From Chloroflexota bacterium (GTDB taxonomy: Bacteria > Chloroflexota > Dehalococcoidia > JACPPT01), in the NCBI GenBank assembly GCA_016190815.1, contig JACPPT010000063.1, positions 2,370-66,369 of the forward strand: a DNA stretch of 64,000 bases, in the 5' to 3' direction. Below, piece by piece: positions 1-64,000 of this stretch. The position numbers and the translations under genes are program-made. How positions within the stretch are numbered: position 1 is the stretch's first letter; the number at the start of each line of letters is the position of its first letter. The notes under the pieces were generated by a model. It ran no database searches. It saw nothing but the letters and a program-made list of their open reading frames with translations, and was not told where the DNA came from.

Positions 1-1
1 C

Positions 2-1354
2 GAACTGGACTACTTCAACGTCGTCCAGCTTATAAGATCGGCAGGTATTCCCCTGCATAGCCATGAGCGCGACAAAAGCCATCCGCTGGTGATCGCCGGC
101 GGGCCCTGTGTCTTCACAAATCCCGAACCCCTGGCACCTTTCTTCGATGCCCTCGCTATAGGAGAGGGCGAGGTAATTCTCCCATCATTTATGGACGCTC
201 TCCACCAGGGGATACACCACCCCAGGGATAGACTTCTAGGGACCCTGGCTGAACTCCCCGGGGTATACGTCCCAGGGGCAAACTGTGCCCAGCGCGTGGC
301 CCGACAATGGGTTCACAACATTGACTCCTTTGCCACCACGTCTGTTATTCTCACCCCGGAAACGGAGCTAGGCGATATGTTCACGATAGAGATAGCAAGG
401 GGTTGCGGAAGGGGCTGCCGGTTCTGCATGGCTGGATACTTATTCAGACCCATGAGACCTCGTTCACTAAGAACCCTCCTGGGCCAAGCCGAGGAAGGTT
501 TGAAGCTAACCAATCGCGTGGGGCTTCTGGGAGCCGCCGTTGCAGATCATCCCCACCTGGAGGAGCTGGTGGGAGGCCTCCACCAAATGGGCGCAAAGGT
601 GTCATTAAGCTCCCTCAGGGCCGATAGTCTCTCAGACAACCTGTTAAAAGCCCTGGATAAGGGAAAAGCAAGAAACATAACCGTAGCACCAGAGACTGGC
701 ACCGAGCGGCTACGCAGGGTAATAAACAAAGGCCTCTCCGAAGAAAAGATACTGGAGGCTTTCGAAAAGGTGGGGAGGTTCAGGTTTCAGCAGCTCAAGC
801 TATATTTTATGGTGGGGCTTCCTACAGAAACCGATGAGGACATCCAGGGGATTATTCACCTGGTCTCGCGGGGAAAAGACATACTGGAGAGACTTCAGAC
901 ACCCACTCGCATTATTCTTGACATATCGCCCTTTGTTCCAAAGCCCTTCACCGCCTTCCAATGGCTCCCCATGGCTCCAGTTGAGATAATCAATGCAAGA
1001 ATAGAGTCCATCCGCAAGAGCCTCCAGCCAAAGGGCATAAAAGTACACGCCAATAGCCCCCAGTGGGGCAGTGTGCAGTGCATACTGTCCAGAGGCGGAA
1101 GAGAGCTGGCAAACGTTCTGGAGAAGCTGCCCGCCAACTCCCCTTCCATCTGGCACAAGGCTATGGAGGAGTGCGGACTTGACTGGAACTCATATGTAAG
1201 CAACTATTTCCCACTCGGGGAGGCACTACCCTGGGACTCGGTGGACTCAGGCATAAGCTCCGAGTTCCTTAAGGCAGAGATGGAGAGATCTCAAAGGCAC
1301 AAGGAATTCCCCGTGTGCCCCCCCAGCGGCTGTCATGCCTGCGGCGTTTGTTAG
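2..1354 (+). CDS. B12-binding-domain radical SAM protein (5' partial, open to window edge)
   Basis: Frame is open from nt 2. CxxxCxxC motif CGRGCRFCMAGY is present. N-terminal LVIAGGP...GEGE region looks like a B12-binding-type domain. Confidence 0.85.
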   Translation, partial: ELDYFNVVQLIRSAGIPLHSHERDKSHPLVIAGGPCVFTNPEPLAPFFDALAIGEGEVILPSFMDALHQGIHHPRDRLLGTLAELPGVYVPGANCAQRVARQWVHNIDSFATTSVILTPETELGDMFTIEIARGCGRGCRFCMAGYLFRPMRPRSLRTLLGQAEEGLKLTNRVGLLGAAVADHPHLEELVGGLHQMGAKVSLSSLRADSLSDNLLKALDKGKARNITVAPETGTERLRRVINKGLSEEKILEAFEKVGRFRFQQLKLYFMVGLPTETDEDIQGIIHLVSRGKDILERLQTPTRIILDISPFVPKPFTAFQWLPMAPVEIINARIESIRKSLQPKGIKVHANSPQWGSVQCILSRGGRELANVLEKLPANSPSIWHKAMEECGLDWNSYVSNYFPLGEALPWDSVDSGISSEFLKAEMERSQRHKEFPVCPPSGCHACGVC

Positions 1355-1403
1355 GGCCCACACCGCAGGCGTCTGCGCTTTTCGCGGGGAATCCGTACAA
1401 ACC

Positions 1404-1501
1404 GAAAATAGCGATTGAATTTGTAGGTCGGGTTTCCTAACCCGACCGTTGCGGGCAGGCAGGTTGGGAAACCTGCCCTACGTGGTCAATCGCTGTTTTT
1501 A
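1404..1501. mobile_element. MITE-like repeat, family 1, copy A
   Basis: Terminal inverted repeats AAAATAGCGATTGA / TCAATCGCTGTTTT. Two internal hairpins (GTCGGGTTTCCTAACCCGAC; GGGCAGGCAGGTTGGGAAACCTGCCC). Near-identical copies at 7467-7562 and 35116-35240. Confidence 0.7.
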
Positions 1502-1655
1502 GGTACAGGATAACCCAAGACAGGAGCTTCCCTTTCTGATATAATCCAGCTATAACCCAGCCTTGGACATCATAACCTTCAAGGTATTGAGAAGAGGAGT
1601 CCAGAGAGACAAAGCCTCTTGGGTGAGACGGAATATTGATGAAAGGTTGGCAAAA

Positions 1656-2462
1656 TTGAAAATCTCTCTTATAGGCAGCGGCGTTATGGGTGAGGCAATA
1701 GTTGAAGGGGTTCTGGCAAAAGGTGTGACGGAAAGGAGACAGATATGGGCCAGCGACCTCGATTCCCAGCGCCGGACACTCTTGAAGACAAAATTTGAGA
1801 TAAAAACGACGGCCAGCAACCGAGAAGCCCTCAAGCAGGGCGATGTTGTGGTTCTGGCTGTAAAACCGCAAACTCTCCCGAAGGTTATGGCTGAGTTGGA
1901 GGGTCTTTTGGGCACGGAGCAAACTGTCCTCTCAATAGTTGCTGGAGCGAGCATGGCCACCTTAAGTCGAGGGCTCAAGCACCGTGCCATAGTTCGTGCG
2001 ATGCCCAATACCGCCGCCAGGATAGGCGAGGGGATGACCGTCTGGACTGCCACAAAGGAGGTGAACGCAGTCCAGAGGGAATGGGCCAAGTCTATCCTTG
2101 AGGCGCTTGGTCAGGCTGTTTACGTAGATGATGAAAAGTACCTGGACATGGCGACAGCGGTTAGCGCCAGTGGCCCAGCCTATGTATTCCTCTTCATAGA
2201 GTCCCTCATCGATGCCGGGGTGCACATAGGGTTGCCCAGAGACATTTCGTATAAACTTGTGCTCCAGACAGTGCTGGGTTCAACCCTTCTTGTCCAGAAA
2301 CTGGGTGCTCATCCAGCGGAGTTGCGCAATATGGTAACCTCTCCAGGGGGGACAACTGCCGAGGCCCTTCTCGCTCTCGAAGAGACGGGCTTTAGGGCCT
2401 CAGTTGTTCAGGCCGTAATAGCCGCCTTTGAGAAGGCCAAGGCCCTGGGCGAAGAGAAATGA
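1656..2462 (+). CDS. proC: pyrroline-5-carboxylate reductase
   Basis: KISLIGSGVMGEAIV Rossmann start and SPGGTTAEAL motif. Start re-set to TTG 1656, after GAAAGG. The track start at 1563 adds a non-homologous extension. Confidence 0.9.
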   Translation: MKISLIGSGVMGEAIVEGVLAKGVTERRQIWASDLDSQRRTLLKTKFEIKTTASNREALKQGDVVVLAVKPQTLPKVMAELEGLLGTEQTVLSIVAGASMATLSRGLKHRAIVRAMPNTAARIGEGMTVWTATKEVNAVQREWAKSILEALGQAVYVDDEKYLDMATAVSASGPAYVFLFIESLIDAGVHIGLPRDISYKLVLQTVLGSTLLVQKLGAHPAELRNMVTSPGGTTAEALLALEETGFRASVVQAVIAAFEKAKALGEEK

Positions 2463-2713
2463 CAGTGCTACTACGGTTCGTAATAATATTATGTCAAGTC
2501 CTTAGCATAGCCATCTTCATAAGGGTCATACTCTCCTGGTTCCCCGTCGGCACCCCTTCCAACCCCTTTGTGGCCTTCGTCTACCAGGTCACCGAGCCAA
2601 TCCTTACGCCTCTGCGTCAAATCCTGCCCAGAACAGGGGCTTTGGACTTCAGCCCCCTCGTTGCCATTGTGATTCTCCAGGTCATACAGTACTTCGCTGC
2701 GCGAGGATTCTGA
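2459..2713 (+). CDS. YggT family membrane protein
   Basis: 84 aa with two TM segments and an FIRVILSWFP-type YGGT signature. Overlaps the proC stop by 4 nt. Confidence 0.85.
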   Translation: MTVLLRFVIILCQVLSIAIFIRVILSWFPVGTPSNPFVAFVYQVTEPILTPLRQILPRTGALDFSPLVAIVILQVIQYFAARGF

Positions 2714-2721
2714 GCAAACTC

Positions 2722-3009
2722 CTATTTGACAGCACCAATTCCAAGGCGTTTCATTACCTCTTCAACACCGAGGCCACAAATTGCGACAATTTTGTTACGA
2801 CTTGCTGCGCCGTGCGTTATGGAAACCTCGTTACGCCTGACTCCCAGCGTCTTGGCCAGGTAGGCCACAAGGGCTTCGTTAGCTTTGCCCTTTTCGGGCG
2901 TGGCTTTTATCTTGACCTTGAGCACCCCAAAGAAAAAACCAGCCACTTCGTTGGAGGGCGCGCCCGGCGTAACATGTACCTTAATTCTCGCCTCAACGAC
3001 CTTGCTCAA
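2722..3009 (-). CDS. DUF167 (YggU) family protein
   Basis: VHVTPGA...KVKIKATPEKGKANEALVAYLAKTLGV...ITHGAASRNK is the typical DUF167 pattern. Confidence 0.85.
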   Translation of the reverse strand: MSKVVEARIKVHVTPGAPSNEVAGFFFGVLKVKIKATPEKGKANEALVAYLAKTLGVRRNEVSITHGAASRNKIVAICGLGVEEVMKRLGIGAVK

Positions 3010-3739
3010 TCTCTATCTCCTCAGGGAAAAATATCCTCTCCTCATACTCCCTGAAGGCAAGTCTTAGCCCGTCGAAGGAAAGCTCTGGGATATCCATATA
3101 TACATAGCGCCTCCCTATTTCCCAGGGAGCGTGTGCATCCGATCCCTGAACGCAGGGGTACTTCTTCGGGAAGTTGGGCACGAGACCTTTTGTCCACAGT
3201 TGCTTATCCTGAGGGACAGTGATCTCCAGGGCGCTCAAGTATCTGCTCTGGTGCAGCCTGCTCTTGTCCTCCAGAGATTCCTCGGACGCTGCTAGACCCC
3301 TTGGCTTCCTGTCTATATGGGCGGCAATTGCTACCCCTCCTGCCTTATCGATCATCATGAAGACCTCATCCATCCAAAGGCTCGTCTGCTGGAAGCCATC
3401 CCCTTCATCCTTCTCAATAAAGCCCAACTGTGCCAGAAGTTGTCGCATAACAGAAATTGGAGTTTCTGGAGAAAAAATGGCCAGAACGTGTCCTCCCCTT
3501 GAGGAGATCTCCATGCCCGGGAATACAAAAAGGCCGTGTTTTTTTGCGACGGCCCTTATTTCTTCCACCCCCTCAGAAGTGTTGTGGTCAGTTATGGCTA
3601 TAGCATGAAGGCCAGCACTCAAGGCCCCTTTAACTATGTCCTCCGGGCTGGTGTTAAGGTTCGCCTCAGGGACTATGCGGTCCTCATAACAGACAGAGCG
3701 AGGCGTATGAACGTGTAAATCAAGCTTCTTATATATCAT
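2993..3739 (-). CDS. PHP domain-containing phosphoesterase
   Basis: LDLHVHTPRS and AITDHNT metal-binding motifs. Start chosen at the Met of MIYKKLDLHVHT. Confidence 0.8.
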   Translation of the reverse strand: MIYKKLDLHVHTPRSVCYEDRIVPEANLNTSPEDIVKGALSAGLHAIAITDHNTSEGVEEIRAVAKKHGLFVFPGMEISSRGGHVLAIFSPETPISVMRQLLAQLGFIEKDEGDGFQQTSLWMDEVFMMIDKAGGVAIAAHIDRKPRGLAASEESLEDKSRLHQSRYLSALEITVPQDKQLWTKGLVPNFPKKYPCVQGSDAHAPWEIGRRYVYMDIPELSFDGLRLAFREYEERIFFPEEIEIEQGR

Positions 3740-3867
3740 AGCAAAATTGGTTTCCAATGAGTATATCATCGTAACCAGCGTCATTCAATAAACTGAAGAC
3801 GCCCTTGACAGGAGAGGCTCTCTTAAGATAGCATAAGCATAGTAATACGAGGTAATCGGAGAACCTG

Positions 3868-4203
3868 ATGAAATACGCACGGGAACTCCTCAAAGGCAAC
3901 ACCGACGCCCTCCTTCTTTCCCTCATCGCAGAAGAACCCAAATATGGCTACTCTCTATCTAAGGAAATTGAAGCGAGGAGCAACGGTTACTTTCGCTTCA
4001 AAGAGGGAACCCTCTATCCAGCCCTGCACCGCATGGAGAAGGCGGGGCTTGTGGCGGGAAAATGGCAAAGGTCTCCTAACGGACAACTGCGGAGGTATTA
4101 TCACATTACAGAAAAGGGCAAGCGCTTCTTGGAGAAGAAAACGATAGAGTGGAGGGATTTCTCCCTGGCTATAAATCTGGTTTTAAAGCCAGGTAGCACT
4201 TAG
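3868..4203 (+). CDS. PadR family transcriptional regulator
   Basis: LLLSLIAEEPKYGYSLSKEI...FKEGTLYPALHRMEKAGLV winged-helix signature. Confidence 0.9.
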   Translation: MKYARELLKGNTDALLLSLIAEEPKYGYSLSKEIEARSNGYFRFKEGTLYPALHRMEKAGLVAGKWQRSPNGQLRRYYHITEKGKRFLEKKTIEWRDFSLAINLVLKPGST

Positions 4204-4212
4204 GGAGGGATA

Positions 4213-5211
4213 ATGCTTCCCGAGTTACAACAGTATTTGAACAGTCTGAGGGCCAACCTCAGGCTTGATCCGCATTCCGAGCATCAAATCCTCTGCGAGA
4301 TCTATACACATCTGGAAGAAAGAATCCAGGAGCTTAGAGAAAGCGGACTTACCCAGGAGGAAGCAGTTAAGAAAGCTACTGAGAGATTCGGCCGCCCCAG
4401 GACCCTGGCGAGGGAGATCTACGAGGCACACATCGGGGGCTCCTGGCTTGATGCGTTTATGGCAGGAAGTCCTCACTTAGTCGTCGCCCTGCTGTTTGCC
4501 ACCCAGGCCTGGAGCAACCTCTGGTGGCTCAGCCTTAGCATTGTTTCCTTCATAATAGCAACCCTGCATGGATGGTGGCGTGGGAAGCCCGCGTGGTTTT
4601 ATCCCTGGCTAGGATACTCCCTGCTAATGCCCCTGGCCGCCTGTTTGTCGTCCCTCTTCCTCATAGCCCGGATGGTTAGCGGGGTGGTTTTTGGAGGCAC
4701 CCCCTCTCTTGGCCCCTGGGTATGGGTTGCCATTTTTGTGTATGTTCCATTTTCCCTGTGGCTTCTGAGCTACGCTGTGAAAAGAGTTGTTCGGCGAGAC
4801 TGGCTGTATGTCTCCCTCATGTCTCTACCACTGCCTGTTATTGTCACGTGGCTCATAACTCTGCAATCAAGTGGAAGGCTTTTCAGCCAGAACTCCTTCG
4901 GGGCCCATGAGGCAGACCTTGCAACAGCATCCATGTTTCTCTTCCTTGCCTTAGCCGTTGCCATCTTTATCAGGCTAACACAAAGGGCTCTGAGAATAGG
5001 GGTATTGCTTTTCGTTATTCCAATTCTGCTGATAATGCTTTCCCCAAGACTGGAGGGCGGCCCAGACTTCTGGGGGATTTCTGCACTTGCCCTCTTGTCT
5101 ATCGCACTCCTCCTAAGCCCCATCCTGCTGGAGCTTGCCATCGGGCGTGGCGACAATGATGCAAACTCCTGGAGCGAATCTTGGCTAGAGCAGGTCCCTC
5201 GCAGAGGTTAG
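4213..5211 (+). CDS. PadR-associated multi-pass membrane protein (N-terminal helical sensor/anti-regulator-like domain)
   Basis: Starts 10 nt after padR. N-terminus LNSLRANL...EERIQELRESGLTQEEAVKKATERFGRP resembles DUF1700/permease-prefix modules. At least 6 TM helices follow. Confidence 0.65.
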   Translation: MLPELQQYLNSLRANLRLDPHSEHQILCEIYTHLEERIQELRESGLTQEEAVKKATERFGRPRTLAREIYEAHIGGSWLDAFMAGSPHLVVALLFATQAWSNLWWLSLSIVSFIIATLHGWWRGKPAWFYPWLGYSLLMPLAACLSSLFLIARMVSGVVFGGTPSLGPWVWVAIFVYVPFSLWLLSYAVKRVVRRDWLYVSLMSLPLPVIVTWLITLQSSGRLFSQNSFGAHEADLATASMFLFLALAVAIFIRLTQRALRIGVLLFVIPILLIMLSPRLEGGPDFWGISALALLSIALLLSPILLELAIGRGDNDANSWSESWLEQVPRRG

Positions 5212-5324
5212 GGTCATAGAGTATCAGGTTGCGTAGCCTGATCATAGCAGTGTCAGCGATGGGTGGTTTTCTAGCAGGTCAAAAACGCTCGTAGCGAGTA
5301 TGAGACCCCGTGAGGGAAATCTAA

Positions 5325-6179
5325 ATGACTAAGATCGCTATCGTAACTGACAGTACAGCCTGCATACCGAAGGAACTTGTGGATGAGCTCGGAATCTGGG
5401 TGGTTCCGATAAACATTGAATACCAAGGAGTGATCTACAGAGACGGCATCGACCTTTTGCCCGGCGACTTCTACAAGCTCCTGGAAAAGGTTGAAAAGGC
5501 GCCTCATACCTCCCCCGCATCCCCCGGGGCTTATCTTGAGGTCTACAAAGAAGCAAGTAAGAATGCTGAGGCCATTCTCTGCATAACTCTTCTTTCCAGG
5601 CTCAGTGCCATGTATGATGCGGCAAGGCTCGCTACGGAAATGGCACAGGGTTTACTTCCCGATACAGAAATAAGAGTCCTGGACTCCAGGACAGCCACAA
5701 TGGCTCAAGGGTTTGTTGTCCTGGCAGCAGCTAGAGCAGCAGCCCAGGGAAAAAGTTTAGAAGAGGTTACACAAGCTGCGGAGGAGCTAAAACCAAAGGT
5801 GCAAGTTTTAGCCTTCCTCGACACTCTGAACTATCTTGCAAAAAGCGGACGAATCCCCAAGGCCGGAGCCTGGGCGGCTTCTCTCTTGCATATGAAGCCC
5901 GTCATCAGTTTAGCCAATGGAGAGATAAGCCTTGTGACAGCAGTGCGAAGTCGACAGAGTGGCATGAATCGTCTAATGGAGTTGATTGAGGAAAGAACAG
6001 AACGGAAAGGTCCCCTGCACATAGCAGTCATACACGCCGGCGCCCCACAAGAGGCTGAAAGACTTAAGGAAAGGATCAAGTCCCAGTTTCAGTGCTCTGA
6101 GCTATTAGTTACCGAGTTCACGCCGGTAATGGGGGTTTACACTGGACCTGGCCTCCTCGGTCTGGCCTTCTACTCGTAA
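5325..6179 (+). CDS. DegV family fatty-acid-binding protein
   Basis: IAIVTDSTACIP start, TSPASPG motif and LAKSGRIPK motif. Confidence 0.9.
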   Translation: MTKIAIVTDSTACIPKELVDELGIWVVPINIEYQGVIYRDGIDLLPGDFYKLLEKVEKAPHTSPASPGAYLEVYKEASKNAEAILCITLLSRLSAMYDAARLATEMAQGLLPDTEIRVLDSRTATMAQGFVVLAAARAAAQGKSLEEVTQAAEELKPKVQVLAFLDTLNYLAKSGRIPKAGAWAASLLHMKPVISLANGEISLVTAVRSRQSGMNRLMELIEERTERKGPLHIAVIHAGAPQEAERLKERIKSQFQCSELLVTEFTPVMGVYTGPGLLGLAFYS

Positions 6180-6230
6180 GGTCCGGCGGGATCAACACCA
6201 TAAGTCACTTGAAAGGGGAGGGAATTTGAA

Positions 6231-7088
6231 ATGGAGAAGGTAGCGGTAGTTGTGGACAGCACCGTTTGTCTGCCTAAAGATTTGGTAGAGCAATACCGCA
6301 TAGAGATTGTGCCCATAGGTTTAGTCATCGGCGGGACGGTATACCGAGATGGCCTGGATATGATGCCCTCCGAGTTCTATGAGATGCTGAAAACGGCGGT
6401 TAAGCTGCCCACCACCTCACCCTCCTCTCCTGGGGGATATTTTGAGGCCTACAAAAGGGCCAGCGAAAGGGCCAACGCCATCCTCTGTCTCGCAGTCTCC
6501 TCAAAGTTAAGCGCTATGATGGACTCGGCAAGAGCTGCCAAGAAGATGGCAGAGACCGAGCTCCCAGGCGTGACAATAGAGGTAATGGACTCCATGACGG
6601 CAGGCGGAGCAGAGGGTTTCATCGCCCTTGGTGCTGCCCGGGCTGCCCAAACAGGAAGCGGTCTGAAGGAAGTAATCAGCATCGCCGAAGAGTTGAGGGC
6701 CAAGACCAGCTTCATCGTGCTTATGGACACCCTTTATTACCTTGCAAAAGGCGGCCGCATACCGAAGGCTGCTGCTTGGGCTGGCTCGCTTTTAAACCTC
6801 AAGCCAATAATCGAACTCGCTCACGGAGAGGTCAAACTGGCCGACAGGCCCAGGACCAGGACCAAGGGGATAGAGCACCTCCTCACTATGATGCGGGAAA
6901 GGGTAGGCTCAAAGCCCGTGCACGTTGCTGTCTCTCATGCTGCATCCCTGGAGGAAGGCCAAAGGCTGATGGAAAGGGTAGCGAAGGAGTTCAATTGCGT
7001 GGAACTCTTCTTATCGGAGTTCACCCCTGTTATGGGCACCCACGCGGGGCCGGGTGTTCTTTCTCTGGTATTTTACACCGAGGACTAA
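6231..7088 (+). CDS. DegV family fatty-acid-binding protein (tandem paralog)
   Basis: VAVVVDSTVCLP, TSPSSPG and LAKGGRIPK motifs. Collinear with the upstream paralog. Confidence 0.9.
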   Translation: MEKVAVVVDSTVCLPKDLVEQYRIEIVPIGLVIGGTVYRDGLDMMPSEFYEMLKTAVKLPTTSPSSPGGYFEAYKRASERANAILCLAVSSKLSAMMDSARAAKKMAETELPGVTIEVMDSMTAGGAEGFIALGAARAAQTGSGLKEVISIAEELRAKTSFIVLMDTLYYLAKGGRIPKAAAWAGSLLNLKPIIELAHGEVKLADRPRTRTKGIEHLLTMMRERVGSKPVHVAVSHAASLEEGQRLMERVAKEFNCVELFLSEFTPVMGTHAGPGVLSLVFYTED

Positions 7089-7159
7089 AGGCGTTTATCA
7101 GTTTACCTTCCTACGCATTGTCTTCAAATCTTTTCTTACTCCGTCTATTAGCTTTTCTT

Positions 7160-7198
7160 CATTGCAGAGGCTGCAACCTAAACCTGCGAACACCCCCT
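7160..7198. repeat. short repeat family 2, copy a
   Basis: CATTGCAGAGGCTGCAACCTAAACCTGCGAACACCCCCT matches 29579-29617 with 4 mismatches over 39 bp. Confidence 0.6.
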
Positions 7199-7245
7199 CT
7201 GGCTCCCCCTATTAGGCATAAGAGGGAGAGAAGGGAAGACGATTT

Positions 7246-7414
7246 CAGGGGGACACCCGGCTTTGCACAAAAACCCCTCTCATCCTCCCAAAATGTCACC
7301 CTGAGCGAAGCGAAGGGTCTGAGGCGGGCTACTTCTCAGATACGGACTCCACCCCTCTCCAGATTCTTCACTCCGTTCAGAATGACTTTTTGTGCAAGGT
7401 GGGGACACCCCCTG
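7246..7414. repeat. ~170-bp imperfect palindromic element
   Basis: Outer arms CAGGGGG..TTGCACAAAAA / TTTTTGTGCAA..CCCCCTG. Inner arms 7295-7321 and 7360-7386 (GTCACCCTGAGCGAAGCGAAGGGTCTG vs reverse complement GTCATTCTGAACGGAGTGAAGAATCTG). Confidence 0.6.
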
Positions 7415-7466
7415 AAACCCCCGGCAGTGGGCGCAGCCCCCTGCACGCCCAAGGAAGGTGCAACCC

Positions 7467-7562
7467 GAAAACAGCGAGTAACCCCCATAGGCAGGTTTCC
7501 CAACCTGCCCGCCCGCGACGGTCGGGTTAGGAAACCCGACCTACAGATTCAATCGCTATTCT
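7467..7562. mobile_element. MITE-like repeat, family 1, copy B (inverted relative to copy A)
   Basis: The reverse complement aligns almost base-for-base with 1404-1501, including both hairpins and both termini. Confidence 0.7.
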
Positions 7563-7746
7563 AGGGGTGGGGTATCGGCACCGACACGAGCGGCTGCCAG
7601 AGCACACCCAGAGGTCAGACCCAGGGGAGCACCCATCGGGAGAAGCTAGTGCTGTTTCATGGTGACGACAAGTTTGACTTGCGGGAAAAAGATAACTAGA
7701 CTTTTCATTAGAAAGCCAAATGAAAGCGTCATATTCGGAGGGCAAT

Positions 7747-8373
7747 ATGAGGTACCTCAAGTCAGCAGCTATAGCGATATTTCTTACGTTGTTAACATTG
7801 TCTGCCTGTCGGCCAGCGCCAACTCCCACTCCAACACCAACTCACACCCCTGCCCCCTCACCCACTTTAGCGCCCACAGCCATTCCCACCAAAACCCCTA
7901 CACCTGAGCCAACCTCAACTCCTCAACCCACTCCAACAGCCACGCCAAAACCACCGGCCACGGGGACTCCCTTTTCCCCAACGCCGACACCCACCGCCAC
8001 GCCAGAGGCCACGGCCACACCCACCCCTGTTCCACCCACACCTACACCAGTTCCCACACCTACTCCCAGTCTCACTGAAACACCAACTCCACCCGCAACA
8101 CCAACACCAACGGCAACTCCCACCCACCTAACCGCCTCGGTTGCCATCCTGAACTTCGCCTTTGACCCAGCCAACCTAACAATAAAAAAGGGGACTACTG
8201 TAACGTGGACCAATGAGGACTTCTTTGCTCACACGGTACAGGGCTTCGGCACAGAAAGCCTCGCTCTTAGCCAGGGTCAGTCGTACAGCTACACTTTCGA
8301 TACAGTCGGGACTTTTGACTATATCTGTGGCCTTCACATTTCCATGACAGGGACTGTGGTGGTTACGGAATAG
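7747..8373 (+). CDS. cupredoxin (amicyanin/plastocyanin-like) lipoprotein with long Pro/Thr linker
   Basis: Signal peptide with lipobox LTLSAC. About 110-aa PT-rich linker. C-terminal domain carries type-1 Cu ligand pattern H...C-x2-H-x2-M (FAHTV; [11 protein letters not shown]). GGAGGG lies 4 nt before ATG 7747. Confidence 0.8.
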
Positions 8374-8525
8374 TGACTAGAAAGCAGCCTCTTTGAGATA
8401 AACCGGCTAGATAGAAGCTACCCATGCCGACAACCTCTCTGGCATATTCAATTCAAATCGCCTATAATTTAATGAAATCGATTTCTATGAGTGCTGTTGT
8501 AGACAAGCTACCCGGAGGTAAACTT

Positions 8526-8732
8526 ATGGGGCTTATCTGGGACGATGATGAGGACATCGCAATGGAGCTTGCCGAGGCCCATCCAGATGTGGACCCTCTG
8601 GATATCAGCTTCCCCACCATGCTCAAATGGATAACAGAACTCAAGGGCTGGGAAGATGACCCCCAATCAGCCAATGAGGGGAAGCTTGAGAATATTCAGA
8701 TGAAATGGCATGAAGAGTTCCGGGGCCGCTGA
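8526..8732 (+). CDS. iscX: IscX-like Fe-S assembly accessory protein
   Basis: MGLIWDDDEDIAMELAEAHPDVDPLDISFPTMLKWITELKGWEDDPQSANEGKLENIQMKW is collinear with E. coli IscX ([33 protein letters not shown].SNE) as recalled. GGAGGT lies 6 nt upstream of ATG 8526. Confidence 0.75.
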   Translation: MGLIWDDDEDIAMELAEAHPDVDPLDISFPTMLKWITELKGWEDDPQSANEGKLENIQMKWHEEFRGR

Positions 8733-8735
8733 AGC

Positions 8736-9353
8736 GTGTCTAATTGGCTTGAAATGACCCAAGAGCAACTTTTAGATGATAAAGAACGGCTGAAACAAAG
8801 CCTATCGCCCATACCTGAAGCCTTTGCAAAACCTATCCTTGTTCTGGTGATCGGCTTACCTGGCACAGGCAAGTCTTTCCTCAGTAGAAGACTCGCAGAA
8901 CGCTTCCCATTCCTTATCCTTGAAACCGATGCCCTACGGAGAGTTCTAGTCCAGCAGCCCCAATATAGCGCTGAGGAAAACGCTCGCCTTTTTCGGGCTT
9001 GCCACGCCATTATCGAAGAGCTATTGGAAAGGGGCATTCCAATCATTTTCGACGCGACAAACCTGGTGGAACATCACAGGGAGAGGCTCTACCATATCGT
9101 AGAACAGAACAAAGGCAAGCTAATCCTGATCAGGGTCAAAGCCTCCTCCGAGACCGTCAGGGAGAGGCTTAACAAGCGGCTGGAAAAGGTAACCCCTGAA
9201 GACCATTCCACGGCGGATTGGACGACTTATCAGCGTATGCGCTCCTCGGTCGAGGCCATCCCTCGCAACCACTTCGTCGTCGACACAACCAAGGACATCA
9301 TCCCCGTCATAGAAAAGATTGTAAGGGGGATTAGAAAGTGGCTAAGGGAATAG
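8736..9353 (+). CDS. P-loop kinase / AAA_33-type ATP-binding protein
   Basis: Walker A motif VIGLPGTGKSF. Size and layout resemble gluconate-kinase/zeta-like small kinases. Start is uncertain (GTG 8736 or ATG 8754). Confidence 0.7.
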   Translation: MSNWLEMTQEQLLDDKERLKQSLSPIPEAFAKPILVLVIGLPGTGKSFLSRRLAERFPFLILETDALRRVLVQQPQYSAEENARLFRACHAIIEELLERGIPIIFDATNLVEHHRERLYHIVEQNKGKLILIRVKASSETVRERLNKRLEKVTPEDHSTADWTTYQRMRSSVEAIPRNHFVVDTTKDIIPVIEKIVRGIRKWLRE

Positions 9354-9369
9354 AAAGGGAAGGGCAGAG

Positions 9370-10374
9370 ATGAAGACCATATCCAGGTTTTTCAAAATAG
9401 TGGGCTATGGAATTCTCGGGGTATTGGTGATATGGGGTTTCCTCCTTGTGCTTCTTGTGGGGGGTTTCCTTGGGGCTTACTGGTATTTCACTCACAACCA
9501 GGTCAAAGCGACGATGTCAATCCCAATCACTGATGAAAAAGGCCAGACTCGAAACGTTGTACTGGATTTGACCAACGAGGAATGGATCTCCAAGGAGGAC
9601 CTTCAGCGGGTCTTGAATGAGGGAGTAGTTCAGACCCACTTCCAATTCTTTGTGGGTCCCAAGGACTTCAAAGTGGGAGGGATGAGGCTGGTCGTTAGAG
9701 TGCCCATTGAGCAGTTTGTGGGCGATTTGACCGATTCTCTCAGAGGCGAGCTTATAGGCACCGCCCAGGAGAAGGGCCTCATCGGAGACACCGTAGCCAA
9801 ACTGGAAGAAGAGCTGGGCGTAGAGCACCCCCTGGGATTAAATCTTACCAAGATGATTCAGGATGCTGTTGGCGGCGCACTGGGGGCAGGGCCAGCGCAG
9901 TTTCTCTTCCGAGGTGAGGCTGGCAAGACTGCAACTGACCTCCTTGCAATGCCCAAGGAAGACCTGATAAAGCTCTTCGGCCCGGACTATCAGCGGGTCA
10001 TCAACGACATATTCGCCGGTGCCACAGACAAGACGTTGGCAGAAGTTTTCTCCCAGGACCCCAAGAGGGCTATGGATATAATGAAAAATGAAGTTCCTCC
10101 ACAAAATTTGCGGGACATGGCCAATACCCTCTTTGGGGAGCAAGCGAAGCAGACCATGGGCCAGATCCAAGCATCCGTACCCCCAGAGCAGCTAAAGACC
10201 TTCTTTGGGGAAGACTACCTGGCAGAAATGCAAAGGGTCTTCGGTGGTAGCACCACCAAGACCCTGGGAGACGTCTTCGTTGAAGACCCCTGGAAGGTTG
10301 TGGAGATCATTGAGAGAACCCAAAAGGGCATGCTGCTTCAGGGAATTCTGGGAGGCCTTTCAGGAGGCAAGTAG
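9370..10374 (+). CDS. hypothetical N-terminally membrane-anchored protein with internal repeat
   Basis: One N-terminal TM helix. Two ~37-aa repeats (LFGPDYQRVINDIFAGATDKTLAEVFSQDP / FFGEDYLAEMQRVFGGSTTKTLGDVFVEDP). No family recognised. Confidence 0.55.
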   Translation: MKTISRFFKIVGYGILGVLVIWGFLLVLLVGGFLGAYWYFTHNQVKATMSIPITDEKGQTRNVVLDLTNEEWISKEDLQRVLNEGVVQTHFQFFVGPKDFKVGGMRLVVRVPIEQFVGDLTDSLRGELIGTAQEKGLIGDTVAKLEEELGVEHPLGLNLTKMIQDAVGGALGAGPAQFLFRGEAGKTATDLLAMPKEDLIKLFGPDYQRVINDIFAGATDKTLAEVFSQDPKRAMDIMKNEVPPQNLRDMANTLFGEQAKQTMGQIQASVPPEQLKTFFGEDYLAEMQRVFGGSTTKTLGDVFVEDPWKVVEIIERTQKGMLLQGILGGLSGGK

Positions 10375-10401
10375 CCTTAATTTCGCAAGGGAGGCTTGAA
10401 G

Positions 10402-11916
10402 ATGGAAATAAAGGTTATTGCAGGAGACATAACAAAACAACCTGTAGATGCCATAATAGTCAACCTGTTTGAGGGTACGGAACGGCCCACAGGTGCTACG
10501 GCAGCCGTGGACCAGGCCTTGGAGGGCGCTATCTCCAGGCTCATCGCCCAGAGGGAGGCTAAGGGCAAAAAAGGAGAGGTGACCATAGTTCACACCATGG
10601 GGAAAATCGAACCTTTGCGAGTAGCTCTAGCGGGCATGGGGAAACAGGCCGAGCTAACCCTGGACACCATTCGAGGAGCCATGGGTGAGGCTTGCCGAGC
10701 GCTGCGAAAGACTGGCGCCAAGCGAGTGGCAACCATTGTGCATGGTGCAGGAATGGGTGGAATAGAGCCTGAAGAAGCGGCCATCGCCATAACCGAGGGA
10801 AGCATACTGGGGCTCTACACTTTCAAACGACATAAGTCGAAAATTGAGAACGAAACGGAGATCGAAGAGCTTACACTAGTGGAGCGAGAAGCCAGCAAGA
10901 TCCGGTCTCTAGAAAGAGGCGTGGCAAGAGGCAAGGTGCTCACCGATGCCACAGCTCTGACTCGAGACCTGGTGAACGAGCCCGCTAACTACATGACCCC
11001 TACAGACATGACCAACATCGCCAAGAAGGTGGCTGAAGAGAACAATATTGAGATTGAGGTATTAGAACGAGAGCATATGAGCGAGCTGGGCATGAACGCC
11101 CTCCTGGGGGTGGCAAAGGGGTCTACTCAACCGCCAAAGTTCATAATTCTACGTTACTGGGGGAACCGGGAAAACCCCAAAAAATTGGGACTTGTGGGTA
11201 AAGGGATAACCTTCGATTCCGGTGGGATCTCCCTCAAACCAGCCGAGGGTATGGGTGAGATGAAAGGGGATATGGCCGGGGGTGCCTCCGTTATAGCCAC
11301 CCTCGGCGCAGTGGCCAAGCTGCGACTCAAGATAAACGTGGTCGGCCTTGTGCCCGCCACTGAGAACCTCCCCTCAGGCTCCGCTCAAAAGCCCGGCGAT
11401 GTTGTGGTTGCCCTCAACAAGAAAACCATCGAAGTCGAAAACACCGATGCCGAGGGCAGGCTTATCCTGGCCGATGCCCTCGCCTACGGGCGCAAACTGG
11501 GGCTATCGGCTATGGTAGATGTGGCAACTCTTACCGGGGCAATACGTATCGCCCTGGGAACTCACTGCACAGGCGCCTTCACAAACAATCAGGACCTCGT
11601 CGATAAGGTGGTTCGCTCAGGGGAAAAGGCTGGAGAGAAAATATGGCAGATGCCCCTTTTTGAGGAGTACAAGGAGCAGATCAAAAGCGAGGTGGCAGAT
11701 ATCAAAAACACCGGAGGAAGGTTTGCTGGCTCCATAACCGGTGCCCTTTTCCTTGCGGAGTTCAGCGAAGATACCCCCTGGGTTCATCTGGACATCGCCG
11801 GGACGTCTACGAGCACAAGCGAAAAAGGATACACCGTAAAGGGTGCCACAGGCGTCCCCACAAGAACACTTATTAACTTGGCTCTCGCTTTGACCGAAGA
11901 GGGGGCTAAACAATAG
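10402..11916 (+). CDS. pepA: leucyl aminopeptidase (M17)
   Basis: NTDAEGRL motif, VGKGITFDSGG and MKGDMAGGA metal-site motifs. AGGGAGG lies 8 nt before ATG 10402. Confidence 0.92.
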   Translation: MEIKVIAGDITKQPVDAIIVNLFEGTERPTGATAAVDQALEGAISRLIAQREAKGKKGEVTIVHTMGKIEPLRVALAGMGKQAELTLDTIRGAMGEACRALRKTGAKRVATIVHGAGMGGIEPEEAAIAITEGSILGLYTFKRHKSKIENETEIEELTLVEREASKIRSLERGVARGKVLTDATALTRDLVNEPANYMTPTDMTNIAKKVAEENNIEIEVLEREHMSELGMNALLGVAKGSTQPPKFIILRYWGNRENPKKLGLVGKGITFDSGGISLKPAEGMGEMKGDMAGGASVIATLGAVAKLRLKINVVGLVPATENLPSGSAQKPGDVVVALNKKTIEVENTDAEGRLILADALAYGRKLGLSAMVDVATLTGAIRIALGTHCTGAFTNNQDLVDKVVRSGEKAGEKIWQMPLFEEYKEQIKSEVADIKNTGGRFAGSITGALFLAEFSEDTPWVHLDIAGTSTSTSEKGYTVKGATGVPTRTLINLALALTEEGAKQ

Positions 11917-11935
11917 AGAGGATGCGCATATAACG

Positions 11936-11970
11936 CAAAAAGGACTCCAGTTTGCGGAGTCCTTTTTGCT
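11936..11970. terminator. bidirectional rho-independent terminator
   Basis: AAAAGGACTCC-agtttgc-GGAGTCCTTTTT: an 11-bp stem with A/T runs on both sides. Serves pepA (+) and the micro-ORF unit (-). Confidence 0.75.
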
Positions 11971-11986
11971 TCAGTGTGTTTTCCTG

Positions 11987-12031
11987 TTACTTCTTTTTGG
12001 GAGCTGGCTTGCCTGCCGGCTTTTTAGCCAT
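11987..12031 (-). CDS. candidate 14-aa micro-ORF (MAKKPAGKPAPKKK)
   Basis: ATG preceded by AAAGGGGTGAT, a near-full match to the anti-SD complement, with a 6-nt spacer. Has its own promoter upstream and a strong terminator downstream. Too short to test for homology here. Confidence 0.3.
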   Translation of the reverse strand: MAKKPAGKPAPKKK

Positions 12032-12157
12032 TAAGGAATCACCCCTTTCTAAAACAAATTACCCCAGCACAAAGCTGGGGTATACAACGATATGATCTCT
12101 CGCTATGATATCTTGACTACGTTTATCCGGAACCTCAGTATCCATATATTTGGTTGC

Positions 12158-12186
12158 ATAGTATCATCTTTTCTTCGTATTGTCAA
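12158..12186 (-). promoter_or_regulatory. sigma70-type promoter (TTGACA-17-TACTAT)
   Basis: On the minus strand, TTGACA (12186-12181), a 17-nt spacer, then TACTAT (12163-12158). Lies just downstream of the stop of the 12238-13128 gene. Confidence 0.5.
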
Positions 12187-12237
12187 GGTCTTTCGTTATG
12201 ATTATGCCAACGGCCGGCCATGAAAACGCCCCTGCTC

Positions 12238-13128
12238 TCACGTTCTTGTTGGAAAGTCAGAGTGGGAAAAAGCAGGAAAGGCCGCTGCCTCCTCGGCTAG
12301 CTTGATGATGAGTCCACTGCACTCTTTGCATTCCTCGCGGGTCGGCATCCCAGCCGGTATCTTACTGGCGAGCCCCTGGAGCCTGTCCAGAACGTCCTGG
12401 CGCTGTACAAGATGACCCTGAAGCAGCCGATTGAGGGCACTAAGCTCTCTTTTATCCCTATCTAGCTCGTTTTGCTGGCGGACTATGGTAAACCAGCCTC
12501 TGGACACAAGAAACACCAGCGAGACGTAGAGAAGAAGAAAACCCACAAACACAACCAGCAAGATGAGCCTCTGCTGGCTTTTTATGAATGAATCATAGGG
12601 TGCATAATACTGGTAGATCTCAAGGGAGCCATCAGGCACCGCGGAGCCTGAGAAACGGATAGGGACATACACCTCCAACAGAGTGCCGAGCAGCCTCTCC
12701 CGCTGGTTCTCAACATCCTTTGGAACAGATATCTCCCTGGCGACACCCCCAGCCAGTGCCTGTTGTAGAGATGATTTGATGGGGAAACCCTGCCCCACCT
12801 GGGCGGGGTCCGTGGAATAGACCACTATTCCCTGCCTGTTCCATATCTTGATGCGCGCAGTGCGGGCAGATACCACGCTATCCTGCACAAAACGGTCAAG
12901 TTCAGCATAGCGCTCTCCGCTCACTCCTTGAAAGACATCCTCTGGAGTAAGTCTGGAGGTTACTCGCTGTGACAGAGTATCCTGGGCCTCCAACGACACT
13001 TCATTTAGAACCCGCTCTCGCAGACTCCTGCCAAGGAAAAGGACGAGAATTGTGGCAATAATTACCACGGATACGAGACTCACAAGGGAAAACTGCAACA
13101 AAAGGTTGTGACGCAACTGCTCTCGCAT
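12238..13128 (-). CDS. sensor-like membrane protein (TM - extracytoplasmic domain - TM - coiled coil), no kinase domain
   Basis: Topology resembles a histidine-kinase N-terminal half, but the protein ends after a coiled coil and a CKEC motif. AAAGGAGGA lies before ATG 13128. Confidence 0.6.
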   Translation of the reverse strand: MREQLRHNLLLQFSLVSLVSVVIIATILVLFLGRSLRERVLNEVSLEAQDTLSQRVTSRLTPEDVFQGVSGERYAELDRFVQDSVVSARTARIKIWNRQGIVVYSTDPAQVGQGFPIKSSLQQALAGGVAREISVPKDVENQRERLLGTLLEVYVPIRFSGSAVPDGSLEIYQYYAPYDSFIKSQQRLILLVVFVGFLLLYVSLVFLVSRGWFTIVRQQNELDRDKRELSALNRLLQGHLVQRQDVLDRLQGLASKIPAGMPTREECKECSGLIIKLAEEAAAFPAFSHSDFPTRT

Positions 13129-13295
13129 AGGTCCTCCTTTCACGGATCCCCTGGCTACATACGTATTCAATTGGATAAACGAGTACAACTCTAAGAATTC
13201 TTGCTTAAATCATATCATAAGAAACAAGTCGGAAGTCTTAAAAAGCGGGGGTGGTGAGGTGGTTGCCCCCTGCTCCGCTACAATAGCTAGACCTC

Positions 13296-13324
13296 TTGAC
13301 ACAAAAGGGCGGGCCGATTACCAT
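13296..13324 (+). promoter_or_regulatory. candidate gdh promoter (TTGACA-17-TACCAT)
   Basis: TTGACA at 13296-13301, 17-nt spacer, TACCAT at 13319-13324. Confidence 0.45.
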
Positions 13325-13395
13325 AGCCAAGGCGGGTGCAAGAATCTTGTCGTCCTGAATACGAGGATGAGCAAAAAGAGAAGGAGGCTAAAAAA

Positions 13396-14688
13396 GTGAC
13401 GGCAAAAGGCACAGCTCTGGCAGAGAAAAAACCGAAAGAGGAGATGGTGGGCCCTCTATTCCGAATGGCCAGGGAGCAGTTTCATACAGCCGCCGACAAG
13501 CTGGGGCTGGACACTGGGATGAGGGAGAACCTTGGTTCCTGCAAGCGAGAGCTCGTTGTACACTTCCCCGTGAAGATGGACGATGGACACCTGGAGGTCT
13601 TCGAGGGTTACAGGGTTCAACACAATATGGCAAGGGGTCCTGCCAAGGGCGGTTTGCGGTACCATCAAGAGATGAACCTGGACCACGCCAGGGCACTTGC
13701 TATGTGGATGACCTGGAAGTGCTCTGTCGTGAACATACCCTACGGTGGAGCCAAAGGAGGTGTGCGCTGCAATCCCAAGGAGATGTCCCGGGGTGAACTG
13801 GAGAGACTGACCAGGCGCTTTGCCACAGAGATATCTCCCATTATAGGGCCCGAAAAGGACATCCCCGCCCCCGATGTGTACACCGATCCCCAGGTAATGG
13901 CATGGATAATGGATACCTTCAGCATGCATCATGGATATTCCATACCTGGGGTAGTTACCGGCAAGCCCATAAGCATCGGTGGAAGCCTGGGAAGAGTAGA
14001 GGCCACAGGACGGGGCTGCGCTATAACAGCCAAGGGGGCCGCAGACCATCTGGGCATAAAGCTCCAGGGCTCAAACGTTATCGTTCAAGGCATAGGTAAT
14101 GTGGCAGCGGTGGCTGCCAAGCTTCTGGCAGAGATGGGTTCCAAAGTAACTGGCCTGAGCGATAGCAAAGGGGCGGTGTATAACAAAAAAGGTCTGAGCG
14201 TGGATGCCGTGATAGCCCACAAGCAGAAAACTGGAACCCTTGTGGGATACAGGGAGGCCGACTATACTACCAATGCCGAGCTTCTGGAGATGCCGTGCGA
14301 TATTTTGATTCCCGCTGCCATTGAGGGTCAGATAACAAGAGAGAATGCCCCCAGAATCAAAACAAGGGCCATCGTGGAGGGAGCCAACGGGCCCACCACC
14401 CCTGATGCAGACCCCATCCTCGACGCCAAAGACATCATGGTCGTCCCGGACATTCTAGCCAGCGCCGGCGGTGTGATAGTCTCCTACTTCGAATGGGTCC
14501 AGGACCTCAACCGCCACTTCTGGGAGGAGAGCCAGGTAAATCAAAACCTTGAGAGAATACTAAGCAAGGCTTTTGTGGACGTGCTGTCCACATCCAAAAA
14601 AGAAAGGATCAATATGCGCACGGCCGCCTACATGGTGGCTGTAAAGCGTGTTGTAGATGCCACCTTGGTAAGAGGTATCTATCCGTAG
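13396..14688 (+). CDS. gdhA: Glu/Leu/Phe/Val-family glutamate dehydrogenase
   Basis: NIPYGGAKGGV catalytic-Lys motif and GIGNVAAVAA Rossmann motif. Start set at GTG 13396, after GAAGGAGG with an 8-nt spacer. ATG 13444 is also possible. Confidence 0.92.
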   Translation: MTAKGTALAEKKPKEEMVGPLFRMAREQFHTAADKLGLDTGMRENLGSCKRELVVHFPVKMDDGHLEVFEGYRVQHNMARGPAKGGLRYHQEMNLDHARALAMWMTWKCSVVNIPYGGAKGGVRCNPKEMSRGELERLTRRFATEISPIIGPEKDIPAPDVYTDPQVMAWIMDTFSMHHGYSIPGVVTGKPISIGGSLGRVEATGRGCAITAKGAADHLGIKLQGSNVIVQGIGNVAAVAAKLLAEMGSKVTGLSDSKGAVYNKKGLSVDAVIAHKQKTGTLVGYREADYTTNAELLEMPCDILIPAAIEGQITRENAPRIKTRAIVEGANGPTTPDADPILDAKDIMVVPDILASAGGVIVSYFEWVQDLNRHFWEESQVNQNLERILSKAFVDVLSTSKKERINMRTAAYMVAVKRVVDATLVRGIYP

Positions 14689-14703
14689 AGCCAACTCTTC
14701 AGA

Positions 14704-14744
14704 CCACGCCTTTAAGGGCGTGTTTAAGGGCGTGGGCGCTTTTT
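14704..14744 (+). terminator. rho-independent terminator after gdh
   Basis: CCACGCCTTTAAG / TTTAAGGGCGTGG forms a 13-bp stem (with G-U pairs). It is followed by GCGCTTTTT, which abuts tRNA-His. Confidence 0.6.
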
Positions 14745-14822
14745 GGTGAGTGTAGCCGAGGGGTTTAAGGCGCCAGGTTGTGGCCCTGGAGAACGAGGGT
14801 TCGAATCCCTCCACTCACCCCA
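14745..14822 (+). tRNA. tRNA-His (GUG)
   Basis: Cloverleaf drawn by hand. Extra G-1 pairs with C73. Anticodon loop TTGTGGC. T-arm GAGGG-TTCGAAT-CCCTC. CCA is encoded. Confidence 0.9.
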
Positions 14823-14890
14823 TTTTCACACTTAAGTACGAACCCTGTGCTGTATAATATCTTTGTATCTTTCGAGGAGTTCAGGGTGAT

Positions 14891-14963
14891 GCGCCCGTAG
14901 CTCAGGGGATAGAGCATCGGTCTTCGGAACCGAGGGTCGTGGGTTCGAATCCCTCCGGGCGCG
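14891..14963 (+). tRNA. tRNA-Arg (UCG)
   Basis: Acceptor GCGCCCG/CGGGCGC. D-arm GCTC..GAGC. Anticodon loop CTTCGGA. T-arm GTGGG-TTCGAAT-CCCTC has one U-U mismatch. CCA is not encoded. Confidence 0.85.
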
Positions 14964-14975
14964 CAGAGGTGTTAT

Positions 14976-15812
14976 ATGAAGCTAGGCAATTTTGATATAG
15001 ATATTCTATCCGACGGCATAGTAAAGTTCGATGGCGGCTCTATGTTCGGTGTTGTGCCAAGGGTGCTCTGGGAAAAAAGGACACCGCCAGACAGGCAGAA
15101 CCGCATAAAGTTGGGATTGAACTGTCTGCTCATTCAGACGAAGACCAAAAATATCCTGGTGGACACAGGCGTGGGATCCAAAGAGCCCAAGAAGATAAGA
15201 GACATCTACGGGCTGGGGACAAGCCGGCTTCTACGGGAACTAAAGAGCCACGAACTTTCACCCAAGGACATAAATATAGTCATCCTGTCCCATCTTCATT
15301 TCGATCACGCAGGTGGTGCTACCAAGTTCGACCGTTCCAGAAATGTGGTCCCCACATTCCCAAAAGCCATGTACATGGTTCAGCGCTCAAGCTTTGAGGA
15401 TGCCTCTAACCCTGACGAGAGAAGCCAGGCAGGTTACCATGAGGGTGATTTCGTCCCCCTATTTGAGAAGGGGCGGCTCGAACTCCTCAACGGAGATACT
15501 GAGGTGTTGCCGGGCCTCTATACAAAGGTTACTGGCGGGCATGTCAAGGGACATCAGATAGTTGTTCTGAACTCTGGTGGGCATAAAGCCGTATTTCTAG
15601 CCGACTTCATCCCAACTCATCACCATCTAAACCTCCCATACATATCGGCATTCGACCTGTACCCCATGTCCACCCTGGAGGAGAAGAAACGCTTCCTCGA
15701 TCACGCTGAGAAGGATGGTTGGCTCCTTATATTTGGCCACGACACTGAGGAAAAGGCTGGCTATGTTGAAAAAAGGGGAGACCGACTCCATCTGAAGGTT
15801 GTTGAGGTATAA
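14976..15812 (+). CDS. MBL-fold metallo-hydrolase
   Basis: HLHFDHAGG metal-binding motif. Starts 13 nt after tRNA-Arg. Confidence 0.85.
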   Translation: MKLGNFDIDILSDGIVKFDGGSMFGVVPRVLWEKRTPPDRQNRIKLGLNCLLIQTKTKNILVDTGVGSKEPKKIRDIYGLGTSRLLRELKSHELSPKDINIVILSHLHFDHAGGATKFDRSRNVVPTFPKAMYMVQRSSFEDASNPDERSQAGYHEGDFVPLFEKGRLELLNGDTEVLPGLYTKVTGGHVKGHQIVVLNSGGHKAVFLADFIPTHHHLNLPYISAFDLYPMSTLEEKKRFLDHAEKDGWLLIFGHDTEEKAGYVEKRGDRLHLKVVEV

Positions 15813-15813
15813 G

Positions 15814-16437
15814 ATGGGATTGCCTATCACACTGGCCGTATACTCCGATTACATTTGACCCTGGTGCTACGTAGCAGCGGTTCGCCTGCAGAAGCTCAAA
15901 AATGAATACAACGAGAAAATCGCTATACAATGGAAGGGCTTCCCCCTGAGACCCCATCAAACCCCACCAGGCCCAATGAGCCAGCACAGTCGAGAGGGAA
16001 GACGACGTGCTGCGCAGGAGGAGAAAGAGGCCCATTTCTCTCCTTGGGACGATTCCCAGACCTACCCTACGTCCAGTATGCCGGCCCTCGAGGCTGCCAA
16101 GTGCGCCGAGCTCCAAGGGAAGGAGGCCTTTGACCAATTCCACCTGGCTCTTTTCGAGGCGTTCTTCGGAAGCAATAAGGACATAAGCCAGCGTGGGGCA
16201 CTGATTTCTGTAGCCGAAGCGACCAAGCTTGACCTGAAAAGGTTTATTTCAGACCTCGATTCCGGGAGCGCCAGACAAATCGTCCTAGCTGAGGCCAGGG
16301 AGGCCAGAGAGAAGTACGGCGATACTATTGGTGGAATACCCACAGTGGTCTTTCAGGGCAAATATCCCCTGGAAGGGGCAGTACCCCTGGAAATGTATCG
16401 TCGAGCTGTGGAAAGCCTCTCCAGAAGGAATGATTAA
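15814..16437 (+). CDS. DsbA/FrnE-family thiol oxidoreductase, predicted selenoprotein (Sec at codon 15, TGA 15856-15858)
   Basis: The frame is open from ATG 15814 to 16437 apart from one TGA. Translation LAVYSDYI-U-PWCYVAAV matches the DSBA N-terminal ..SD..CPWCY.. motif. C-terminal GIPTVVF cis-Pro loop is present. tRNA-Sec lies in the same window. Confidence 0.75.
15874..15889 (+). promoter_or_regulatory. candidate SECIS stem-loop
   Basis: GCAGCG-GTT-CG(C)CTGC hairpin starts 16 nt after the UGA. The apical loop begins with G about 22 nt after the UGA. Hand-folded only. Confidence 0.35.
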
Positions 16438-16487
16438 AAGCTAACCCAGCCTCCCCTACTCCCTTAGCTCTTTCCTTTTTGCCACAT

Positions 16488-17783
16488 CTACCCCAGCAGC
16501 CTGCCCCAGAGGCCGCCGTCCCCTGCTTCAGATAGAAGCACCGCTGGCATTAGCTGGTTGGATAGCTCTTTTTCGCTTTTGGCAAGAACACGAATGTAGT
16601 TATCAGTTAGTCCTGACCATACCATGGACAGGTCCTGCGTCGTTGAATCCTCCCACAGGACAAGCATAGTTCGGCCCAGAAAACGTTCCCTGAACCTCCT
16701 GCCGCTTTCTTCGGACAGCCTCAGCATCATCTCCATCCTTTCCGTTTTTACACGCTCCGTCACCCCATCCTGCATAGTTGCTGCCCTTGTTCCAGGCCTC
16801 GGGGAGAAGGGAAAAATATGCATGCCCGCAAAGCCTATCTGCCGGCAAAAACGATAGCTCTCCTCGAACTCCTCATCAGTCTCACCAGGGAAACCTACCA
16901 TTACATCGGTGGTAATGGATACGTCCGGAACAGCCTCCCTTAACAGAGCAACAATCCTCTCGTATTCTGAAGTAGTGTAGCGACGCCGCATACGCCGCAG
17001 TACAAAGTCGCTTCCACTCTGGAGCGCCACATGCACGTGCCGGCAGAATCTGGGATTTGACCACAAGGAAAGGAGACCCTGCGTAAGGTCCTGGGGTTGT
17101 ATGGATGAAATTCGAAGCCTCTGCACTTCGGTCTCGTCAAGGATTCGCCAAACTAGATTTTCCAGCCGTCCGTTTTGAGCCGTTCTAGGTTGCTGATCCA
17201 TCCCATAAGAGCCAATCTGAGGCCCTGTCAGCACGACCTCCTTAAACCCTTCTGCAACTCTTGCTCTAACCTCCTCCAGGACTCCGGAAATGGGCAGAGA
17301 GCGCTCCCTCCCGCGGGTCAGTGGGATTACGCAAAATGAACAAAACTGATTACATCCGTCCTGAATCTTGACGAAGGCACGAGTCTTGAAAGACCCGAAT
17401 ACCAGAGTCTCCTGAATCTCGGGGCCACGCCGTGAGAGGAGCGCTTCAATCTTCTCCACCAGCCTCTCCTTGTCCTGATTGCCTATAACCTTGTGAACGC
17501 CCTGGATCTGAGAGAGCTCCCTGGGAGACCGCTCGGCATAGCAGCCCGTGGCAATGACGCAGGCATTGTGGTTGAGCCGATGCGCCCATCTGAGCCAGTG
17601 GCGAGCCTTGCGGTCAGCAATATGCGTAACGGTGCAGGTGTTGAGAATATACACGTCTGCCCTCTCATTTGGGCCAACCAGAACATACCCAGCCTTGGCG
17701 AACCTTCTTGCCAGAGCATCGGATTCAGCCTGGTTGAGCTTGCAGCCGTGGGTGGCTATGGCAACAGTGGGGCTTTGCTTCAT
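16488..17783 (-). CDS. mtaB: MiaB-like methylthiotransferase, MtaB-type (radical SAM)
   Basis: N-terminal THGCKLNQAESD, radical SAM motif CNQFCSFCVIP, and a C-terminal TRAM-like region. Confidence 0.85.
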   Translation of the reverse strand: MKQSPTVAIATHGCKLNQAESDALARRFAKAGYVLVGPNERADVYILNTCTVTHIADRKARHWLRWAHRLNHNACVIATGCYAERSPRELSQIQGVHKVIGNQDKERLVEKIEALLSRRGPEIQETLVFGSFKTRAFVKIQDGCNQFCSFCVIPLTRGRERSLPISGVLEEVRARVAEGFKEVVLTGPQIGSYGMDQQPRTAQNGRLENLVWRILDETEVQRLRISSIQPQDLTQGLLSLWSNPRFCRHVHVALQSGSDFVLRRMRRRYTTSEYERIVALLREAVPDVSITTDVMVGFPGETDEEFEESYRFCRQIGFAGMHIFPFSPRPGTRAATMQDGVTERVKTERMEMMLRLSEESGRRFRERFLGRTMLVLWEDSTTQDLSMVWSGLTDNYIRVLAKSEKELSNQLMPAVLLSEAGDGGLWGRLLG

Positions 17784-17793
17784 ACTCTTGAGT

Positions 17794-18594
17794 CTACCTC
17801 CCTTTGAAAACGGGTGGCCTTCTCTCCCTCCAGGCCACGTGGGCCTCTTTCGTGTCTTCTGTAAGTTCGATGGCCAGCAGTCGGTAGAGGTCAGCCTGGG
17901 CAGCCTCCCTAAGAGTAGAGGCGTCCAGTCCGCTGTTCAAGGACTGCTTGGCAAGTCTTACAGAGATGGGTGGAAGGGAGGCGATCCTGCGCGCGATCTT
18001 TTCCGCAGCAGGCATAAGCTCAGATAGAGGGACGACCTCGCTTACAAGGCCAATCCTTAATGCTTCCCGGGAGTTTATTCTCTGACCGGTGAGGAGCATT
18101 CTCATTGCATTTCCCTTGCCCACAAAACGGGCAAGTCTCAAGGAACCTCCATAGATAGGGATGAGACCCAGAGATGCTTCCGGGTAGCCCATCTCAGCGT
18201 TCTCCGAGGCGATGAGAATATCACAGCACAGGCACACCTGAAACCCGATGCCCAGGGCGTAGCCGTTGATGGCAGCAACAAGAGGCTTGGAGAAGTTAAC
18301 GATGGCGTTCAAATACTCCATACCCTTCGGAGTTATGCTCAAGAGGTGTTCTCCTACAGACTCCACCGCATGCGTCCTGGGGTCAGCTATATCGGCCCCA
18401 GCCGAAAAAGCCCCGGACTCCTGGTTCCCTGTAAGAATCGCCACCAGCACCTCGGGGTCTTCTTCCATAGCAGTAAAGACCTCCCCTACATCCTGGCGCA
18501 TCTTAAAGCTAAAGGCATTCCGGGCCTTCGGCCTGTTAAGGGTAACTATTCCAATACCCTCCTTCTTCTCATAGGTTAGGGTCTCATACGCCAC
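17794..18594 (-). CDS. enoyl-CoA hydratase/isomerase family protein
   Basis: Crotonase fold motifs FSAGADI and INGYALGIG. Start set at GTG 18594, after GGAGGTG. Confidence 0.88.
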   Translation of the reverse strand: MAYETLTYEKKEGIGIVTLNRPKARNAFSFKMRQDVGEVFTAMEEDPEVLVAILTGNQESGAFSAGADIADPRTHAVESVGEHLLSITPKGMEYLNAIVNFSKPLVAAINGYALGIGFQVCLCCDILIASENAEMGYPEASLGLIPIYGGSLRLARFVGKGNAMRMLLTGQRINSREALRIGLVSEVVPLSELMPAAEKIARRIASLPPISVRLAKQSLNSGLDASTLREAAQADLYRLLAIELTEDTKEAHVAWRERRPPVFKGR

Positions 18595-18695
18595 GCTGCA
18601 CCTCCTTAAATCGCTATTTGACCTTAGCCTTTCTGGATGGCGTGTAGTATTATAACTTTGAATCAAAGTATGAATCAATTATCGAGGATAGCAAC

Positions 18696-19331
18696 ATGAA
18701 GGTCTACGATATAAGTGTGCCTATATATCCGGGAATGACCATCTACCCAGGCGATGAACCTGTTTCAATAGCTCCCAGAGCTCAAATAAAGAAAGGCGAT
18801 GCCTACAATACTTCCCACTTGAGCCTCGGCTCCCACACCGGGACACACATAGATGCACCACACCACTTCTTTGAGGGCGCCAAAGGGGTGGACGAACTTC
18901 CCCTGAACATCCTTTTGGGGAAAGCATGGGTCTGCGAGGTAAAAAACCCCAGGGGCATAACTGCGTCAACCCTATCGAGAGCAGGCATTCCACAGGGAAC
19001 CTCGAGGCTCCTCCTAAAGACAAGGAACTCTCTCCTCTGGAGCAATCGAGAGTTCCAGAAGGACTACGTTTATTTACGGCCGGCTGCCGCCCGATGGCTC
19101 GTGGAGCGAGGTGTCAGGCTCGTGGGCATAGACTACCTATCCCTCGAAAGGTTCGGCTCCAGGATTTCAGCAGCTCACCTGACCCTGCTCAAGGCAGGGG
19201 CGATTATTGTAGAGGGGCTGAACCTGAAAGACATACGGCCCGGTGAGTATACCCTGGTTTGCCTTCCCCTGAAGATAGTGGGCTGCGATGGAGCGCCGGC
19301 CAGGGCTGCGCTCATCGACGAAAAGGAGTAA
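18696..19331 (+). CDS. cyclase family protein (kynurenine formamidase-like)
   Basis: HTGTHIDAPHHF metal-binding motif. Confidence 0.8.
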   Translation: MKVYDISVPIYPGMTIYPGDEPVSIAPRAQIKKGDAYNTSHLSLGSHTGTHIDAPHHFFEGAKGVDELPLNILLGKAWVCEVKNPRGITASTLSRAGIPQGTSRLLLKTRNSLLWSNREFQKDYVYLRPAAARWLVERGVRLVGIDYLSLERFGSRISAAHLTLLKAGAIIVEGLNLKDIRPGEYTLVCLPLKIVGCDGAPARAALIDEKE

Positions 19332-19334
19332 TTT

Positions 19335-21113
19335 ATGAAAGAACTGCGAAGCCAAAAGTTCCGTATCCTGAACCCCGAGGCCGACCCTCTGCGCCTGGCC
19401 TGCGGCTGGACAAGGGGGGATCTGGCGAAGCCATATGTTCTTGTGGAAACGGTGGGGGGCGATTCCCATCCCTCAAGCGTGCACTTGCGGGAGCTGGCAT
19501 CTCATGTCCGAGACGGGATTACGGAGGCCGGCGGCGCTCCCGCCCTCTATCACTGCACCGACCTCTGCGATGGTATCCTTCAGGGGACGCCTGCTATGCG
19601 CCTCTCGCTGCCCTCCCGAGAGGTCATCACCATGGCCACGGAGATGCACGCCATCGGTGGCCACTTCGATGGACTTGTTGTTATCTCCAGCTCCGATAAG
19701 GCTGTACCTGGGCACCTCATAGCCCTGGCCCGCCTGGGTCTACCCTCTATAATTGTGCCTGGAGGGACTATGGAGGCAGGCCCTGCAAGCCCTTCCATCC
19801 CACACCCTGGAATGAGCCTTGAGCAGGTTGGAACTATCCACGCTGAGTTGAAAAGGGGAAAGGTTGAGAAGGAGGAATATGAATTCCTCAGAGAACATGC
19901 CTGCCCCAGCAAAGGGTGCTGCACCTTTATGGGAACGGCCTGCACAATGCAGGCCATGGCCGAGGCCCTGGGCCTCGCCCTTCCTGGCTCAGCGCTGCGC
20001 CCCCCTCACCTTTTCGCCATGGAGAGGGGGTGTAGGGAGGCGGGGAACCAAATACTGAGACTCATATCCAAAAATATAACAGCAAAGGACATCCTCACTC
20101 AGAAGGCCATGGAAAACGCCATCACCGTTCATGCCGCCATAGGCGGCTCCACCAACGTGATGCTGCACCTCCCAGCCATTGCCAGAGAGGTGGGCATCCC
20201 ATTTGACTGGGACAAGGTGCAGGAGATAAACAAACGCACACCATTCATTGTCAATGTACGGCCATCAGGCGATCATGCCTCCCATCACCTGTGGTATGCC
20301 GGCGGCATCCCACGAGTCATGCTGGAGATTCGACACCTCCTCCATCTGGATGCTCTCACCGTTACGGGCAAGACCGTTGGGGAAAATCTGGAGTATCTCG
20401 AAAGGACAGGTTGGTTCGAAAAGATGCCCAGGTTCCTGGCCAATTTTGGGCTTAATCTGCGAGACGTCGTTTGTGCACCATCGGGGCCTTTGGACAAACG
20501 CGGCGCTATCGTCGTACTCAAAGGGAATCTGTCGCCTGAAGGCGCTGTGGCCAAGCGCTCCGCCATTGACCCATCTATGTTCGAGTTTGTGGGAAGAGCG
20601 AAGGTCTTCGATAGCCAGGAAGAAGCCCTGAAGGCCATATTTGAGGGAGGTGTATCGCCGGGCGATGCCCTGGTCATCCGCTATGAAGGCCCTAGAGCAA
20701 CAGGGATGCCTGAGCAGTTCTATGTAACCGAGGCCATTGCTTCGGATGCTACTCTCAATAAGAGCGTTGCTCTCATCACAGACGGCCGCTTCTCCGGCGG
20801 CTCCCGAGGACCTTGCATCGGGCACGTTTCCCCGGAGGCTGCCGCTGGGGGGCCTATAGCCCTTATCGAGAAGGACGACCTGATTCATATAGACCTGAAC
20901 AGGGGGAGACTGGAGCTTGTAGGGACGAAAGGCAAAAAGCTTCCCCCCACCCAGATTAAGGTCGTTCTCGAAAGCAGGGCAAAGAGGTGGAAACCAAAGA
21001 TCGCCAAACCAGAGGGGGGTCTCCTGGGCTTATACACCAGTCTAGCATCTCCCGCCAGCGAGGGTGCTCTCATGTCGTTCCGCAAGGAAACATCAGGGGT
21101 GAGAAATGCCTGA
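19335..21113 (+). CDS. IlvD/Edd-family dehydratase (dihydroxy-acid or sugar-acid dehydratase)
   Basis: About 590 aa with IlvD/Edd motifs (CDGI.QG, SDKAVPG, TDGRFSGG). Substrate is not assignable from sequence alone. Confidence 0.88.
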   Translation: MKELRSQKFRILNPEADPLRLACGWTRGDLAKPYVLVETVGGDSHPSSVHLRELASHVRDGITEAGGAPALYHCTDLCDGILQGTPAMRLSLPSREVITMATEMHAIGGHFDGLVVISSSDKAVPGHLIALARLGLPSIIVPGGTMEAGPASPSIPHPGMSLEQVGTIHAELKRGKVEKEEYEFLREHACPSKGCCTFMGTACTMQAMAEALGLALPGSALRPPHLFAMERGCREAGNQILRLISKNITAKDILTQKAMENAITVHAAIGGSTNVMLHLPAIAREVGIPFDWDKVQEINKRTPFIVNVRPSGDHASHHLWYAGGIPRVMLEIRHLLHLDALTVTGKTVGENLEYLERTGWFEKMPRFLANFGLNLRDVVCAPSGPLDKRGAIVVLKGNLSPEGAVAKRSAIDPSMFEFVGRAKVFDSQEEALKAIFEGGVSPGDALVIRYEGPRATGMPEQFYVTEAIASDATLNKSVALITDGRFSGGSRGPCIGHVSPEAAAGGPIALIEKDDLIHIDLNRGRLELVGTKGKKLPPTQIKVVLESRAKRWKPKIAKPEGGLLGLYTSLASPASEGALMSFRKETSGVRNA

Positions 21114-22041
21114 CATCCTCTCCGTAGGCGAGTGCATGGTGGAGCTATACGCGGAGGAACCTATAGCCCAGGCAAAGGTGCTCTATAAAACCTATGGTGG
21201 AGACACCCTCAATATGCTGGTGGCCGCCAGTCGCCTGGGATCCTCGACGGGTTATATGACCAGAGTTGGAGACGACCCATTTGCGCCCTTCCTCATATCG
21301 GCTTGGCAAGCAGAAGATATCGACACCTCCCATGTAAAGGTTGTGTCAGGACAGAACGGCCTATATATCATAGACTCCGGGCCTGGCGGCAGGAGGGAGT
21401 TCATTTACTACAGAAAAGGAAGCGCCGCCAGCACCCTTAACAAAGCTGACCTGGACGAGAGCTACATAGCAGAGGCTAAGATACTCCACTTCAGCGCCAT
21501 AACCCAGGCCATCTCGCCCAGCGCCAGGGAAACAGCGCTGGCAGCCGCAAAGCTCGCCCGAAAGCACAAGGCTCTTGTCTCCTATGACCCCAACCTCCGT
21601 CTCCGCCTATGGTCGCTTGAGGAGGCTCGAAATGCACTGGAGGAGGTCTTGCCCTACATAGATATTATCCTTCCTAGCGCTCCGGAGGAGACAGAAAAGC
21701 TCATAGGAGCAACCTCACCTGAGAAAGCAGTTGAGCTGTTATTCCAGAGAGGTATATCTACAGTAGCTGTAAAGATGGGCGAAAGAGGCTGCATCGTGGG
21801 CGCTGAGGGGAAGGTCTTTCACTTGCCCTCCGTCTCACCGGCAGGTGTGGTGGACACCACGGGGGCCGGCGACGCCTTTGACGGCGGATTTCTCCACGGC
21901 ATCTGTCAGGGGTTAGCCCCCAAAGAGGCCGCCAAAATAGGCATTGTCGCCAGCGGGTTCAAGATAGGGCAAAGAGGCGCAATAGCAGGACTCCCCAGGA
22001 AAGAAACCGTAGAGGAATTTCTGCGCAAGAATAGGTCTTGA
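21106..22041 (+). CDS. PfkB-family sugar kinase (2-dehydro-3-deoxygluconokinase-like)
   Basis: C-terminal DTTGAGDAF motif. Overlaps the dehydratase stop by 8 nt. Confidence 0.88.
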   Translation: MPDILSVGECMVELYAEEPIAQAKVLYKTYGGDTLNMLVAASRLGSSTGYMTRVGDDPFAPFLISAWQAEDIDTSHVKVVSGQNGLYIIDSGPGGRREFIYYRKGSAASTLNKADLDESYIAEAKILHFSAITQAISPSARETALAAAKLARKHKALVSYDPNLRLRLWSLEEARNALEEVLPYIDIILPSAPEETEKLIGATSPEKAVELLFQRGISTVAVKMGERGCIVGAEGKVFHLPSVSPAGVVDTTGAGDAFDGGFLHGICQGLAPKEAAKIGIVASGFKIGQRGAIAGLPRKETVEEFLRKNRS

Positions 22042-22063
22042 GAGTATTCGTAGTGACCCGCCA

Positions 22064-22103
22064 GGCTTCGCCCTGAAGGGCTCAAGCCCGAAGGGTCGAA
22101 GCC
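22064..22103. repeat. GC-rich hairpin module (family 4), free-standing copy
   Basis: GGCTTCG...CGAAGCC outer stem. The core GCTTCGCCCTGAAGGGCTCAAGCCCGAAGG is 28/30 identical to 35171-35200. Confidence 0.55.
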
Positions 22104-22134
22104 ACCTCACACACACGCATCACTCGTATCCGGG

Positions 22135-22205
22135 AGGAAGTCAATAGCTTCAACGGCGAATCTGGCGAGCTTCCAGAGAATTCGTTTGTGCCAGATCGCT
22201 TGACC
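22135..22205. repeat. 71-bp direct repeat, left copy (upstream of the TA cassette)
   Basis: 41/46 identity to 22995-23065 over the first 46 bp and 53/71 overall. Both copies end in a TTGAC(C/T) -35-like hexamer. Confidence 0.65.
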
Positions 22206-22229
22206 AGCTACAGATGGCGATGTTATAGT
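22200..22229 (+). promoter_or_regulatory. candidate promoter of the TA operon (TTGACC-18-TATAGT)
   Basis: TTGACC at 22200-22205, 18-nt spacer, TATAGT at 22224-22229. Confidence 0.4.
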
Positions 22230-22333
22230 TACTATTAGTAGAGACAGCCAGGGGGTATGCAAATGGTTATAAGACTGAAGAAAAGGGACAATGAGATAAG
22301 CTGCCAGCTTAGAGCGCCAAGGGGGCGTTAGTC

Positions 22334-22573
22334 ATGAAAACTTTGAAGCTAAACTTTACAGTTCCTGAAGACGTAGCTGAGGCGTTGAAGGCTCGCGTCA
22401 GCAAACGCAAGCGCAGCGCCTTCGTTGCTGCGGCCGTTCTCGACAAGCTGAAGGAGCTTGAACAGGAACAGCTCAGACAATCGCTTGTGGAAGGTTACCA
22501 GGCAAGGCGAGAAGAGGATGCTGAGGTCGACCAGGAATGGGAGGGGGCTACGCTGGGGGGATGGCCACGATGA
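22334..22573 (+). CDS. type II antitoxin, ribbon-helix-helix type
   Basis: 79 aa with an N-terminal beta-strand plus helices (LNFTVPEDVAEALKARV..RSAFVAAAVLDKL). Lies immediately upstream of the MazF-family toxin. Confidence 0.7.
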   Translation: MKTLKLNFTVPEDVAEALKARVSKRKRSAFVAAAVLDKLKELEQEQLRQSLVEGYQARREEDAEVDQEWEGATLGGWPR

Positions 22574-22591
22574 CATGGATGGAAGGCAACC

Positions 22592-22972
22592 ATGTCCCAG
22601 CGTGAGCCAAAGCCCATCCCTGAGAGAGATTTCCCCCGATATGGAGACATTTACGAGGTGAACCTTGACCCTGTTGTTGGGTCTGAAACTGGTAAGCGTC
22701 GGCCGGCGCTGGTCGTTTCCAACGACATCAACAATGAGTACTCCCAGACCGTTACCGTCCTTCCCATTACAGGACAGCCTGCCAGGAAACAGTACCCTTT
22801 CGAGGTTCTCGTTCCCAAAGGCGTTGCAGGGCTTACCGCAGATTCCCGGATAAAGGCCAATCAGGTCCGAACCGTAGATAAGCGTCGCCTGGACAGCTTC
22901 AGAGGCTCATTGCCCTCACAATACCTTCCCCAAGTGGAGAAGGCGCTGAAAATTCACCTGAATATGAAATAG
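22592..22972 (+). CDS. mazF: PemK/MazF-family endoribonuclease toxin
   Basis: GDIYEVNLDPVVGSETGKRRPALVVSND...VTVLPITG is the canonical MazF/PemK core. Confidence 0.88.
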   Translation: MSQREPKPIPERDFPRYGDIYEVNLDPVVGSETGKRRPALVVSNDINNEYSQTVTVLPITGQPARKQYPFEVLVPKGVAGLTADSRIKANQVRTVDKRRLDSFRGSLPSQYLPQVEKALKIHLNMK

Positions 22973-22994
22973 CCGGATAAGTGCGTCTTCTCAC

Positions 22995-23065
22995 AGGAAG
23001 TCAATACATTCAACGGCGAATCTGCGGAGCTTCCAGAAAACCATCTTATGGCGCGAGGCTTGACT
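22995..23065. repeat. 71-bp direct repeat, right copy (downstream of the TA cassette)
   Basis: See 22135-22205. The two copies are 860 bp apart and enclose only the antitoxin/toxin pair. Confidence 0.65.
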
Positions 23066-23113
23066 TTTTGCGGGGGGGGGTAGACTGAGGCCATCAAAGG
23101 CGGAGGTGAAACA

Positions 23114-23359
23114 ATGGCAGACCTAAAGGAAAAAACCAAGATGGAAGGAGCCTCACCCAAGTCAAGGTTGGCTACTACTCTCTTTGCTGCATTTCTGGGG
23201 GCACTTGGTGTTCACCGCTTCTATCTAGGCAAGATCGGCACAGGGATACTCATGCTTGTCACTTTGGGTGGACTGGGAATCTGGGCGCTTATAGACTCCA
23301 TCATAGCCGTTTCTGGCAACATGAGAGATAAAGACGGGAAGCGTATACTGAACTGGTAA
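23114..23359 (+). CDS. TM2 domain-containing membrane protein
   Basis: FLGALGVHRFYLGKIGTGILML...GIWALIDSI TM2 signature. GGCGGAGGTG precedes the ATG. Confidence 0.85.
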   Translation: MADLKEKTKMEGASPKSRLATTLFAAFLGALGVHRFYLGKIGTGILMLVTLGGLGIWALIDSIIAVSGNMRDKDGKRILNW

Positions 23360-23554
23360 AAGGGCACCCACAACGGCAAGTACTAGCCGTGGGAGGAGCT
23401 TTCCGGAGACTCCTTCGTGGACTCCTTTATCGGAAAGCCAGCGGTGGTTTAGTGTGGTCGAGATCCTCCATCAGGGTAGATAATACCTGCAAACGTAGGC
23501 CATTGGCAGATGCTACGCATTAATTCCCACCCACCCTGGAACGTCTTCCAAACA

Positions 23555-23592
23555 ATATTGCCCCTTTAACCTCAACGTTAAAGGGGCAATAT
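23555..23592. other. perfect 16-bp inverted repeat with 6-nt loop
   Basis: ATATTGCCCCTTTAAC-ctcaac-GTTAAAGGGGCAATAT, located in a 424-bp ORF-free gap. Confidence 0.6.
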
Positions 23593-23689
23593 CACCTCTG
23601 GAGTCCCGGAGGACTCGGCGCCAAGCTACTAATCACTTCTACCAAATATGACCACAGCTTAGGCAAAAGGGCAATGATTCGGGTTTTGT

Positions 23690-23732
23690 TAACAAAAATA
23701 AAATGGGCGGGCTGTTTTTCCCCGTCCATTTT
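23690..23732 (-). terminator. rho-independent terminator after the ACR3 gene
   Basis: On the minus strand: AAAATGGACGGG-gaaaaacag-CCCGCCCATTTT (11/12 pairs), followed by ATTTTTGTT. Confidence 0.6.
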
Positions 23733-23783
23733 ACGTGGCTCCATGACAGCGCACCAGTTCCTGCTCAATACAGGCTCTACTCG

Positions 23784-24899
23784 TTAGACAGGCCGCATGG
23801 CCCGCAGCAGTTGTTCCGCCTCGGGGCAACATCCCGGCGCAGGTACAGGACAGGTGGCAGTGGTGTGGAAGAGGTTACGGCGTGTAGCACGGGCCAGCGC
23901 CACCAGGGAGAGCATAGCCGGCACCTCTATGAGTGGCCCCACCACCGTGGCCAGGGCCACCAGCGGATTGAAGGCGGTAATAGCGATGGCAATAGCTATC
24001 TCGAAATCGCGGCCAGCGCCATTAAACGCGCAGGCAACGGCGTCTTCGAAGCTGAACCCCAACCGCCAACCAAGGAAATAGAGAGTGTTGAAGGTGATAA
24101 CGAAAAACAGGGTGATAGGCACAGCTATCTTAAGAATCATAAGCGGGGTCTCCACAATGGCATCACCCTTGAGGCCAAACATTACCACAAGAGTGAAAAG
24201 AAGCCCTACTATGGACAGGGTGTGGAGAACCTGGCGGAACTGCTCGAAGCGGGCCTCTCCCAGACGGGAGATGCCGATGCGCCGGGTAAGGAATCCCATG
24301 ACCAGGGGCAGCCCCAAGTAGAGGGCTACACTCTCCGCCACCAGCCAGACATCGAAGGGTACGCTCCCCAGGAGCAACTTCGTATATACCGGCAAGAGGA
24401 GCATCTGAAGGACAGAGTTGTAGGCTACCAAGGCCAGTGCCAGGCCAACATTCCCTTGGGCCAGATAGGTGAAGACGATGACCATGGCTATACAGGGAGC
24501 GATGCCATAAAGCACCAGCCCTGTGTAGAAGTCCGGGTCTCCAGAAAGGAATAGCTTAGCCAGAGCCCACATCAAGAAAGGCCAGATAGCAAAGTTGAAG
24601 AAGACCACCACCAGGAGTTGCCTGGGGGACCGGAAAGCCTTGCCCAGTTCCTCGAAGCGGACGTTGGTCATGGATGGGTACATCATCAGGAACAACCCTA
24701 CGACCACGCCCAGAGCCAAGCTATTGCCAATGGTGAACTCATAGCTGCCTCGGAGAATGGCTGTAATAGCCGTAATAGGCGGGGTAAGCTCGTACTGAGA
24801 GATACCGAACGCCTTCCCGATGAGTATCCCCATCACCATGCTGAAGGCAACAAAAAAGGGCAGCAAACGATGATCATGAAGACGCAGGAGCCATTTCAT
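23784..24899 (-). CDS. acr3: ACR3-family arsenite efflux transporter
   Basis: Ten-TM BART-superfamily layout with an RDFEIAIAIAITAF motif typical of ACR3. Has an extra Cys-rich C-terminal tail. Confidence 0.88.
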   Translation of the reverse strand: MKWLLRLHDHRLLPFFVAFSMVMGILIGKAFGISQYELTPPITAITAILRGSYEFTIGNSLALGVVVGLFLMMYPSMTNVRFEELGKAFRSPRQLLVVVFFNFAIWPFLMWALAKLFLSGDPDFYTGLVLYGIAPCIAMVIVFTYLAQGNVGLALALVAYNSVLQMLLLPVYTKLLLGSVPFDVWLVAESVALYLGLPLVMGFLTRRIGISRLGEARFEQFRQVLHTLSIVGLLFTLVVMFGLKGDAIVETPLMILKIAVPITLFFVITFNTLYFLGWRLGFSFEDAVACAFNGAGRDFEIAIAIAITAFNPLVALATVVGPLIEVPAMLSLVALARATRRNLFHTTATCPVPAPGCCPEAEQLLRAMRPV

Positions 24900-25004
24900 G
24901 CTGACCCCTTCATTCGAGGGTTCTCAGGTTTCTCACTTCGACTGAGGCCATATGTGGGCTGTTTGAAATGGTAAATCCGGCTCTACAAAGTTTATGCCTT
25001 TGAG

Positions 25005-26183
25005 CTAGTCCCTGCGGCCGAAGATGGCCACGGCAGAGGTGAACCAGCCGGGCGAGCCGCCCAGGTTGTGGGTAAGCCCCGTGCGCACGTTCTTCACCTG
25101 GCGTGGCCCAGCCTTGCCCTGTAGCTGCTTATACACCTCGTAGATCATCCGCAGCCCGCTTGCTCCAATGGGATGCCCAAAGCATTTCAGGCCGCCATCT
25201 GTGTTTACGGGGAGTCCGCCCTCCAGGGAGAAGAACCCGGACTCCACGTCCTCCGGCGCTCTCCCTTTGGGGCTCCACTGGAGGTCCTCGTAGATAATCA
25301 TCTCGGTGATGGTGAAGCAGTCGTGCACTACGGCAATATCTATCTCCTCGCGCGGGGTCTTTATCCCCGCCTCTTTATATGCCAACTCCCCTGCGGCCAC
25401 GTTCTCCTGGAAGTGCACGTAGTCGTAGGTGTTCTGAAGGACGGCCTGTTGAGCACCACAGGCGATCCCCAGTCCCTTCACCAAAATGTAGTCCTGTTTG
25501 AAGTTCTTTGCTATATCCGGGCGAGTGATTATGGCGGCAGCCGAACCGTCGCTGACGCCGCAGCAGTCAAAGAGGCCCAGAGGCCAGGCTATCATTGGAG
25601 CGTTTATTGCCTGCTCCTCCGTAATCTCCCTTCTGAAGTGAGCCTTAGGGTTGAGAGTGCCGTTGTGATGGTTCTTAACGGCTATCTTAGCAAGGATTCG
25701 TTTCCCCTGCTCGTAGCTCAGTCCATAGTGATGGAAATATCTTGTAGCAGCCATAGCAAACTGCATTGGCGGCGGGCTGGGCGGGGTAACCTCGCTGGTT
25801 ATGATCTCCAGATTGCCAGGAAGGCCGGTGAACCCGGTGTCCTTTAGCTTTTCCACTCCACAGGCGAGGACAACATCATATATGCCAGCCGCCACGGCGT
25901 AGCAAGCGTTTCTAAAAGCATCCGTTGCCGTGGCACAGGCGTTTTCCACCCTGGTTATGGGTATGTACTCCAGCTTAAGGGGGCGCGCCAACATCGTGCC
26001 CCTTCGACCAGACATGGTGGAGCCTACCCAGGCTGCCTGGATATCCTTGGGATCAACACCCGCATCCTCAAAGGCCTCCCAGCAGGCATCAATCATCAGG
26101 TCATCAGGGCTTTTATCCCACAGCTCACCGAATTTGGTGCAGCCCATCCCAACTATGGCTACTCTGTCCTTTATGCCCTCCAT
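25005..26183 (-). CDS. SCP-x/archaeal-type thiolase
   Basis: VAIVGMGCTKFGE N-terminus, nucleophile Cys in VENACATATDAF, and GHPIGASG. Start set at ATG 26183, after GGGAGGTG. Confidence 0.88.
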   Translation of the reverse strand: MEGIKDRVAIVGMGCTKFGELWDKSPDDLMIDACWEAFEDAGVDPKDIQAAWVGSTMSGRRGTMLARPLKLEYIPITRVENACATATDAFRNACYAVAAGIYDVVLACGVEKLKDTGFTGLPGNLEIITSEVTPPSPPPMQFAMAATRYFHHYGLSYEQGKRILAKIAVKNHHNGTLNPKAHFRREITEEQAINAPMIAWPLGLFDCCGVSDGSAAAIITRPDIAKNFKQDYILVKGLGIACGAQQAVLQNTYDYVHFQENVAAGELAYKEAGIKTPREEIDIAVVHDCFTITEMIIYEDLQWSPKGRAPEDVESGFFSLEGGLPVNTDGGLKCFGHPIGASGLRMIYEVYKQLQGKAGPRQVKNVRTGLTHNLGGSPGWFTSAVAIFGRRD

Positions 26184-26199
26184 GTCGTCACCTCCCTTC

Positions 26200-27600
26200 T
26201 TATACTCTAACTGGAATGGTCTTCCAGAAATAGTTGTGAATGCCTCCAACGCTGCTGAGCTCTCTGAAGCTCAGCTCCAAAGGCATTCCTACCTTTATCT
26301 CCTCTATTATGCGGTCGGTCATTTGAAGCATCGTCCTCCCGCCGCCCTCGAAGTCAACTATGGTTACCACCATGGGCACGTCCTTTGTGCCTGCAATGTA
26401 GTCCATGCTGTAGGTAAAGATAGTGGCCATCTTCTCCGATAACTGTACCTCTTCGTACTTATCCTTGGCGTGACAGAAGGTGCAAACCCTCTGAATAGGG
26501 TACTGGATGTTCTTGCAGTTCATGCACCTGCATCCATGAAATGAAAGAACCTCTCTCTGCTCCCTCCAGAGGGCAGTGGTCGAGGGTATCTTTACCGGGC
26601 GGACGGCGGATGGTACCTCTGGCAGAAGGTCGCGCCAGCGCAAATAGGTAGCATAGTCAACCATCCGCTTCGATTCCAGGTGTTTCTTTACGCCCCTCCT
26701 GTTTTTCACATCTTTTATACGTTCTGTAACCTGAAGATAGAAGGCGTCGCCTCCGTTACCATAGCCAGCCAGGAGGATTTTGTCACCGGGTTTTGCCTCC
26801 TCCAAGGCTGCAATCAGCAGCATCAGGGAATGGGCAGTCCACGTGCAACCTACTTTACCGAACAGAGGGTCCTGAACCTGCTTCTTTTCGTCAAAGCCCA
26901 GGCCCCTGACAAGCTCCGCATGCCTTCTGGAGTCGGGGGCATAGATAGCCACCCTGGAGAAGTCCTGCAAGGAAAGGTTGTGGTTTTTCATCAGTCCGGA
27001 GACAGCGTCTCTTGTGGCCTTAATATATCCCTCGCCCAAAGCAAAGCGGTCCTCTCCTGCTCGCAGGAAGCTATCTCCAGGCACCCTCCAAAAATCATTG
27101 ATTTCCGCTGTCACTGAGAAGCTGCCTTCAATGCTAGCTATTATGTCGGTATCCCCGATGAGCAAGGCAGCAGCCCCATCCCCACTGTTCATCTCGAAAT
27201 CCGAGCGGGGGGATGTAAGACGTTTGTCTGAAGCCACCACCAGGGCCTCCTTGGCTGAGCCGGCCTTGACAGCGTCGTAGGCCATCCTTATGGCAGTGGT
27301 TCCAGCCTTGGTGGAATCCGTGACGTCTGCTGTAAATATCTCCCTGGGCAGGTCAGCAGCGACGGCGACTATAGTGGCAGCTTGCTTCTCTACGTAAGGT
27401 GAAGTAGTTGTTGCAAAATACAGGCTGCCTACCTTGCTCCTGTCCCGATCCTTGAGACAGTCCATGGCCGCTGCCACAGCCATAGTAACGCTATCCTCAT
27501 CGAAGTTAGATACAGCCTTCTCCCCGCGAGCCCTGCCTATCTCACTCAGGTTTACCCTCCACAGGGGTATATATGCTCCATATGATGTGATGCCAATCAT
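26200..27600 (-). CDS. HMG-CoA synthase-like domain (catalytic residues substituted) fused to DUF35 Zn-ribbon/OB-fold domain
   Basis: N-terminal ~350 aa are collinear with HMGCS (MIGITSYGAYIP.., GYGNGGDAF). C-terminus has CRCMNC...CTFC plus an OB-fold (DUF35). See findings for the active-site substitutions. Confidence 0.8.
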   Translation of the reverse strand: MIGITSYGAYIPLWRVNLSEIGRARGEKAVSNFDEDSVTMAVAAAMDCLKDRDRSKVGSLYFATTTSPYVEKQAATIVAVAADLPREIFTADVTDSTKAGTTAIRMAYDAVKAGSAKEALVVASDKRLTSPRSDFEMNSGDGAAALLIGDTDIIASIEGSFSVTAEINDFWRVPGDSFLRAGEDRFALGEGYIKATRDAVSGLMKNHNLSLQDFSRVAIYAPDSRRHAELVRGLGFDEKKQVQDPLFGKVGCTWTAHSLMLLIAALEEAKPGDKILLAGYGNGGDAFYLQVTERIKDVKNRRGVKKHLESKRMVDYATYLRWRDLLPEVPSAVRPVKIPSTTALWREQREVLSFHGCRCMNCKNIQYPIQRVCTFCHAKDKYEEVQLSEKMATIFTYSMDYIAGTKDVPMVVTIVDFEGGGRTMLQMTDRIIEEIKVGMPLELSFRELSSVGGIHNYFWKTIPVRV

Positions 27601-27702
27601 GTCAAGCCTCCTCGACAGAGCTCATTCAAGCGGGTGTTCCCCCAACCCGCTGAATTATAGGCTACAGTGCCACAGGCGTCAATACAACTTTTGAATTATT
27701 AC

Positions 27703-28566
27703 TCACGAATCTGGATATACACGCCTTTCCAACTCTTGGATCAGGCGACTCGGCTCGTCGGCAGCCAAGTGAACATTGGTAACAGAGGAAGTAGGGCCAA
27801 GCCACCCCTGTAGAGCCTGGGGCTTTTTCAGATGGAGGGATACATTTGTCTTCCCGCCGACAGCTACGTATGCGGCATCTTCATCGGTCTTTACCTTAAG
27901 ACCATCACCACGCTGATGCGTTTTTCTGCTGTTCATCTCCACTCTCAAGATGTTGTTGTACGCGATTTCAGCCTGCGCAAGAATGCCGTATGAAATGCGA
28001 ATGCCATCCCGATCTAGGCGATAGGGCAGAGTCACCATCGAGGCGTAAAGGCCGCATACCCAGAAGAACAGATACATAGCGGAAATGAGAAGGAACCAGC
28101 GTAGCCAGGCCCAGGGCAGCAACAGCTCAATAAGCAGTAGCTCAACTGGTGTGGTGAACAGCAGGACTATCAGGAAAGGGCCCAAAATGGACTTGCGGTG
28201 ATAGGTAAAGTCGTTTTCACCTGGATGCGCTCGCCTTAGAAGCCACTTTCCCAGGCAATACCAGAGCTTTAGTTCCGAGGCCAGGGCCTTAGCCAGTTTT
28301 CCGGGCAGGAAAACCTCCATTCCATTTTCCATCGCTACCCACACATCAATGCTAGCCTTACGGTCACGCCTGTAACGATGGACGGCAACAGCGACCTGTC
28401 GAAAACCGACAATTAGTAAAAGGGCTTCTATTGCAACTACAACGCCTATGGCTGTTCTGATGTCCATGAAGCGAAGGCGAACGAGCACGACTTCTGCAAT
28501 TATAAGTGCCAGCAGAAGCCATCTCCAGATGCTTTTCGCCTTCTTGCTATTTGGACTAACTACCAT
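27703..28566 (-). CDS. hypothetical 4-TM membrane protein with soluble C-terminal domain
   Basis: No family recognised. Overlaps the hbd stop by 7 nt, so it is probably co-translated within the operon. Confidence 0.55.
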   Translation of the reverse strand: MVVSPNSKKAKSIWRWLLLALIIAEVVLVRLRFMDIRTAIGVVVAIEALLLIVGFRQVAVAVHRYRRDRKASIDVWVAMENGMEVFLPGKLAKALASELKLWYCLGKWLLRRAHPGENDFTYHRKSILGPFLIVLLFTTPVELLLIELLLPWAWLRWFLLISAMYLFFWVCGLYASMVTLPYRLDRDGIRISYGILAQAEIAYNNILRVEMNSRKTHQRGDGLKVKTDEDAAYVAVGGKTNVSLHLKKPQALQGWLGPTSSVTNVHLAADEPSRLIQELERRVYPDS

Positions 28567-29453
28567 TTGGACATGACGTCATTCCAGAAGGCGTAGATGC
28601 CCTTTCCGCCTCGCCCGGTATATCCTGCACGGACCATTATCCTTATAAGAGGATGCAGCTTGCCCTTCTCGGGGCCAAGCTCCCTCATGGCATCCTCCTC
28701 GGCAGAGGCGGCGATAGCCCAGCCGCCGATGGCGTCTGCCAGCTCCAGGGGGCCCACAGGAAGATTGTATCCCAGCTTCAGGGCCTTATCGATGTCCTCG
28801 GGGGTAGCTACCCTCTCCCAGACCATCTGAACAGCCTCGTATCTCATGCCCCGATAGGCCCTGTTGGCCAAGAAACCAAAGCTGTAATCCTTACACACCA
28901 CCGGCTCCTTCCCAAGCTTCTTCGAGAGAGCGTAAACCAGGTCCATTGTCTCCTGGGAGGTGAAAGTGCCCCTCACCACCTCCACCAGTCTCATCACCCC
29001 CACAGGGTTGAAGAAGTGCATTCCTGCCACCCTGTCCGGCCTCTGGGTTACCTTGGCCATTTCCGTTATGTTAAGTGCTGAGGTATTGGAGGCCAGCACA
29101 ACACCGGGAGGGGCGTTTTCATCAAGCTTCTTGAAAACGTCCCTTTTCACATCCAGGCTTTCGACGACCGCCTCTATCACATAGTCAGCCTTTTTCACAG
29201 TCTCGGGGATGCTGGCCGTCCCTACAATCCTGCCCATGATTTCACGGAGCTCGTCCTGGGTCATCCTGCCCTTTTCTACAAAGAACCTGTTCAACCTGGT
29301 TTCTATCGACTTGAGCCCCTCCTTGACAAGTTCGTCCTTCACGTCCCACATCACAACAGAGTACTTACCAATCCTGGAGAAGAGCTCCGCAATCTGAGAG
29401 CCCATGGTGCCTGCGCCGATCACACCTACGTTTTTAATTTTTTCCAGTTCCAC
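28560..29453 (-). CDS. hbd: 3-hydroxyacyl-CoA (3-hydroxybutyryl-CoA) dehydrogenase
   Basis: VGVIGAGTMGSQIA NAD-binding motif and SNTSAL motif. GTG start after GGAGGTG. Confidence 0.9.
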   Translation of the reverse strand: MELEKIKNVGVIGAGTMGSQIAELFSRIGKYSVVMWDVKDELVKEGLKSIETRLNRFFVEKGRMTQDELREIMGRIVGTASIPETVKKADYVIEAVVESLDVKRDVFKKLDENAPPGVVLASNTSALNITEMAKVTQRPDRVAGMHFFNPVGVMRLVEVVRGTFTSQETMDLVYALSKKLGKEPVVCKDYSFGFLANRAYRGMRYEAVQMVWERVATPEDIDKALKLGYNLPVGPLELADAIGGWAIAASAEEDAMRELGPEKGKLHPLIRIMVRAGYTGRGGKGIYAFWNDVMSKW

Positions 29454-29511
29454 GATTTCACCTCCGTAATTATTTCCGATAGAACCAGAGCACTACGCCA
29501 AAAGCACACCA

Positions 29512-29540
29512 ATAATAATCCAGCGCTTTTGTCAGGGCAA
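29512..29540 (-). promoter_or_regulatory. candidate promoter of the hbd operon (TTGCCC-17-TATTAT)
   Basis: Minus-strand hexamers at 29540-29535 and 29517-29512. Confidence 0.4.
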
Positions 29541-29556
29541 GGGGGTGCCCAATCCC

Positions 29557-29617
29557 AAAAACAGCGATTGATATGCAGCATTGCAAAGGCTGCGACCTGG
29601 ACCTGCGAACACCCCCT
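29557..29617. repeat. family-1 terminal fragment (AAAAACAGCGATTGAT) abutting family-2 copy b
   Basis: 29557-29572 matches the family-1 terminus. 29579-29617 matches 7160-7198. Confidence 0.55.
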
Positions 29618-29702
29618 TGTGTGGTATGTTATACTATTACAAACATCGAAAAAACCAGATTGTTCATAGCAAGTTTACTAAGTTTTCATGCGAGGTAAGG
29701 GA

Positions 29703-31211
29703 ATGCGGATACTACTAGTGGAGCCTCCCATAAGCTCCAAGATGGTGGGGTACACAAAGATGATACGCCCGGAGCCACTGGCTTTGGAGTTCGTTGCTGC
29801 ATCTGTCCTCCCTGAACACGAGGTAAAAATCCTGGATCTCAGAGTTGACTCTACACCGCTGGAGAGCGAGATCGCTTCCTTTCAGCCCAACCTGGTGGGC
29901 ACAACAGGCTACACTACAGATGTCCCCGAGATGCTCCACATCCTGAGAAATGTTAAAGAAAGCGACTCAGATATAGTAACGGTGGCAGGAGGGTTCCATG
30001 CCAGCCTCTGTCCACAGGATTTCAACTTCGATTTCGTAGACATCATCGTTCGAGGAGAAGGAGAGGTAACCTTTCGAGAGCTCGTGGATACCGTCGAGAA
30101 TAGGGGCGATATTGAAAAGATTGAGGGAATAATCTACCGAGAAAAAGGCAAACAAGTTTCAACGCCGCATCGAAAGGTTAGCAAGAATCTGGATGGCCTC
30201 CCTCTGCCGGCGCGTAATCTCACCGACCACTATAGAAACAAATACCACTTCCACTTCTGGGAGAACCCCTACGTCATGGAGACCGCCCGAGGATGTCCCT
30301 ATCGCTGCACCTTCTGCTCAGTGTGGGTCTTCCACGATATGAAGACTCGCTATCGCTCACCGGAGCGAGTCCTTGAGGACCTGAAGTCCGTGAACTCAAA
30401 TATGGTGAGTTTTGTCGACGACGAATTCTTCCAGAACCCCAGGCGGGCGGGGCACATCGCCGACCTTACAATGGCCGAAGGTATAAAGAAACAGTACTGG
30501 GCTCAGGTCAGGGCCGATGACATCGTGAGGTGGCCGGGCCTGGCTAAGAAGTGGCGAGACACAGGCATGACATCCATCTTTCTAGGGCTTGAGAAGATCA
30601 CCGATGAAGACCTTTCCAGCGTGAATAAAAGAACCTCGGTGGCCATCAACGACCAGGCGATAAAAATCCTTCAGGACGACCTGGGCATAGACATCTGGGG
30701 ATCGTTCATCGTTGACCCCAAATGGACGAGATCGGACTTTGATTCCCTTATTGATTACGTTCGCAGCAAGAAAATAGCGTTCCCCAGCTTCACAGTCCTC
30801 ACTCCGCTGCCAGGCACACACTTCTTCCAGGAGAAGATGCATGAGCTCACCACCCGCAACTACGAGATATTCGACCTCCTTCATGCTGTACTTCCCACCA
30901 ATATGCCGTTGGAAGAGTTCTACTCCAACATGGCACGTCTATACGCAAACACAGCGCTGAGTTGGAATGAACTCCTGCGTAGGGTGAGGTCGGGGAGAAT
31001 CCCCATCTCCGCTTTAGGCCGGATAAGAGAGCTTCTCAAAGACGTAACAAACCCTCAGGCCTACCTCAGGGACATACATGAAGCAAAAGAGCCCACAGTC
31101 TGGAGACAGTTCAAGGGCTTGGATCTATCCCGCAGGCTAAAACGCATCAAGATAAAGGGGCTTAAGGAGCATCTGAAATCGAAGAACAACATGGCATGGG
31201 GCGAAACTTAG
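29703..31211 (+). CDS. B12-binding-domain radical SAM protein
   Basis: N-terminal MRILLVEPP B12-like domain. Radical SAM motif ARGCPYRCTFCSV. GAGGT lies 6 nt before ATG 29703. Confidence 0.85.
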   Translation: MRILLVEPPISSKMVGYTKMIRPEPLALEFVAASVLPEHEVKILDLRVDSTPLESEIASFQPNLVGTTGYTTDVPEMLHILRNVKESDSDIVTVAGGFHASLCPQDFNFDFVDIIVRGEGEVTFRELVDTVENRGDIEKIEGIIYREKGKQVSTPHRKVSKNLDGLPLPARNLTDHYRNKYHFHFWENPYVMETARGCPYRCTFCSVWVFHDMKTRYRSPERVLEDLKSVNSNMVSFVDDEFFQNPRRAGHIADLTMAEGIKKQYWAQVRADDIVRWPGLAKKWRDTGMTSIFLGLEKITDEDLSSVNKRTSVAINDQAIKILQDDLGIDIWGSFIVDPKWTRSDFDSLIDYVRSKKIAFPSFTVLTPLPGTHFFQEKMHELTTRNYEIFDLLHAVLPTNMPLEEFYSNMARLYANTALSWNELLRRVRSGRIPISALGRIRELLKDVTNPQAYLRDIHEAKEPTVWRQFKGLDLSRRLKRIKIKGLKEHLKSKNNMAWGET

Positions 31212-32449
31212 ATAACCGAGTTGTCGTTACAGGAATTGGTATCATAAGCCCCCTGGGTCTGGATGTGGAATCCACGTGGAAAGCCCTCATATCGGGTCTA
31301 TCGGGTGTAAATCATATAACATTCTTCGACCCAGAGCCTTTTGAAACCCGCTTCGCCGCTGAAGTCAAAGGGTTTGACCCCCTGGCCTATTTGGACCGCA
31401 AGGACGCAAAGCGCATGGACCGTTGCATGCAGTTCGCTGTTGTTGCCAGCAAGAAAGCTGTAGAAGGCGCTAACCTAAGAATAGACGAAACCAACTCAGA
31501 AGACATAGGTGTTATCATAGGGAGCGGCATAGGGGGAATAACCACCCTTTCCCAGCAGTTCCAGGTCCTGGCCGAAAAGGGGCCTTCCAGAGTCAGTCCA
31601 TTTCTTATTCCCATGATGATCAGCGACATGTCCTCAGGGCAGGTCTCCATATCTTTGGGAGCTAAGGGCCCCAACTTTTGCACAACCTCCTCCTGCTCCA
31701 GCGGCGCAGACGCCATTGGCGTAGCTTTCAACATGATAGCTCATGGAGATATACAAGCCGTCATAGCGGGGGGCAGCGAAGCACCCATAACGCCTATAGC
31801 CCTGGCGGGCTTCAGCGCCGCAGGCGCCCTTTCCAAACGAAACGATGCCCCCCAAAAGGCATCTCGCCCCTTTGATGCACAGCGAGACGGCTTTGTAATA
31901 GGTGAAGGGGCAACCGTTCTCGTCCTGGAAAGTCTGCCCTTCGCTATGAAACGGAATGCCCCCATCCTTGCAGAGCTTGTGAGCTATGGCGCCACCGGCG
32001 ATGCTTACCATATCACACAGCCCGCCTCAAACGGCGAAGGCGGTGCCAGGGCTATGCGCATTGCCCTAAAAAGGGCTGGGCTGGAGCCTAAGGACATAGA
32101 CTATATAAACGCCCACGGCACATCCACCCCCTTGAACGATAAATTTGAGACCATGGCAATAAAGGCTGTTTTTGGTGAAGAGGCCTACCGCGTGCCTGTA
32201 AGCTCCACCAAGTCAATGACCGGGCACCTGCTGGGCGCATCGGGTGCCCTGGAGGCAGCCATATGCAGCCTGGCCATTCAGCGGGGAGCCGTGCCCCCAA
32301 CGATAAACCTGGAATATCCTGACCCCGACTGCGACCTTGACTATGTGCCACATCTGGCTCGCAGGGGCCAGGTGAGAACAGCCCTTTCCAACTCCTTTGG
32401 GTTTGGTGGACACAACTCCTGTCTCATCTTCAAAAAATACGAGGGATAG
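31196..32449 (+). CDS. fabF: beta-ketoacyl-ACP synthase II
   Basis: RVVVTGIGIISPLG start. Cys-His-His triad contexts SSCSSGADAIG, NAHGTSTPLND and TGHLLGASG. Overlaps the radical SAM gene by 16 nt. Confidence 0.92.
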   Translation: MGRNLDNRVVVTGIGIISPLGLDVESTWKALISGLSGVNHITFFDPEPFETRFAAEVKGFDPLAYLDRKDAKRMDRCMQFAVVASKKAVEGANLRIDETNSEDIGVIIGSGIGGITTLSQQFQVLAEKGPSRVSPFLIPMMISDMSSGQVSISLGAKGPNFCTTSSCSSGADAIGVAFNMIAHGDIQAVIAGGSEAPITPIALAGFSAAGALSKRNDAPQKASRPFDAQRDGFVIGEGATVLVLESLPFAMKRNAPILAELVSYGATGDAYHITQPASNGEGGARAMRIALKRAGLEPKDIDYINAHGTSTPLNDKFETMAIKAVFGEEAYRVPVSSTKSMTGHLLGASGALEAAICSLAIQRGAVPPTINLEYPDPDCDLDYVPHLARRGQVRTALSNSFGFGGHNSCLIFKKYEG

Positions 32450-32471
32450 TGCACACTGGGGGGCTGAGAAA

Positions 32472-34154
32472 TTGAACCGCAAACACTGGCGGATTCTTCC
32501 TCAGGCTCCGCCTTCTTTTTTCGATGAGTTTTCGGACCTACCCAAGCCTGTTGTGCAAGTCCTTTACAATCGAGGCATCAGGAATCTGGCTCAAGCCCAA
32601 AGTTTCCTTTCCGCTGGTAAGGGGCTTCTCCATGACCCCTTCCTCCTGCCGGACATGGATAAGGCGGTGGCTCGGATATATCGTGCTCTTCTATCCGGAG
32701 AGACCATAGCTATATTTGGCGACTTCGATACCGATGGTGTAACCTCCACCGCCCTGGTATTTCACGGGCTACGCACCCTGGGGGGAAAGGCCATTCCATA
32801 CATCCCCCACCGTGCGGAGGAGGGCCATGGGCTCAATCTTCCAGCCCTGGAGTCACTCTGGCTCGGCGGTGTCTCCCTGATTGTAACAGTGGATTGTGGC
32901 ATAAGCTCGGCTCGGGAGGTGGAAGAAATCCAAAGGGTGGGGCTGGATATAATCATAACGGACCACCATGTTGTTCCCCCTGCTATGCCCAAAGCCCTCG
33001 CCACGGTAAACCCCCAACGCTCCGACTCCATCTATCCGTTTCGCCATCTGGCCGCCGTGGGGCTAGCCTACAAGCTCATCGAGGCCCTATACAGCACACT
33101 GGGGAGGCACACTGACGAAAGCCTCTTGGAACTGGTCGCCCTGGGAACAGTGGGCGATATCATGCCTCTCGTCGATGAAAACAGATACTTTGTTAAGCGA
33201 GGACTTGAGATTCTCAACCATACTGCCTCTGCAGGTCTACGGGAGATCATCAGGTGCGCAGGGCTTAGCCCAGGAAGGATCAACACCGAGGCCATATCAT
33301 ACATGTTGGCACCCCGCCTCAACACCACCGGAAGAATAGCCCACGCTATAGAAAGTTATAAGCTTCTTGTAACCGAATCTCAGGAAGAGGCCAGGGAGCT
33401 TGCGGAGGAACTCGAGAGGAAAAACTCAGAGCGTCAGAAACAGACCGAAGTGACTTTTGCCAGAGCAAAGGCCGAGGTTGCGTCACGACCTTCCGGCGAC
33501 CCCATCATCATAGCAGGGAGCGAAGAATACCCGGGAGGCATCATCGGGCTTGTCGCCAGCAAACTGGTGGATGAGTTCTACAGACCAGCCATAGTTATGG
33601 AGATAGGGAAGGAGACCACTCGTGGAAGCGCTCGCAGCATCCCCGAGTTTAACATCATTGCAGCCCTCACCCAGTGCAGCGAGCTTTTCTTGCGCTACGG
33701 AGGTCATGCCCAAGCGGCCGGGTTCACCATCCCAACGGAGAGACTGGCAACCCTCCAGGAGCGCCTTCAGAACATAACCAGCAGCAGCTTGGAGGGTAAA
33801 GAGCTGACACCTTGTATTGACATAGACATGGAGCTTCCCCTGAGTGCACTTACCGGGGATGTCATAAGGTGCATGGAAAGACTCGCTCCCTTCGGGCAAG
33901 GAAACCCAGCACCAGTATTCTTAAGTCGAGGGGTCCAGGTAGTGGACCGTCGAGCCATCGGCAATGGCGGCGAACACCTGCGCCTCAAGCTCCTCCAAAA
34001 GAATATAACCTGGTATGCGATAGGTTTTGACATGGGCAAATGCGCAGGTGAAATCTCCCAGCGCGTAGACGTGGCATACAGCCTCACTACCAACCGCTTT
34101 GCAGGCGTGGAGGCCCTTGAGCTAAACCTTCTGGATATAGCCGCTGCTGAGTAG
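32472..34154 (+). CDS. recJ: single-stranded-DNA-specific exonuclease RecJ
   Basis: DHH motifs (IFGDFDTDGVTS, VTVDCG, IITDHH) and a DHHA1 region. Start uncertain (TTG 32472 chosen). Confidence 0.9.
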   Translation: MNRKHWRILPQAPPSFFDEFSDLPKPVVQVLYNRGIRNLAQAQSFLSAGKGLLHDPFLLPDMDKAVARIYRALLSGETIAIFGDFDTDGVTSTALVFHGLRTLGGKAIPYIPHRAEEGHGLNLPALESLWLGGVSLIVTVDCGISSAREVEEIQRVGLDIIITDHHVVPPAMPKALATVNPQRSDSIYPFRHLAAVGLAYKLIEALYSTLGRHTDESLLELVALGTVGDIMPLVDENRYFVKRGLEILNHTASAGLREIIRCAGLSPGRINTEAISYMLAPRLNTTGRIAHAIESYKLLVTESQEEARELAEELERKNSERQKQTEVTFARAKAEVASRPSGDPIIIAGSEEYPGGIIGLVASKLVDEFYRPAIVMEIGKETTRGSARSIPEFNIIAALTQCSELFLRYGGHAQAAGFTIPTERLATLQERLQNITSSSLEGKELTPCIDIDMELPLSALTGDVIRCMERLAPFGQGNPAPVFLSRGVQVVDRRAIGNGGEHLRLKLLQKNITWYAIGFDMGKCAGEISQRVDVAYSLTTNRFAGVEALELNLLDIAAAE

Positions 34155-34707
34155 CCCCCACCTGAATCCTCTCCAGGGCCGAAAGCAACTCCCATTCGCC
34201 ATAAAATGGCCCCACTTTGACAAAACGAATTATCCCATTTCTATCAATGAGAAAGCTCGTGGGAATGCCCAGAATTCTGTACTGCTCTGTAACCTTCTGT
34301 GCTCTGTCCAAGAGAACGGGGAAGGATAGCTGAAAATCCCTGACAAAGGCCCTGACTGTTCTTTCATCTTCGCCTACATCTACGCCCAGGATCACAAGAC
34401 CTTCAGAAGCCTTATCTCTATGAACCTTCTCCAAGATAGGCATTTCGGCGCGGCAGGGGCCACACCACGTGGCCCAGAAGTTGACCAGCACTGGTCTTCC
34501 CCTCAATTCGCTCAGGCTTAGAGTGTTGCCATCCAGACTGGCCAGGCGGAAGTCTGGAGCAACGAGAGAGGAGTTGCGGGCCCCATCGTTGCAGCCCGAA
34601 ACTAGCAGCAGACCGAGAACGCCTATTGCAAACAGGGTGAGCTTCCATATTCTCCCATAAGAACGATGCGACCTACCCCACGTTGTTTTCCCCAACTTTC
34701 GGAGCAC
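34087..34707 (-). CDS. TlpA/ResA-family thiol-disulfide oxidoreductase lipoprotein
   Basis: Lipobox LLVSGC and WATWCGPC active site. The 3' end overlaps the convergent recJ by 68 nt. Confidence 0.85.
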   Translation of the reverse strand: MLRKLGKTTWGRSHRSYGRIWKLTLFAIGVLGLLLVSGCNDGARNSSLVAPDFRLASLDGNTLSLSELRGRPVLVNFWATWCGPCRAEMPILEKVHRDKASEGLVILGVDVGEDERTVRAFVRDFQLSFPVLLDRAQKVTEQYRILGIPTSFLIDRNGIIRFVKVGPFYGEWELLSALERIQVGATQQRLYPEGLAQGPPRLQSGW

Positions 34708-34983
34708 CTAGCGACCCCTCTCCAGCAACTCCATGGCCTCACGAAGTCTGGACTCTCCCACATAGGAAACAATGGTTATTTCGCCGTCCAGGACTACCAC
34801 CGGAATAGATTCTTTGTATTTTTCAAAGAGCGATGAATCGTTAGTTATGTCTATTTCCTCTATCCTCAAAGAAAATTCGCTTGCCAGCCTCTCCAGACGA
34901 GCCCTGGCTTCCGCACAAAGGTGGCAACCCTCCTTCGTGTAGAGGACGGCCGTATGTGTCTTTAAAGGTCCGCCCAATCCCAT
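34708..34983 (-). CDS. glutaredoxin-like small thioredoxin-fold protein
   Basis: VLYTKEGCHLCAEA CxxC motif followed by IPVVVLDG. 91 aa. Confidence 0.75.
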   Translation of the reverse strand: MGLGGPLKTHTAVLYTKEGCHLCAEARARLERLASEFSLRIEEIDITNDSSLFEKYKESIPVVVLDGEITIVSYVGESRLREAMELLERGR

Positions 34984-35115
34984 CTTATCTTAATTCCCTC
35001 TCTTTATATTATGAATCAAAGCCTGCCCCAAGAGAACTGCATACATTCTATTGAGCAGGAGCTTTCGGGTCAATCCTCGTAGCGACAAGCATATGCGTTG
35101 ACGGCCCGTGAAGCC

Positions 35116-35240
35116 AATTAGATTGAATCTGTAGGTCGGGTTTCCTAACCCGACTGTCGCGGGCAGGCAGGCTTCGCCCTTGAGGGCTCAAGCCCGAAGG
35201 GTTGGGAAACCTGCCCTACGGGGGTCAATCGCTGTTTTTA
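35116..35240. mobile_element. MITE-like repeat, family 1, copy C (with nested 30-bp insertion)
   Basis: Same hairpins and right terminus as copy A. Contains an extra 30 bp (35171-35200) inside the second hairpin. Flanked by 26-bp direct repeats at 35090-35115 and 35247-35272. Confidence 0.7.
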
Positions 35241-35254
35241 GGGACTCACATGCG

Positions 35255-35284
35255 TTGACGGCCTGTGAAGCCGAGGTGTAGAAT
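35255..35284 (+). promoter_or_regulatory. candidate valS promoter (TTGACG-18-TAGAAT)
   Basis: -35 at 35255-35260 lies inside the duplicated 26-mer. -10 at 35279-35284. ATG at 35314. Confidence 0.5.
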
Positions 35285-35313
35285 ATTCAAGTTAACCTCA
35301 AGGAAGTCCAAAG

Positions 35314-38004
35314 ATGACTGAAGCGCGCTCCAAGAATGCAGATATGCCCAAGGCCTACGAACCAGAGCTGGTGGAAAAAAGGCTCTACGAGTTCTGGCTG
35401 GAACGGCGCTACTTTACTCCCTCCGTTGACACTTCCAAGAAGTCTTTCGTCATCATAATGCCCCCTCCAAACGTAACAGGCGAGCTCCACCTAGGCCATG
35501 CCCTCACAGCAACGCTGGAGGACATTATGATACGCTGGCACAGGATGAGGGGCGACCACGCCCTCTGGCTTCCAGGGACAGACCACGCAGGCATAGCAAC
35601 CCAGGTGGTGGTAGAGCAGATGCTGTCCAGGGAAGGGGTCACCCGCCATGACCTGGGGCGGGAAAGGTTCGTGGAGAGGGTATGGGAGTGGGTCAGAAAA
35701 TACGGGCGCGTCATAGCCGAGCAGCACAAGAGGCTCGGTGCCTCCTGCGACTGGTCAAGGGAACGCTTCACCCTTGACGAGGGGCCCAGCTTGGCTGTGC
35801 GCACCACCTTCGTGAACCTGTACAAGAAACGCCTCATCTATCGCGGGGAACGCATCATAAACTGGTGCCCTCGCTGCTCCACCGCCCTATCCGACCTGGA
35901 GGTGGAACACAAGGAGCAAAACGACCACCTGTACTACATCCGGTACAAAATGGCAGATACAGATGGTTTCATCACAGTTGCCACCACTCGCCCTGAGACC
36001 TACCTGGGCGATACCGCAGTGGCCGTGAACCCTTCCGACCCTCGCTTTTCACACCTGCACGAGACAAAGGTCATCCTCCCATTTATAGAGCGCGTCATCC
36101 CCGTTATTACTGACGCAGCCGTGGATCCCACCTTTGGCACCGGGGCTGTCAAGGTTACCCCTGCCCACGACCCTGTGGACTTCGAGATAGCCCAGCGCTC
36201 CTCTCTGCCCTCGATCAAGGTCATAAATCCAGATGGCAAAATGAACGAGAACGCCGGGCCGTACGCGGGAATGGAGCGCTTCACCTGCCGGGAGAGCATA
36301 ATCATGGACTTGCGCAGGGAAGGATTTCTGGAAAAGGTGGAGCCATACGTTCACTCCGTAGGCCACTGCCAGCGCTGCAAAACCATCCTCGAGCCCATGG
36401 TCAGCAAACAATGGTTTGTGCAGATGAAAGACTTGGCTGCTCCAGCCATAGAGGCAGTAAAGAATGGAAGCATAAAAATCATACCTGAGAGGTACACCAA
36501 AGTATATCTGAACTGGATGGAGAACATCCGGGACTGGTGCATAAGCCGTCAGCTCTGGTGGGGACATCGCATCCCTGTCTGGTACTGTCGCGATTGCAAT
36601 GAAATCACCACGGCAATGAAGGACCCGGAATCCTGCGAACACTGCGACTCCAAAAACATCTATCAGGACCCCGACGTGCTGGATACCTGGTTCAGCTCCG
36701 CCCTATGGCCTCATTCCACTCTGGGCTGGCCCAAAAAGACCGAGGACTTTCGCTATTTCTATCCGACCACTGTTATGGAAACGGGCTACGACATTCTTTT
36801 CTTCTGGGTTGCCAGGATGATCATAATGGGATTGGAGAACACAGGGCATATTCCGTTCAGCACCGTTTATCTCCACGGCCTTATCAGGGATGAGCGGGGG
36901 GAGAAGATGAGCAAGGTCAGGGGCAACGTCCTTAACCCTCTGGACGCCATTGCGCAGTACGGGACAGATGCCCTGCGTTTTGCCATCACCACAGGCACCT
37001 CACCGGGAAACGACACCCGTCTGAGCCCTAGTAAGCTGGAGGCTGGCCGCAACTTCGCCAATAAGCTCTGGAACGCCGCCCGCTTTGTCATCTCCAGCGT
37101 AGAGGGAAAGCCCATCTCTAACTGGCGCTCTCCTTCGGGAGACGGCCACATAGAGGACGGCTGGATTCTGAGCAGGTTAAACAGGGTTACCGCACGGGTC
37201 AATCACCTTATCGAGGAGTTTGAGTTCGGCGAGGCTGAACGAGAGCTTCACGATTTCCTGTGGGGCGAGTTCTGTGACTGGTATATCGAGATGGCCAAGC
37301 TCCGGTTGAAGATGCCGGAAAAACAGTACCCCTCACCCATCCCGGTTCTAGTTCACACCTTGGAAAAGGTGCTGCGCCTCCTTCATCCCTTCATGCCCTT
37401 CATCACCGAGGAGCTATGGCAGAACCTCACAAGGCGTCTGCCCGAGCGGGAAGGCCTTCCTGACTCCATAATGATTGCGCCTTACCCTGTCGCCGAAGAA
37501 AAAGCCCTGGATAGCAAGGCGGAGATGGAAATCGAGGCCGTTATTGATGCTATCCGAGCCATCAGGAATGCCCGAGCGGAGCTGAGGATAGCCCCCGCTC
37601 AGTTGCTGGGGGCTACCCTGAACGCCGGGGCTTTTAAACCCGTCTTCGAGAAGGAAGCCCCCGCCATCCACACCCTCGCAAGGGTCAAACCCCTGCTCAT
37701 TTTGGGCGAGGGCGAAGAAACTCCGTCCCCCCAGGGTGCTTTGACTCTGGTGCAAGCCAGAGCAGTAATCGTCCTGCCCCTCGCTGGAATCGTTGACCTT
37801 AACGCGGAGAGGAAGCGCCTCGATGAGGAAAAGGCAGAGTGCCAAAAAAACATCGCAGGTCTCGAAGCCAGACTTGCAGACCATCAGTTCCTCTCCAAGG
37901 CACCCGCCGAGGTGGTGGAGCGAGAGCGCCAGAAGTCAAAGATGCTTCAGGAAAGGCTTTCAAAGCTAGAAGAGCGTTTGTCTCAACTCCCCAAGAATCC
38001 ATAA
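35314..38004 (+). CDS. valS: valine--tRNA ligase
   Basis: Class I HIGH (PNVTGELHLGH) and KMSKS (KMSKVRGN) motifs plus a C-terminal coiled coil. 896 aa. Confidence 0.95.
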   Translation: MTEARSKNADMPKAYEPELVEKRLYEFWLERRYFTPSVDTSKKSFVIIMPPPNVTGELHLGHALTATLEDIMIRWHRMRGDHALWLPGTDHAGIATQVVVEQMLSREGVTRHDLGRERFVERVWEWVRKYGRVIAEQHKRLGASCDWSRERFTLDEGPSLAVRTTFVNLYKKRLIYRGERIINWCPRCSTALSDLEVEHKEQNDHLYYIRYKMADTDGFITVATTRPETYLGDTAVAVNPSDPRFSHLHETKVILPFIERVIPVITDAAVDPTFGTGAVKVTPAHDPVDFEIAQRSSLPSIKVINPDGKMNENAGPYAGMERFTCRESIIMDLRREGFLEKVEPYVHSVGHCQRCKTILEPMVSKQWFVQMKDLAAPAIEAVKNGSIKIIPERYTKVYLNWMENIRDWCISRQLWWGHRIPVWYCRDCNEITTAMKDPESCEHCDSKNIYQDPDVLDTWFSSALWPHSTLGWPKKTEDFRYFYPTTVMETGYDILFFWVARMIIMGLENTGHIPFSTVYLHGLIRDERGEKMSKVRGNVLNPLDAIAQYGTDALRFAITTGTSPGNDTRLSPSKLEAGRNFANKLWNAARFVISSVEGKPISNWRSPSGDGHIEDGWILSRLNRVTARVNHLIEEFEFGEAERELHDFLWGEFCDWYIEMAKLRLKMPEKQYPSPIPVLVHTLEKVLRLLHPFMPFITEELWQNLTRRLPEREGLPDSIMIAPYPVAEEKALDSKAEMEIEAVIDAIRAIRNARAELRIAPAQLLGATLNAGAFKPVFEKEAPAIHTLARVKPLLILGEGEETPSPQGALTLVQARAVIVLPLAGIVDLNAERKRLDEEKAECQKNIAGLEARLADHQFLSKAPAEVVERERQKSKMLQERLSKLEERLSQLPKNP

Positions 38005-38089
38005 CGTTTGATTAAAGGGTTTCACGGGCTAAGCCCTCTGGTGCACTATGAGAGGTAAAACTAAAGGGCAATTGTTCAACAATTGAGCG

Positions 38090-39058
38090 TCAGAAGGAAA
38101 CGGATGCTCCTATTCCCCTCTCCTTTGCGAGCTCGTAAATCCGCAAAGCTACGGATATATCCCATGCACCTATACCCTGACACTCGAAAAGGGTTATGTC
38201 TTCCTCACTCTGCCGTCCCTTGACACGCCCAACTACCACATCGCCCAGCTCGCGCACCTGTCCCCAGTTGATGATGCCCTTCTCTATAGGCACCATCAGA
38301 TCACCACACTCCCCTTTGGCGTTTTCCAGGGAGTCCACTATTATGACATCGCTCTTCTTTACGGTTATCTCGTCGACCTCCCGCCTTGTTAACGTGCCCG
38401 ATCCCATGGCACTGATATGAACGCCCTCTCCCAAAAGCTCGCCATCGAAGACAGGCTTAGCAGAGGTAGTGGCTGTGACAATTATATCCGAATCCTTTAA
38501 CACCTCTTTCGGACTATCCACAGGAATGACCTCTGCCCCCAGCAGATGTGTCATCTCACGGCAGAAGGCCTTCTGTTGTCTTGCCAGGTCAATGCTATAT
38601 GCCTTAACCTTACGAATATTTCTTACAGCACAAATTGCCTCTAGCTGCGTCCTGGCCTGCCATCCCGTGCCGAAAACGCCAACGGTATGAACATTGCGGC
38701 GAGCCATATACTTAGTGGCGACCCCTGTAGCCGCTCCAGTCCGAATCTGTGTCAGAATTCGAGCCTCCATCACAGCAAGAAGCTCGCCCGTGGCCGTGCT
38801 GTATAGCAAGACATGGAGCCCACCAAGCCCACCGCTCTTTTTGAAGGATGAGGTGGAGACCTTGTACCCCATTGCACCCATCGCTGGCAGAGCGGCAGAT
38901 TTCATAGTGAGCACGCCCTTTCTTACCCTGAGTCGGGATGTGCCACCGTTGACCATCCAGCCCAGCCCCTGTTCCCTGCTGGCATCCTCCACCGCCTGAA
39001 GAGCCATCTTCATATCAAGCACCCGGGCCACATCCGATTCCTTAAGCACAATCGCCAT
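38090..39058 (-). CDS. ornithine cyclodeaminase/mu-crystallin family protein
   Basis: VGVFGTGWQARTQL Rossmann motif and family-typical length. Start set at ATG 39058, after AGGAGGA. Confidence 0.85.
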   Translation of the reverse strand: MAIVLKESDVARVLDMKMALQAVEDASREQGLGWMVNGGTSRLRVRKGVLTMKSAALPAMGAMGYKVSTSSFKKSGGLGGLHVLLYSTATGELLAVMEARILTQIRTGAATGVATKYMARRNVHTVGVFGTGWQARTQLEAICAVRNIRKVKAYSIDLARQQKAFCREMTHLLGAEVIPVDSPKEVLKDSDIIVTATTSAKPVFDGELLGEGVHISAMGSGTLTRREVDEITVKKSDVIIVDSLENAKGECGDLMVPIEKGIINWGQVRELGDVVVGRVKGRQSEEDITLFECQGIGAWDISVALRIYELAKERGIGASVSF

Positions 39059-39115
39059 GGCGCTTCCTCCTGCAAATGCAATAGCCCGTAGAGACATTAT
39101 GTTGGGAAATGGGGC

Positions 39116-40405
39116 TCATTTACCAGAGACAGGAACTGCGCTCTCCGGCACAACCTGCGGTTTCTTTGCCTGGATGACCAGCAAGGCCGTTGCTATGGAG
39201 ATAATAGCGAAAAAGACAAAGGTTCCACGATAGCTCTGGGTAACATCATACATATATCCCGCCAATATGGGCCCGATTATGGTTCCTATCATTTGAACCA
39301 TGGCATTCCAACCGAAGATCGTCCCGAAGGCCCTGCGTCCAAAATACTCCGCTCTCATAGCATGCTGAGTAGAAGCCATACCGCCATAGGCCGGAGCATA
39401 GAGGGCTAAAAATAGAGCACCCTGCCATAGGCTATGAGTGGTGGCGAAAATCAACATGCCCACTCCCACACCAACAAAGGTCAGTGCCCACATATGCCTC
39501 TTACTGAATCTGTCTGCCATCAAGCCAAATCCCAGTCTTCCGGTTATGCTCAAAAAAGCTATCAGGCTCACGAAGAGGGCTGCCATAGCTTCTGAGAAGC
39601 CTGCGCCCACAAGAAAAGGCATGGCATGTACTGCTACAGCGGAGGTTATCATCATTCTTATGGCATTGGCAGAAGCCATGAACCAGAAGGTTCGGGTTCT
39701 GAGGGCCTGTCTGGCGCTGAACTCCGCCTCTTCTTTATCTTCTTTCTCTTCCTTCTTCTCCTTGGCAGGGGCTGTTTCCCCGTCGGGCAGATAGCCGTAA
39801 GGCTCCGGCTTGTGCCTCATAACCATTGCGATGGGAATCGTCACAACCAGCACGCCCAGGCCGATAAACTGGGAAGCTCTTCTCCACCCCACCTCGTGAA
39901 TAAGCCACGTTATGACAAAAAGAACGATGCCACCCAGCCCCACCCCCGAATTGGTTATGCCAAAGGCCACCCCCCTTTTTCTTCGGAACCAGTTAGCCAC
40001 CGCCACATTGCTGGGGGTCGTTGTCCCCAGGGTAGACCCCAGAGCAATAAAAAGGACAAAAACCACATAAAGCTGAAGGAGAGAGGAGACTCGACTGAGC
40101 AAAAAGAAACCAATGCCCATCACAGTAATGCCCAGAAGCATCATCCTTCTGGGCCCGAACTTGTCCACAATGAACCCTTCTACGGGCGCAAAAAAGCCGC
40201 TTTCCAACCTCGCTAGAGACATAACCCCGGATATGGCCGTTCTGCTCGTACGAAACTCTTCAAGGAGAGGCAGGAAAAAGGCACCAAAGCCAAAGAAAAA
40301 AAGGCCTGCGTTGATGGTAAAGGCAAGACTTCCAGCTACAACAATCCACCAGCCATAAAAGATGCCCTTCTTTAAAGCAACCCTTTTTTCTTCCAACTCC
40401 ATCAA
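39116..40405 (-). CDS. MFS transporter (oxalate/formate antiporter-like)
   Basis: 12 predicted TM helices with a central charged loop (KEKKEEKEDKEE). Confidence 0.85.
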   Translation of the reverse strand: MMELEEKRVALKKGIFYGWWIVVAGSLAFTINAGLFFFGFGAFFLPLLEEFRTSRTAISGVMSLARLESGFFAPVEGFIVDKFGPRRMMLLGITVMGIGFFLLSRVSSLLQLYVVFVLFIALGSTLGTTTPSNVAVANWFRRKRGVAFGITNSGVGLGGIVLFVITWLIHEVGWRRASQFIGLGVLVVTIPIAMVMRHKPEPYGYLPDGETAPAKEKKEEKEDKEEAEFSARQALRTRTFWFMASANAIRMMITSAVAVHAMPFLVGAGFSEAMAALFVSLIAFLSITGRLGFGLMADRFSKRHMWALTFVGVGVGMLIFATTHSLWQGALFLALYAPAYGGMASTQHAMRAEYFGRRAFGTIFGWNAMVQMIGTIIGPILAGYMYDVTQSYRGTFVFFAIISIATALLVIQAKKPQVVPESAVPVSGK

Positions 40406-40519
40406 ATACTTCCCTGGTCCTTACACCCAAGCCTTTCTAATATCGGTAAAGGCAAGAGCACTAAATATAGAAAGACGCTCAGTCTAGAACGCCTCCCGTA
40501 AAAAGATGGCGCGAAGAAA

Positions 40520-41263
40520 TCATGGTTTTGGGCCTGCTGCATAGGCAGGCCTTGTCGGGAAGTCCACGGGCAACCCCTTGGATTGCCTCATGCTCTGTAA
40601 TAGATTAAGACCCTTCCTTGTGTCACTTGCCACCCTGGCGCTATCGCAATACTTGAGCCTGTATTTGAAAAGCCAGTAGGTGAACTCCTTGAGCTCGCCA
40701 AGGGATGCCGTCTTCAGATGCGGACGGCCTTTTTCGTCTCTGAACGTTCTGAGCAGGACGGACCTGGAAGCGCCATAGATTCTTCTGTACACCTCCTCCG
40801 AAAGGTCTCGATCCTCATTCATCCCGTTGCAGTGGCGTTCCTTTCGCACTTCACCCTCTACAGCCAGAATAAGAGCCTCCTCAACGACTACGCCGTAAAA
40901 ATAGTTGAGGTAGGCCCGGTATTTGGCGGCCCCGATGAGATGGCGGAACCTGCTCTCACTCAGCTCTATTGGTGGTTCCCCGAAAAATAGCAGGACGTTC
41001 CTCTCTTTCTCGGGAACCAGTCCATCAATGTCCTGACAAAGTCTCTCCGCCAGAAGAAGCCAGTCAAAAGCCTCGCCATCGATGAGGAAATCATACTTGC
41101 GCCCGTTAAATTCTACCCTCGGCGATGTCCAGAGCCCGATTGCCTCAAGCAGCGCAATGTACCAGTGTTTGCCAGAAGAGATAGAGCGCTTGAGCTGGCT
41201 TACGGCCTCCACATCACCGGACGACACTTTCTTTTGAACCTTTGAGCTAGCCATTTCTTCCAC
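40520..41263 (-). CDS. hypothetical protein (co-transcribed with polX)
   Basis: 247 aa with no recognisable motif. Its start overlaps the polX stop by 17 nt. Confidence 0.55.
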   Translation of the reverse strand: MEEMASSKVQKKVSSGDVEAVSQLKRSISSGKHWYIALLEAIGLWTSPRVEFNGRKYDFLIDGEAFDWLLLAERLCQDIDGLVPEKERNVLLFFGEPPIELSESRFRHLIGAAKYRAYLNYFYGVVVEEALILAVEGEVRKERHCNGMNEDRDLSEEVYRRIYGASRSVLLRTFRDEKGRPHLKTASLGELKEFTYWLFKYRLKYCDSARVASDTRKGLNLLQSMRQSKGLPVDFPTRPAYAAGPKP

Positions 41264-42995
41264 AAAACTCCAACAACTCCCTCAGGGGCCTTGTATTGAG
41301 GATATGTCTTGCTTCACACCAGCCCCTCCTCGCTGTAGCCACACCAAGACGCATAAGATTCAACTGAGCAATAGAATGGGCGTCTGTTGATACTACCAAT
41401 GGAACACCGAGGTCTTTAGCTCGCTGGATGTGAATATCCTTCAGGTCTAGACGCTGGGGCTGGCCATTTATCTCCATGGCGGTGTGAGTTTCCAGCGCCG
41501 CCTTGAAGACCGCCTCCATATCTATGTCCACAGGCTCCCTCTCACCTATGAGACGACAGCTTGGATGCGCCAAGATGTCCACATGAGGATTGGACATGGC
41601 CTTTATCACCCTTGCAGTAATCTTGGCCCTTTCTTGATTCATAGATGAGTGCACCGCAGCGACAACAACATCCAGTTCTCCCAGAAGTTCATCCGGGTAG
41701 TCTAAGCTGCCGTCAGCCCTTATGTCTACCTCAGTACCTACGAGTATGCGTATGCTTTTGAGCTTCCTGTTGAGTTCCTCTATTTTGGCAATCTGGCTCC
41801 GCAGACGTTCTTCGCTCAGGCCCCTGGCAATACCAAGGCCAGGGGAGTGTTCCGTTATGGCGATGTACTCATATCCTCTATCTCTGGCAGCAACAGCCAT
41901 CTCCTCCAGAGAGTTCTGTCCGTCGCTCTCTTTGGTATGGACGTGCAGGTCGCCCCGAATGTCTTTTACCTCCACAAATCTCGGTATAGCCCCCTTCTCC
42001 GCAAGCTCCACCTCCACGCCCCCTTCCCTGATCTCCGGGGGTATTAGCTGGAGGCCAAGTCTCTTGTAAAACTCCTCTTCTGTGGCAAACCTCTCAACTT
42101 CGCCCGTGGATAGATTGGTTATGCCGTATTCGCTGAGGCTCAGACCTCGCCTGCGGGCCCACTCTCTTAGCACCACGTTGTGTTGCTTACTGCCGGTGAA
42201 ATACTGGATGAGCGCCCCGTAGGCATCATCCTCCACAATACGCAGGTCAACCTGAAGGCCGTCTCTGAGTACAACGCTGGCCTTCTTGGGACCCATCACC
42301 AGCACATCCACAACCTGAGGAAGCTGAGTGAAAGCCCTTATTGTCCCTTCGGGGTCATCGGATGTACCCATAAGGTCTATATCCCCGATTGTCTCTCTAA
42401 AGCGTCGCAGGCTCCCCGCAGGCTCTATACTGCGTATGTCCGTCCTCTGTCGTAGCTCGGCTATTATGTCATCCACTACAGGAAGCACCTGGCCTAAGGG
42501 GATGCGCTGATCCTTGGTTTTCATGGTCCTGATGTGGCGCAGTATATTCTCGGCCGTCTTCTCTCCCATTCGAGGCAGGGATGCCAGCCGGCCGTCAAGA
42601 ATAGCCTTTTCTAGCTCCTCCACCGTGTTTATTCCTAGCTCTTTGGATGCGCGCATAGCGGTTTTGGGGCCTATCCCGGGCACATCCATAAGCCTGATGA
42701 TGCCCTCTGGAAACTCGCTCTTGAGCTCTTCGTAATATTTAAGCTTGCCTGTATCTAAAAGCTCCAGGATTTTTTTGGAGATGGCCTCTCCTATGCCTGG
42801 GATTTCCCTCAGGGCTTCTGTGCCACTCTCCTCCACGAGCTTTGACAGTTCAACAGGATGGTGCTCTATCGTCCTAGCCGCTTTCTGATAGGCCCTTATC
42901 TTGAAGGGTATTTCACCCTTAAGCTCCAGAAGACCAGCAATGTTTTCAAACACCTCAGCGATCTCTGAGTTTTTCACGGTAGAGCCTTCTGTCAT
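41247..42995 (-). CDS. polX: DNA polymerase/3'-5' exonuclease PolX (Pol beta-like domain plus PHP domain)
   Basis: N-terminal [29 protein letters not shown] HhH region, [13 protein letters not shown] nucleotidyltransferase motif, and C-terminal PHP (DLHVHT). Start is ATG 42995 or ATG 43010. Confidence 0.88.
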
Positions 42996-42999
42996 AGTC

Positions 43000-45615
43000 T
43001 TAAGCGCCATGGCATTTCTTGTACTTCTTGCCGCTGCCACACGGGCACGGATCGTTTCGCCCAACCTTCCTGCCGTGGGCACCTGCCCTGGCAACCCCAG
43101 CGCCAACAGGGACTTTCGCCTCTCCCCTGTTTGTAGCTACGGCAATCTTTGGGCGAGGCCTCTCCTCCCTTGCTATGCCCACATGATAAATAGCATGCAC
43201 AATCCCCTGCTTCATCCTGGAGCGAAGCTTTTCATACATGGCATGACCCTCTCTCTTGTACATAATCAGAGGGTCCACCTGCCCATAGGCATGGAGCCCG
43301 ATGCCCTGCCGCATATTTTCCATAGCGGTAAGATGTTCCACCCATTGGGTATCAATTATTCGAAGCATTACCATCCGTTCCAGTGCCCGCATGTTCTCGA
43401 AGCCTATTTCCTTTTCCCGCTCCTCGTAGATCCTGTCCGCTTCAGAGATGAACATCTTCTCGATTTCATCGCGGCTCATGGAAGCCAGGGTTTCGGAATT
43501 CACTGAAGGTGGAAGGGGGTAAATAGTGCGAACTGCGCCGAGGAGTCCCTCCCTGTCCCAGTCATCGCCGTGTGCCCCGGCCAAATGGTTCGCCACAAGG
43601 TCCTTTATCTCCTCGTGCACCATGGAAAGGATATTGGTCTTGAGGTCTGCCCCGCTCAGGATCTTTTGCCGCTCACCGTACATAACCTCTCTGTGCTTGT
43701 TCACCACGTCGTCGTACTCTACTAAGTGCTTGCGGATGTCAAAGTTATGCCCCTCTACCTTTATCTGGGCGTTTTCAATGGACTTGGTTATGAGGCCATG
43801 CTGTATGGGAACGTCATCCGATAGATCGGCCCACTCCATAAGCGTTTTTATTCTATCGCCGCCAAAACGGCGCATGACGTCATCTTCCAGGGATACATAG
43901 AATCGAGAGCTGCCGGGGTCTCCTTGCCTGCCGGCACGTCCCCTCAACTGATTGTCAATGCGCCTTGCCTCGTGCCTCTCAGTGCCTATGATATGGAGAC
44001 CGCCCAGGACCACTACCTTGTTGTGCTCTGCTTCCCATTCAGCAGGATCACGGCTATCGGGCTTGCCTCCCAGGATGATGTCCGTGCCGCGTCCAGCCAT
44101 ATTGGTAGCCACGGTTACCATCCCAATCCTTCCAGCCTGAGTGACAATGCCGGCTTCCTTCTCATGATGCTTAGCATTCAGCACCTGATGGGGTACGCCC
44201 CTCCTTGTTAGCACCCCACTCAGACGCTCCGACTTCTCGATGGATACGGTGCCCACAAGAACCGGGCGCCCCTGTTTGTTCCACTCCTCTATCTCCTTGG
44301 CCACCGCCTTGAACTTGGCCTCCTCTGTCTTGTAGACAAGGTCAGGGTGATTGGTTCGAATGAGAGTCTTATTGGGGGGGATGACCATCACATCCAGCTT
44401 GTATATCTTCCAGAACTCCTCTGCCTCTGTAGCAGCAGTGCCTGTCATACCAGCTAACTTCTGATAAAGACGGAAGTAGTTCTGAATGGTAATGGTGGCC
44501 AGGGTCACGGTTTCCCGTTGAACCTTTAGCCCTTCCTTGGCCTCTATTGCCTGATGGAGACCATCGGCGTAACGCCTGCCAAACATTAGCCGTCCGGTGA
44601 ACTCGTCTACAATGATGGCTTCCCCATCCTTCACCATATAGTCTCTATCTCGCTTGAAAAGCACCTGGGCTCTAAGAGCGTTTTCTACGTAGTGGGTAAG
44701 TCCGTAATTCTCTGGATCATAAAGGTTCGGTATATTGAGCCAGTGCTCCATCTTGCTTATGCCAGACTCCGTGAGGGTTACAGCCCGCATCTTCTCGTCC
44801 ACGACGTAGTCCTCTACCTCCTTGAAGCGTGGCACGAGCCTGGCGAAGGTGTAGTATTTCTCCGTGGATTCCTCGGCAGCACCGCTGATGATGAGGGGGG
44901 TACGGGCTTCGTCTATGAGAATGTTGTCCACCTCGTCCACGATGGCGTAGTGGAGCTCTCTCTGAACGCACTGGGAAAGGTCCCATACCATATTATCTCT
45001 CAGATAATCGAACCCGAACTCGTTATTTGTCCCATAGGTGATGTCCGCCAGATAGGCATCCTTCCTTGGAACAGGGCGAAGGTGCTTCATCCGCTCGTCC
45101 TCAGGAATAACGGACCTATCAAAGAAGTAAGCTGCCTCATGCTGAAGACAGCCAACGCTTATCCCCAGGAGGTCATAGATGGGGCCCATCCACTGGGTGT
45201 CTCGCTTGGCCAGATAATCATTGACAGTTACTACGTGGACACCCTTCCCCAAGAGGGCATTGAGATACCCTGGAAGGGTTGCTACCAGGGTCTTGCCTTC
45301 ACCTGTCTGCATCTCGGCGATCTTGCCCTGATGAAGGACGGCCCCGCCAATGAGCTGCACATCGAAGTGCCGCTGTCCTAAAGTCCTCTTTGCCGCCTCC
45401 CTCACGGCTGCAAAGGCCTCGGGAACAAGGTCGTCGAGGGTTTCATCACCCTCTAAACGCTCCTTGAACTCGTCGGTCTTAGCTCGGAGCTCAGCATCGG
45501 AGAGCTTTTCGAACTCAGGCTCTATGGCATTGATTTTTTCAACGATGGGCCTGAGCCTTCTCAGCTCCCTTTCATTGGAGTCTCCAATTATGCGCTTTAA
45601 AAAACCTAGCATCAA
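43000..45615 (-). CDS. secA: preprotein translocase ATPase SecA
   Basis: [11 protein letters not shown] Walker [20 protein letters not shown], and C-terminal Zn motif [14 protein letters not shown]. Confidence 0.95.
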
Positions 45616-46565
45616 GAAAGCTCCTGCTCAAACATCGCCCCCACAGAGAGACCATTGTGGATGCGGTAGATTGCCTCCCCCAGAAGGGATGCCACGGATA
45701 GAACAACGATCTTGTTGTTCCTTTTGTTCTCGGGAACTGGAATGGTATCGGTCACCACCACACTCTTTAGGGGACTGCCGAGAACCCTCTCCATGGCCTG
45801 ACCTGAAAGAACGGGATGGGTGCAGCAGGAATATATCTCCTTCACACCCCTCCCCTGCAAAGCTACAACTGCCGCTATAAGGGAGCCTGCGGTGTCGACC
45901 TCGTCGTCAAAGGTTACAGCGGTCTTGCCACTGACTTCTCCTATTATATTGAGGCTCTCAGCCTCATCGGTGTTCCCCAACCGTCTCTTCTCGATGATGG
46001 CTAGAGGTGCCTTTAAGCTTGCAGCGAAGTCCCTGGCCTTCTTGCTTATCCCTATATCCGTCGCAACGACCACTGGGTTCTCCAACTCCCTATCCTTGAA
46101 ATACCTGCTCAGGATGGGCATCGCAGTAAGCTCATCCACAGGGATGTTGAAGAAACCCTGAATCTGGCCAGCGTGGAGGTCTACAGTCAAGAGCCTGTTT
46201 GCCCCGGCAACCGTAATAAGGTCCGCCATGAGGCGTGCCGTTATGGGTACCCTGGGCTGGTCTTTCTTGTCGGTGCGTCCATAACCGTAATAAGGCACCA
46301 CGGCCGTTATGCGTCCCGCGGAGGCCCGTTTGGCTGCATCCATCATTATCAGAAGCTCCATGATGCTCTTATTGACCGGAGAGCAAATGGGCTGAATGAT
46401 GAATACATCCCGCTGGCGGATGTTCTCCAAAATACGAACAAATATGTTTTCATTGCTGAACTCAAAGACCTCTGCCCTACCAAGAGGCTTCCCCAGATAT
46501 TCACAGACAGCCTTTGCCAGGGCAGGATGGGCATTGCCCGTAAGCACTTTCAGTTCGTCAAACAA
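45612..46565 (-). CDS. prs: ribose-phosphate pyrophosphokinase
   Basis: [10 protein letters not shown] and [16 protein letters not shown]-binding motifs. TTG start after GGGGGT. Confidence 0.93.
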
Positions 46566-46620
46566 TCCTGACCCCCATATCTATAAAGTTTGAGACATCT
46601 ATACCCCTGTCCTTCGTCAA

Positions 46621-46650
46621 ATTATAGCACGGGCAAAGGAGCGCATACAA
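46621..46650 (-). promoter_or_regulatory. candidate prs promoter (TTGTAT-18-TATAAT with TGn extension)
   Basis: Minus strand reads cGTGCTATAAT (46630-46621). The -35-like TTGTAT is at 46650-46645. Confidence 0.5.
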
Positions 46651-46768
46651 TGCACAAAAGGCGGGCGCATCCCCGTGAAACAGGAAAGCAAAGAGGAAGA
46701 AAACCCCTTCCCAAATGCAGCCATGTTTGCTATACTTGAGTTTGGTCTGCAGACCGAACTATATATAG

Positions 46769-48067
<1,299 letters not shown>

Positions 48068-48068
48068 A

Positions 48069-48974
48069 TTAGCGGCCGGCTGGCACAGGCAGGTCTACCT
48101 GATATTTCTTTACAACAGCCTCTATCTGAGCGGCCGTCTTCTCATCCGGCTCCGTCAGCGGAAGACGAGGCTTGCCAACTCTGAACCCCACCACATTCAG
48201 TGCATATTTTACAGGTATGGGGTTGGAGACTATAAACAGGGCGTTCACCAGAGGCAAAAGACTCCTGTGTATCGCAGACGCACCTGAGAAATCCCCGCCT
48301 AAGAGCTTCTCCATCATCGTCTTTATCTGGCGTCCTACAAGGTGCGAAGCCACACTTATGACACCATATCCTCCCAGAGCCATGAGGTGGAAGGTATCGT
48401 TATCGTTCCCGCTGTAGACCAGGAAGTCCTCCCTTTCGACCCCGGATATGATCTTGGCTATCTGCTCCATATTGCCGCTGGCCTCTTTTACGCCCGCAAT
48501 ATTGTCTATTCGGCTTAGCCTTATGGTAGTCTCAGGGGCCATATTGGTGATGGTTCTGCTGGGGACGTTATATAGAATGCAAGGAAGGCTGGTATGCCCA
48601 GCAATGGTCTTGAAGTGTTGATAGAGGCCCTCCTGAGTGGGTTTGTTGTAATATGGGACAACTAAAAGAATACCATCTACACCAGCCCGCTCAGCCTCTT
48701 TGGTCAGCTCAGAGCTCTCTGCGGTGTTATAGCTGCCTGTGCCAGCGATGACCGAGCCCTTCCCACCCACCGCCGACTTCACCTCGGAAAAGAGGCGAAG
48801 CTTCTCCTCGGTGGACAAAACGGGAGACTCTCCAGTTGTACCAGACACCACAACACCATCGCTTCCGGAGTCCAGAAGCGCTAGAGCAAGGCGTTTAGCC
48901 TGCTCGTAGTCGACCTTCCCCTTTTCATCAAAGGGGGTAACCATAGCTGTAATAAGACGGCCCAGTTTTCTCAT
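48069..48974 (-). CDS. dapA: 4-hydroxy-tetrahydrodipicolinate synthase
   Basis: GTTGES and YNVPSRT motifs. Stop lies 1 nt from the convergent purA stop. Confidence 0.93.
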   Translation of the reverse strand: MRKLGRLITAMVTPFDEKGKVDYEQAKRLALALLDSGSDGVVVSGTTGESPVLSTEEKLRLFSEVKSAVGGKGSVIAGTGSYNTAESSELTKEAERAGVDGILLVVPYYNKPTQEGLYQHFKTIAGHTSLPCILYNVPSRTITNMAPETTIRLSRIDNIAGVKEASGNMEQIAKIISGVEREDFLVYSGNDNDTFHLMALGGYGVISVASHLVGRQIKTMMEKLLGGDFSGASAIHRSLLPLVNALFIVSNPIPVKYALNVVGFRVGKPRLPLTEPDEKTAAQIEAVVKKYQVDLPVPAGR

Positions 48975-50008
48975 CGCTTCACTCCTTCCGGGACTCCTAC
49001 CTTCCCCTCCTTCAATAGCAGCTCCGCAATTTGCACAGCGTTCAAAGCAGCGCCCTTCCTAAGGTTGTCTGCCACAACCCAGAGCACCAGTCCGTTGGGA
49101 TGAGAGACGTCCCTGCGTATGCGCCCCACAAGGACGTCGTCGGTGCCCCCCGTCGGCCATTGGTGAGGATACAGGCTAACGGTTGGGTCATCCACGACCT
49201 TCACCCCCAAGGCAGAAGCCAGGATGGAGCGGGCATCCTCAGGCGTCATGAGGTTGGTGAACTCCGCCCAGACGGCCTCGCCGTGACTTATGTAGACCGG
49301 AACCCTAACGCATGTTGCTGAGATGGCCATATTGGGGGCGTGCATGATCTTCCTCGTCTCGTTGACCATCTTCCACTCTTCCTTGTAATAGCCGTCATCC
49401 AGCAACACATCGATCTCCGGAAGGCAGTTAAAGGCGATCTGGTGCGGAAAAACGTGAGGCACAACGGTTTTGCCCTCCAAAACGAGCCTCGTCTGCGTAC
49501 CCAACTCCTCCATGGCGGCTGCGCCCCAGCCGGAGACCGACTGATAGGTGGAGACAATCACCCTCTTAATAGGATTTACCTTGTGCAGGGGCCAAAGGGC
49601 CACCACCATCTGAATAGTGGAGCAGTTGGGATTGGCTATTATTCCCTTGTGCTGCATCGCATCCTGGGGGTTGACCTCCGGGACCACCAGAGGGATCTCT
49701 GGGTCCATCCTCCAGGCGGAGCTGTTATCAACCACTACTGCACCGTCTTTGGCAGCTATAGGTGAAAAATAGCGGCTTATCTCAGCTCCAGCGGAGAAAA
49801 GGGCAAGGTCGATATTTTTAAAGGAATCGGCACTGGTCTCCTCTACCTCAATCTCATGGCGGTTCACCAGCATTTTCTTTCCCGCCGACCTATCCGAAGC
49901 AAGAAGCCGAACGGACTTCATGGGGAACTGTCTCTGCTCCAGGACCTTAATGAACTCCTGCCCCACCAACCCCGTGGCACCAACGATGGCAACATTCAAC
50001 GCTCTCAT
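48971..50008 (-). CDS. asd: aspartate-semialdehyde dehydrogenase
   Basis: VAIVGATGLVGQE and NPNCSTI active-site Cys motifs. Start set at ATG 50008, after GGAGGAG. Confidence 0.93.
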   Translation of the reverse strand: MRALNVAIVGATGLVGQEFIKVLEQRQFPMKSVRLLASDRSAGKKMLVNRHEIEVEETSADSFKNIDLALFSAGAEISRYFSPIAAKDGAVVVDNSSAWRMDPEIPLVVPEVNPQDAMQHKGIIANPNCSTIQMVVALWPLHKVNPIKRVIVSTYQSVSGWGAAAMEELGTQTRLVLEGKTVVPHVFPHQIAFNCLPEIDVLLDDGYYKEEWKMVNETRKIMHAPNMAISATCVRVPVYISHGEAVWAEFTNLMTPEDARSILASALGVKVVDDPTVSLYPHQWPTGGTDDVLVGRIRRDVSHPNGLVLWVVADNLRKGAALNAVQIAELLLKEGKVGVPEGVKR

Positions 50009-50016
50009 TTCTCCTC

Positions 50017-50814
50017 CTAGATGCCCAGCAGTTTTTCCAGTCCGTATACCAAACCCCTTCGATTCATCACTTCTTTTATGGCCGTAAGCACACCTGGTAT
50101 GAAGCACTCCCGGCTTATGATGTCGTGTCGAATGGTGAGGGTCTGGCCAAGCCCCCCCAAGATCACCTCCTGATGCGCCACCAGACCGGGAGACCGAACA
50201 CTATGTAACACCACACCCTCCACGTTGATTCCCCTTGAGCCTGGGATGGTTTCCTTAAGGGTGAGAGTCACTGTGAAAGGTTTCCCCCGGGCCTCTGCCA
50301 TACCCTTGGCGGTTGCAATGGCTGTCCCGGATGGAGCGTCTACTTTCTTTTCGTGATGCATCTCTACGATTTCCGCGTAGTCGAAGAACTTGCTCGCTAT
50401 TTTAGCCATATGAATCATCAAGACGGCCCCCAGAGCGAAATTGGGTGCGACAACAACACCCACTCCATTTTGTTTACTCAGCCTGTCTATCTCGTCGAGA
50501 TCTTTTTGGGAGAGGCCGCTTGTTCCAATCACAACGTTCACCTTGTGTTTCACGGAGGTGTGCACCGCCTGCATTGTGGCCTCTGCAACAGTGAAATCCA
50601 CCAGAACCATCGGGCGGGAATTGGAAAGGAGAGCCTCTAGATTGGTAGAGTAGGGCACAGAGCCAGAGCCATCAGGCAAGGCAACAGTGCTTCCCTCAGG
50701 GTGTTTATCTACTGCCCCTACAGGTTTGAGCTGAGGGTCTTTGGCAACAGCGTTTAGCACCTCCCGCCCCATTCTCCCCAAGGCCCCGTGAACCACTACA
50801 GTAATAGGCTCCAT
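50017..50814 (-). CDS. dapB: 4-hydroxy-tetrahydrodipicolinate reductase
   Basis: VHGALGRMG NAD motif and EMHHEKKVDAPSGTA catalytic motif. Confidence 0.92.
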   Translation of the reverse strand: MEPITVVVHGALGRMGREVLNAVAKDPQLKPVGAVDKHPEGSTVALPDGSGSVPYSTNLEALLSNSRPMVLVDFTVAEATMQAVHTSVKHKVNVVIGTSGLSQKDLDEIDRLSKQNGVGVVVAPNFALGAVLMIHMAKIASKFFDYAEIVEMHHEKKVDAPSGTAIATAKGMAEARGKPFTVTLTLKETIPGSRGINVEGVVLHSVRSPGLVAHQEVILGGLGQTLTIRHDIISRECFIPGVLTAIKEVMNRRGLVYGLEKLLGI

Positions 50815-50902
50815 TTTTACCCCCACATTCTCCTACCGCAAGGTTTTTCCCTTCTCCTTTGCTTAAATTCAATAAGCTATAAACTTAGTTGACTCCTTCA
50901 TA

Positions 50903-53116
50903 TTATTCAGGCTTTCTACCAGCACTGGGCCAGCGACCGCCTTCTTCCCTGGGTCTGTAAGGCGCACGTGGCTCAGGTCCTCTCTCCGGACGTCTTGATT
51001 CCATTGGGCCTCTGGCCCTGGCGCCGGGCGCAGTGGAAGTCCCCTGATAAACAGCCTTCCTGGAGAGATTTATCCTTCCCTGCCGATCTATCTCAGTCAC
51101 CATGACCATGATCTCATCCCCCACCTTAACCACATCCTCCACACTGGGCACTCTATACTCGGCCAGCTCGCTTATGTGAACCAACCCCTCTTTGCCGGGC
51201 AGGACCTCGACAAAGGCCCCAAAATTAGTGACTCGAGTTACTTTGCCAGTATAAATGGCTCCCACCTCCACATCCTTGGTAAGGCTCTCTATCATCTCCT
51301 GAGCCTTTTTTGCAGCCGCCTCATTGGTGGAGCCTATGAGCACAGTGCCATCGTTCTCCACATCGATAGTTGCTCCCGTGGCCTCAATGATGGACCTTAT
51401 GGTCTTGCCGCCGGGTCCTATTACGCTACCTATCTTATCCTTGTTAATCATGATCTTGGTCATCCTCGGGGCATAGGGACTTAGCTCTGGACGGCTGGCA
51501 CTTATGGTCTGCTTCATGATGTCCAGTATGGTGAGGCGGGCATCTCGTGCCCTTCCCAGGGCTTCTCCCATAATGTCAAAGGAGATGCCTCCCACCTTTA
51601 TATCCATCTGCAATGCAGTTATCCCTTCGGCTGTTCCTGCCACCTTAAAATCCATGTCCCCAAAGGCATCTTCATTTCCCGCAATGTCTGTGAGAATGGC
51701 GTAACTGCCGGGCTCGCCCACTATCAAGCCCATAGCTGCTCCAGCCACTGCTGCCTTGATGGGAACGCCAGCATCCATGAGGGAAAGAATCCCGGCGCAA
51801 ACGCTGGCCATGGATGTACTACCATTGGAGCTCAGGACTTCAGAAACGAGACGTATGGTATATGGGAATTCCTCGTCACTTGGTATGACGGGCTGAAGGG
51901 ATCTTTCCACCAGGGCACCGTGTCCGATCTCCCTTCTACCTGGCGTTCCAATTCTCCTGGTCTCCCCGGTGCTATAGGGGGGGAAATTGTAATGATGTAT
52001 GAATCGCTTGCTCTCCTCCAAGCTCAAGCTGTCAATTAGCTGCTCTTCTCCCGTCGACCCCAGTGTAGTTATGGTGATCACCTGGGTCTGTCCGCGTGAA
52101 AACAGCCCGGAGCCATGGGTTCGGGGGAGTACTCCCACTTCACAGGCTATAGGACGGATCTCCGACAGACCCCTGCCGTCGGGCCGGATTCCCCTCTTTA
52201 GAATGCTTTCCCTTACCTCGGCCTTGAGCCTGGCTTGAAAGGCAATGATGATTTCCTCTGGAGAGAAGTTGCCTCCCAGCTTGTCCAGCAACTCATTCTG
52301 GAGAGCAGTCAGCACCTCCTCCTTCTCCCTCCTACCCTTCATAAAGATCGCGTCAGTCAGCCTCTCGCCCAGGGCCGAAGATACCGCTTTTTCCGCCTCG
52401 GGGTTAATGCTATCGGCGTAGACAATTGCCTTCTTCGGCTTGCCACAAAGCCTGACAAGCTCCTCCTGCAAATCTATGACCTCTTTGTTTATCTTCTGCC
52501 CGAAGGCAATAGCTTCCAGCACCATGCTCTCAGAAACCTGCCGAGCCCCGGCCTCCACCATCATCACAGCATCGCGCGTGCTGGCTACCACAAGGTCAAG
52601 TTTGCTATCGGCAAGCTGTGCAAATGTGGGGTTTATTACAAACTCATCATTGATCTTCCCCACACGACAGGCACCTATAGGCCCATTAAAGGGTATCTCT
52701 GAAATGGAGAGGGCTGCAGAAGCGCCTATTATGGAAAGTATGTCCGGGTCGTTTTCTTTATCAACAGAGAGTACTGTGACCACAACCTGGATGTCGTTGC
52801 GAAGACCCTTTGGCAGAAGAGGCCTGAGGGATCTATCAGTGAGCCGACTTGCCAAAGTGGCCTCCTGGCTTGGGCGTCCCTCCCTCCTGAAGAAACTGCC
52901 TGGAATCTTCCCGGCCGCATATAGCCTCTCCTCATAGTCCACGGTGAGAGGGAGGAAATCCACGCCCTCCCTTGGCTGCGGGGCCATGCAAACAGTCACC
53001 AAAACAACAGTTTCGCCATAGGAAACCGCTACTGCTGCGTTTGACTGAAGCGCAAGCTTCCCTGTTTCTATAGTTAGCGACTTTCCACCTATTTGACGTT
53101 CCACTCGATTTGCCAT
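50903..53116 (-). CDS. pnp: polyribonucleotide nucleotidyltransferase (PNPase)
   Basis: Two RNase PH domains plus KH and S1 (GKVTRVTNFGAFVE). Has an Arg/Pro-rich C-terminal tail. Start set at MANRVERQ. Confidence 0.95.
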   Translation of the reverse strand: MANRVERQIGGKSLTIETGKLALQSNAAVAVSYGETVVLVTVCMAPQPREGVDFLPLTVDYEERLYAAGKIPGSFFRREGRPSQEATLASRLTDRSLRPLLPKGLRNDIQVVVTVLSVDKENDPDILSIIGASAALSISEIPFNGPIGACRVGKINDEFVINPTFAQLADSKLDLVVASTRDAVMMVEAGARQVSESMVLEAIAFGQKINKEVIDLQEELVRLCGKPKKAIVYADSINPEAEKAVSSALGERLTDAIFMKGRREKEEVLTALQNELLDKLGGNFSPEEIIIAFQARLKAEVRESILKRGIRPDGRGLSEIRPIACEVGVLPRTHGSGLFSRGQTQVITITTLGSTGEEQLIDSLSLEESKRFIHHYNFPPYSTGETRRIGTPGRREIGHGALVERSLQPVIPSDEEFPYTIRLVSEVLSSNGSTSMASVCAGILSLMDAGVPIKAAVAGAAMGLIVGEPGSYAILTDIAGNEDAFGDMDFKVAGTAEGITALQMDIKVGGISFDIMGEALGRARDARLTILDIMKQTISASRPELSPYAPRMTKIMINKDKIGSVIGPGGKTIRSIIEATGATIDVENDGTVLIGSTNEAAAKKAQEMIESLTKDVEVGAIYTGKVTRVTNFGAFVEVLPGKEGLVHISELAEYRVPSVEDVVKVGDEIMVMVTEIDRQGRINLSRKAVYQGTSTAPGARARGPMESRRPERGPEPRAPYRPREEGGRWPSAGRKPE

Positions 53117-53182
53117 TATAAGATCTTTCAACTCCTTGCTACAGCTACGATTCACAGGCCAGAGAGGCCACACAATTCTGCG

Positions 53183-53446
53183 CTATCTTCTTAGGCCAAG
53201 CCGCCCTATTAGTGAGCGATAACGCTTGACATTAGCCTTGCCAAGATAACTCAGAAGGCGACGCCTCTGTCCAACCAGCCTCAGGAGCCCCCGACGCGAG
53301 TGATGGTCTTTTTTGTGCTCTCTAAGGTGCTCGGCCAGCTCGTTAATCCTCCCCGTGATGAGGGCTACCTGAACCTCCGTCGAGCCTGTGTCCTTTTCGT
53401 TCTGCCTATATTCTTGAACTAGCTTCTGCTTCTCTTCTTTTTCCAA
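53183..53446 (-). CDS. rpsO: 30S ribosomal protein S15
   Basis: [37 protein letters not shown] is the canonical S15 core. TTG start after AAGGGGG gives the usual ~88 aa. Confidence 0.9.
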
Positions 53447-53471
53447 AAGAACCCCCTTAATTAATTGAAGA

Positions 53472-53482
53472 ATTATAGCACA
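53472..53482 (-). promoter_or_regulatory. extended -10 promoter for rpsO (TGTGCTATAAT)
   Basis: Minus strand reads TGTGCTATAAT, about 26 nt upstream of the rpsO start. Confidence 0.5.
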
Positions 53483-53539
53483 CCGACGGCGGCTCTGCAA
53501 AGCATTCCCATAGGCATTCCGGCCCCCAAAGGTACGAAT

Positions 53540-53550
53540 TGTGCTATAAT
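53540..53550 (+). promoter_or_regulatory. extended -10 promoter for the M50 protease gene (TGTGCTATAAT)
   Basis: Identical 11-mer on the plus strand, 33 nt upstream of ATG 53583. Confidence 0.5.
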
Positions 53551-53582
53551 TTTAACACTACCTGATTGAGGATGTAAGACCA

Positions 53583-54296
53583 ATGCTTCTGAGGATGCTT
53601 GACCTTCTGTTCAGTGACCCTATAGCCTTTCTAGGGCTTTTCCCCCTTATTCTCTTCACTCTGGGACTCGCTCTCTTTGTGGCCATTACCGTACATGAGT
53701 TCGGTCACGCCTACATGGCCCACAGGCTGGGAGATGACACCGCTAAACAGATGGGCAGGCTCTCTCTGAATCCGCTAGTCCATCTTGACCCACTGGGAAC
53801 CGCCATGCTTTTTCTTGTAGGGTTTGGATGGGGCAAGCCAGTGCCAGTCAATCCATTCTTCTTACGGCAGGGCGCTAGAAAGGGGATGGCGCTTGTGGCG
53901 GCAGCAGGGCCGCTGGCCAATTTTGCCACCGCAGCCGTGTTGTCAGCATTCGTAAGAGCGGGCCTTGTGCCCTGGAGGCCTGACATCTCCTTTGTCCCCT
54001 TCCCTGGCCTGTGGGAGCTTGTAGGGATGATTGTTGTTCTGTCCATCATATACAACGTCATATTAGGCATCTTCAACCTCATCCCTCTATCTCCTCTAGA
54101 TGGGTTCAAGTTGGTGCTGGGCATTGTGCCCCGAGACCTTGCATATTCTCTGAGCCGTGTTGAACAATACGGGCCTATGATACTGATCACCATAGTAGCG
54201 CTGGATAGCTTTACAGGCGTGGGAATATTCACGGGGATTCTAAGGCCAGTCTCAGACCTGATAGGCGTCATCCTTGTAGGAAAGCCCCTACTCTGA
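53583..54296 (+). CDS. site-2 protease (M50) family membrane metalloprotease
   Basis: HEFGHAYMA HExxH motif within a TM helix, and a downstream NLIPLSPLDG motif. Confidence 0.85.
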   Translation: MLLRMLDLLFSDPIAFLGLFPLILFTLGLALFVAITVHEFGHAYMAHRLGDDTAKQMGRLSLNPLVHLDPLGTAMLFLVGFGWGKPVPVNPFFLRQGARKGMALVAAAGPLANFATAAVLSAFVRAGLVPWRPDISFVPFPGLWELVGMIVVLSIIYNVILGIFNLIPLSPLDGFKLVLGIVPRDLAYSLSRVEQYGPMILITIVALDSFTGVGIFTGILRPVSDLIGVILVGKPLL

Positions 54297-54309
54297 TGCA
54301 GCCCTCACA

Positions 54310-55224
54310 TTGAAGAACGATCTAGCACCCGGGCAGGAGGCGGAGTTGGATCGAATCACCATAATAGGACTCGGTCTTATGGGCGCTTCCCTGGGGCTAG
54401 CGCTGAAGAAAACAAATCCAGAACACGTGGAAATCGTTGGATATGACAGAGAACCTAGCGCTGCATCCGCTGCCATCCAAAGATGCGCCGTGGACAGAGT
54501 GCAGTCAGACCTGACATCGGCTGTAAAAGGAGCCAACATCGTTATCATCGCAACGCCTGTGCTGACCATCAGGGAAGTCCTGAAGGAAATCGCCCCCGCC
54601 CTTCCAGATGGCTGCCTCGTAACAGATACCGGGAGCACCAAGACCAATGTGCTTGCCTGGGCTAAGGAATACCTCCCCCCCAAGGTGAGCTTTGTAGGCG
54701 GGCACCCCATGGCGGGCAAAGAGAAATCGGGGGTGGAAGCAGCTGATGCTGAGCTGTTCCAGGGGTGTCCATACTGCATTGTGCCACCCAAGAAAGCCTC
54801 TTCAAAGGCTGTGCGCTCTATTGTCAGCATAGCAGAGCTAGTAGGAGCAAGGCCGTTCTTTATAGATGCCTCAGAGCACGACAGGTTTGTAGCTGCTATA
54901 AGTCATCTTCCTCTGGTTATCTCGGCAGCTCTTGTTTCGGCCACTGCCAGCGACCCTGAGTGGAGCAAGATGGCTGCCCTTGCCTCTTCGGGGTACAGAG
55001 ACCTTTCCCGTCTCGCCTCCGGAAGCCCGAAGATGAGCCGAGACATATGTCTGACGAACAGGGATGCCCTGGTACAATGGATAGACAGGTTCATCAAGGA
55101 GTTGGGCCGATATAGAGGTCTTCTGCTGGAGGGAGACGACAGGGTGGAGGAAGCCTTCATCCAAGCAAGAAAGGCCAGGGAAGCGTGGCTTAAGTCCAGA
55201 GAATCCCATCTTAAGAGAGGTTAA
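54310..55224 (+). CDS. tyrA: prephenate dehydrogenase
   Basis: ITIIGLGLMGASLGLAL Rossmann motif and GGHPMAGKE catalytic-His motif. Confidence 0.88.
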   Translation: MKNDLAPGQEAELDRITIIGLGLMGASLGLALKKTNPEHVEIVGYDREPSAASAAIQRCAVDRVQSDLTSAVKGANIVIIATPVLTIREVLKEIAPALPDGCLVTDTGSTKTNVLAWAKEYLPPKVSFVGGHPMAGKEKSGVEAADAELFQGCPYCIVPPKKASSKAVRSIVSIAELVGARPFFIDASEHDRFVAAISHLPLVISAALVSATASDPEWSKMAALASSGYRDLSRLASGSPKMSRDICLTNRDALVQWIDRFIKELGRYRGLLLEGDDRVEEAFIQARKAREAWLKSRESHLKRG

Positions 55225-55231
55225 GGGACCA

Positions 55232-56515
55232 GTGCAAAGGGAAATTCACTCCCCCAAGACCCTCAGGGGTGAAGTCACCCCACCAGGGGACAAATCTGTA
55301 TCCCATAGAGCGGCCATCCTGAACGCCATCGCCTATGGAGAAGCTCGGGTCACCAACTTTTCTCCTGGGGCAGACTGCCAGTCCACCCTAACTTGCCTGA
55401 AAGCCCTCGGGGTGGAAATAAAGGAGATGCCATCCCACCTGAGGATAGTAGGCAAGGGGAAAGAAGGGCTTAGAGAGCCAGACAACGTTCTGGATGCAGG
55501 CAATAGCGGCACAACCATGCGCCTGCTTACGGGAGTTCTGGCTGCCCTACCCTTCCTGAGCATCATAACGGGCGATAGCTCCCTGCGCTCCAGGCCTATG
55601 GGCCGACTGATACATCCCCTTCGCTTAATGGGCGCAACCATATGGGGACGAGGCAGCGACACCCTAGCGCCTCTGGCCGTAAAGGGCGGGGAGCTCAAAG
55701 GGATAGAGTATCGTCTCCCCGTGGCCAGCGCCCAGCTCAAGTCGGCCCTCCTTATTGCAGGTATCTTCGCCAGAGGGCAAACCATGCTGGAGGAGCCTGC
55801 GCCCTCCAGAGACCATACCGAGCGCATGCTAAGGGCTATGGGGGTGAAGCTCGAAGCCCATGGCTCCATGATCGTCCTTTCCCCAGGCACCCTTTCAGCC
55901 ATGGACGTTCAGGTGCCTGGGGACATAAGCTCCGCAGCCTTCTGGCTTGTGGCAGGAGTAATTCATCCCAACTCCAGGATCAAGGTTAAGGGTGTAGGCA
56001 TCAATCCCACCCGAACAGGCATTATCGACGTCCTCAGGGCTATGGGAGGGAAGCTACAGTTCGAGAACACCAGAGAGGTCGGTGGGGAACCGATGGCTGA
56101 CATCACAGTAGAGTCCAGCGAACTTGTGGGAGCCGAAATAGGCGGAGCACTCATCCCCAGAGTCATCGACGAAATCCCAGTCATCGCTGTAGCGGCAGCT
56201 CTGGCTAGCGGTAAGACCGTGGTGCGGGACGCTGCGGAGTTGCGCGCCAAGGAGTCTGACAGGATAGGCACTGTAGTAAAAGAGCTTTCAAAATTCGGGG
56301 CTAAGGTAGAAGAGTTGCCCGATGGTATGATCATTCACGGCGGCAACCATCTCAAGGCAGCCGTCTGCCATAGCCACCTTGACCACCGCCTCGCCATGAG
56401 CCTGGCCGTTGGGGGTATGGTCAGCAAGGGCAGGACTGTTGTCGCGGGCGCCGAGGCAGTCGATATATCCTATCCCGGCTTCTGGAGCGATTTCGAGAGG
56501 CTAAGCGCAGGCTGA
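55232..56515 (+). CDS. aroA: 3-phosphoshikimate 1-carboxyvinyltransferase (EPSP synthase)
   Basis: PGDKSVSHRA, NSGTTMRLL and LRAKESDRI motifs. Confidence 0.95.
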   Translation: MQREIHSPKTLRGEVTPPGDKSVSHRAAILNAIAYGEARVTNFSPGADCQSTLTCLKALGVEIKEMPSHLRIVGKGKEGLREPDNVLDAGNSGTTMRLLTGVLAALPFLSIITGDSSLRSRPMGRLIHPLRLMGATIWGRGSDTLAPLAVKGGELKGIEYRLPVASAQLKSALLIAGIFARGQTMLEEPAPSRDHTERMLRAMGVKLEAHGSMIVLSPGTLSAMDVQVPGDISSAAFWLVAGVIHPNSRIKVKGVGINPTRTGIIDVLRAMGGKLQFENTREVGGEPMADITVESSELVGAEIGGALIPRVIDEIPVIAVAAALASGKTVVRDAAELRAKESDRIGTVVKELSKFGAKVEELPDGMIIHGGNHLKAAVCHSHLDHRLAMSLAVGGMVSKGRTVVAGAEAVDISYPGFWSDFERLSAG

Positions 56516-56535
56516 TTCACAGAACGGGGGCACGC

Positions 56536-56820
56536 ATGGACACCGAGTTAATTCACATAGGATTTGGAAACGTGATAGCGATAAACAGGATTATCGCCAT
56601 CGTCTCACCTAGCTCCGCTCCAACCAAGCGGTTGGTCACGGAAGCGAAGGATAAGGGATTGATCATAGATATGACCAGCGGCAGGAGGACAAAGGCAGTA
56701 CTCATTACAGACGATGGTCATCTGGTTCTCGCAGCCATCTCACCGGAGACCGTAGCCGGGAGGGTAGCCGCAAGCCGGGGAACACCTGACAGGTCTGGAC
56801 AAATCGAGGTACAAAGGTGA
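56536..56820 (+). CDS. remA: DUF370/RemA family protein
   Basis: IHIGFGNVIAINRIIAIVSPSSAPTKRL...GRRTKAVLITD is the RemA/YlzA pattern. Lies upstream of gmk, as in many genomes. Confidence 0.85.
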   Translation: MDTELIHIGFGNVIAINRIIAIVSPSSAPTKRLVTEAKDKGLIIDMTSGRRTKAVLITDDGHLVLAAISPETVAGRVAASRGTPDRSGQIEVQR

Positions 56821-57449
56821 GCAATCCCGAGCTCTCCCTCCAGCCCTCACTTCCAGCGCCATGGCTCTTTGTTCTATCGGGACCATCGGGGGTTGGAAAG
56901 GATGCAGTCCTATCTCGAATGAAAAGATTGAACCTTCCAATACATTTTGCTGTTACCGCCACCACACGTCCCAGACGCTCCAGAGAAAGGGATGGGATCG
57001 ATTACCACTTCCTAGCACAAGACGAGTTCCAGAAAATGGCGGAGAGGGGCGAGTTCCTGGAGAAGGCCCAGGTCTATGGCCACTGGTATGGAGTCCCGAA
57101 GGCTCAGATCAGGGAAGCCTTTCGCAAGGGGTTGGATGTCTTTATCAGGGTAGACGTGCAGGGTGCCGCCACCATCAAAAGTATAGCCCCGGAAGGGGTT
57201 TTCATCTTCCTTGCGCCCTTTTCTCTGGAGGAGCTCAGGCAAAGGCTGGAGAAGCGCAACACGGAGAGTCAAAAGGACCTGGCTTTGCGCCTTCAAATGG
57301 CCCAGGACGAGATAAGCAAGCTCCCAATTTTCGACTACGTGGTCGTGAACCGCCAGGGCAAATTGTGGGAAACGGTCACCCAGATTCAGGCCATCATCAC
57401 TGCGGAGAAGTGCAGAGCCAACCCCAGAAGGGTAACGCTGCCCCCATAG
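56817..57449 (+). CDS. gmk: guanylate kinase
   Basis: LSGPSGVGKD P-loop and TTRPRR..E.DG.DYHF motif. Confidence 0.93.
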   Translation: MSNPELSLQPSLPAPWLFVLSGPSGVGKDAVLSRMKRLNLPIHFAVTATTRPRRSRERDGIDYHFLAQDEFQKMAERGEFLEKAQVYGHWYGVPKAQIREAFRKGLDVFIRVDVQGAATIKSIAPEGVFIFLAPFSLEELRQRLEKRNTESQKDLALRLQMAQDEISKLPIFDYVVVNRQGKLWETVTQIQAIITAEKCRANPRRVTLPP

Positions 57450-57575
57450 AGTATCCTCCTGTTAGGTACATGCAACGCCATTGTCCCCTCCTACCCCGGA
57501 GCGCGACTTGTTTCCACCTACTACACGCTCTGTGCCCTAGTCTATATCATACTCTGCCCAGGGCAACTTTTGAAA

Positions 57576-58358
57576 TCAGTTCTTATTATATCTGTACTCG
57601 GCGGTATTGTTGCTCTCGTCTGATTCCGTGATCTGGTTCGCGGGATCGATAGTTACCTTGATGGCGCACTCGGGGCTGTAGCATGAGAAAGAGGACAGTC
57701 CTCCCTGGTATAGGTAGTACCAGATTGACCCAGCCAGCGGAGGGGTAAAGCGGATGACATCAGCGGGGCGCCCTGAGAAGACCAGCATGATATCGAAGGA
57801 ATCGAAGGGGCCTACGCGGGCACCCGAGTTTATGACAACGATGTCCAACTCGAGCTGCCAGCGGGAATTTTGGTTGTTCCAGGATTCCCTGGGAGGATTG
57901 GGAAGTTGAAGGGTTAGGTCCGGCAAACTCGGCGGTGTCGGCGTAGGTGTCATCGTGGGGGTAGGTGTGGGTCGAGGCGTCGCTGTCGATGTAGGCGTTG
58001 GCGTGGGTTGAGGTGTTGGTATCTGCGTTGGTGTTGGCGTAGGCGTAGGTATGAGGGTCGTGATAGGCGGCCGAGGGGTTAGCGTGGAAGTCAAGGTGGT
58101 GACAGGAGTAGCACCTGCGCTAAATGTCGGTGTGGGAAGATCGGTGGACGGAGGTTCAGTGAATGATGCCAGCGGGATAGGGGCTGGCGATGAACTTATG
58201 AACGGCCACAGTCCCTCCGTAGCGGCTGCAGCGAGATACACACTTGTGGCTACACCAAGAATCGCACCAAGCCCAGCCCAACCCCGCCAAGAAAGAAGAC
58301 TGCTCAAGAACTTGGCCCACCGGAAGACCATCCGGGTCAGCTTGCTTAGAGCCGCCAC
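57576..58358 (-). CDS. membrane-anchored protein: TM, Pro/Thr linker, CARDB-like domain
   Basis: N-terminal TM helix and a ~90-aa PT-rich linker. C-terminal domain ends in ..VTIDPANQITESDESNN, a CARDB hallmark. Confidence 0.65.
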   Translation of the reverse strand: MAALSKLTRMVFRWAKFLSSLLSWRGWAGLGAILGVATSVYLAAAATEGLWPFISSSPAPIPLASFTEPPSTDLPTPTFSAGATPVTTLTSTLTPRPPITTLIPTPTPTPTQIPTPQPTPTPTSTATPRPTPTPTMTPTPTPPSLPDLTLQLPNPPRESWNNQNSRWQLELDIVVINSGARVGPFDSFDIMLVFSGRPADVIRFTPPLAGSIWYYLYQGGLSSFSCYSPECAIKVTIDPANQITESDESNNTAEYRYNKN

Positions 58359-58436
58359 GATTGTCTCCCCCAGTCAGGCATCTGAATCCTCCATACAAAG
58401 GGCCAAAACAATCTTAGAGATTACTTAAACTCCCCT

Positions 58437-60092
58437 CTATACCTCCCTTATGGCATCGAACTGTTTGGGATAGGTGATTGGGTTTATCTTAGCCTCGATT
58501 AATGAGAGGACATCAGACTTGTAGGCCTTCTCCAGGGCCTTCTCCAGCTCCTTTTCCGTTGACACCGAAAAGCCCTGAGCTCCAAAGGCATCGGCAAGCT
58601 TTACATAGTCTGGCCCTCGGAAATCCACACCCACAGGTGCCAGCCCTCTTTTTAGCTGTTTGACCTTGATCTGACTCCCTGTACGATCTGCGAAGACCAC
58701 AATGACGGCCGCCGTACCCAGGTCCACACCCACCTCCAGCTCCTGGGCCCTCATGAGGAAGCCCGCATCTCCCGTGAGGCATATGACAGGCCTTTCCGGC
58801 ATGAGAAGCTTTGCTGCCAGGGCCGCCGGGAAACCAAAACCCATGGTTGCCAGGCCGTTGGAAGTAAGCATGCCCATGGGGTGATAGGTAGTCCAGAGCT
58901 GAGTGGTTATAAGCCTGCTGGAGCCAACGTCTGTGGTGAGTACCCCGTCCTTGGGCGTTGCCTCCCTGCATATCTCCACAACCCTCTGAGGCGCAAGGCC
59001 ATCGCAGGGTACATCCATGGCCTTCCTGACCTTATTCCTCTGGGCTATTATGATCTCGGTGTCCCACTTCTCCTGCTGTGGGAGGGAGTCGGTAAGCATG
59101 GAGAGGATCTCGCCTATGTTCCCCACCAGCTCCATCTCTGCATGGTAGATCTCGTCGGTGTTGGGGACTCTGTGTATGTGAATGATGGGTTGCTTGTATT
59201 TCCAGGGCTTCGGAAGGGCATCCACGCAATCGAAGCCCACGAGGATGAGAAGGTCGGAACGGTTGACCAGGTCTGCCTCTATGACGCCTCCTATGTAGGC
59301 GCCCGCAGCGTAGGGGTGGTCCTCCGGTATAGCCCCTTTCACCTTGGGGCCGGTAAGCACGGGCACGCCAATTCTCTCAGCGAAAAGCCTGAGCTCTTCA
59401 AAGGCCCTATCCCAGTTAACGCCCATCCCCGCAATCACCAGAGGCGCCTGGGCTTTTTGGATTCGCTCCTTAGCCTTTGTCAGGCCATCAGGCTCATGGG
59501 AGTAAACCCTGGCAAAGGACTGATGCTTTATAGTAGAGGCAAGCTTCTTATCAGGAGCTGTAGAAAGAGGAACGTCGTCAACCAAATCCAGATGGACCGG
59601 CCCCGGCCTGCCATCCAGGGCAACCCGAAAGGCCCTGTGCAGGGTCTCATGCACCCAGCGGGAAGAAAGGGGTGCGCACCACTTGGTTACAGTCCTCATG
59701 ACATCAAAGGTGTTCATGGACTGTCGGCTGACCATCTCCGTCGTTTCATAGGCATACTGGTCAGAAAAGTGGATGAGGGGGGAGCGGTCGGAATAGGCGT
59801 AGGCTATTCCATTCATCATATTGGCGACGCCGGGGGCTATGGCAGATATGCATATCCCAGGCTTGCCCGTAAGCTCCCCGTAGACAGCGGCCATCATGGC
59901 TGCTGTAGTCTCGTGCTTTGTGAGGACAAACTCTATGTCCTTCTTAGATAGAGCATCCAGGAGGTCCAGGTCTGCTCTACCGCCCGGAATGCCAAACGTG
60001 TACTCAATGCCCTCGTTCTTGAGAAAACCGGCCGTAACCTCAGCAACAGTCGCCATAAAACCCCTCCTCTCTTGATTTGAATGCTGCACCAA
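58437..60092 (-). CDS. thiamine-pyrophosphate enzyme, acetolactate synthase large-subunit-like
   Basis: Three-domain TPP-enzyme layout with a GDAGF...N TPP-binding motif (LTGDAGFLM). No adjacent small subunit, so substrate is unassigned. Confidence 0.85.
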   Translation of the reverse strand: MVQHSNQERRGFMATVAEVTAGFLKNEGIEYTFGIPGGRADLDLLDALSKKDIEFVLTKHETTAAMMAAVYGELTGKPGICISAIAPGVANMMNGIAYAYSDRSPLIHFSDQYAYETTEMVSRQSMNTFDVMRTVTKWCAPLSSRWVHETLHRAFRVALDGRPGPVHLDLVDDVPLSTAPDKKLASTIKHQSFARVYSHEPDGLTKAKERIQKAQAPLVIAGMGVNWDRAFEELRLFAERIGVPVLTGPKVKGAIPEDHPYAAGAYIGGVIEADLVNRSDLLILVGFDCVDALPKPWKYKQPIIHIHRVPNTDEIYHAEMELVGNIGEILSMLTDSLPQQEKWDTEIIIAQRNKVRKAMDVPCDGLAPQRVVEICREATPKDGVLTTDVGSSRLITTQLWTTYHPMGMLTSNGLATMGFGFPAALAAKLLMPERPVICLTGDAGFLMRAQELEVGVDLGTAAVIVVFADRTGSQIKVKQLKRGLAPVGVDFRGPDYVKLADAFGAQGFSVSTEKELEKALEKAYKSDVLSLIEAKINPITYPKQFDAIREV

Positions 60093-60156
60093 ACCCTGGG
60101 GAAAAACCGCCTTTATTTTACATCAACAATATGCCGTGTCAAAAACGGATGCTTTT

Positions 60157-60254
60157 TGGCGGGAGCGGGAGGGAGTCGAACCCACCCTCCAATGCGAAGG
60201 CACCGGAGCAACGGATTTGAAGTCCGCGAAGCCCACCGGGACCCATCCGCTCCC
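60157..60254 (-). tRNA. selC: tRNA-Sec (UCA)
   Basis: 98 nt. Has an 8-bp acceptor stem GGGAGCGG/CCGCTCCC, a 6-bp D-stem with 4-nt loop, anticodon loop CTTCAAA, a 9-bp variable arm (CTCCGGTGC-CTTC-GCATTGGAG), discriminator G, and encoded CCA. Confidence 0.88.
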
Positions 60255-60276
60255 CTACTTAGAACTAGCTCAGGCC

Positions 60277-61206
60277 TCAATCCCAGGTGGTCTCAGATAT
60301 ATACCCCTCGGCGCTGAGGGCAGCGGTTGCGCCATCCCCTGCCGCCGAGACTAGCTGCCTGGCCGAGTGCTGCCTTACGTCGCCTGCCGCAAATATCCCG
60401 GCCACCTCCGTCTCCATCTGAAGGTTTACCTGGATATGCCCTCCATTATCCAAAGGCAGAAGCCCCTTGAGAAAATCAGTGTTGGGGTGAATACCTACGT
60501 ATATAAAGACACCCCCCACATCCAGGATCCGGCGCTCGTTGGTCTTTACGTTTCGAAGGTTGAGGGCCTTCACCTCACCGTCGCCCACAATGGACTCCAA
60601 GACTGTATCCCACACAAACTCCATTTTGGGGTTCGCAAAGGCACGCTCCTGGAGTATCTTGGAGGCCCTGAGCTGGTCCCTTCGGTGAATCACAAAAGCC
60701 TTGGTGACGAATTTAGTTAGAAAGAGGCCTTCGTCCAGGGCTGAATCACCACCACCAACAACGCCGACTATCTGGTTGTTGAAGAAGGCGCCGTCGCAGA
60801 CGGCACAATAGGATACACCTTTGCCCGCGAACTCATCCTCACCAGGCACGCCCAGACGCCTGTGTTCCGAGCCGCTGGCCACTATGACAGCTTTGCAGAT
60901 GAAATCACCGTCCGAGGTCTTCACCCGCCTGTATTTCCCATCTAGCTCGAGGCCTTCCACCTCCACAAACTCGGTCTCCATGCCGAATTTGGTGGCCTGC
61001 TCGTGCATTTTCATCCCAAGTTCAACCCCGGTGGCCCCCTCCGGGAAGGCGGGATAGTTCTCCACACGGTCTGTAAGGGCTATCTGCCCTCCAATCATAC
61101 CTTTATCTAAGAGGACCGTCTTCAGGCGTGCCCGAGAGGCGTATAAGCCTGCGGTGAGCCCGGCCGCCCCTCCCCCAATTATTACAAGGTCATAGGTCTT
61201 TTCCAC
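60277..61206 (-). CDS. trxB: thioredoxin-disulfide reductase
   Basis: GGGAAG FAD motif, redox CAVCDG, and GGGDSA NADPH motif. Confidence 0.93.
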   Translation of the reverse strand: MEKTYDLVIIGGGAAGLTAGLYASRARLKTVLLDKGMIGGQIALTDRVENYPAFPEGATGVELGMKMHEQATKFGMETEFVEVEGLELDGKYRRVKTSDGDFICKAVIVASGSEHRRLGVPGEDEFAGKGVSYCAVCDGAFFNNQIVGVVGGGDSALDEGLFLTKFVTKAFVIHRRDQLRASKILQERAFANPKMEFVWDTVLESIVGDGEVKALNLRNVKTNERRILDVGGVFIYVGIHPNTDFLKGLLPLDNGGHIQVNLQMETEVAGIFAAGDVRQHSARQLVSAAGDGATAALSAEGYISETTWD

Positions 61207-61230
61207 ACCTGTACCTCCACAAAAGGTAAA

Positions 61231-61557
61231 TCAGACCAAAACGGCATCTAGACGCTTCTTAAGCACCTTCTTGGGGACGGCTCCGACTATCTGGTCCATG
61301 GGATTTCCGTCCCTGAAGAAAATAAGGGTCGGTATGCTGCGAACGCCGTATTCTATAGCAAGCCGGGGGTTTTCATACACGTTTACCCTCGCAAAGGTTA
61401 GCTTGCCCTCATATTCACCCACCAGCTGATTGATTGCTACGTCTAAAACGCGACATGGAGCACAATCAGGCCCCCAGAAGTCAACTAGAACCGGGGTCTG
61501 GGCTTTAAGAACTTTCTCATCAAAGCTCCCGTCGCCCACTTCAAAAGGTCCTGCCAT
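61231..61557 (-). CDS. trxA: thioredoxin
   Basis: VLVDFWGPDCAPC active site (a CAPC variant of CGPC) and the cis-Pro context SIPTLIFF. Confidence 0.9.
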   Translation of the reverse strand: MAGPFEVGDGSFDEKVLKAQTPVLVDFWGPDCAPCRVLDVAINQLVGEYEGKLTFARVNVYENPRLAIEYGVRSIPTLIFFRDGNPMDQIVGAVPKKVLKKRLDAVLV

Positions 61558-62645
61558 ACGAAACCTCCCTTGACTTTTTCTCTCCGCAGTTTCCTTATGC
61601 GTCGTGGAAATATAATCCTTCGAGGATGTGTTGTGTGAGGAAGGCTCATAGCCTCCAAAACACCCTCCTCCACAACCCGAGCGGCCTGCGCCACAGCGTT
61701 CTTTATAGCTTTAGCATCGCTACGGCCGTGAGCCATGATAACATTCCCCTTAACTCCCAGGAGCGGAACTCCACCGTACTCCCTGTAGTCCCAGGTCTTG
61801 GCGACAGAGGAAAGGGGAGGACCCCAGAATAGCATAGTTGCCTTGGAAGAGATATTCCCATCCAGAGCCTTCTTCATAGACTGGAAAAGGGCTTCTCCCA
61901 GCCCCTCAACAGTTTTCATAACCACATTTCCAGTAAACCCATCGACCACCACCACGTCGGCTTTGCCCGAAAAGATGTCTTTCCCTTCGACATTTCCAGT
62001 GAAGTTGAGCGGCGAGGCCTTAAGGAGCTTATGAGCCTTCTGAGTAAAATTGTTGCCTTTGCCGTCCTCCTCCCCATTGCTCAAAAGGCCAACCTTTGGA
62101 TTCTCTATGCCGTAAACCCTTGACATATAAGTGCTTCCCATTTGAGCGAACTGGACTAGAAACCTGGGTTTGCAGTCCGAATTGGCCCCTACATCCAGTA
62201 AAACGGCTGTTCCAGTAGCTGTGGGGAATAATGCAGCTATGGCGGGGCGCTCCACCCCCTCTAACGTCCCAAGGGTGAAAAGCGCCGTAGTCATGATAGC
62301 TCCGGTGTTTCCAGCGGAAACAAAGGCCGAAATCTCTCCCCGTTTTAGGAGTTCCATCCCTACCGCTATAGATGAATTTCGCTTGCCCCGCAAAGCTGCC
62401 ATGGGTTTCTCGTCCATTCCCACTGCCTCAGCGGCGTTGACGATGGCGAAGTCAAGACCCCCGTGCTCGAGCTTTTCCAGCTCCGCTTCAATGACAACCT
62501 TATTCCCCACAAGCACGAGCTTTACATCCTGCTCTCCCAAGGCCTCTATGCCACCCTTTACAATTTCCCCGGGCGCCTTGTCTCCGCCCATTATGTCCAA
62601 TCCCACCGCTACCTTCTCTGTCACCAACAACCTCCGAAACTTCAA
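61485..62645 (-). CDS. plsX: phosphate acyltransferase PlsX (with ~55-aa basic C-terminal extension)
   Basis: VAVGLDIMGGDKAP start motif and GFTGNVVMK motif. The ORF runs 73 nt into trxA in another frame. Confidence 0.88.
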   Translation of the reverse strand: MKFRRLLVTEKVAVGLDIMGGDKAPGEIVKGGIEALGEQDVKLVLVGNKVVIEAELEKLEHGGLDFAIVNAAEAVGMDEKPMAALRGKRNSSIAVGMELLKRGEISAFVSAGNTGAIMTTALFTLGTLEGVERPAIAALFPTATGTAVLLDVGANSDCKPRFLVQFAQMGSTYMSRVYGIENPKVGLLSNGEEDGKGNNFTQKAHKLLKASPLNFTGNVEGKDIFSGKADVVVVDGFTGNVVMKTVEGLGEALFQSMKKALDGNISSKATMLFWGPPLSSVAKTWDYREYGGVPLLGVKGNVIMAHGRSDAKAIKNAVAQAARVVEEGVLEAMSLPHTTHPRRIIFPRRIRKLRREKVKGGFVWQDLLKWATGALMRKFLKPRPRF

Positions 62646-62738
62646 GGCTACTGAATTTCATTTATACATTTTTCCGACGTCGGCGTCAATCTCTCCACCA
62701 GACCTCGTCCTCCCCAGCAATAGAAAAGGCCAGAAATC

Positions 62739-63398
62739 TTATAAAAGCCCCACAAGGCTCATCAAAGCACCACTGAGAATAGGGATTGTAACATTATCGT
62801 CTATGGGTATGGGCAGGACCTCTATCAAAGCCCCAAAGACTGCACCTGATACCACCACGGGAAAGCGCACCCCCAGAGAAATCAAGCCCACGGCGAGACC
62901 TATGGCGATGGATGTGGCAAAAAAAGCTAAGGCCCCCTCCAGGCTTTTTTTGAACACCCTATGTTTGCCGAACCTTTGCCCAACCAGGGCCGCCACAGGG
63001 TCTCCCAGGGACAGAAAGAAGAGGGAGAGAATGGCCACTTCTTTGTCGAAAACCAGAAAGGCCAGAAAGGAGGAGAGAGCCAGATAGGTTGCACCCGTCA
63101 CCTGAGAAAACTCCTTTTCTTTAAGAAGAATCCTCAGAAACCTTATAAACCATCGGTTGAAGGTTGGAGAAACAAATCTCACAAGCTCTGCCAGAACCAT
63201 AACGGCTGCCAAAACCGCCAGCAGAGTCAGTATGAGCATTTCGGGTAGAAATATGGCCAGGGTGGGGAAAACAGAGCCGGCCACAATATGAAAAAGCCTG
63301 CGCCCCAGGGTGCCCTCTTTTTGCTGCACTGCTGATTCTCCTGCCTTCATGACCTGCCACTCAGCTAAAGGGTAAATCCAATGTAAAAAGATGTGCAT
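62739..63398 (-). CDS. CTP-dependent polyprenol/diacylglycerol kinase family (SEC59/DGK1/VTE5-like) membrane protein
   Basis: Multi-TM protein with SLGDPVAALVGQRFGKH and KSLEGALAFF motifs typical of the cytidylyltransferase-like kinase family. Start uncertain. Confidence 0.65.
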   Translation of the reverse strand: MHIFLHWIYPLAEWQVMKAGESAVQQKEGTLGRRLFHIVAGSVFPTLAIFLPEMLILTLLAVLAAVMVLAELVRFVSPTFNRWFIRFLRILLKEKEFSQVTGATYLALSSFLAFLVFDKEVAILSLFFLSLGDPVAALVGQRFGKHRVFKKSLEGALAFFATSIAIGLAVGLISLGVRFPVVVSGAVFGALIEVLPIPIDDNVTIPILSGALMSLVGLL

Positions 63399-63399
63399 A

Positions 63400-63436
63400 A
63401 ATCAAAAGCCCGCAGAAAGAGCTTTTCTGCAGGCTG
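63400..63436 (-). terminator. rho-independent terminator after iscU
   Basis: On the minus strand: GCCTGCAGAAA-agctc-TTTCTGCGGGC, followed by TTTTGATTT. Confidence 0.6.
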
Positions 63437-63459
63437 CATATACGCAGAATATTTCCCTC

Positions 63460-63858
63460 CTATACTCCCGCAGAGGTAGTTTTTGCAGCCTTTTTCCTCT
63501 CATAGTCCTCCAGAGCGCTCTTGAGGGCGTCTGCGGCCAGAACGCTGCAATGCATCTTCACAGGGGGAAGACCACCCAGAGCCTCGGCGATCTGCCTGTT
63601 GGTCAGCTTTCTCGCCTCGTCTACAGGTTTGCCCTTGATCATCTCGGTAGCCATGCTACTGGTTGCTATGGCTGAGCCACAGCCAAAGGTCAGGAACTTA
63701 GCATCTGTTATCATGCCATCCTTTACTTTGATGAACATCTTCATTATATCCCCGCAGGCCGGGTTCCCCTCAATGCCTATGCCATCGGCATCCTCCATCT
63801 GGCCCACGTTGCGAGGGTTCATGAAATGGTCAATGACTTTTTCACTATACATTGACAT
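63460..63858 (-). CDS. iscU: Fe-S cluster assembly scaffold IscU/NifU-N
   Basis: GNPACGD, FGCGSAIATSS and KMHCSVLA cluster-ligand motifs. Confidence 0.92.
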   Translation of the reverse strand: MSMYSEKVIDHFMNPRNVGQMEDADGIGIEGNPACGDIMKMFIKVKDGMITDAKFLTFGCGSAIATSSMATEMIKGKPVDEARKLTNRQIAEALGGLPPVKMHCSVLAADALKSALEDYERKKAAKTTSAGV

Positions 63859-63880
63859 GCGCCCTGTGTCTCCTTATCGC

Positions 63881-64000
63881 CTATATGAGCTGAGCAGTCG
63901 TCGACATAGCCCTCAACTTCTCCACTATTCCTGGAAGTATGGAAAGCACGTAATCTATGTCCTCTTCTGTGTTGTCGTGCCCCACGGTAAGGCGCAGAGC
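63881..64000 (-). CDS. cysteine desulfurase (NifS/IscS), C-terminal 39 codons only
   Basis: Minus-strand translation [33 protein letters not shown].. matches the conserved C-terminus of class I desulfurases. The gene continues beyond the window. Confidence 0.8.

Follow-up and report, generated by a model that had tools for sequence, protein, structure and literature searches.

A fused HMGS-DUF35 protein that lacks the Glu-Cys-His-Asn tetrad of HMG-CoA synthase (HMGS) has been described in Pseudomonas fluorescens, where it is encoded beside an intact ACAT (Liao et al., Nat Commun 2026; PMC12960953). The HMGS unit of this complex is inactive: neither HMG-CoA nor acetoacetyl-CoA is made, acetoacetyl-CoA is only cleaved, and mutation of the His of the thiolase HDxF motif abolishes activity of the complex (PMC12960953). 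The P. fluorescens type falls within a large class termed 'uncharacterised' that accounts for 1,001 of 1,030 bacterial clusters, and a non-catalytic HMGS-like subunit is also part of PhlACB and MucABC, two complexes related to it (PMC12960953).

We analysed a gene pair of this kind in a 64,000-nt stretch of Chloroflexota DNA (referred to as the window). The pair shares with the P. fluorescens complex the HMGS-DUF35 fusion, the loss of the tetrad, the retained thiolase Cys, HDxF and GHx motifs and the lack of PKS/NRPS neighbours, a likeness drawn from architecture and motifs only. It differs in coming from another phylum, the source genome being probably a MAG of class Dehalococcoidia, and in having hbd upstream. 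The proteobacterial fusions sampled are only ~30-33% identical to the window protein, and a database search with the Variovorax fusion as query gave no Pseudomonas name among the 120 matches listed, which include Achromobacter, Phreatobacter and Xanthobacteraceae. The 2026 work on Pseudomonas had both described this architecture and put it to the test, and the idea of a pseudo-enzyme scaffold is published. The window copy is a mis-annotated but otherwise ordinary representative of a very large family, and brings no new principle.

Other described assemblies share some of these parts. The archaeal complex of M. thermolithotrophicus (PDB 6ESQ) contains three modules homologous to those of the window pair, with the same fold and the same thiolase Cys, HDxF and GHx motifs. 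However, its HMGS is active (E82, C114, H238 and N270), its DUF35 is a separate 130-aa protein and it feeds the mevalonate pathway, whereas the window counterpart is dead, fused and found in a lineage without HMG-CoA reductase. PhlACB (P. protegens, 5M3K/5MG5) and MucABC (S. macacae, 9VBO/9VBT) likewise combine a dead HMGS-like subunit with a thiolase-like subunit and DUF35, but as three polypeptides, with the thiolase HDxF His lost and within PKS/NRPS clusters. The benzoylsuccinyl-CoA thiolase BbsAB (G. metallireducens, 7PXP) resembles the window pair in that an SCP2-type HDxF thiolase needs a DUF35 partner in beta-oxidation-like catabolism, although BbsA is a stand-alone DUF35 protein without an HMGS-like domain. 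In Ltp2/ChsH2 and Sal/Shy the DUF35 module is fused to a MaoC hydratase, in contrast to the HMGS fold of the window protein.

Architecture of the fusion protein and its lost catalytic positions

The fusion gene (26200..27600, minus strand) is a single ORF of 466 aa. Residues 1-325 (26626..27600, minus strand) form an HMGS-like thiolase-fold domain, and score 262.4 bits with the NCBIfam model NF003274, 'hydroxymethylglutaryl-CoA synthase', passing its cut-off of 244; TIGR00748 gave 198.6 bits, far under its cut-off of 353. Residues 344-464 (26209..26571, minus strand) form a DUF35 module consisting of a rubredoxin-like zinc ribbon and an OB fold, and match the DUF35 chain 6ESQ_E in a PDB sequence search (E=2.4e-16). 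A Pfam search recognised the OB fold (PF01796, OB_ChsH2_C; 33.2 bits at aa 385-446, cut-off 27.1), while the zinc ribbon model PF12172 (zf-ChsH2) gave 16.2 bits at aa 356-380, under its cut-off of 23.2; no MaoC domain was found by the same search. The four ribbon cysteines C359, C362, C373 and C376 (nt 26473-26526, minus strand) are present and invariant in 20 homologues, and are missing from some proteobacterial relatives. The NCBIfam model for BbsA (NF053627) also matches the DUF35 part. These results bear out a sequence-only reading of the locus, which had described an N-terminal part collinear with HMG-CoA synthases covalently joined to a C-terminal DUF35 module with a four-Cys ribbon and OB fold.

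By sequence, the best PDB match of the whole protein is PhlA (5M3K, 3.5e-42), followed by HMGS 6ESQ_I (3.9e-41). An AF2 model (pLDDT 83, pTM 0.87) submitted to Foldseek returned 6ESQ_I at the top with a target-normalised TM of 0.88, with PhlA and MucA next. Both NF003274 and the predicted fold place the protein in the HMGS branch of the thiolase superfamily.

A phmmer alignment with 6ESQ_I reveals that the entire catalytic tetrad is replaced. E82 corresponds to T65 (GSESHPY against ATTTSPY; codon 27406-27408), C114 to T97 (FACKAGT against DSTKAGT; 27310-27312), H238 to Y220 (FHQPN against IYAPD; 26941-26943) and the fourth residue, N270, to C252 (26845-26847), all on the minus strand and with the codons checked. 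The first three assignments are exactly those made earlier by eye, and the alignment does not place Glu, Cys or His elsewhere; the N270 position was absent from that account. With this set lost, the HMGS-like domain would be unable to form an acetyl-enzyme or to condense acetyl-CoA with acetoacetyl-CoA, and on the alignment it appears to be a catalytically dead look-alike.

Neither Glu nor Cys occurs at the HMGS catalytic columns in any of about 450 fused homologues examined, so the loss is family-wide. This survey covered the 120 closest homologues, 83 species-level genome copies, 120 proteobacterial copies, 128 representatives clustered at 50% identity and 7 plasmid copies, including haloarchaeal ones. 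The commonest pattern at the four positions is T/L/Y/N among fused relatives near the window protein and T/Q/P/E-D in Proteobacteria. Among the 120 closest relatives Thr at the Cys column is found in the window protein only, with Leu in 116. Catalytic loss is shared by all fused homologues surveyed, and the T/T/Y residues themselves are a local variant in a family that is mostly T/L/Y/N. C252 was considered as a substitute nucleophile and rejected, because in the nearest clade (62-69% identity) the N270 column varies between C, S and A and the Cys114 column between T, P, I, L and M, both being relaxed and not conserved. T65, L/T97 and Y220, the residues now in place of Glu, Cys and His, are conserved in their own right, and the pocket may therefore keep a ligand-binding or other role beyond that of a scaffold.

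A tree of the fused proteins (FastTree, LG+gamma; 325 columns, 67 sequences) recovers them as monophyletic with a support of 0.905, which is indicative only given three unfused references, two of them aligned fragments, and a root placed on 6ESQ by choice. The fused clade, which includes the proteobacterial Variovorax and Azoarcus fusions together with the window protein, excludes both PhlA and a Muc-like protein of Priestia (support 0.905 and 0.997). All fused proteins sampled fall in this one clade without catalytic residues, which suggests an old fusion linked to an equally old inactivation, as opposed to an 'evolutionary intermediate' toward antibiotic biosynthesis.

The partner thiolase and its genomic setting

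The gene 16 nt downstream of the fusion gene encodes an SCP2/archaeal-type thiolase of 392 aa (25005..26183, minus strand), which scores 571 bits with NF004810 (cut-off 403). We place its start at the ATG at 26183 and not at the TTG at 26249, as a GGGAGG ribosome-binding site (26191..26196, minus strand), read directly from the sequence, lies 7 nt before this ATG. The site is 3 nt after the stop codon of the fusion gene, in line with tight coupling of the two genes. The thiolase keeps the Cys83 nucleophile in an NAC motif, HDCF at 287-290 and GHP at 336-338, and the earlier recognition of an intact SCP-x-type thiolase in this position was correct. Its best PDB match is the acetoacetyl-CoA thiolase 6ESQ_A (2.5e-59), and BbsB is also matched (1.5e-43). 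As the HMGS, DUF35 and thiolase parts each match a 6ESQ subunit at or near the top, all three map to one solved complex. The pairing is conserved: a thiolase orthologue occurs within 300 nt downstream of the fusion in 63 of 68 related loci, and Cys, HDCF and GHP are all kept in 72 of 75 partner thiolases.

Two genes precede the fusion gene on the same strand. The more distant, hbd (28560..29453, minus strand), encodes a 3-hydroxyacyl/3-hydroxybutyryl-CoA dehydrogenase (PF02737, 212 bits; PF00725, 62 bits; NF004474, 282 bits and under cut-off) belonging to the NAD-type 3HCDH family used in degradation; only 7 of ~80 loci have it beside the pair. Between hbd and the fusion gene lies a gene for a predicted membrane protein of 287 aa (27703..28566, minus strand), for which we found no Pfam or NCBIfam match and no tblastn match in 80 related loci. 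The 102-nt gap between this gene and the fusion gene contains a sigma-70-like promoter match (TTGACG-17-TATAAT, 11/12; 27654..27682, minus strand) that comes from a consensus scan only and is not evidence of function. A conserved four-gene operon of hbd, membrane protein, fusion and thiolase was ruled out, given the membrane protein in 0 of 80 loci, the rarity of hbd and the intervening promoter-like site. As the hbd adjacency is unconserved and this site stands between, the pair is only weakly tied to 3-hydroxybutyryl-CoA. Between 12000 and 34000 the window has no PKS/NRPS genes; besides hbd and the membrane protein gene, its ORFs there include those for an SBF/ACR3-like transporter, a radical SAM enzyme, FabF and RecJ.

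Across related loci, the neighbours of the pair include acyl-CoA dehydrogenases (19 loci), crotonases (11), SDR proteins (7) and family-III CoA-transferases (5), and a family-I 3-oxoacid-type CoA-transferase is encoded upstream in the nearest relatives (69% and 65% identity). The same pair is found within beta-oxidation clusters on catabolic plasmids of Novosphingobium, Rhodococcus, Variovorax, Streptomyces, Azoarcus and haloarchaea.

HMG-CoA reductase (PF00368) was detected in none of 21 genomes of the same class, while IspH was found in 19 of the 21; the 71%-complete genome that contains the window gave no HMG-CoA reductase match either. The lineage, as represented by these class genomes, uses the MEP pathway and is without HMG-CoA reductase; a search of the window's source MAG did not detect IspH, so the case for the MEP pathway is built on class relatives. 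A search of that MAG for mevalonate kinase (TIGR00549) gave sub-threshold GHMP-kinase matches only (82 bits against a cut-off of 163), which are not evidence for a mevalonate pathway. The fusion itself is present in 8 of the 21 class genomes, with up to 6 copies per genome. Given the distribution of HMG-CoA reductase and IspH, the fusion is not a mevalonate enzyme, even though NCBIfam would name it so; this agrees with the sequence-only reading, and the lost tetrad points the same way.

Proposed role of the pair and competing explanations

From its sequence, the fusion protein is most likely a non-catalytic partner of the thiolase encoded next door, and we think it probable that the two form a two-gene thiolase complex that cleaves short 3-oxoacyl-CoA. 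The N-terminal domain would keep the HMGS fold with no acetyl-enzyme or HMG-CoA condensation chemistry, and the DUF35 module would act as an adaptor that holds a dimer of the HMGS type and a thiolase dimer of the SCP2/archaeal type together, as it does in the archaeal, Phl and Muc complexes of solved structure. The fusion and the co-translated downstream thiolase would most likely assemble into a hetero-oligomer with the thiolase as its sole catalytic part, while the dead HMGS half would stabilise the thiolase and contribute to a shared CoA-binding chamber. Such a complex would most likely act in the last step of a beta-oxidation-type route, cleaving acetoacetyl-CoA or a close analogue, and in the window the substrate could be supplied by the upstream 3-hydroxyacyl-CoA dehydrogenase. 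The earlier proposal of a pseudo-enzyme scaffold for a thiolase of unknown substrate is thus supported in its first part by the family-wide catalytic loss, the fused DUF35 and the kept thiolase motifs, the scaffold role itself being putative. Its second part can be narrowed to a short 3-oxoacyl-CoA, because hbd lies upstream and the closest relatives carry family-I 3-oxoacid-type CoA-transferases upstream.

The complex might instead run in the biosynthetic direction, condensing acetyl-CoA and an acyl-CoA to 3-oxoacyl-CoA, with the dead HMGS-DUF35 recruiting Hbd or a similar enzyme to pull the Claisen step. It would then be the bacterial equivalent of an ACP-independent fatty-acid-synthase assembly known from Sulfolobus, which is built on KT/DUF35, or part of a route to butyrate/PHB. 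The KT/DUF35 unit of S. acidocaldarius does drive condensation, with a reductase and a dehydratase bound to it (bioRxiv 10.1101/2024.07.05.601840), the ancestral archaeal complex (6ESQ) is biosynthetic, and hbd lies upstream on the same strand. However, the fused P. fluorescens complex performs thiolysis only and makes no acetoacetyl-CoA from acetyl-CoA (PMC12960953), enrichment around the pair is for acyl-CoA dehydrogenases, CoA-transferases and crotonases, within catabolic clusters and on catabolic plasmids, and Hbd is both of a degradative family and rarely adjacent, which leaves this explanation unlikely. We are somewhat more doubtful of its extended form, in which the dead HMGS-DUF35 is a docking hub for Hbd, the condensing thiolase supports ACP-independent chain elongation, and the T/L/Y/N pocket binds acyl or pantetheine groups and sets the substrate specificity of each of a genome's several paralogues. 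The direction of the reaction is not readable from sequence, and the Sulfolobus hub offers an example of condensation.

The remaining explanations would assign the pair a different chemistry. As PhlA is the best PDB sequence match, and both PhlA and MucA are dead HMGS homologues in thiolase/DUF35 complexes, a Friedel-Crafts C-acyltransferase of the PhlACB/MucABC type might be considered, either CoA-independent or CoA-dependent, with a small aromatic compound or a tetramic acid as acceptor. This is very improbable: the partner thiolase keeps the HDxF His (as HDCF) that PhlC and MucB have lost, DUF35 is fused here and a separate protein in Phl and Muc, PKS/NRPS genes are missing nearby, and the fused proteins fall in a clade apart from PhlA and the Muc-like protein. 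Cleavage of a branched or steroid-like side chain by a retro-aldolase system like Ltp2/ChsH2-DUF35 or Sal/Shy is suggested by the DUF35 domains that tether thiolase-like aldolases in steroid side-chain degradation, and by relatives on plasmids of steroid/oestrogen degraders such as Novosphingobium ES2-1. The MaoC fusion partner of those DUF35 domains, the complete motif set of the window thiolase and its best match to an acetoacetyl-CoA thiolase make this reading more improbable still. A genuine HMG-CoA synthase with non-canonical residues, for example C252 at the Asn270 position, would account for the NF003274 score above the curated cut-off (262 vs 244) and for the HMG-CoA synthase name carried by many database homologues, but is hardly credible. 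Glu, Cys and His are all replaced, tetrad replacement abolishes activity of the archaeal enzyme (PMC12960953), the C252 position is S or A even within the closest clade, several genomes hold multiple paralogues, and HMG-CoA reductase is missing from all 21 class genomes surveyed, 19 of which carry the MEP gene ispH.

Family size and annotation

Because NF003274 is scored over its trusted cut-off, many database entries for the family are named 'hydroxymethylglutaryl-CoA synthase'. This mis-naming can create phantom mevalonate pathways in reconstructions for Chloroflexota, Thermodesulfobacteriota, Actinomycetota, Proteobacteria and haloarchaea. The family comprises 3,235 clusters at 50% identity with E<=1e-3, and 625 with E<=1e-30. 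Being large, multi-copy and nearly always paired with a thiolase in beta-oxidation-type clusters, it represents a widespread and barely studied degradative thiolase format, with one published biochemical example (PMC12960953). Some relatives carry additional fused SDR and SCP2 domains.

Architecture and former catalytic positions of the fusion protein

In the 466-aa product of the ORF at 26200-27600 (-), an HMG-CoA-synthase-like (HMGS-like) part is fused to DUF35. Residues 1-325 score 262.4 bits against the NCBIfam model NF003274 'hydroxymethylglutaryl-CoA synthase' (curated cut-off 244), while the stricter archaeal equivalog TIGR00748 is not reached (198.6 bits vs 353 required); Pfam finds nothing in this part except weak FabH-type fragments. 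In the DUF35 part, the OB fold (PF01796, residues 385-446) lies over the Pfam cut-off with 33.2 bits and the zinc ribbon (PF12172, residues 356-380) under it with 16.2 bits. The top PDB sequence matches are PhlA, the HMGS-like subunit of the Friedel-Crafts acyltransferase PhlACB (5M3K, 3.5e-42), another protein of the Phl type (9SKH, 3.4e-41) and HMGS from M. thermolithotrophicus, a chain of an archaeal thiolase/HMGS/DUF35 complex (6ESQ_I, 3.9e-41), with the DUF35 chain of that complex (6ESQ_E) matching residues 344-464 (2.4e-16). An AlphaFold2 model obtained with 20 homologues as input was confident (pLDDT 83.3, pTM 0.87), low confidence being confined to a loop at ~165-185 and the inter-domain linker at ~325-345. 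Foldseek with this model ranked 6ESQ_I first (target-normalised TM 0.88, 30% identity), followed by PhlA and MucA.

A phmmer alignment to 6ESQ_I, gap-free around all catalytic sites, places T65 at E82, T97 at C114 and Y220 at H238 (codons checked), the same positions that the sequence-only reading had assigned by eye as Glu to Thr65, Cys to Thr97 and His to Tyr. To these three the alignment adds the fourth residue of the E-C-H-N tetrad, N270, which corresponds to C252. A role for C252 as a new nucleophile is disfavoured, as this column varies even among the closest relatives. Replacement of the tetrad in the archaeal complex abolishes HMG-CoA formation (Liao et al., PMC12960953).

Survey of the tetrad across fused proteins

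Among the 120 closest database homologues (53-69% identity, each 465-487 aa), the E82 column holds T in 118, the C114 column L in 116, the H238 column Y in 106 and the N270 column N in 97 and C in 9; only the window protein carries Thr at the C114 column. Neither Glu at the E82 column nor Cys at the C114 column was found in 83 copies translated from species-representative genomes, where T-L-Y-N is the commonest pattern (31/83). The proteobacterial relatives (n=120 among the matches listed) have T (119), Q (113), P (109) and E or D (106) in the four respective columns. Both Glu and Cys were likewise missing from these columns in 128 full-length sequences, each representing a 50%-identity cluster, which show a single His at the H238 column and N in 44 at the N270 column, the rest being mixed, and from the matching positions of seven plasmid copies (Novosphingobium, Rhodococcus, Variovorax, Streptomyces, Azoarcus, Natrialba and Haladaptatus). 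None of the fused proteins in any surveyed set had an intact site. Judged from these alignments, tetrad loss is a property of the whole fused family.

In a FastTree analysis of the HMGS-like domain, which contains few references and has indicative weight only, 64/64 fused sequences fall in one clade (support 0.905), apart from PhlA and an unfused Muc-like protein of a Priestia NRPS cluster (support 0.997). What the survey adds is that inactivity is universal in the fused form, which is multi-copy, present in haloarchaea and bacteria, and monophyletic within the sample. The zinc-ribbon CxxC...CxxC cysteines of DUF35 are gone in some proteobacterial fusions (Novosphingobium, Variovorax and Azoarcus plasmids), with the remaining architecture kept. 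On Priestia megaterium plasmid CP109765.1 (locus L091, 3992-6770), NRPS condensation-domain genes are immediately preceded by an unfused HMGS-like/thiolase/zinc-ribbon trio whose dead positions read S/G/Q/D; this appears to be an acyltransferase cluster of the Muc type (reutericyclin-like), here in a relative of Bacillus.

Partner thiolase and published complexes

The adjacent thiolase gene (25005-26183, -; 392 aa) starts at an ATG at 26183, and a GGGAGG lies 3 nt past the fusion stop codon and 7 nt ahead of this ATG. A longer TTG-initiated ORF from the ORF finder was rejected as an artefact. The protein scores 571 bits against NF004810 (cut-off 403), and among solved structures it is closest to the acetoacetyl-CoA thiolase (6ESQ_A, 2.5e-59) of the archaeal complex named above, with the benzoylsuccinyl-CoA thiolase BbsB lower in the list (1.5e-43) and PhlC and MucB weaker. 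Nucleophile Cys83, HDCF (287-290) and GHP (336-338) are all kept, consistent with its earlier description as apparently intact, and all three motifs are present in 72/75 partner thiolases of related loci. The other three thiolase-cluster proteins, with e.g. SEEY or YEPS in place of HDxF, lack them and may represent non-thiolase paralogues (aldolase-like or inactive, for instance). A thiolase starts ≤300 nt from the fusion end on the same strand in 63/68 loci with sufficient downstream sequence; the conserved unit is therefore a two-gene pair.

Liao et al. (Nat Commun 2026, PMC12960953) solved the MucABC structure, set it against PhlACB and the archaeal complex, and mined 1,030 bacterial HMGS/ACAT/DUF35 loci, 1,001 of them without secondary-metabolism neighbours. 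Their P. fluorescens representative combines a fused HMGS-DUF35 without the E-C-H-N tetrad and an ACAT with Cys, HDxF and GHx; the complex cleaves acetoacetyl-CoA, makes neither HMG-CoA nor acetoacetyl-CoA, and nearly loses cleavage on mutation of the HDxF His (PMC12960953). The window locus resembles this class in architecture and in every motif described. The proposal that a dead HMGS/DUF35 protein serves as scaffold for a thiolase is therefore supported by the lost tetrad, the fusion and the intact partner, although this interpretation is already published (Liao et al. 2026); the locus contributes a divergent, Chloroflexota-type member.

Three other functions are disfavoured. A genuine HMG-CoA synthase would need the tetrad, which is missing, and the pathway is missing too: HMG-CoA reductase (PF00368) was found neither in the window's genome, an incomplete 1.33-Mb MAG (71% completeness), nor in any of 21 class genomes (relatives in the genome set being at class level only), and IspH of the MEP pathway occurs in 19/21, including 14/14 high-quality ones. 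As already proposed, the fusion thus appears not to be a mevalonate enzyme. Friedel-Crafts acyltransferase activity, as in PhlACB and MucABC, is countered by the HDxF retained in the partner thiolase, by the separate clade of the fused proteins and by the fact that PKS and NRPS genes were not found nearby. A biosynthetic hub, as in the Sulfolobus KT/DUF35 fatty-acid-synthase assembly, is a less likely possibility that sits poorly with the catabolic gene contexts and with the P. fluorescens assays (PMC12960953).

Gene neighbourhood and likely role

A promoter-like site (TTGACG-17-TATAAT, 27682-27654, -) lies ahead of the pair. Also preceding it is hbd, a 3-hydroxyacyl-CoA dehydrogenase gene (28560-29453, -), whose stop is overlapped by 7 nt by the gene of a predicted 287-aa multi-pass membrane protein (27703-28566, -) with no match in Pfam or NCBIfam, nor by tblastn in 80 related loci. 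A crotonase gene lies 6 kb from the pair. Across ~80 related loci, the commonest neighbours are acyl-CoA dehydrogenase (19), enoyl-CoA hydratase (11), Hbd (7), SDR (7) and family-III CoA-transferase (5), and plasmids of cultured degraders and haloarchaea carry the same pair inside beta-oxidation-type catabolic clusters. Longer relatives (P0313, 911 aa; P0324, 722 aa) add an SDR and an SCP2 domain in one case and two SCP2 domains in another, recalling peroxisomal MFE-2 and SCPx and further tying the family to beta-oxidation. Taken together, neighbours, plasmid clusters and extra domains point to thiolytic cleavage of 3-oxoacyl-CoA, with substrates in the window's subclade probably short, e.g. 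acetoacetyl-CoA. For the window locus, the complex, the scaffold role, the reaction direction and the substrate are inferred.

The window context differs from the conserved cassette of the closest relatives. In the two closest (69% and 65% identity), the upstream region encodes a family-I CoA-transferase, an MBL-fold protein and a two-component system, and one of them has a branched-chain-type ABC transporter downstream of the pair. The cassette at three such loci (L093/L094/L095) comprises GAF-histidine kinase, response regulator, family-I CoA-transferase, MBL-fold, DUF4286-like, fusion and thiolase genes, possibly a regulated operon for using 3-oxoacids.

The fusion occurs in 8/21 class genomes with ≤6 paralogues each. 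The second of the two copies in the window's genome (contig C71:26080-27474, 54% identity, pattern T/L/Y/N) has its own thiolase and stands beside S41 peptidase and SmpB, with an MFS transporter and a family-III CoA-transferase downstream. Several MAGs of Dehalococcoidia, SAR202 and other Chloroflexota share the arrangement with S41 peptidase and SmpB, which also hints at the taxonomic placement. Of the two paralogues, the window copy diverges more and the C71 copy is the more canonical. A B12-binding radical SAM gene and an orphan fabF-type ketosynthase gene (29688-32449, +), the former overlapping the start of the latter, are oriented divergently from the hbd operon.

Follow-up and report, generated by a model that had tools for sequence, protein, structure and literature searches.

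A selenocysteine tRNA gene behind the thioredoxin genes of a Dehalococcoidia genome

The selC locus and its neighbours

The window analysed here, a stretch of 64,000 nt on contig C52 of a Dehalococcoidia assembly (1.33 Mb in 81 contigs, 53% G+C, 71% estimated completeness), carries a gene for selenocysteine tRNA (tRNA-Sec; selC) directly behind the genes of a thioredoxin system. The features of the locus, numbered from the first position of the window, are as follows:

60115..60142, minus strand: promoter-like sequence TTGACA-16-TAAAAT, matching at 11 of 12 positions and beginning 15 nt past the 3' end of the tRNA
60157..60254, minus strand: selC, tRNA-Sec of 98 nt with UCA anticodon, 8/5 bacterial fold, discriminator G and encoded CCA (ARAGORN, RF01852, covariation)
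60255..60276, minus strand: spacer of 22 nt between the trxB stop and the 5' end of the tRNA, presumably the leader that RNase P removes from a transcript reading through from trxB into selC (sequence, promoter scans)
60277..61206, minus strand: trxB, low-molecular-weight NADPH thioredoxin reductase (TIGR01292 equivalog, 372.5 bits for a cut-off of 343; Pfam Pyr_redox_2)
61231..61557, minus strand: trxA, thioredoxin (PF00085, 86.7 bits; TIGR01068, 93.5 bits, just below the cut-off of 96.8)
61485..62645, minus strand: plsX (PF02504, 355 bits), first recognisable gene of the plsX-trxA-(trxB)-selC block

The identification of selC in the preliminary description is borne out by two independent programs and by covariation. 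ARAGORN places a tRNA-SeC (anticodon tca) on the minus strand with its ends exactly at 60157 and 60254, and Rfam cmscan matches RF01852 (tRNA-Sec) at 60161-60254 with 68.6 bits (E = 6.5e-12; gathering score 47), the match covering model positions 1-91 of 91 and thus the full length of the model. It is the sole tRNA-Sec gene in the assembly and has the top RF01852 score genome-wide, the remaining matches being to tRNA-Ser(UGA), tRNA-Ser(GCU), Leu, Tyr and ordinary tRNAs. As had been stated, no open reading frame explains the stretch: none of at least 80 aa was found across 60157-60254. The locus holds the organism's single selC, which is a genuine but ordinary bacterial tRNA-Sec gene of known kind.

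Upstream of the tRNA, trxB exhibits the motifs CAVC and HRRDQLR, and its closest relatives are all from Dehalococcoidia or Chloroflexota metagenome-assembled genomes (MAGs). The trxA gene is preceded by a strong ribosome-binding site, AAGGGAGG, and encodes a thioredoxin whose active site, FWGPDCAPCR, contains the atypical DCAPC, whereas the TrxA proteins linked to selC in other Dehalococcoidia have WCGPC: among the 20 relatives with an aligned motif, 18 read FWAPWCGPC and the other two likewise keep the Trp (as WCAPC, and as WCGPC after AV). The TrxA of the window, in other words, has Asp in place of the almost invariant Trp that precedes the first Cys; a second thioredoxin of the same genome, on contig C38, reads WCMPC. 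Selenoprotein character of trxA or trxB was considered and rejected, since neither the linked copies nor the copy of any relative contains an in-frame stop. The frame of plsX extends about 55 codons beyond the conserved domain and has a 73-nt overlap with trxA (61485-61557, minus strand), while the PlsX matches of relatives end near residue 333. Farther upstream, a terminator-like hairpin follows nifU at 63435-63407, and the plsX-trxA-trxB-selC unit therefore probably begins after this hairpin.

On the other side of selC lies a gene for an acetolactate-synthase-like TPP enzyme (best NCBIfam match PRK08322 with 421 bits, below the cut-off of 509), followed by genes for a CARDB surface protein, guanylate kinase, RemA, EPSP synthase and prephenate dehydrogenase. 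The distance of 64 nt formerly assigned between the tRNA and the TPP gene presupposes a start at the TTG at 60092; the gene probably starts at the ATG at 60056, which stands behind a GGAGGGG ribosome-binding site, and the distance then becomes 100 nt. Likewise, the spacer to trxB, formerly given as 23 nt, is one nucleotide shorter by sequence. A genomic island inserted at selC was rejected as an explanation of the neighbourhood, with no repeat of the tRNA 3' end in the window and no integrase downstream.

Fold and covariation of the tRNA

In the ARAGORN drawing the molecule comprises (i) an acceptor stem of 8 Watson-Crick pairs followed by an AU linker, (ii) a D-stem of 6 bp (GGGUCC/GGGCUU, three of its pairs being G·U or U·G) with the 4-nt loop CGGU, (iii) an anticodon stem of 5 bp with the 7-nt loop CUUCAAA, in which the anticodon tca stands at position 35, (iv) an extra arm of 9 bp with the 4-nt loop CUUC, (v) a T-stem of five positions, the second of which is a U·U mismatch, and (vi) the discriminator G, followed by a genome-encoded CCA. 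The acceptor/T helix accordingly has the 13-pair bacterial 8+5 form, with U·U at one T-stem position. Every element of the fold that had been drawn by hand (8-bp acceptor stem, 6-bp D-stem with 4-nt loop, UCA anticodon, 9-bp extra arm, discriminator G) recurs in this drawing; the U·U at the second T-stem pair had gone unmentioned.

Folding the 98 nt by minimum free energy fails to give the cloverleaf (z = -1.85, not significant). Plain folds of this kind are usually uninformative for tRNAs, and we therefore rely on the covariance model and on covariation as evidence for the fold. The latter was assessed on an alignment of 30 Dehalococcoidia tRNA-Sec sequences, consisting of the window copy and the best match from each of 29 relatives, all 29 of which ARAGORN calls tRNA-SeC(UCA); mean column identity is 82%. 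When the 8/5 structure is laid on these sequences, 95.4% of the cells form standard pairs, compared with 47-59% in a control in which the 3' partners were slid by one to three columns. Compensatory changes, that is, changes on both sides of a pair, occur in 24 of the 33 pairs, and the observed values were reached by none of 500 shuffles. The D-stem pairs in 100% of cells with both-side changes in five of its six pairs, the extra arm covaries at all nine pairs, and the acceptor and T helices pair in 90.8% and 95.3% of cells, respectively, again with compensatory changes. The window copy shares one and the same fold with the selC of other Dehalococcoidia.

The second T-stem position is unpaired in seven of the 30 sequences including the window copy, U·U standing there in the window copy and in no fewer than five of the others. 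G·G occupies the eighth acceptor pair in 18 of the 30, and the window copy has G-C at that pair. In the alignment (columns 8/89 and 73/87) the non-standard pair always falls at the acceptor/T junction.

With bacterial tRNA-Sec in general, for example those of E. coli and Aquifex aeolicus, the window copy has in common the UCA anticodon within CUUCAAA, the 8+5 helix, the 6-bp D-stem with its CGGU loop, the long extra arm and the discriminator G. It differs in the U·U at the second T-stem pair, while most Dehalococcoidia instead have the G·G at the eighth acceptor pair. Moreover, the selC of the window stands behind trxA-trxB, and not alone or beside sel genes.

Linkage of selC to thioredoxin genes and its transcription

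The preliminary description had regarded the placement beside the thioredoxin genes as remarkable, yet possibly coincidental. It is not a coincidence of one genome, since the arrangement recurs across the class: among 29 Dehalococcoidia relatives with a tRNA-Sec, each from a different family, selC lies directly behind trxA or trxB in 17. In ten of these trxB directly precedes the tRNA, with trxA upstream of trxB in nine, and in the other seven it is trxA that directly precedes the tRNA, with plsX visible farther upstream in five; overall, plsX is found upstream of trxA in 11 relatives. A separate search centred on trxB added eight named MAGs of Dehalococcoidia or Chloroflexota with this gene order, so that plsX-trxA-(trxB)-selC is common to the window, the 17 families and these MAGs. 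The gene downstream of selC in the window, on the other hand, is not conserved beside selC in any relative, and the tRNA thus ends the conserved block.

The linkage is not found everywhere. In the remaining 12 relatives selC has another location, which for at least five is beside selB, selD or selA, and none of four further loci of the same class from the phylum sample has selC behind trxA or trxB. Six Dehalococcoidia genomes possess trxA-trxB with no selC behind; three of them carry selC at another place that lacks a trx gene, and the other three have no selC at all. In other classes of Chloroflexota, for which the tRNA-Sec loci of the families were compared with 2.2 kb of upstream sequence, selC follows trxA or trxB at none of 36 loci, and none of the trxB loci inspected outside the phylum (Cloacimonadota, Zixibacteria, Thermoleophilia, lactobacilli and others) has selC behind it. 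This distribution fits an origin of the trx-selC link within the Dehalococcoidia, where it would have been kept widely but not strictly.

As to transcription, promoter scans did not find a sigma-70-like promoter in the spacer before selC; upstream, they returned a single sigma-70-like match, a weak site (9 of 12) that lies 190 nt away inside trxB, and a motif search for the TGTGCTATAAT-type extended -10 box of this genome yielded no occurrence near selC. On these grounds we rejected a promoter of its own for selC. The promoterless spacer makes read-through from trxB likely, and the tRNA-Sec is then likely to be released from the longer transcript by RNase P cleavage. The TTGACA-16-TAAAAT sequence past the 3' end of the tRNA is likely a separate promoter of the TPP gene, from which this next gene would be transcribed and which would mark the end of the unit.

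The relatives exhibit a comparable picture only in part. At nine selC-linked loci the spacers measure 7-34 nt (one pair having an identical spacer), and no promoter-like site was found in any of these nine spacers; two of the nine have no more than a weak match (9 of 12), located within the coding region at 98 and 160 nt upstream. Over all linked relatives, however, the spacer ranges from 7 to 416 nt (median 65), and, in contrast to the window, several relatives with longer spacers have TGTATACT, TGCTATAAT, TTAGAAT or TATACT 8-27 nt before the tRNA. These -10 boxes look like promoters of their own, and read-through from the trx genes is thus not a conserved requirement.

It would be tempting to regard the plsX-trxA-(trxB)-selC block as a functional unit that selection maintains in a large lineage of Dehalococcoidia and not as mere inherited gene order. 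The thioredoxin system is known from E. coli and mammals to reduce selenite to selenide, and co-transcription of the tRNA-Sec, if the block were such a unit, would tie the capacity to decode Sec to a system able to supply selenide for SelD. The recurrence of the link in 17 of 29 families, spacers as short as 7 nt and a downstream gene that is never conserved are all compatible with such a unit. We nevertheless consider it rather improbable, as it is weakened by the promoter-like boxes that several relatives possess before selC, by the three genomes that keep trxA-trxB and have selC elsewhere, and by the relatives, at least five in number, in which selC stands beside sel genes.

Selenocysteine machinery of the genome

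The genome encodes further components of the Sec machinery, and the search for selA, selB and selD that had been proposed for this purpose was successful in two of three cases. selB (C19:40070-41959) is an ORF of 629 aa that reaches 358.9 bits on TIGR00475 (cut-off 242), and selD (C2:925-~1960) reaches 384.3 bits on TIGR00476 (cut-off 125). The latter contains a single in-frame TGA at C2:976, in the context ...SLARCAG-U-AAKFSPEEL..., at the catalytic Cys position, and folding predicts a hairpin, the putative SECIS element, downstream of this UGA. selD is itself a selenoprotein gene, which a gene caller would truncate or whose start it would miss. Within the window, 44 kb from selC, a DsbA-like gene (15715-16437) begins with MGLPITLAVYSDYIUPWCY... 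and exhibits a UxxC motif (UPWC) when its TGA is read as Sec; selC backs the selenoprotein call made there, as had been proposed.

selA was not found in the 71%-complete assembly, whether the models TIGR00474 and PF03841 or, by tblastn, the SelA of relatives served as query, and neither was SepSecS, on which account Sec synthesis of the archaeal type was rejected. The proposed capacity to read UGA as Sec is accordingly supported by selC, selB, selD and the UGA-containing genes, while the machinery is only partly shown and the Ser-to-Sec step is unaccounted for in this assembly. The relatives suggest why. In a class sample of 41 genomes, composed of the window genome and 40 further genomes, one per family, tRNA-Sec occurs in 30 (including the window's own; 101 of 161 in the phylum sample) and selA in 26, mostly in the same genomes; in those at least 90% complete the two co-occur almost perfectly. 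A tRNA-Sec without selA was observed in five further genomes of the class, four of them 54-85% complete and one 95% complete. Since selA largely tracks tRNA-Sec in the relatives, incompleteness of the assembly is the likeliest reason for its absence.

One might argue instead that selA has really been lost, that the Sec trait is decaying and that selC is a relic no longer used for Sec insertion. The three unsuccessful searches for selA, the absence of SepSecS, the small size of the genome (1.33 Mb) and the five other genomes of the class that have a tRNA-Sec and no selA would agree with such a decay. The incompleteness of this assembly and of four of those five genomes, together with the near-perfect co-occurrence in the more complete ones, takes much of the force from this argument, however, and the tRNA has kept its fold, both selB and selD have their full length, and the frames of both selD and the DsbA-like gene remain open across a UGA at which either protein would be truncated without Sec insertion. 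We thus regard a relic as very unlikely. Even less credible is that the gene specifies a tRNA-Ser or tRNA-Leu (class II) whose anticodon has changed, or a tRNASec-like molecule carrying Cys or another residue to UGA: class II tRNAs do score on RF01852 as well (tRNA-Ser(UGA) on contig C18 with 51.1 bits), and a tRNASec-like gene with GCA anticodon and discriminator U in relative G024 indicates that such variants occur in the class, but selC scores 17 bits above the best tRNA-Ser, its 8-bp acceptor stem, 6-bp D-stem with 4-nt loop and UCA anticodon are present and covary with those of 29 relatives, its discriminator is a G (the SerRS type) and not U, separate tRNA-Ser(UGA) and tRNA-Ser(GCU) genes exist in the genome, and no covariance tool assigned it another identity.

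The best explanation of the locus as a whole, which we hold with high confidence, is that selC encodes a tRNA-Sec at the end of a plsX-trxA-trxB-selC block and is most likely expressed by read-through from trxB. From the gene order and the established bacterial pathway we infer the following course of co-transcription, processing, charging and Ser-to-Sec conversion. selC would be transcribed as the last gene of the block, and RNase P would cut off the 22-nt leader; the CCA is already part of the gene, and the mature ends are likewise presumed. A long variable arm and discriminator G73 are identity elements of seryl-tRNA synthetase (SerRS) in the tRNASec literature, and the enzyme would, as in the established pathway, charge the tRNA with serine by way of the long extra arm and the discriminator G. 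SelA, the enzyme not found here, would then convert Ser to Sec with selenophosphate from SelD, and SelB·GTP would bring the Sec-tRNA to UGA codons followed by a SECIS hairpin, while the 13-bp acceptor/T helix would keep the tRNA from EF-Tu.

The presence of selC shows that UGA can mean selenocysteine in the host genome. Its practical value is one of annotation: gene callers will for this reason cut short both selD and the DsbA-like gene, and probably further selenoprotein genes as well. That Dehalococcoidia use Sec is in itself already established: two MAGs with 49 and 46 selenoproteins place them among the selenoprotein-richest bacteria (2026 database paper, PMC13326102), and Sec-containing dehydrogenases were mentioned by an earlier single-cell study (PMC4959059). 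Our only additions are the class-wide trxA-(trxB)-selC synteny and the caveat of the missing selA. A full-text literature search yielded no description of trx-selC linkage in Dehalococcoidia, which is weak evidence of novelty. The arrangement constitutes a small new piece of comparative genomics, usable as a synteny marker within the Dehalococcoidia, and leaves the understanding of Sec decoding unchanged.

Two further observations concern tRNA-Sec genes of the relatives. The tRNASec-like gene of G024 (within C1:24211-24501) is 92 nt long, combines a long extra arm with a GCA (Cys) anticodon and a U as discriminator, and scores 56.1 bits on RF01852, with a normal tRNA-Sec(UCA) in the same genome. 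Furthermore, two tRNA-Sec(UCA) genes each are present in the Chloroflexota relatives G036 (on C68, 4.5 kb apart), G014, G019, G127 and G194.
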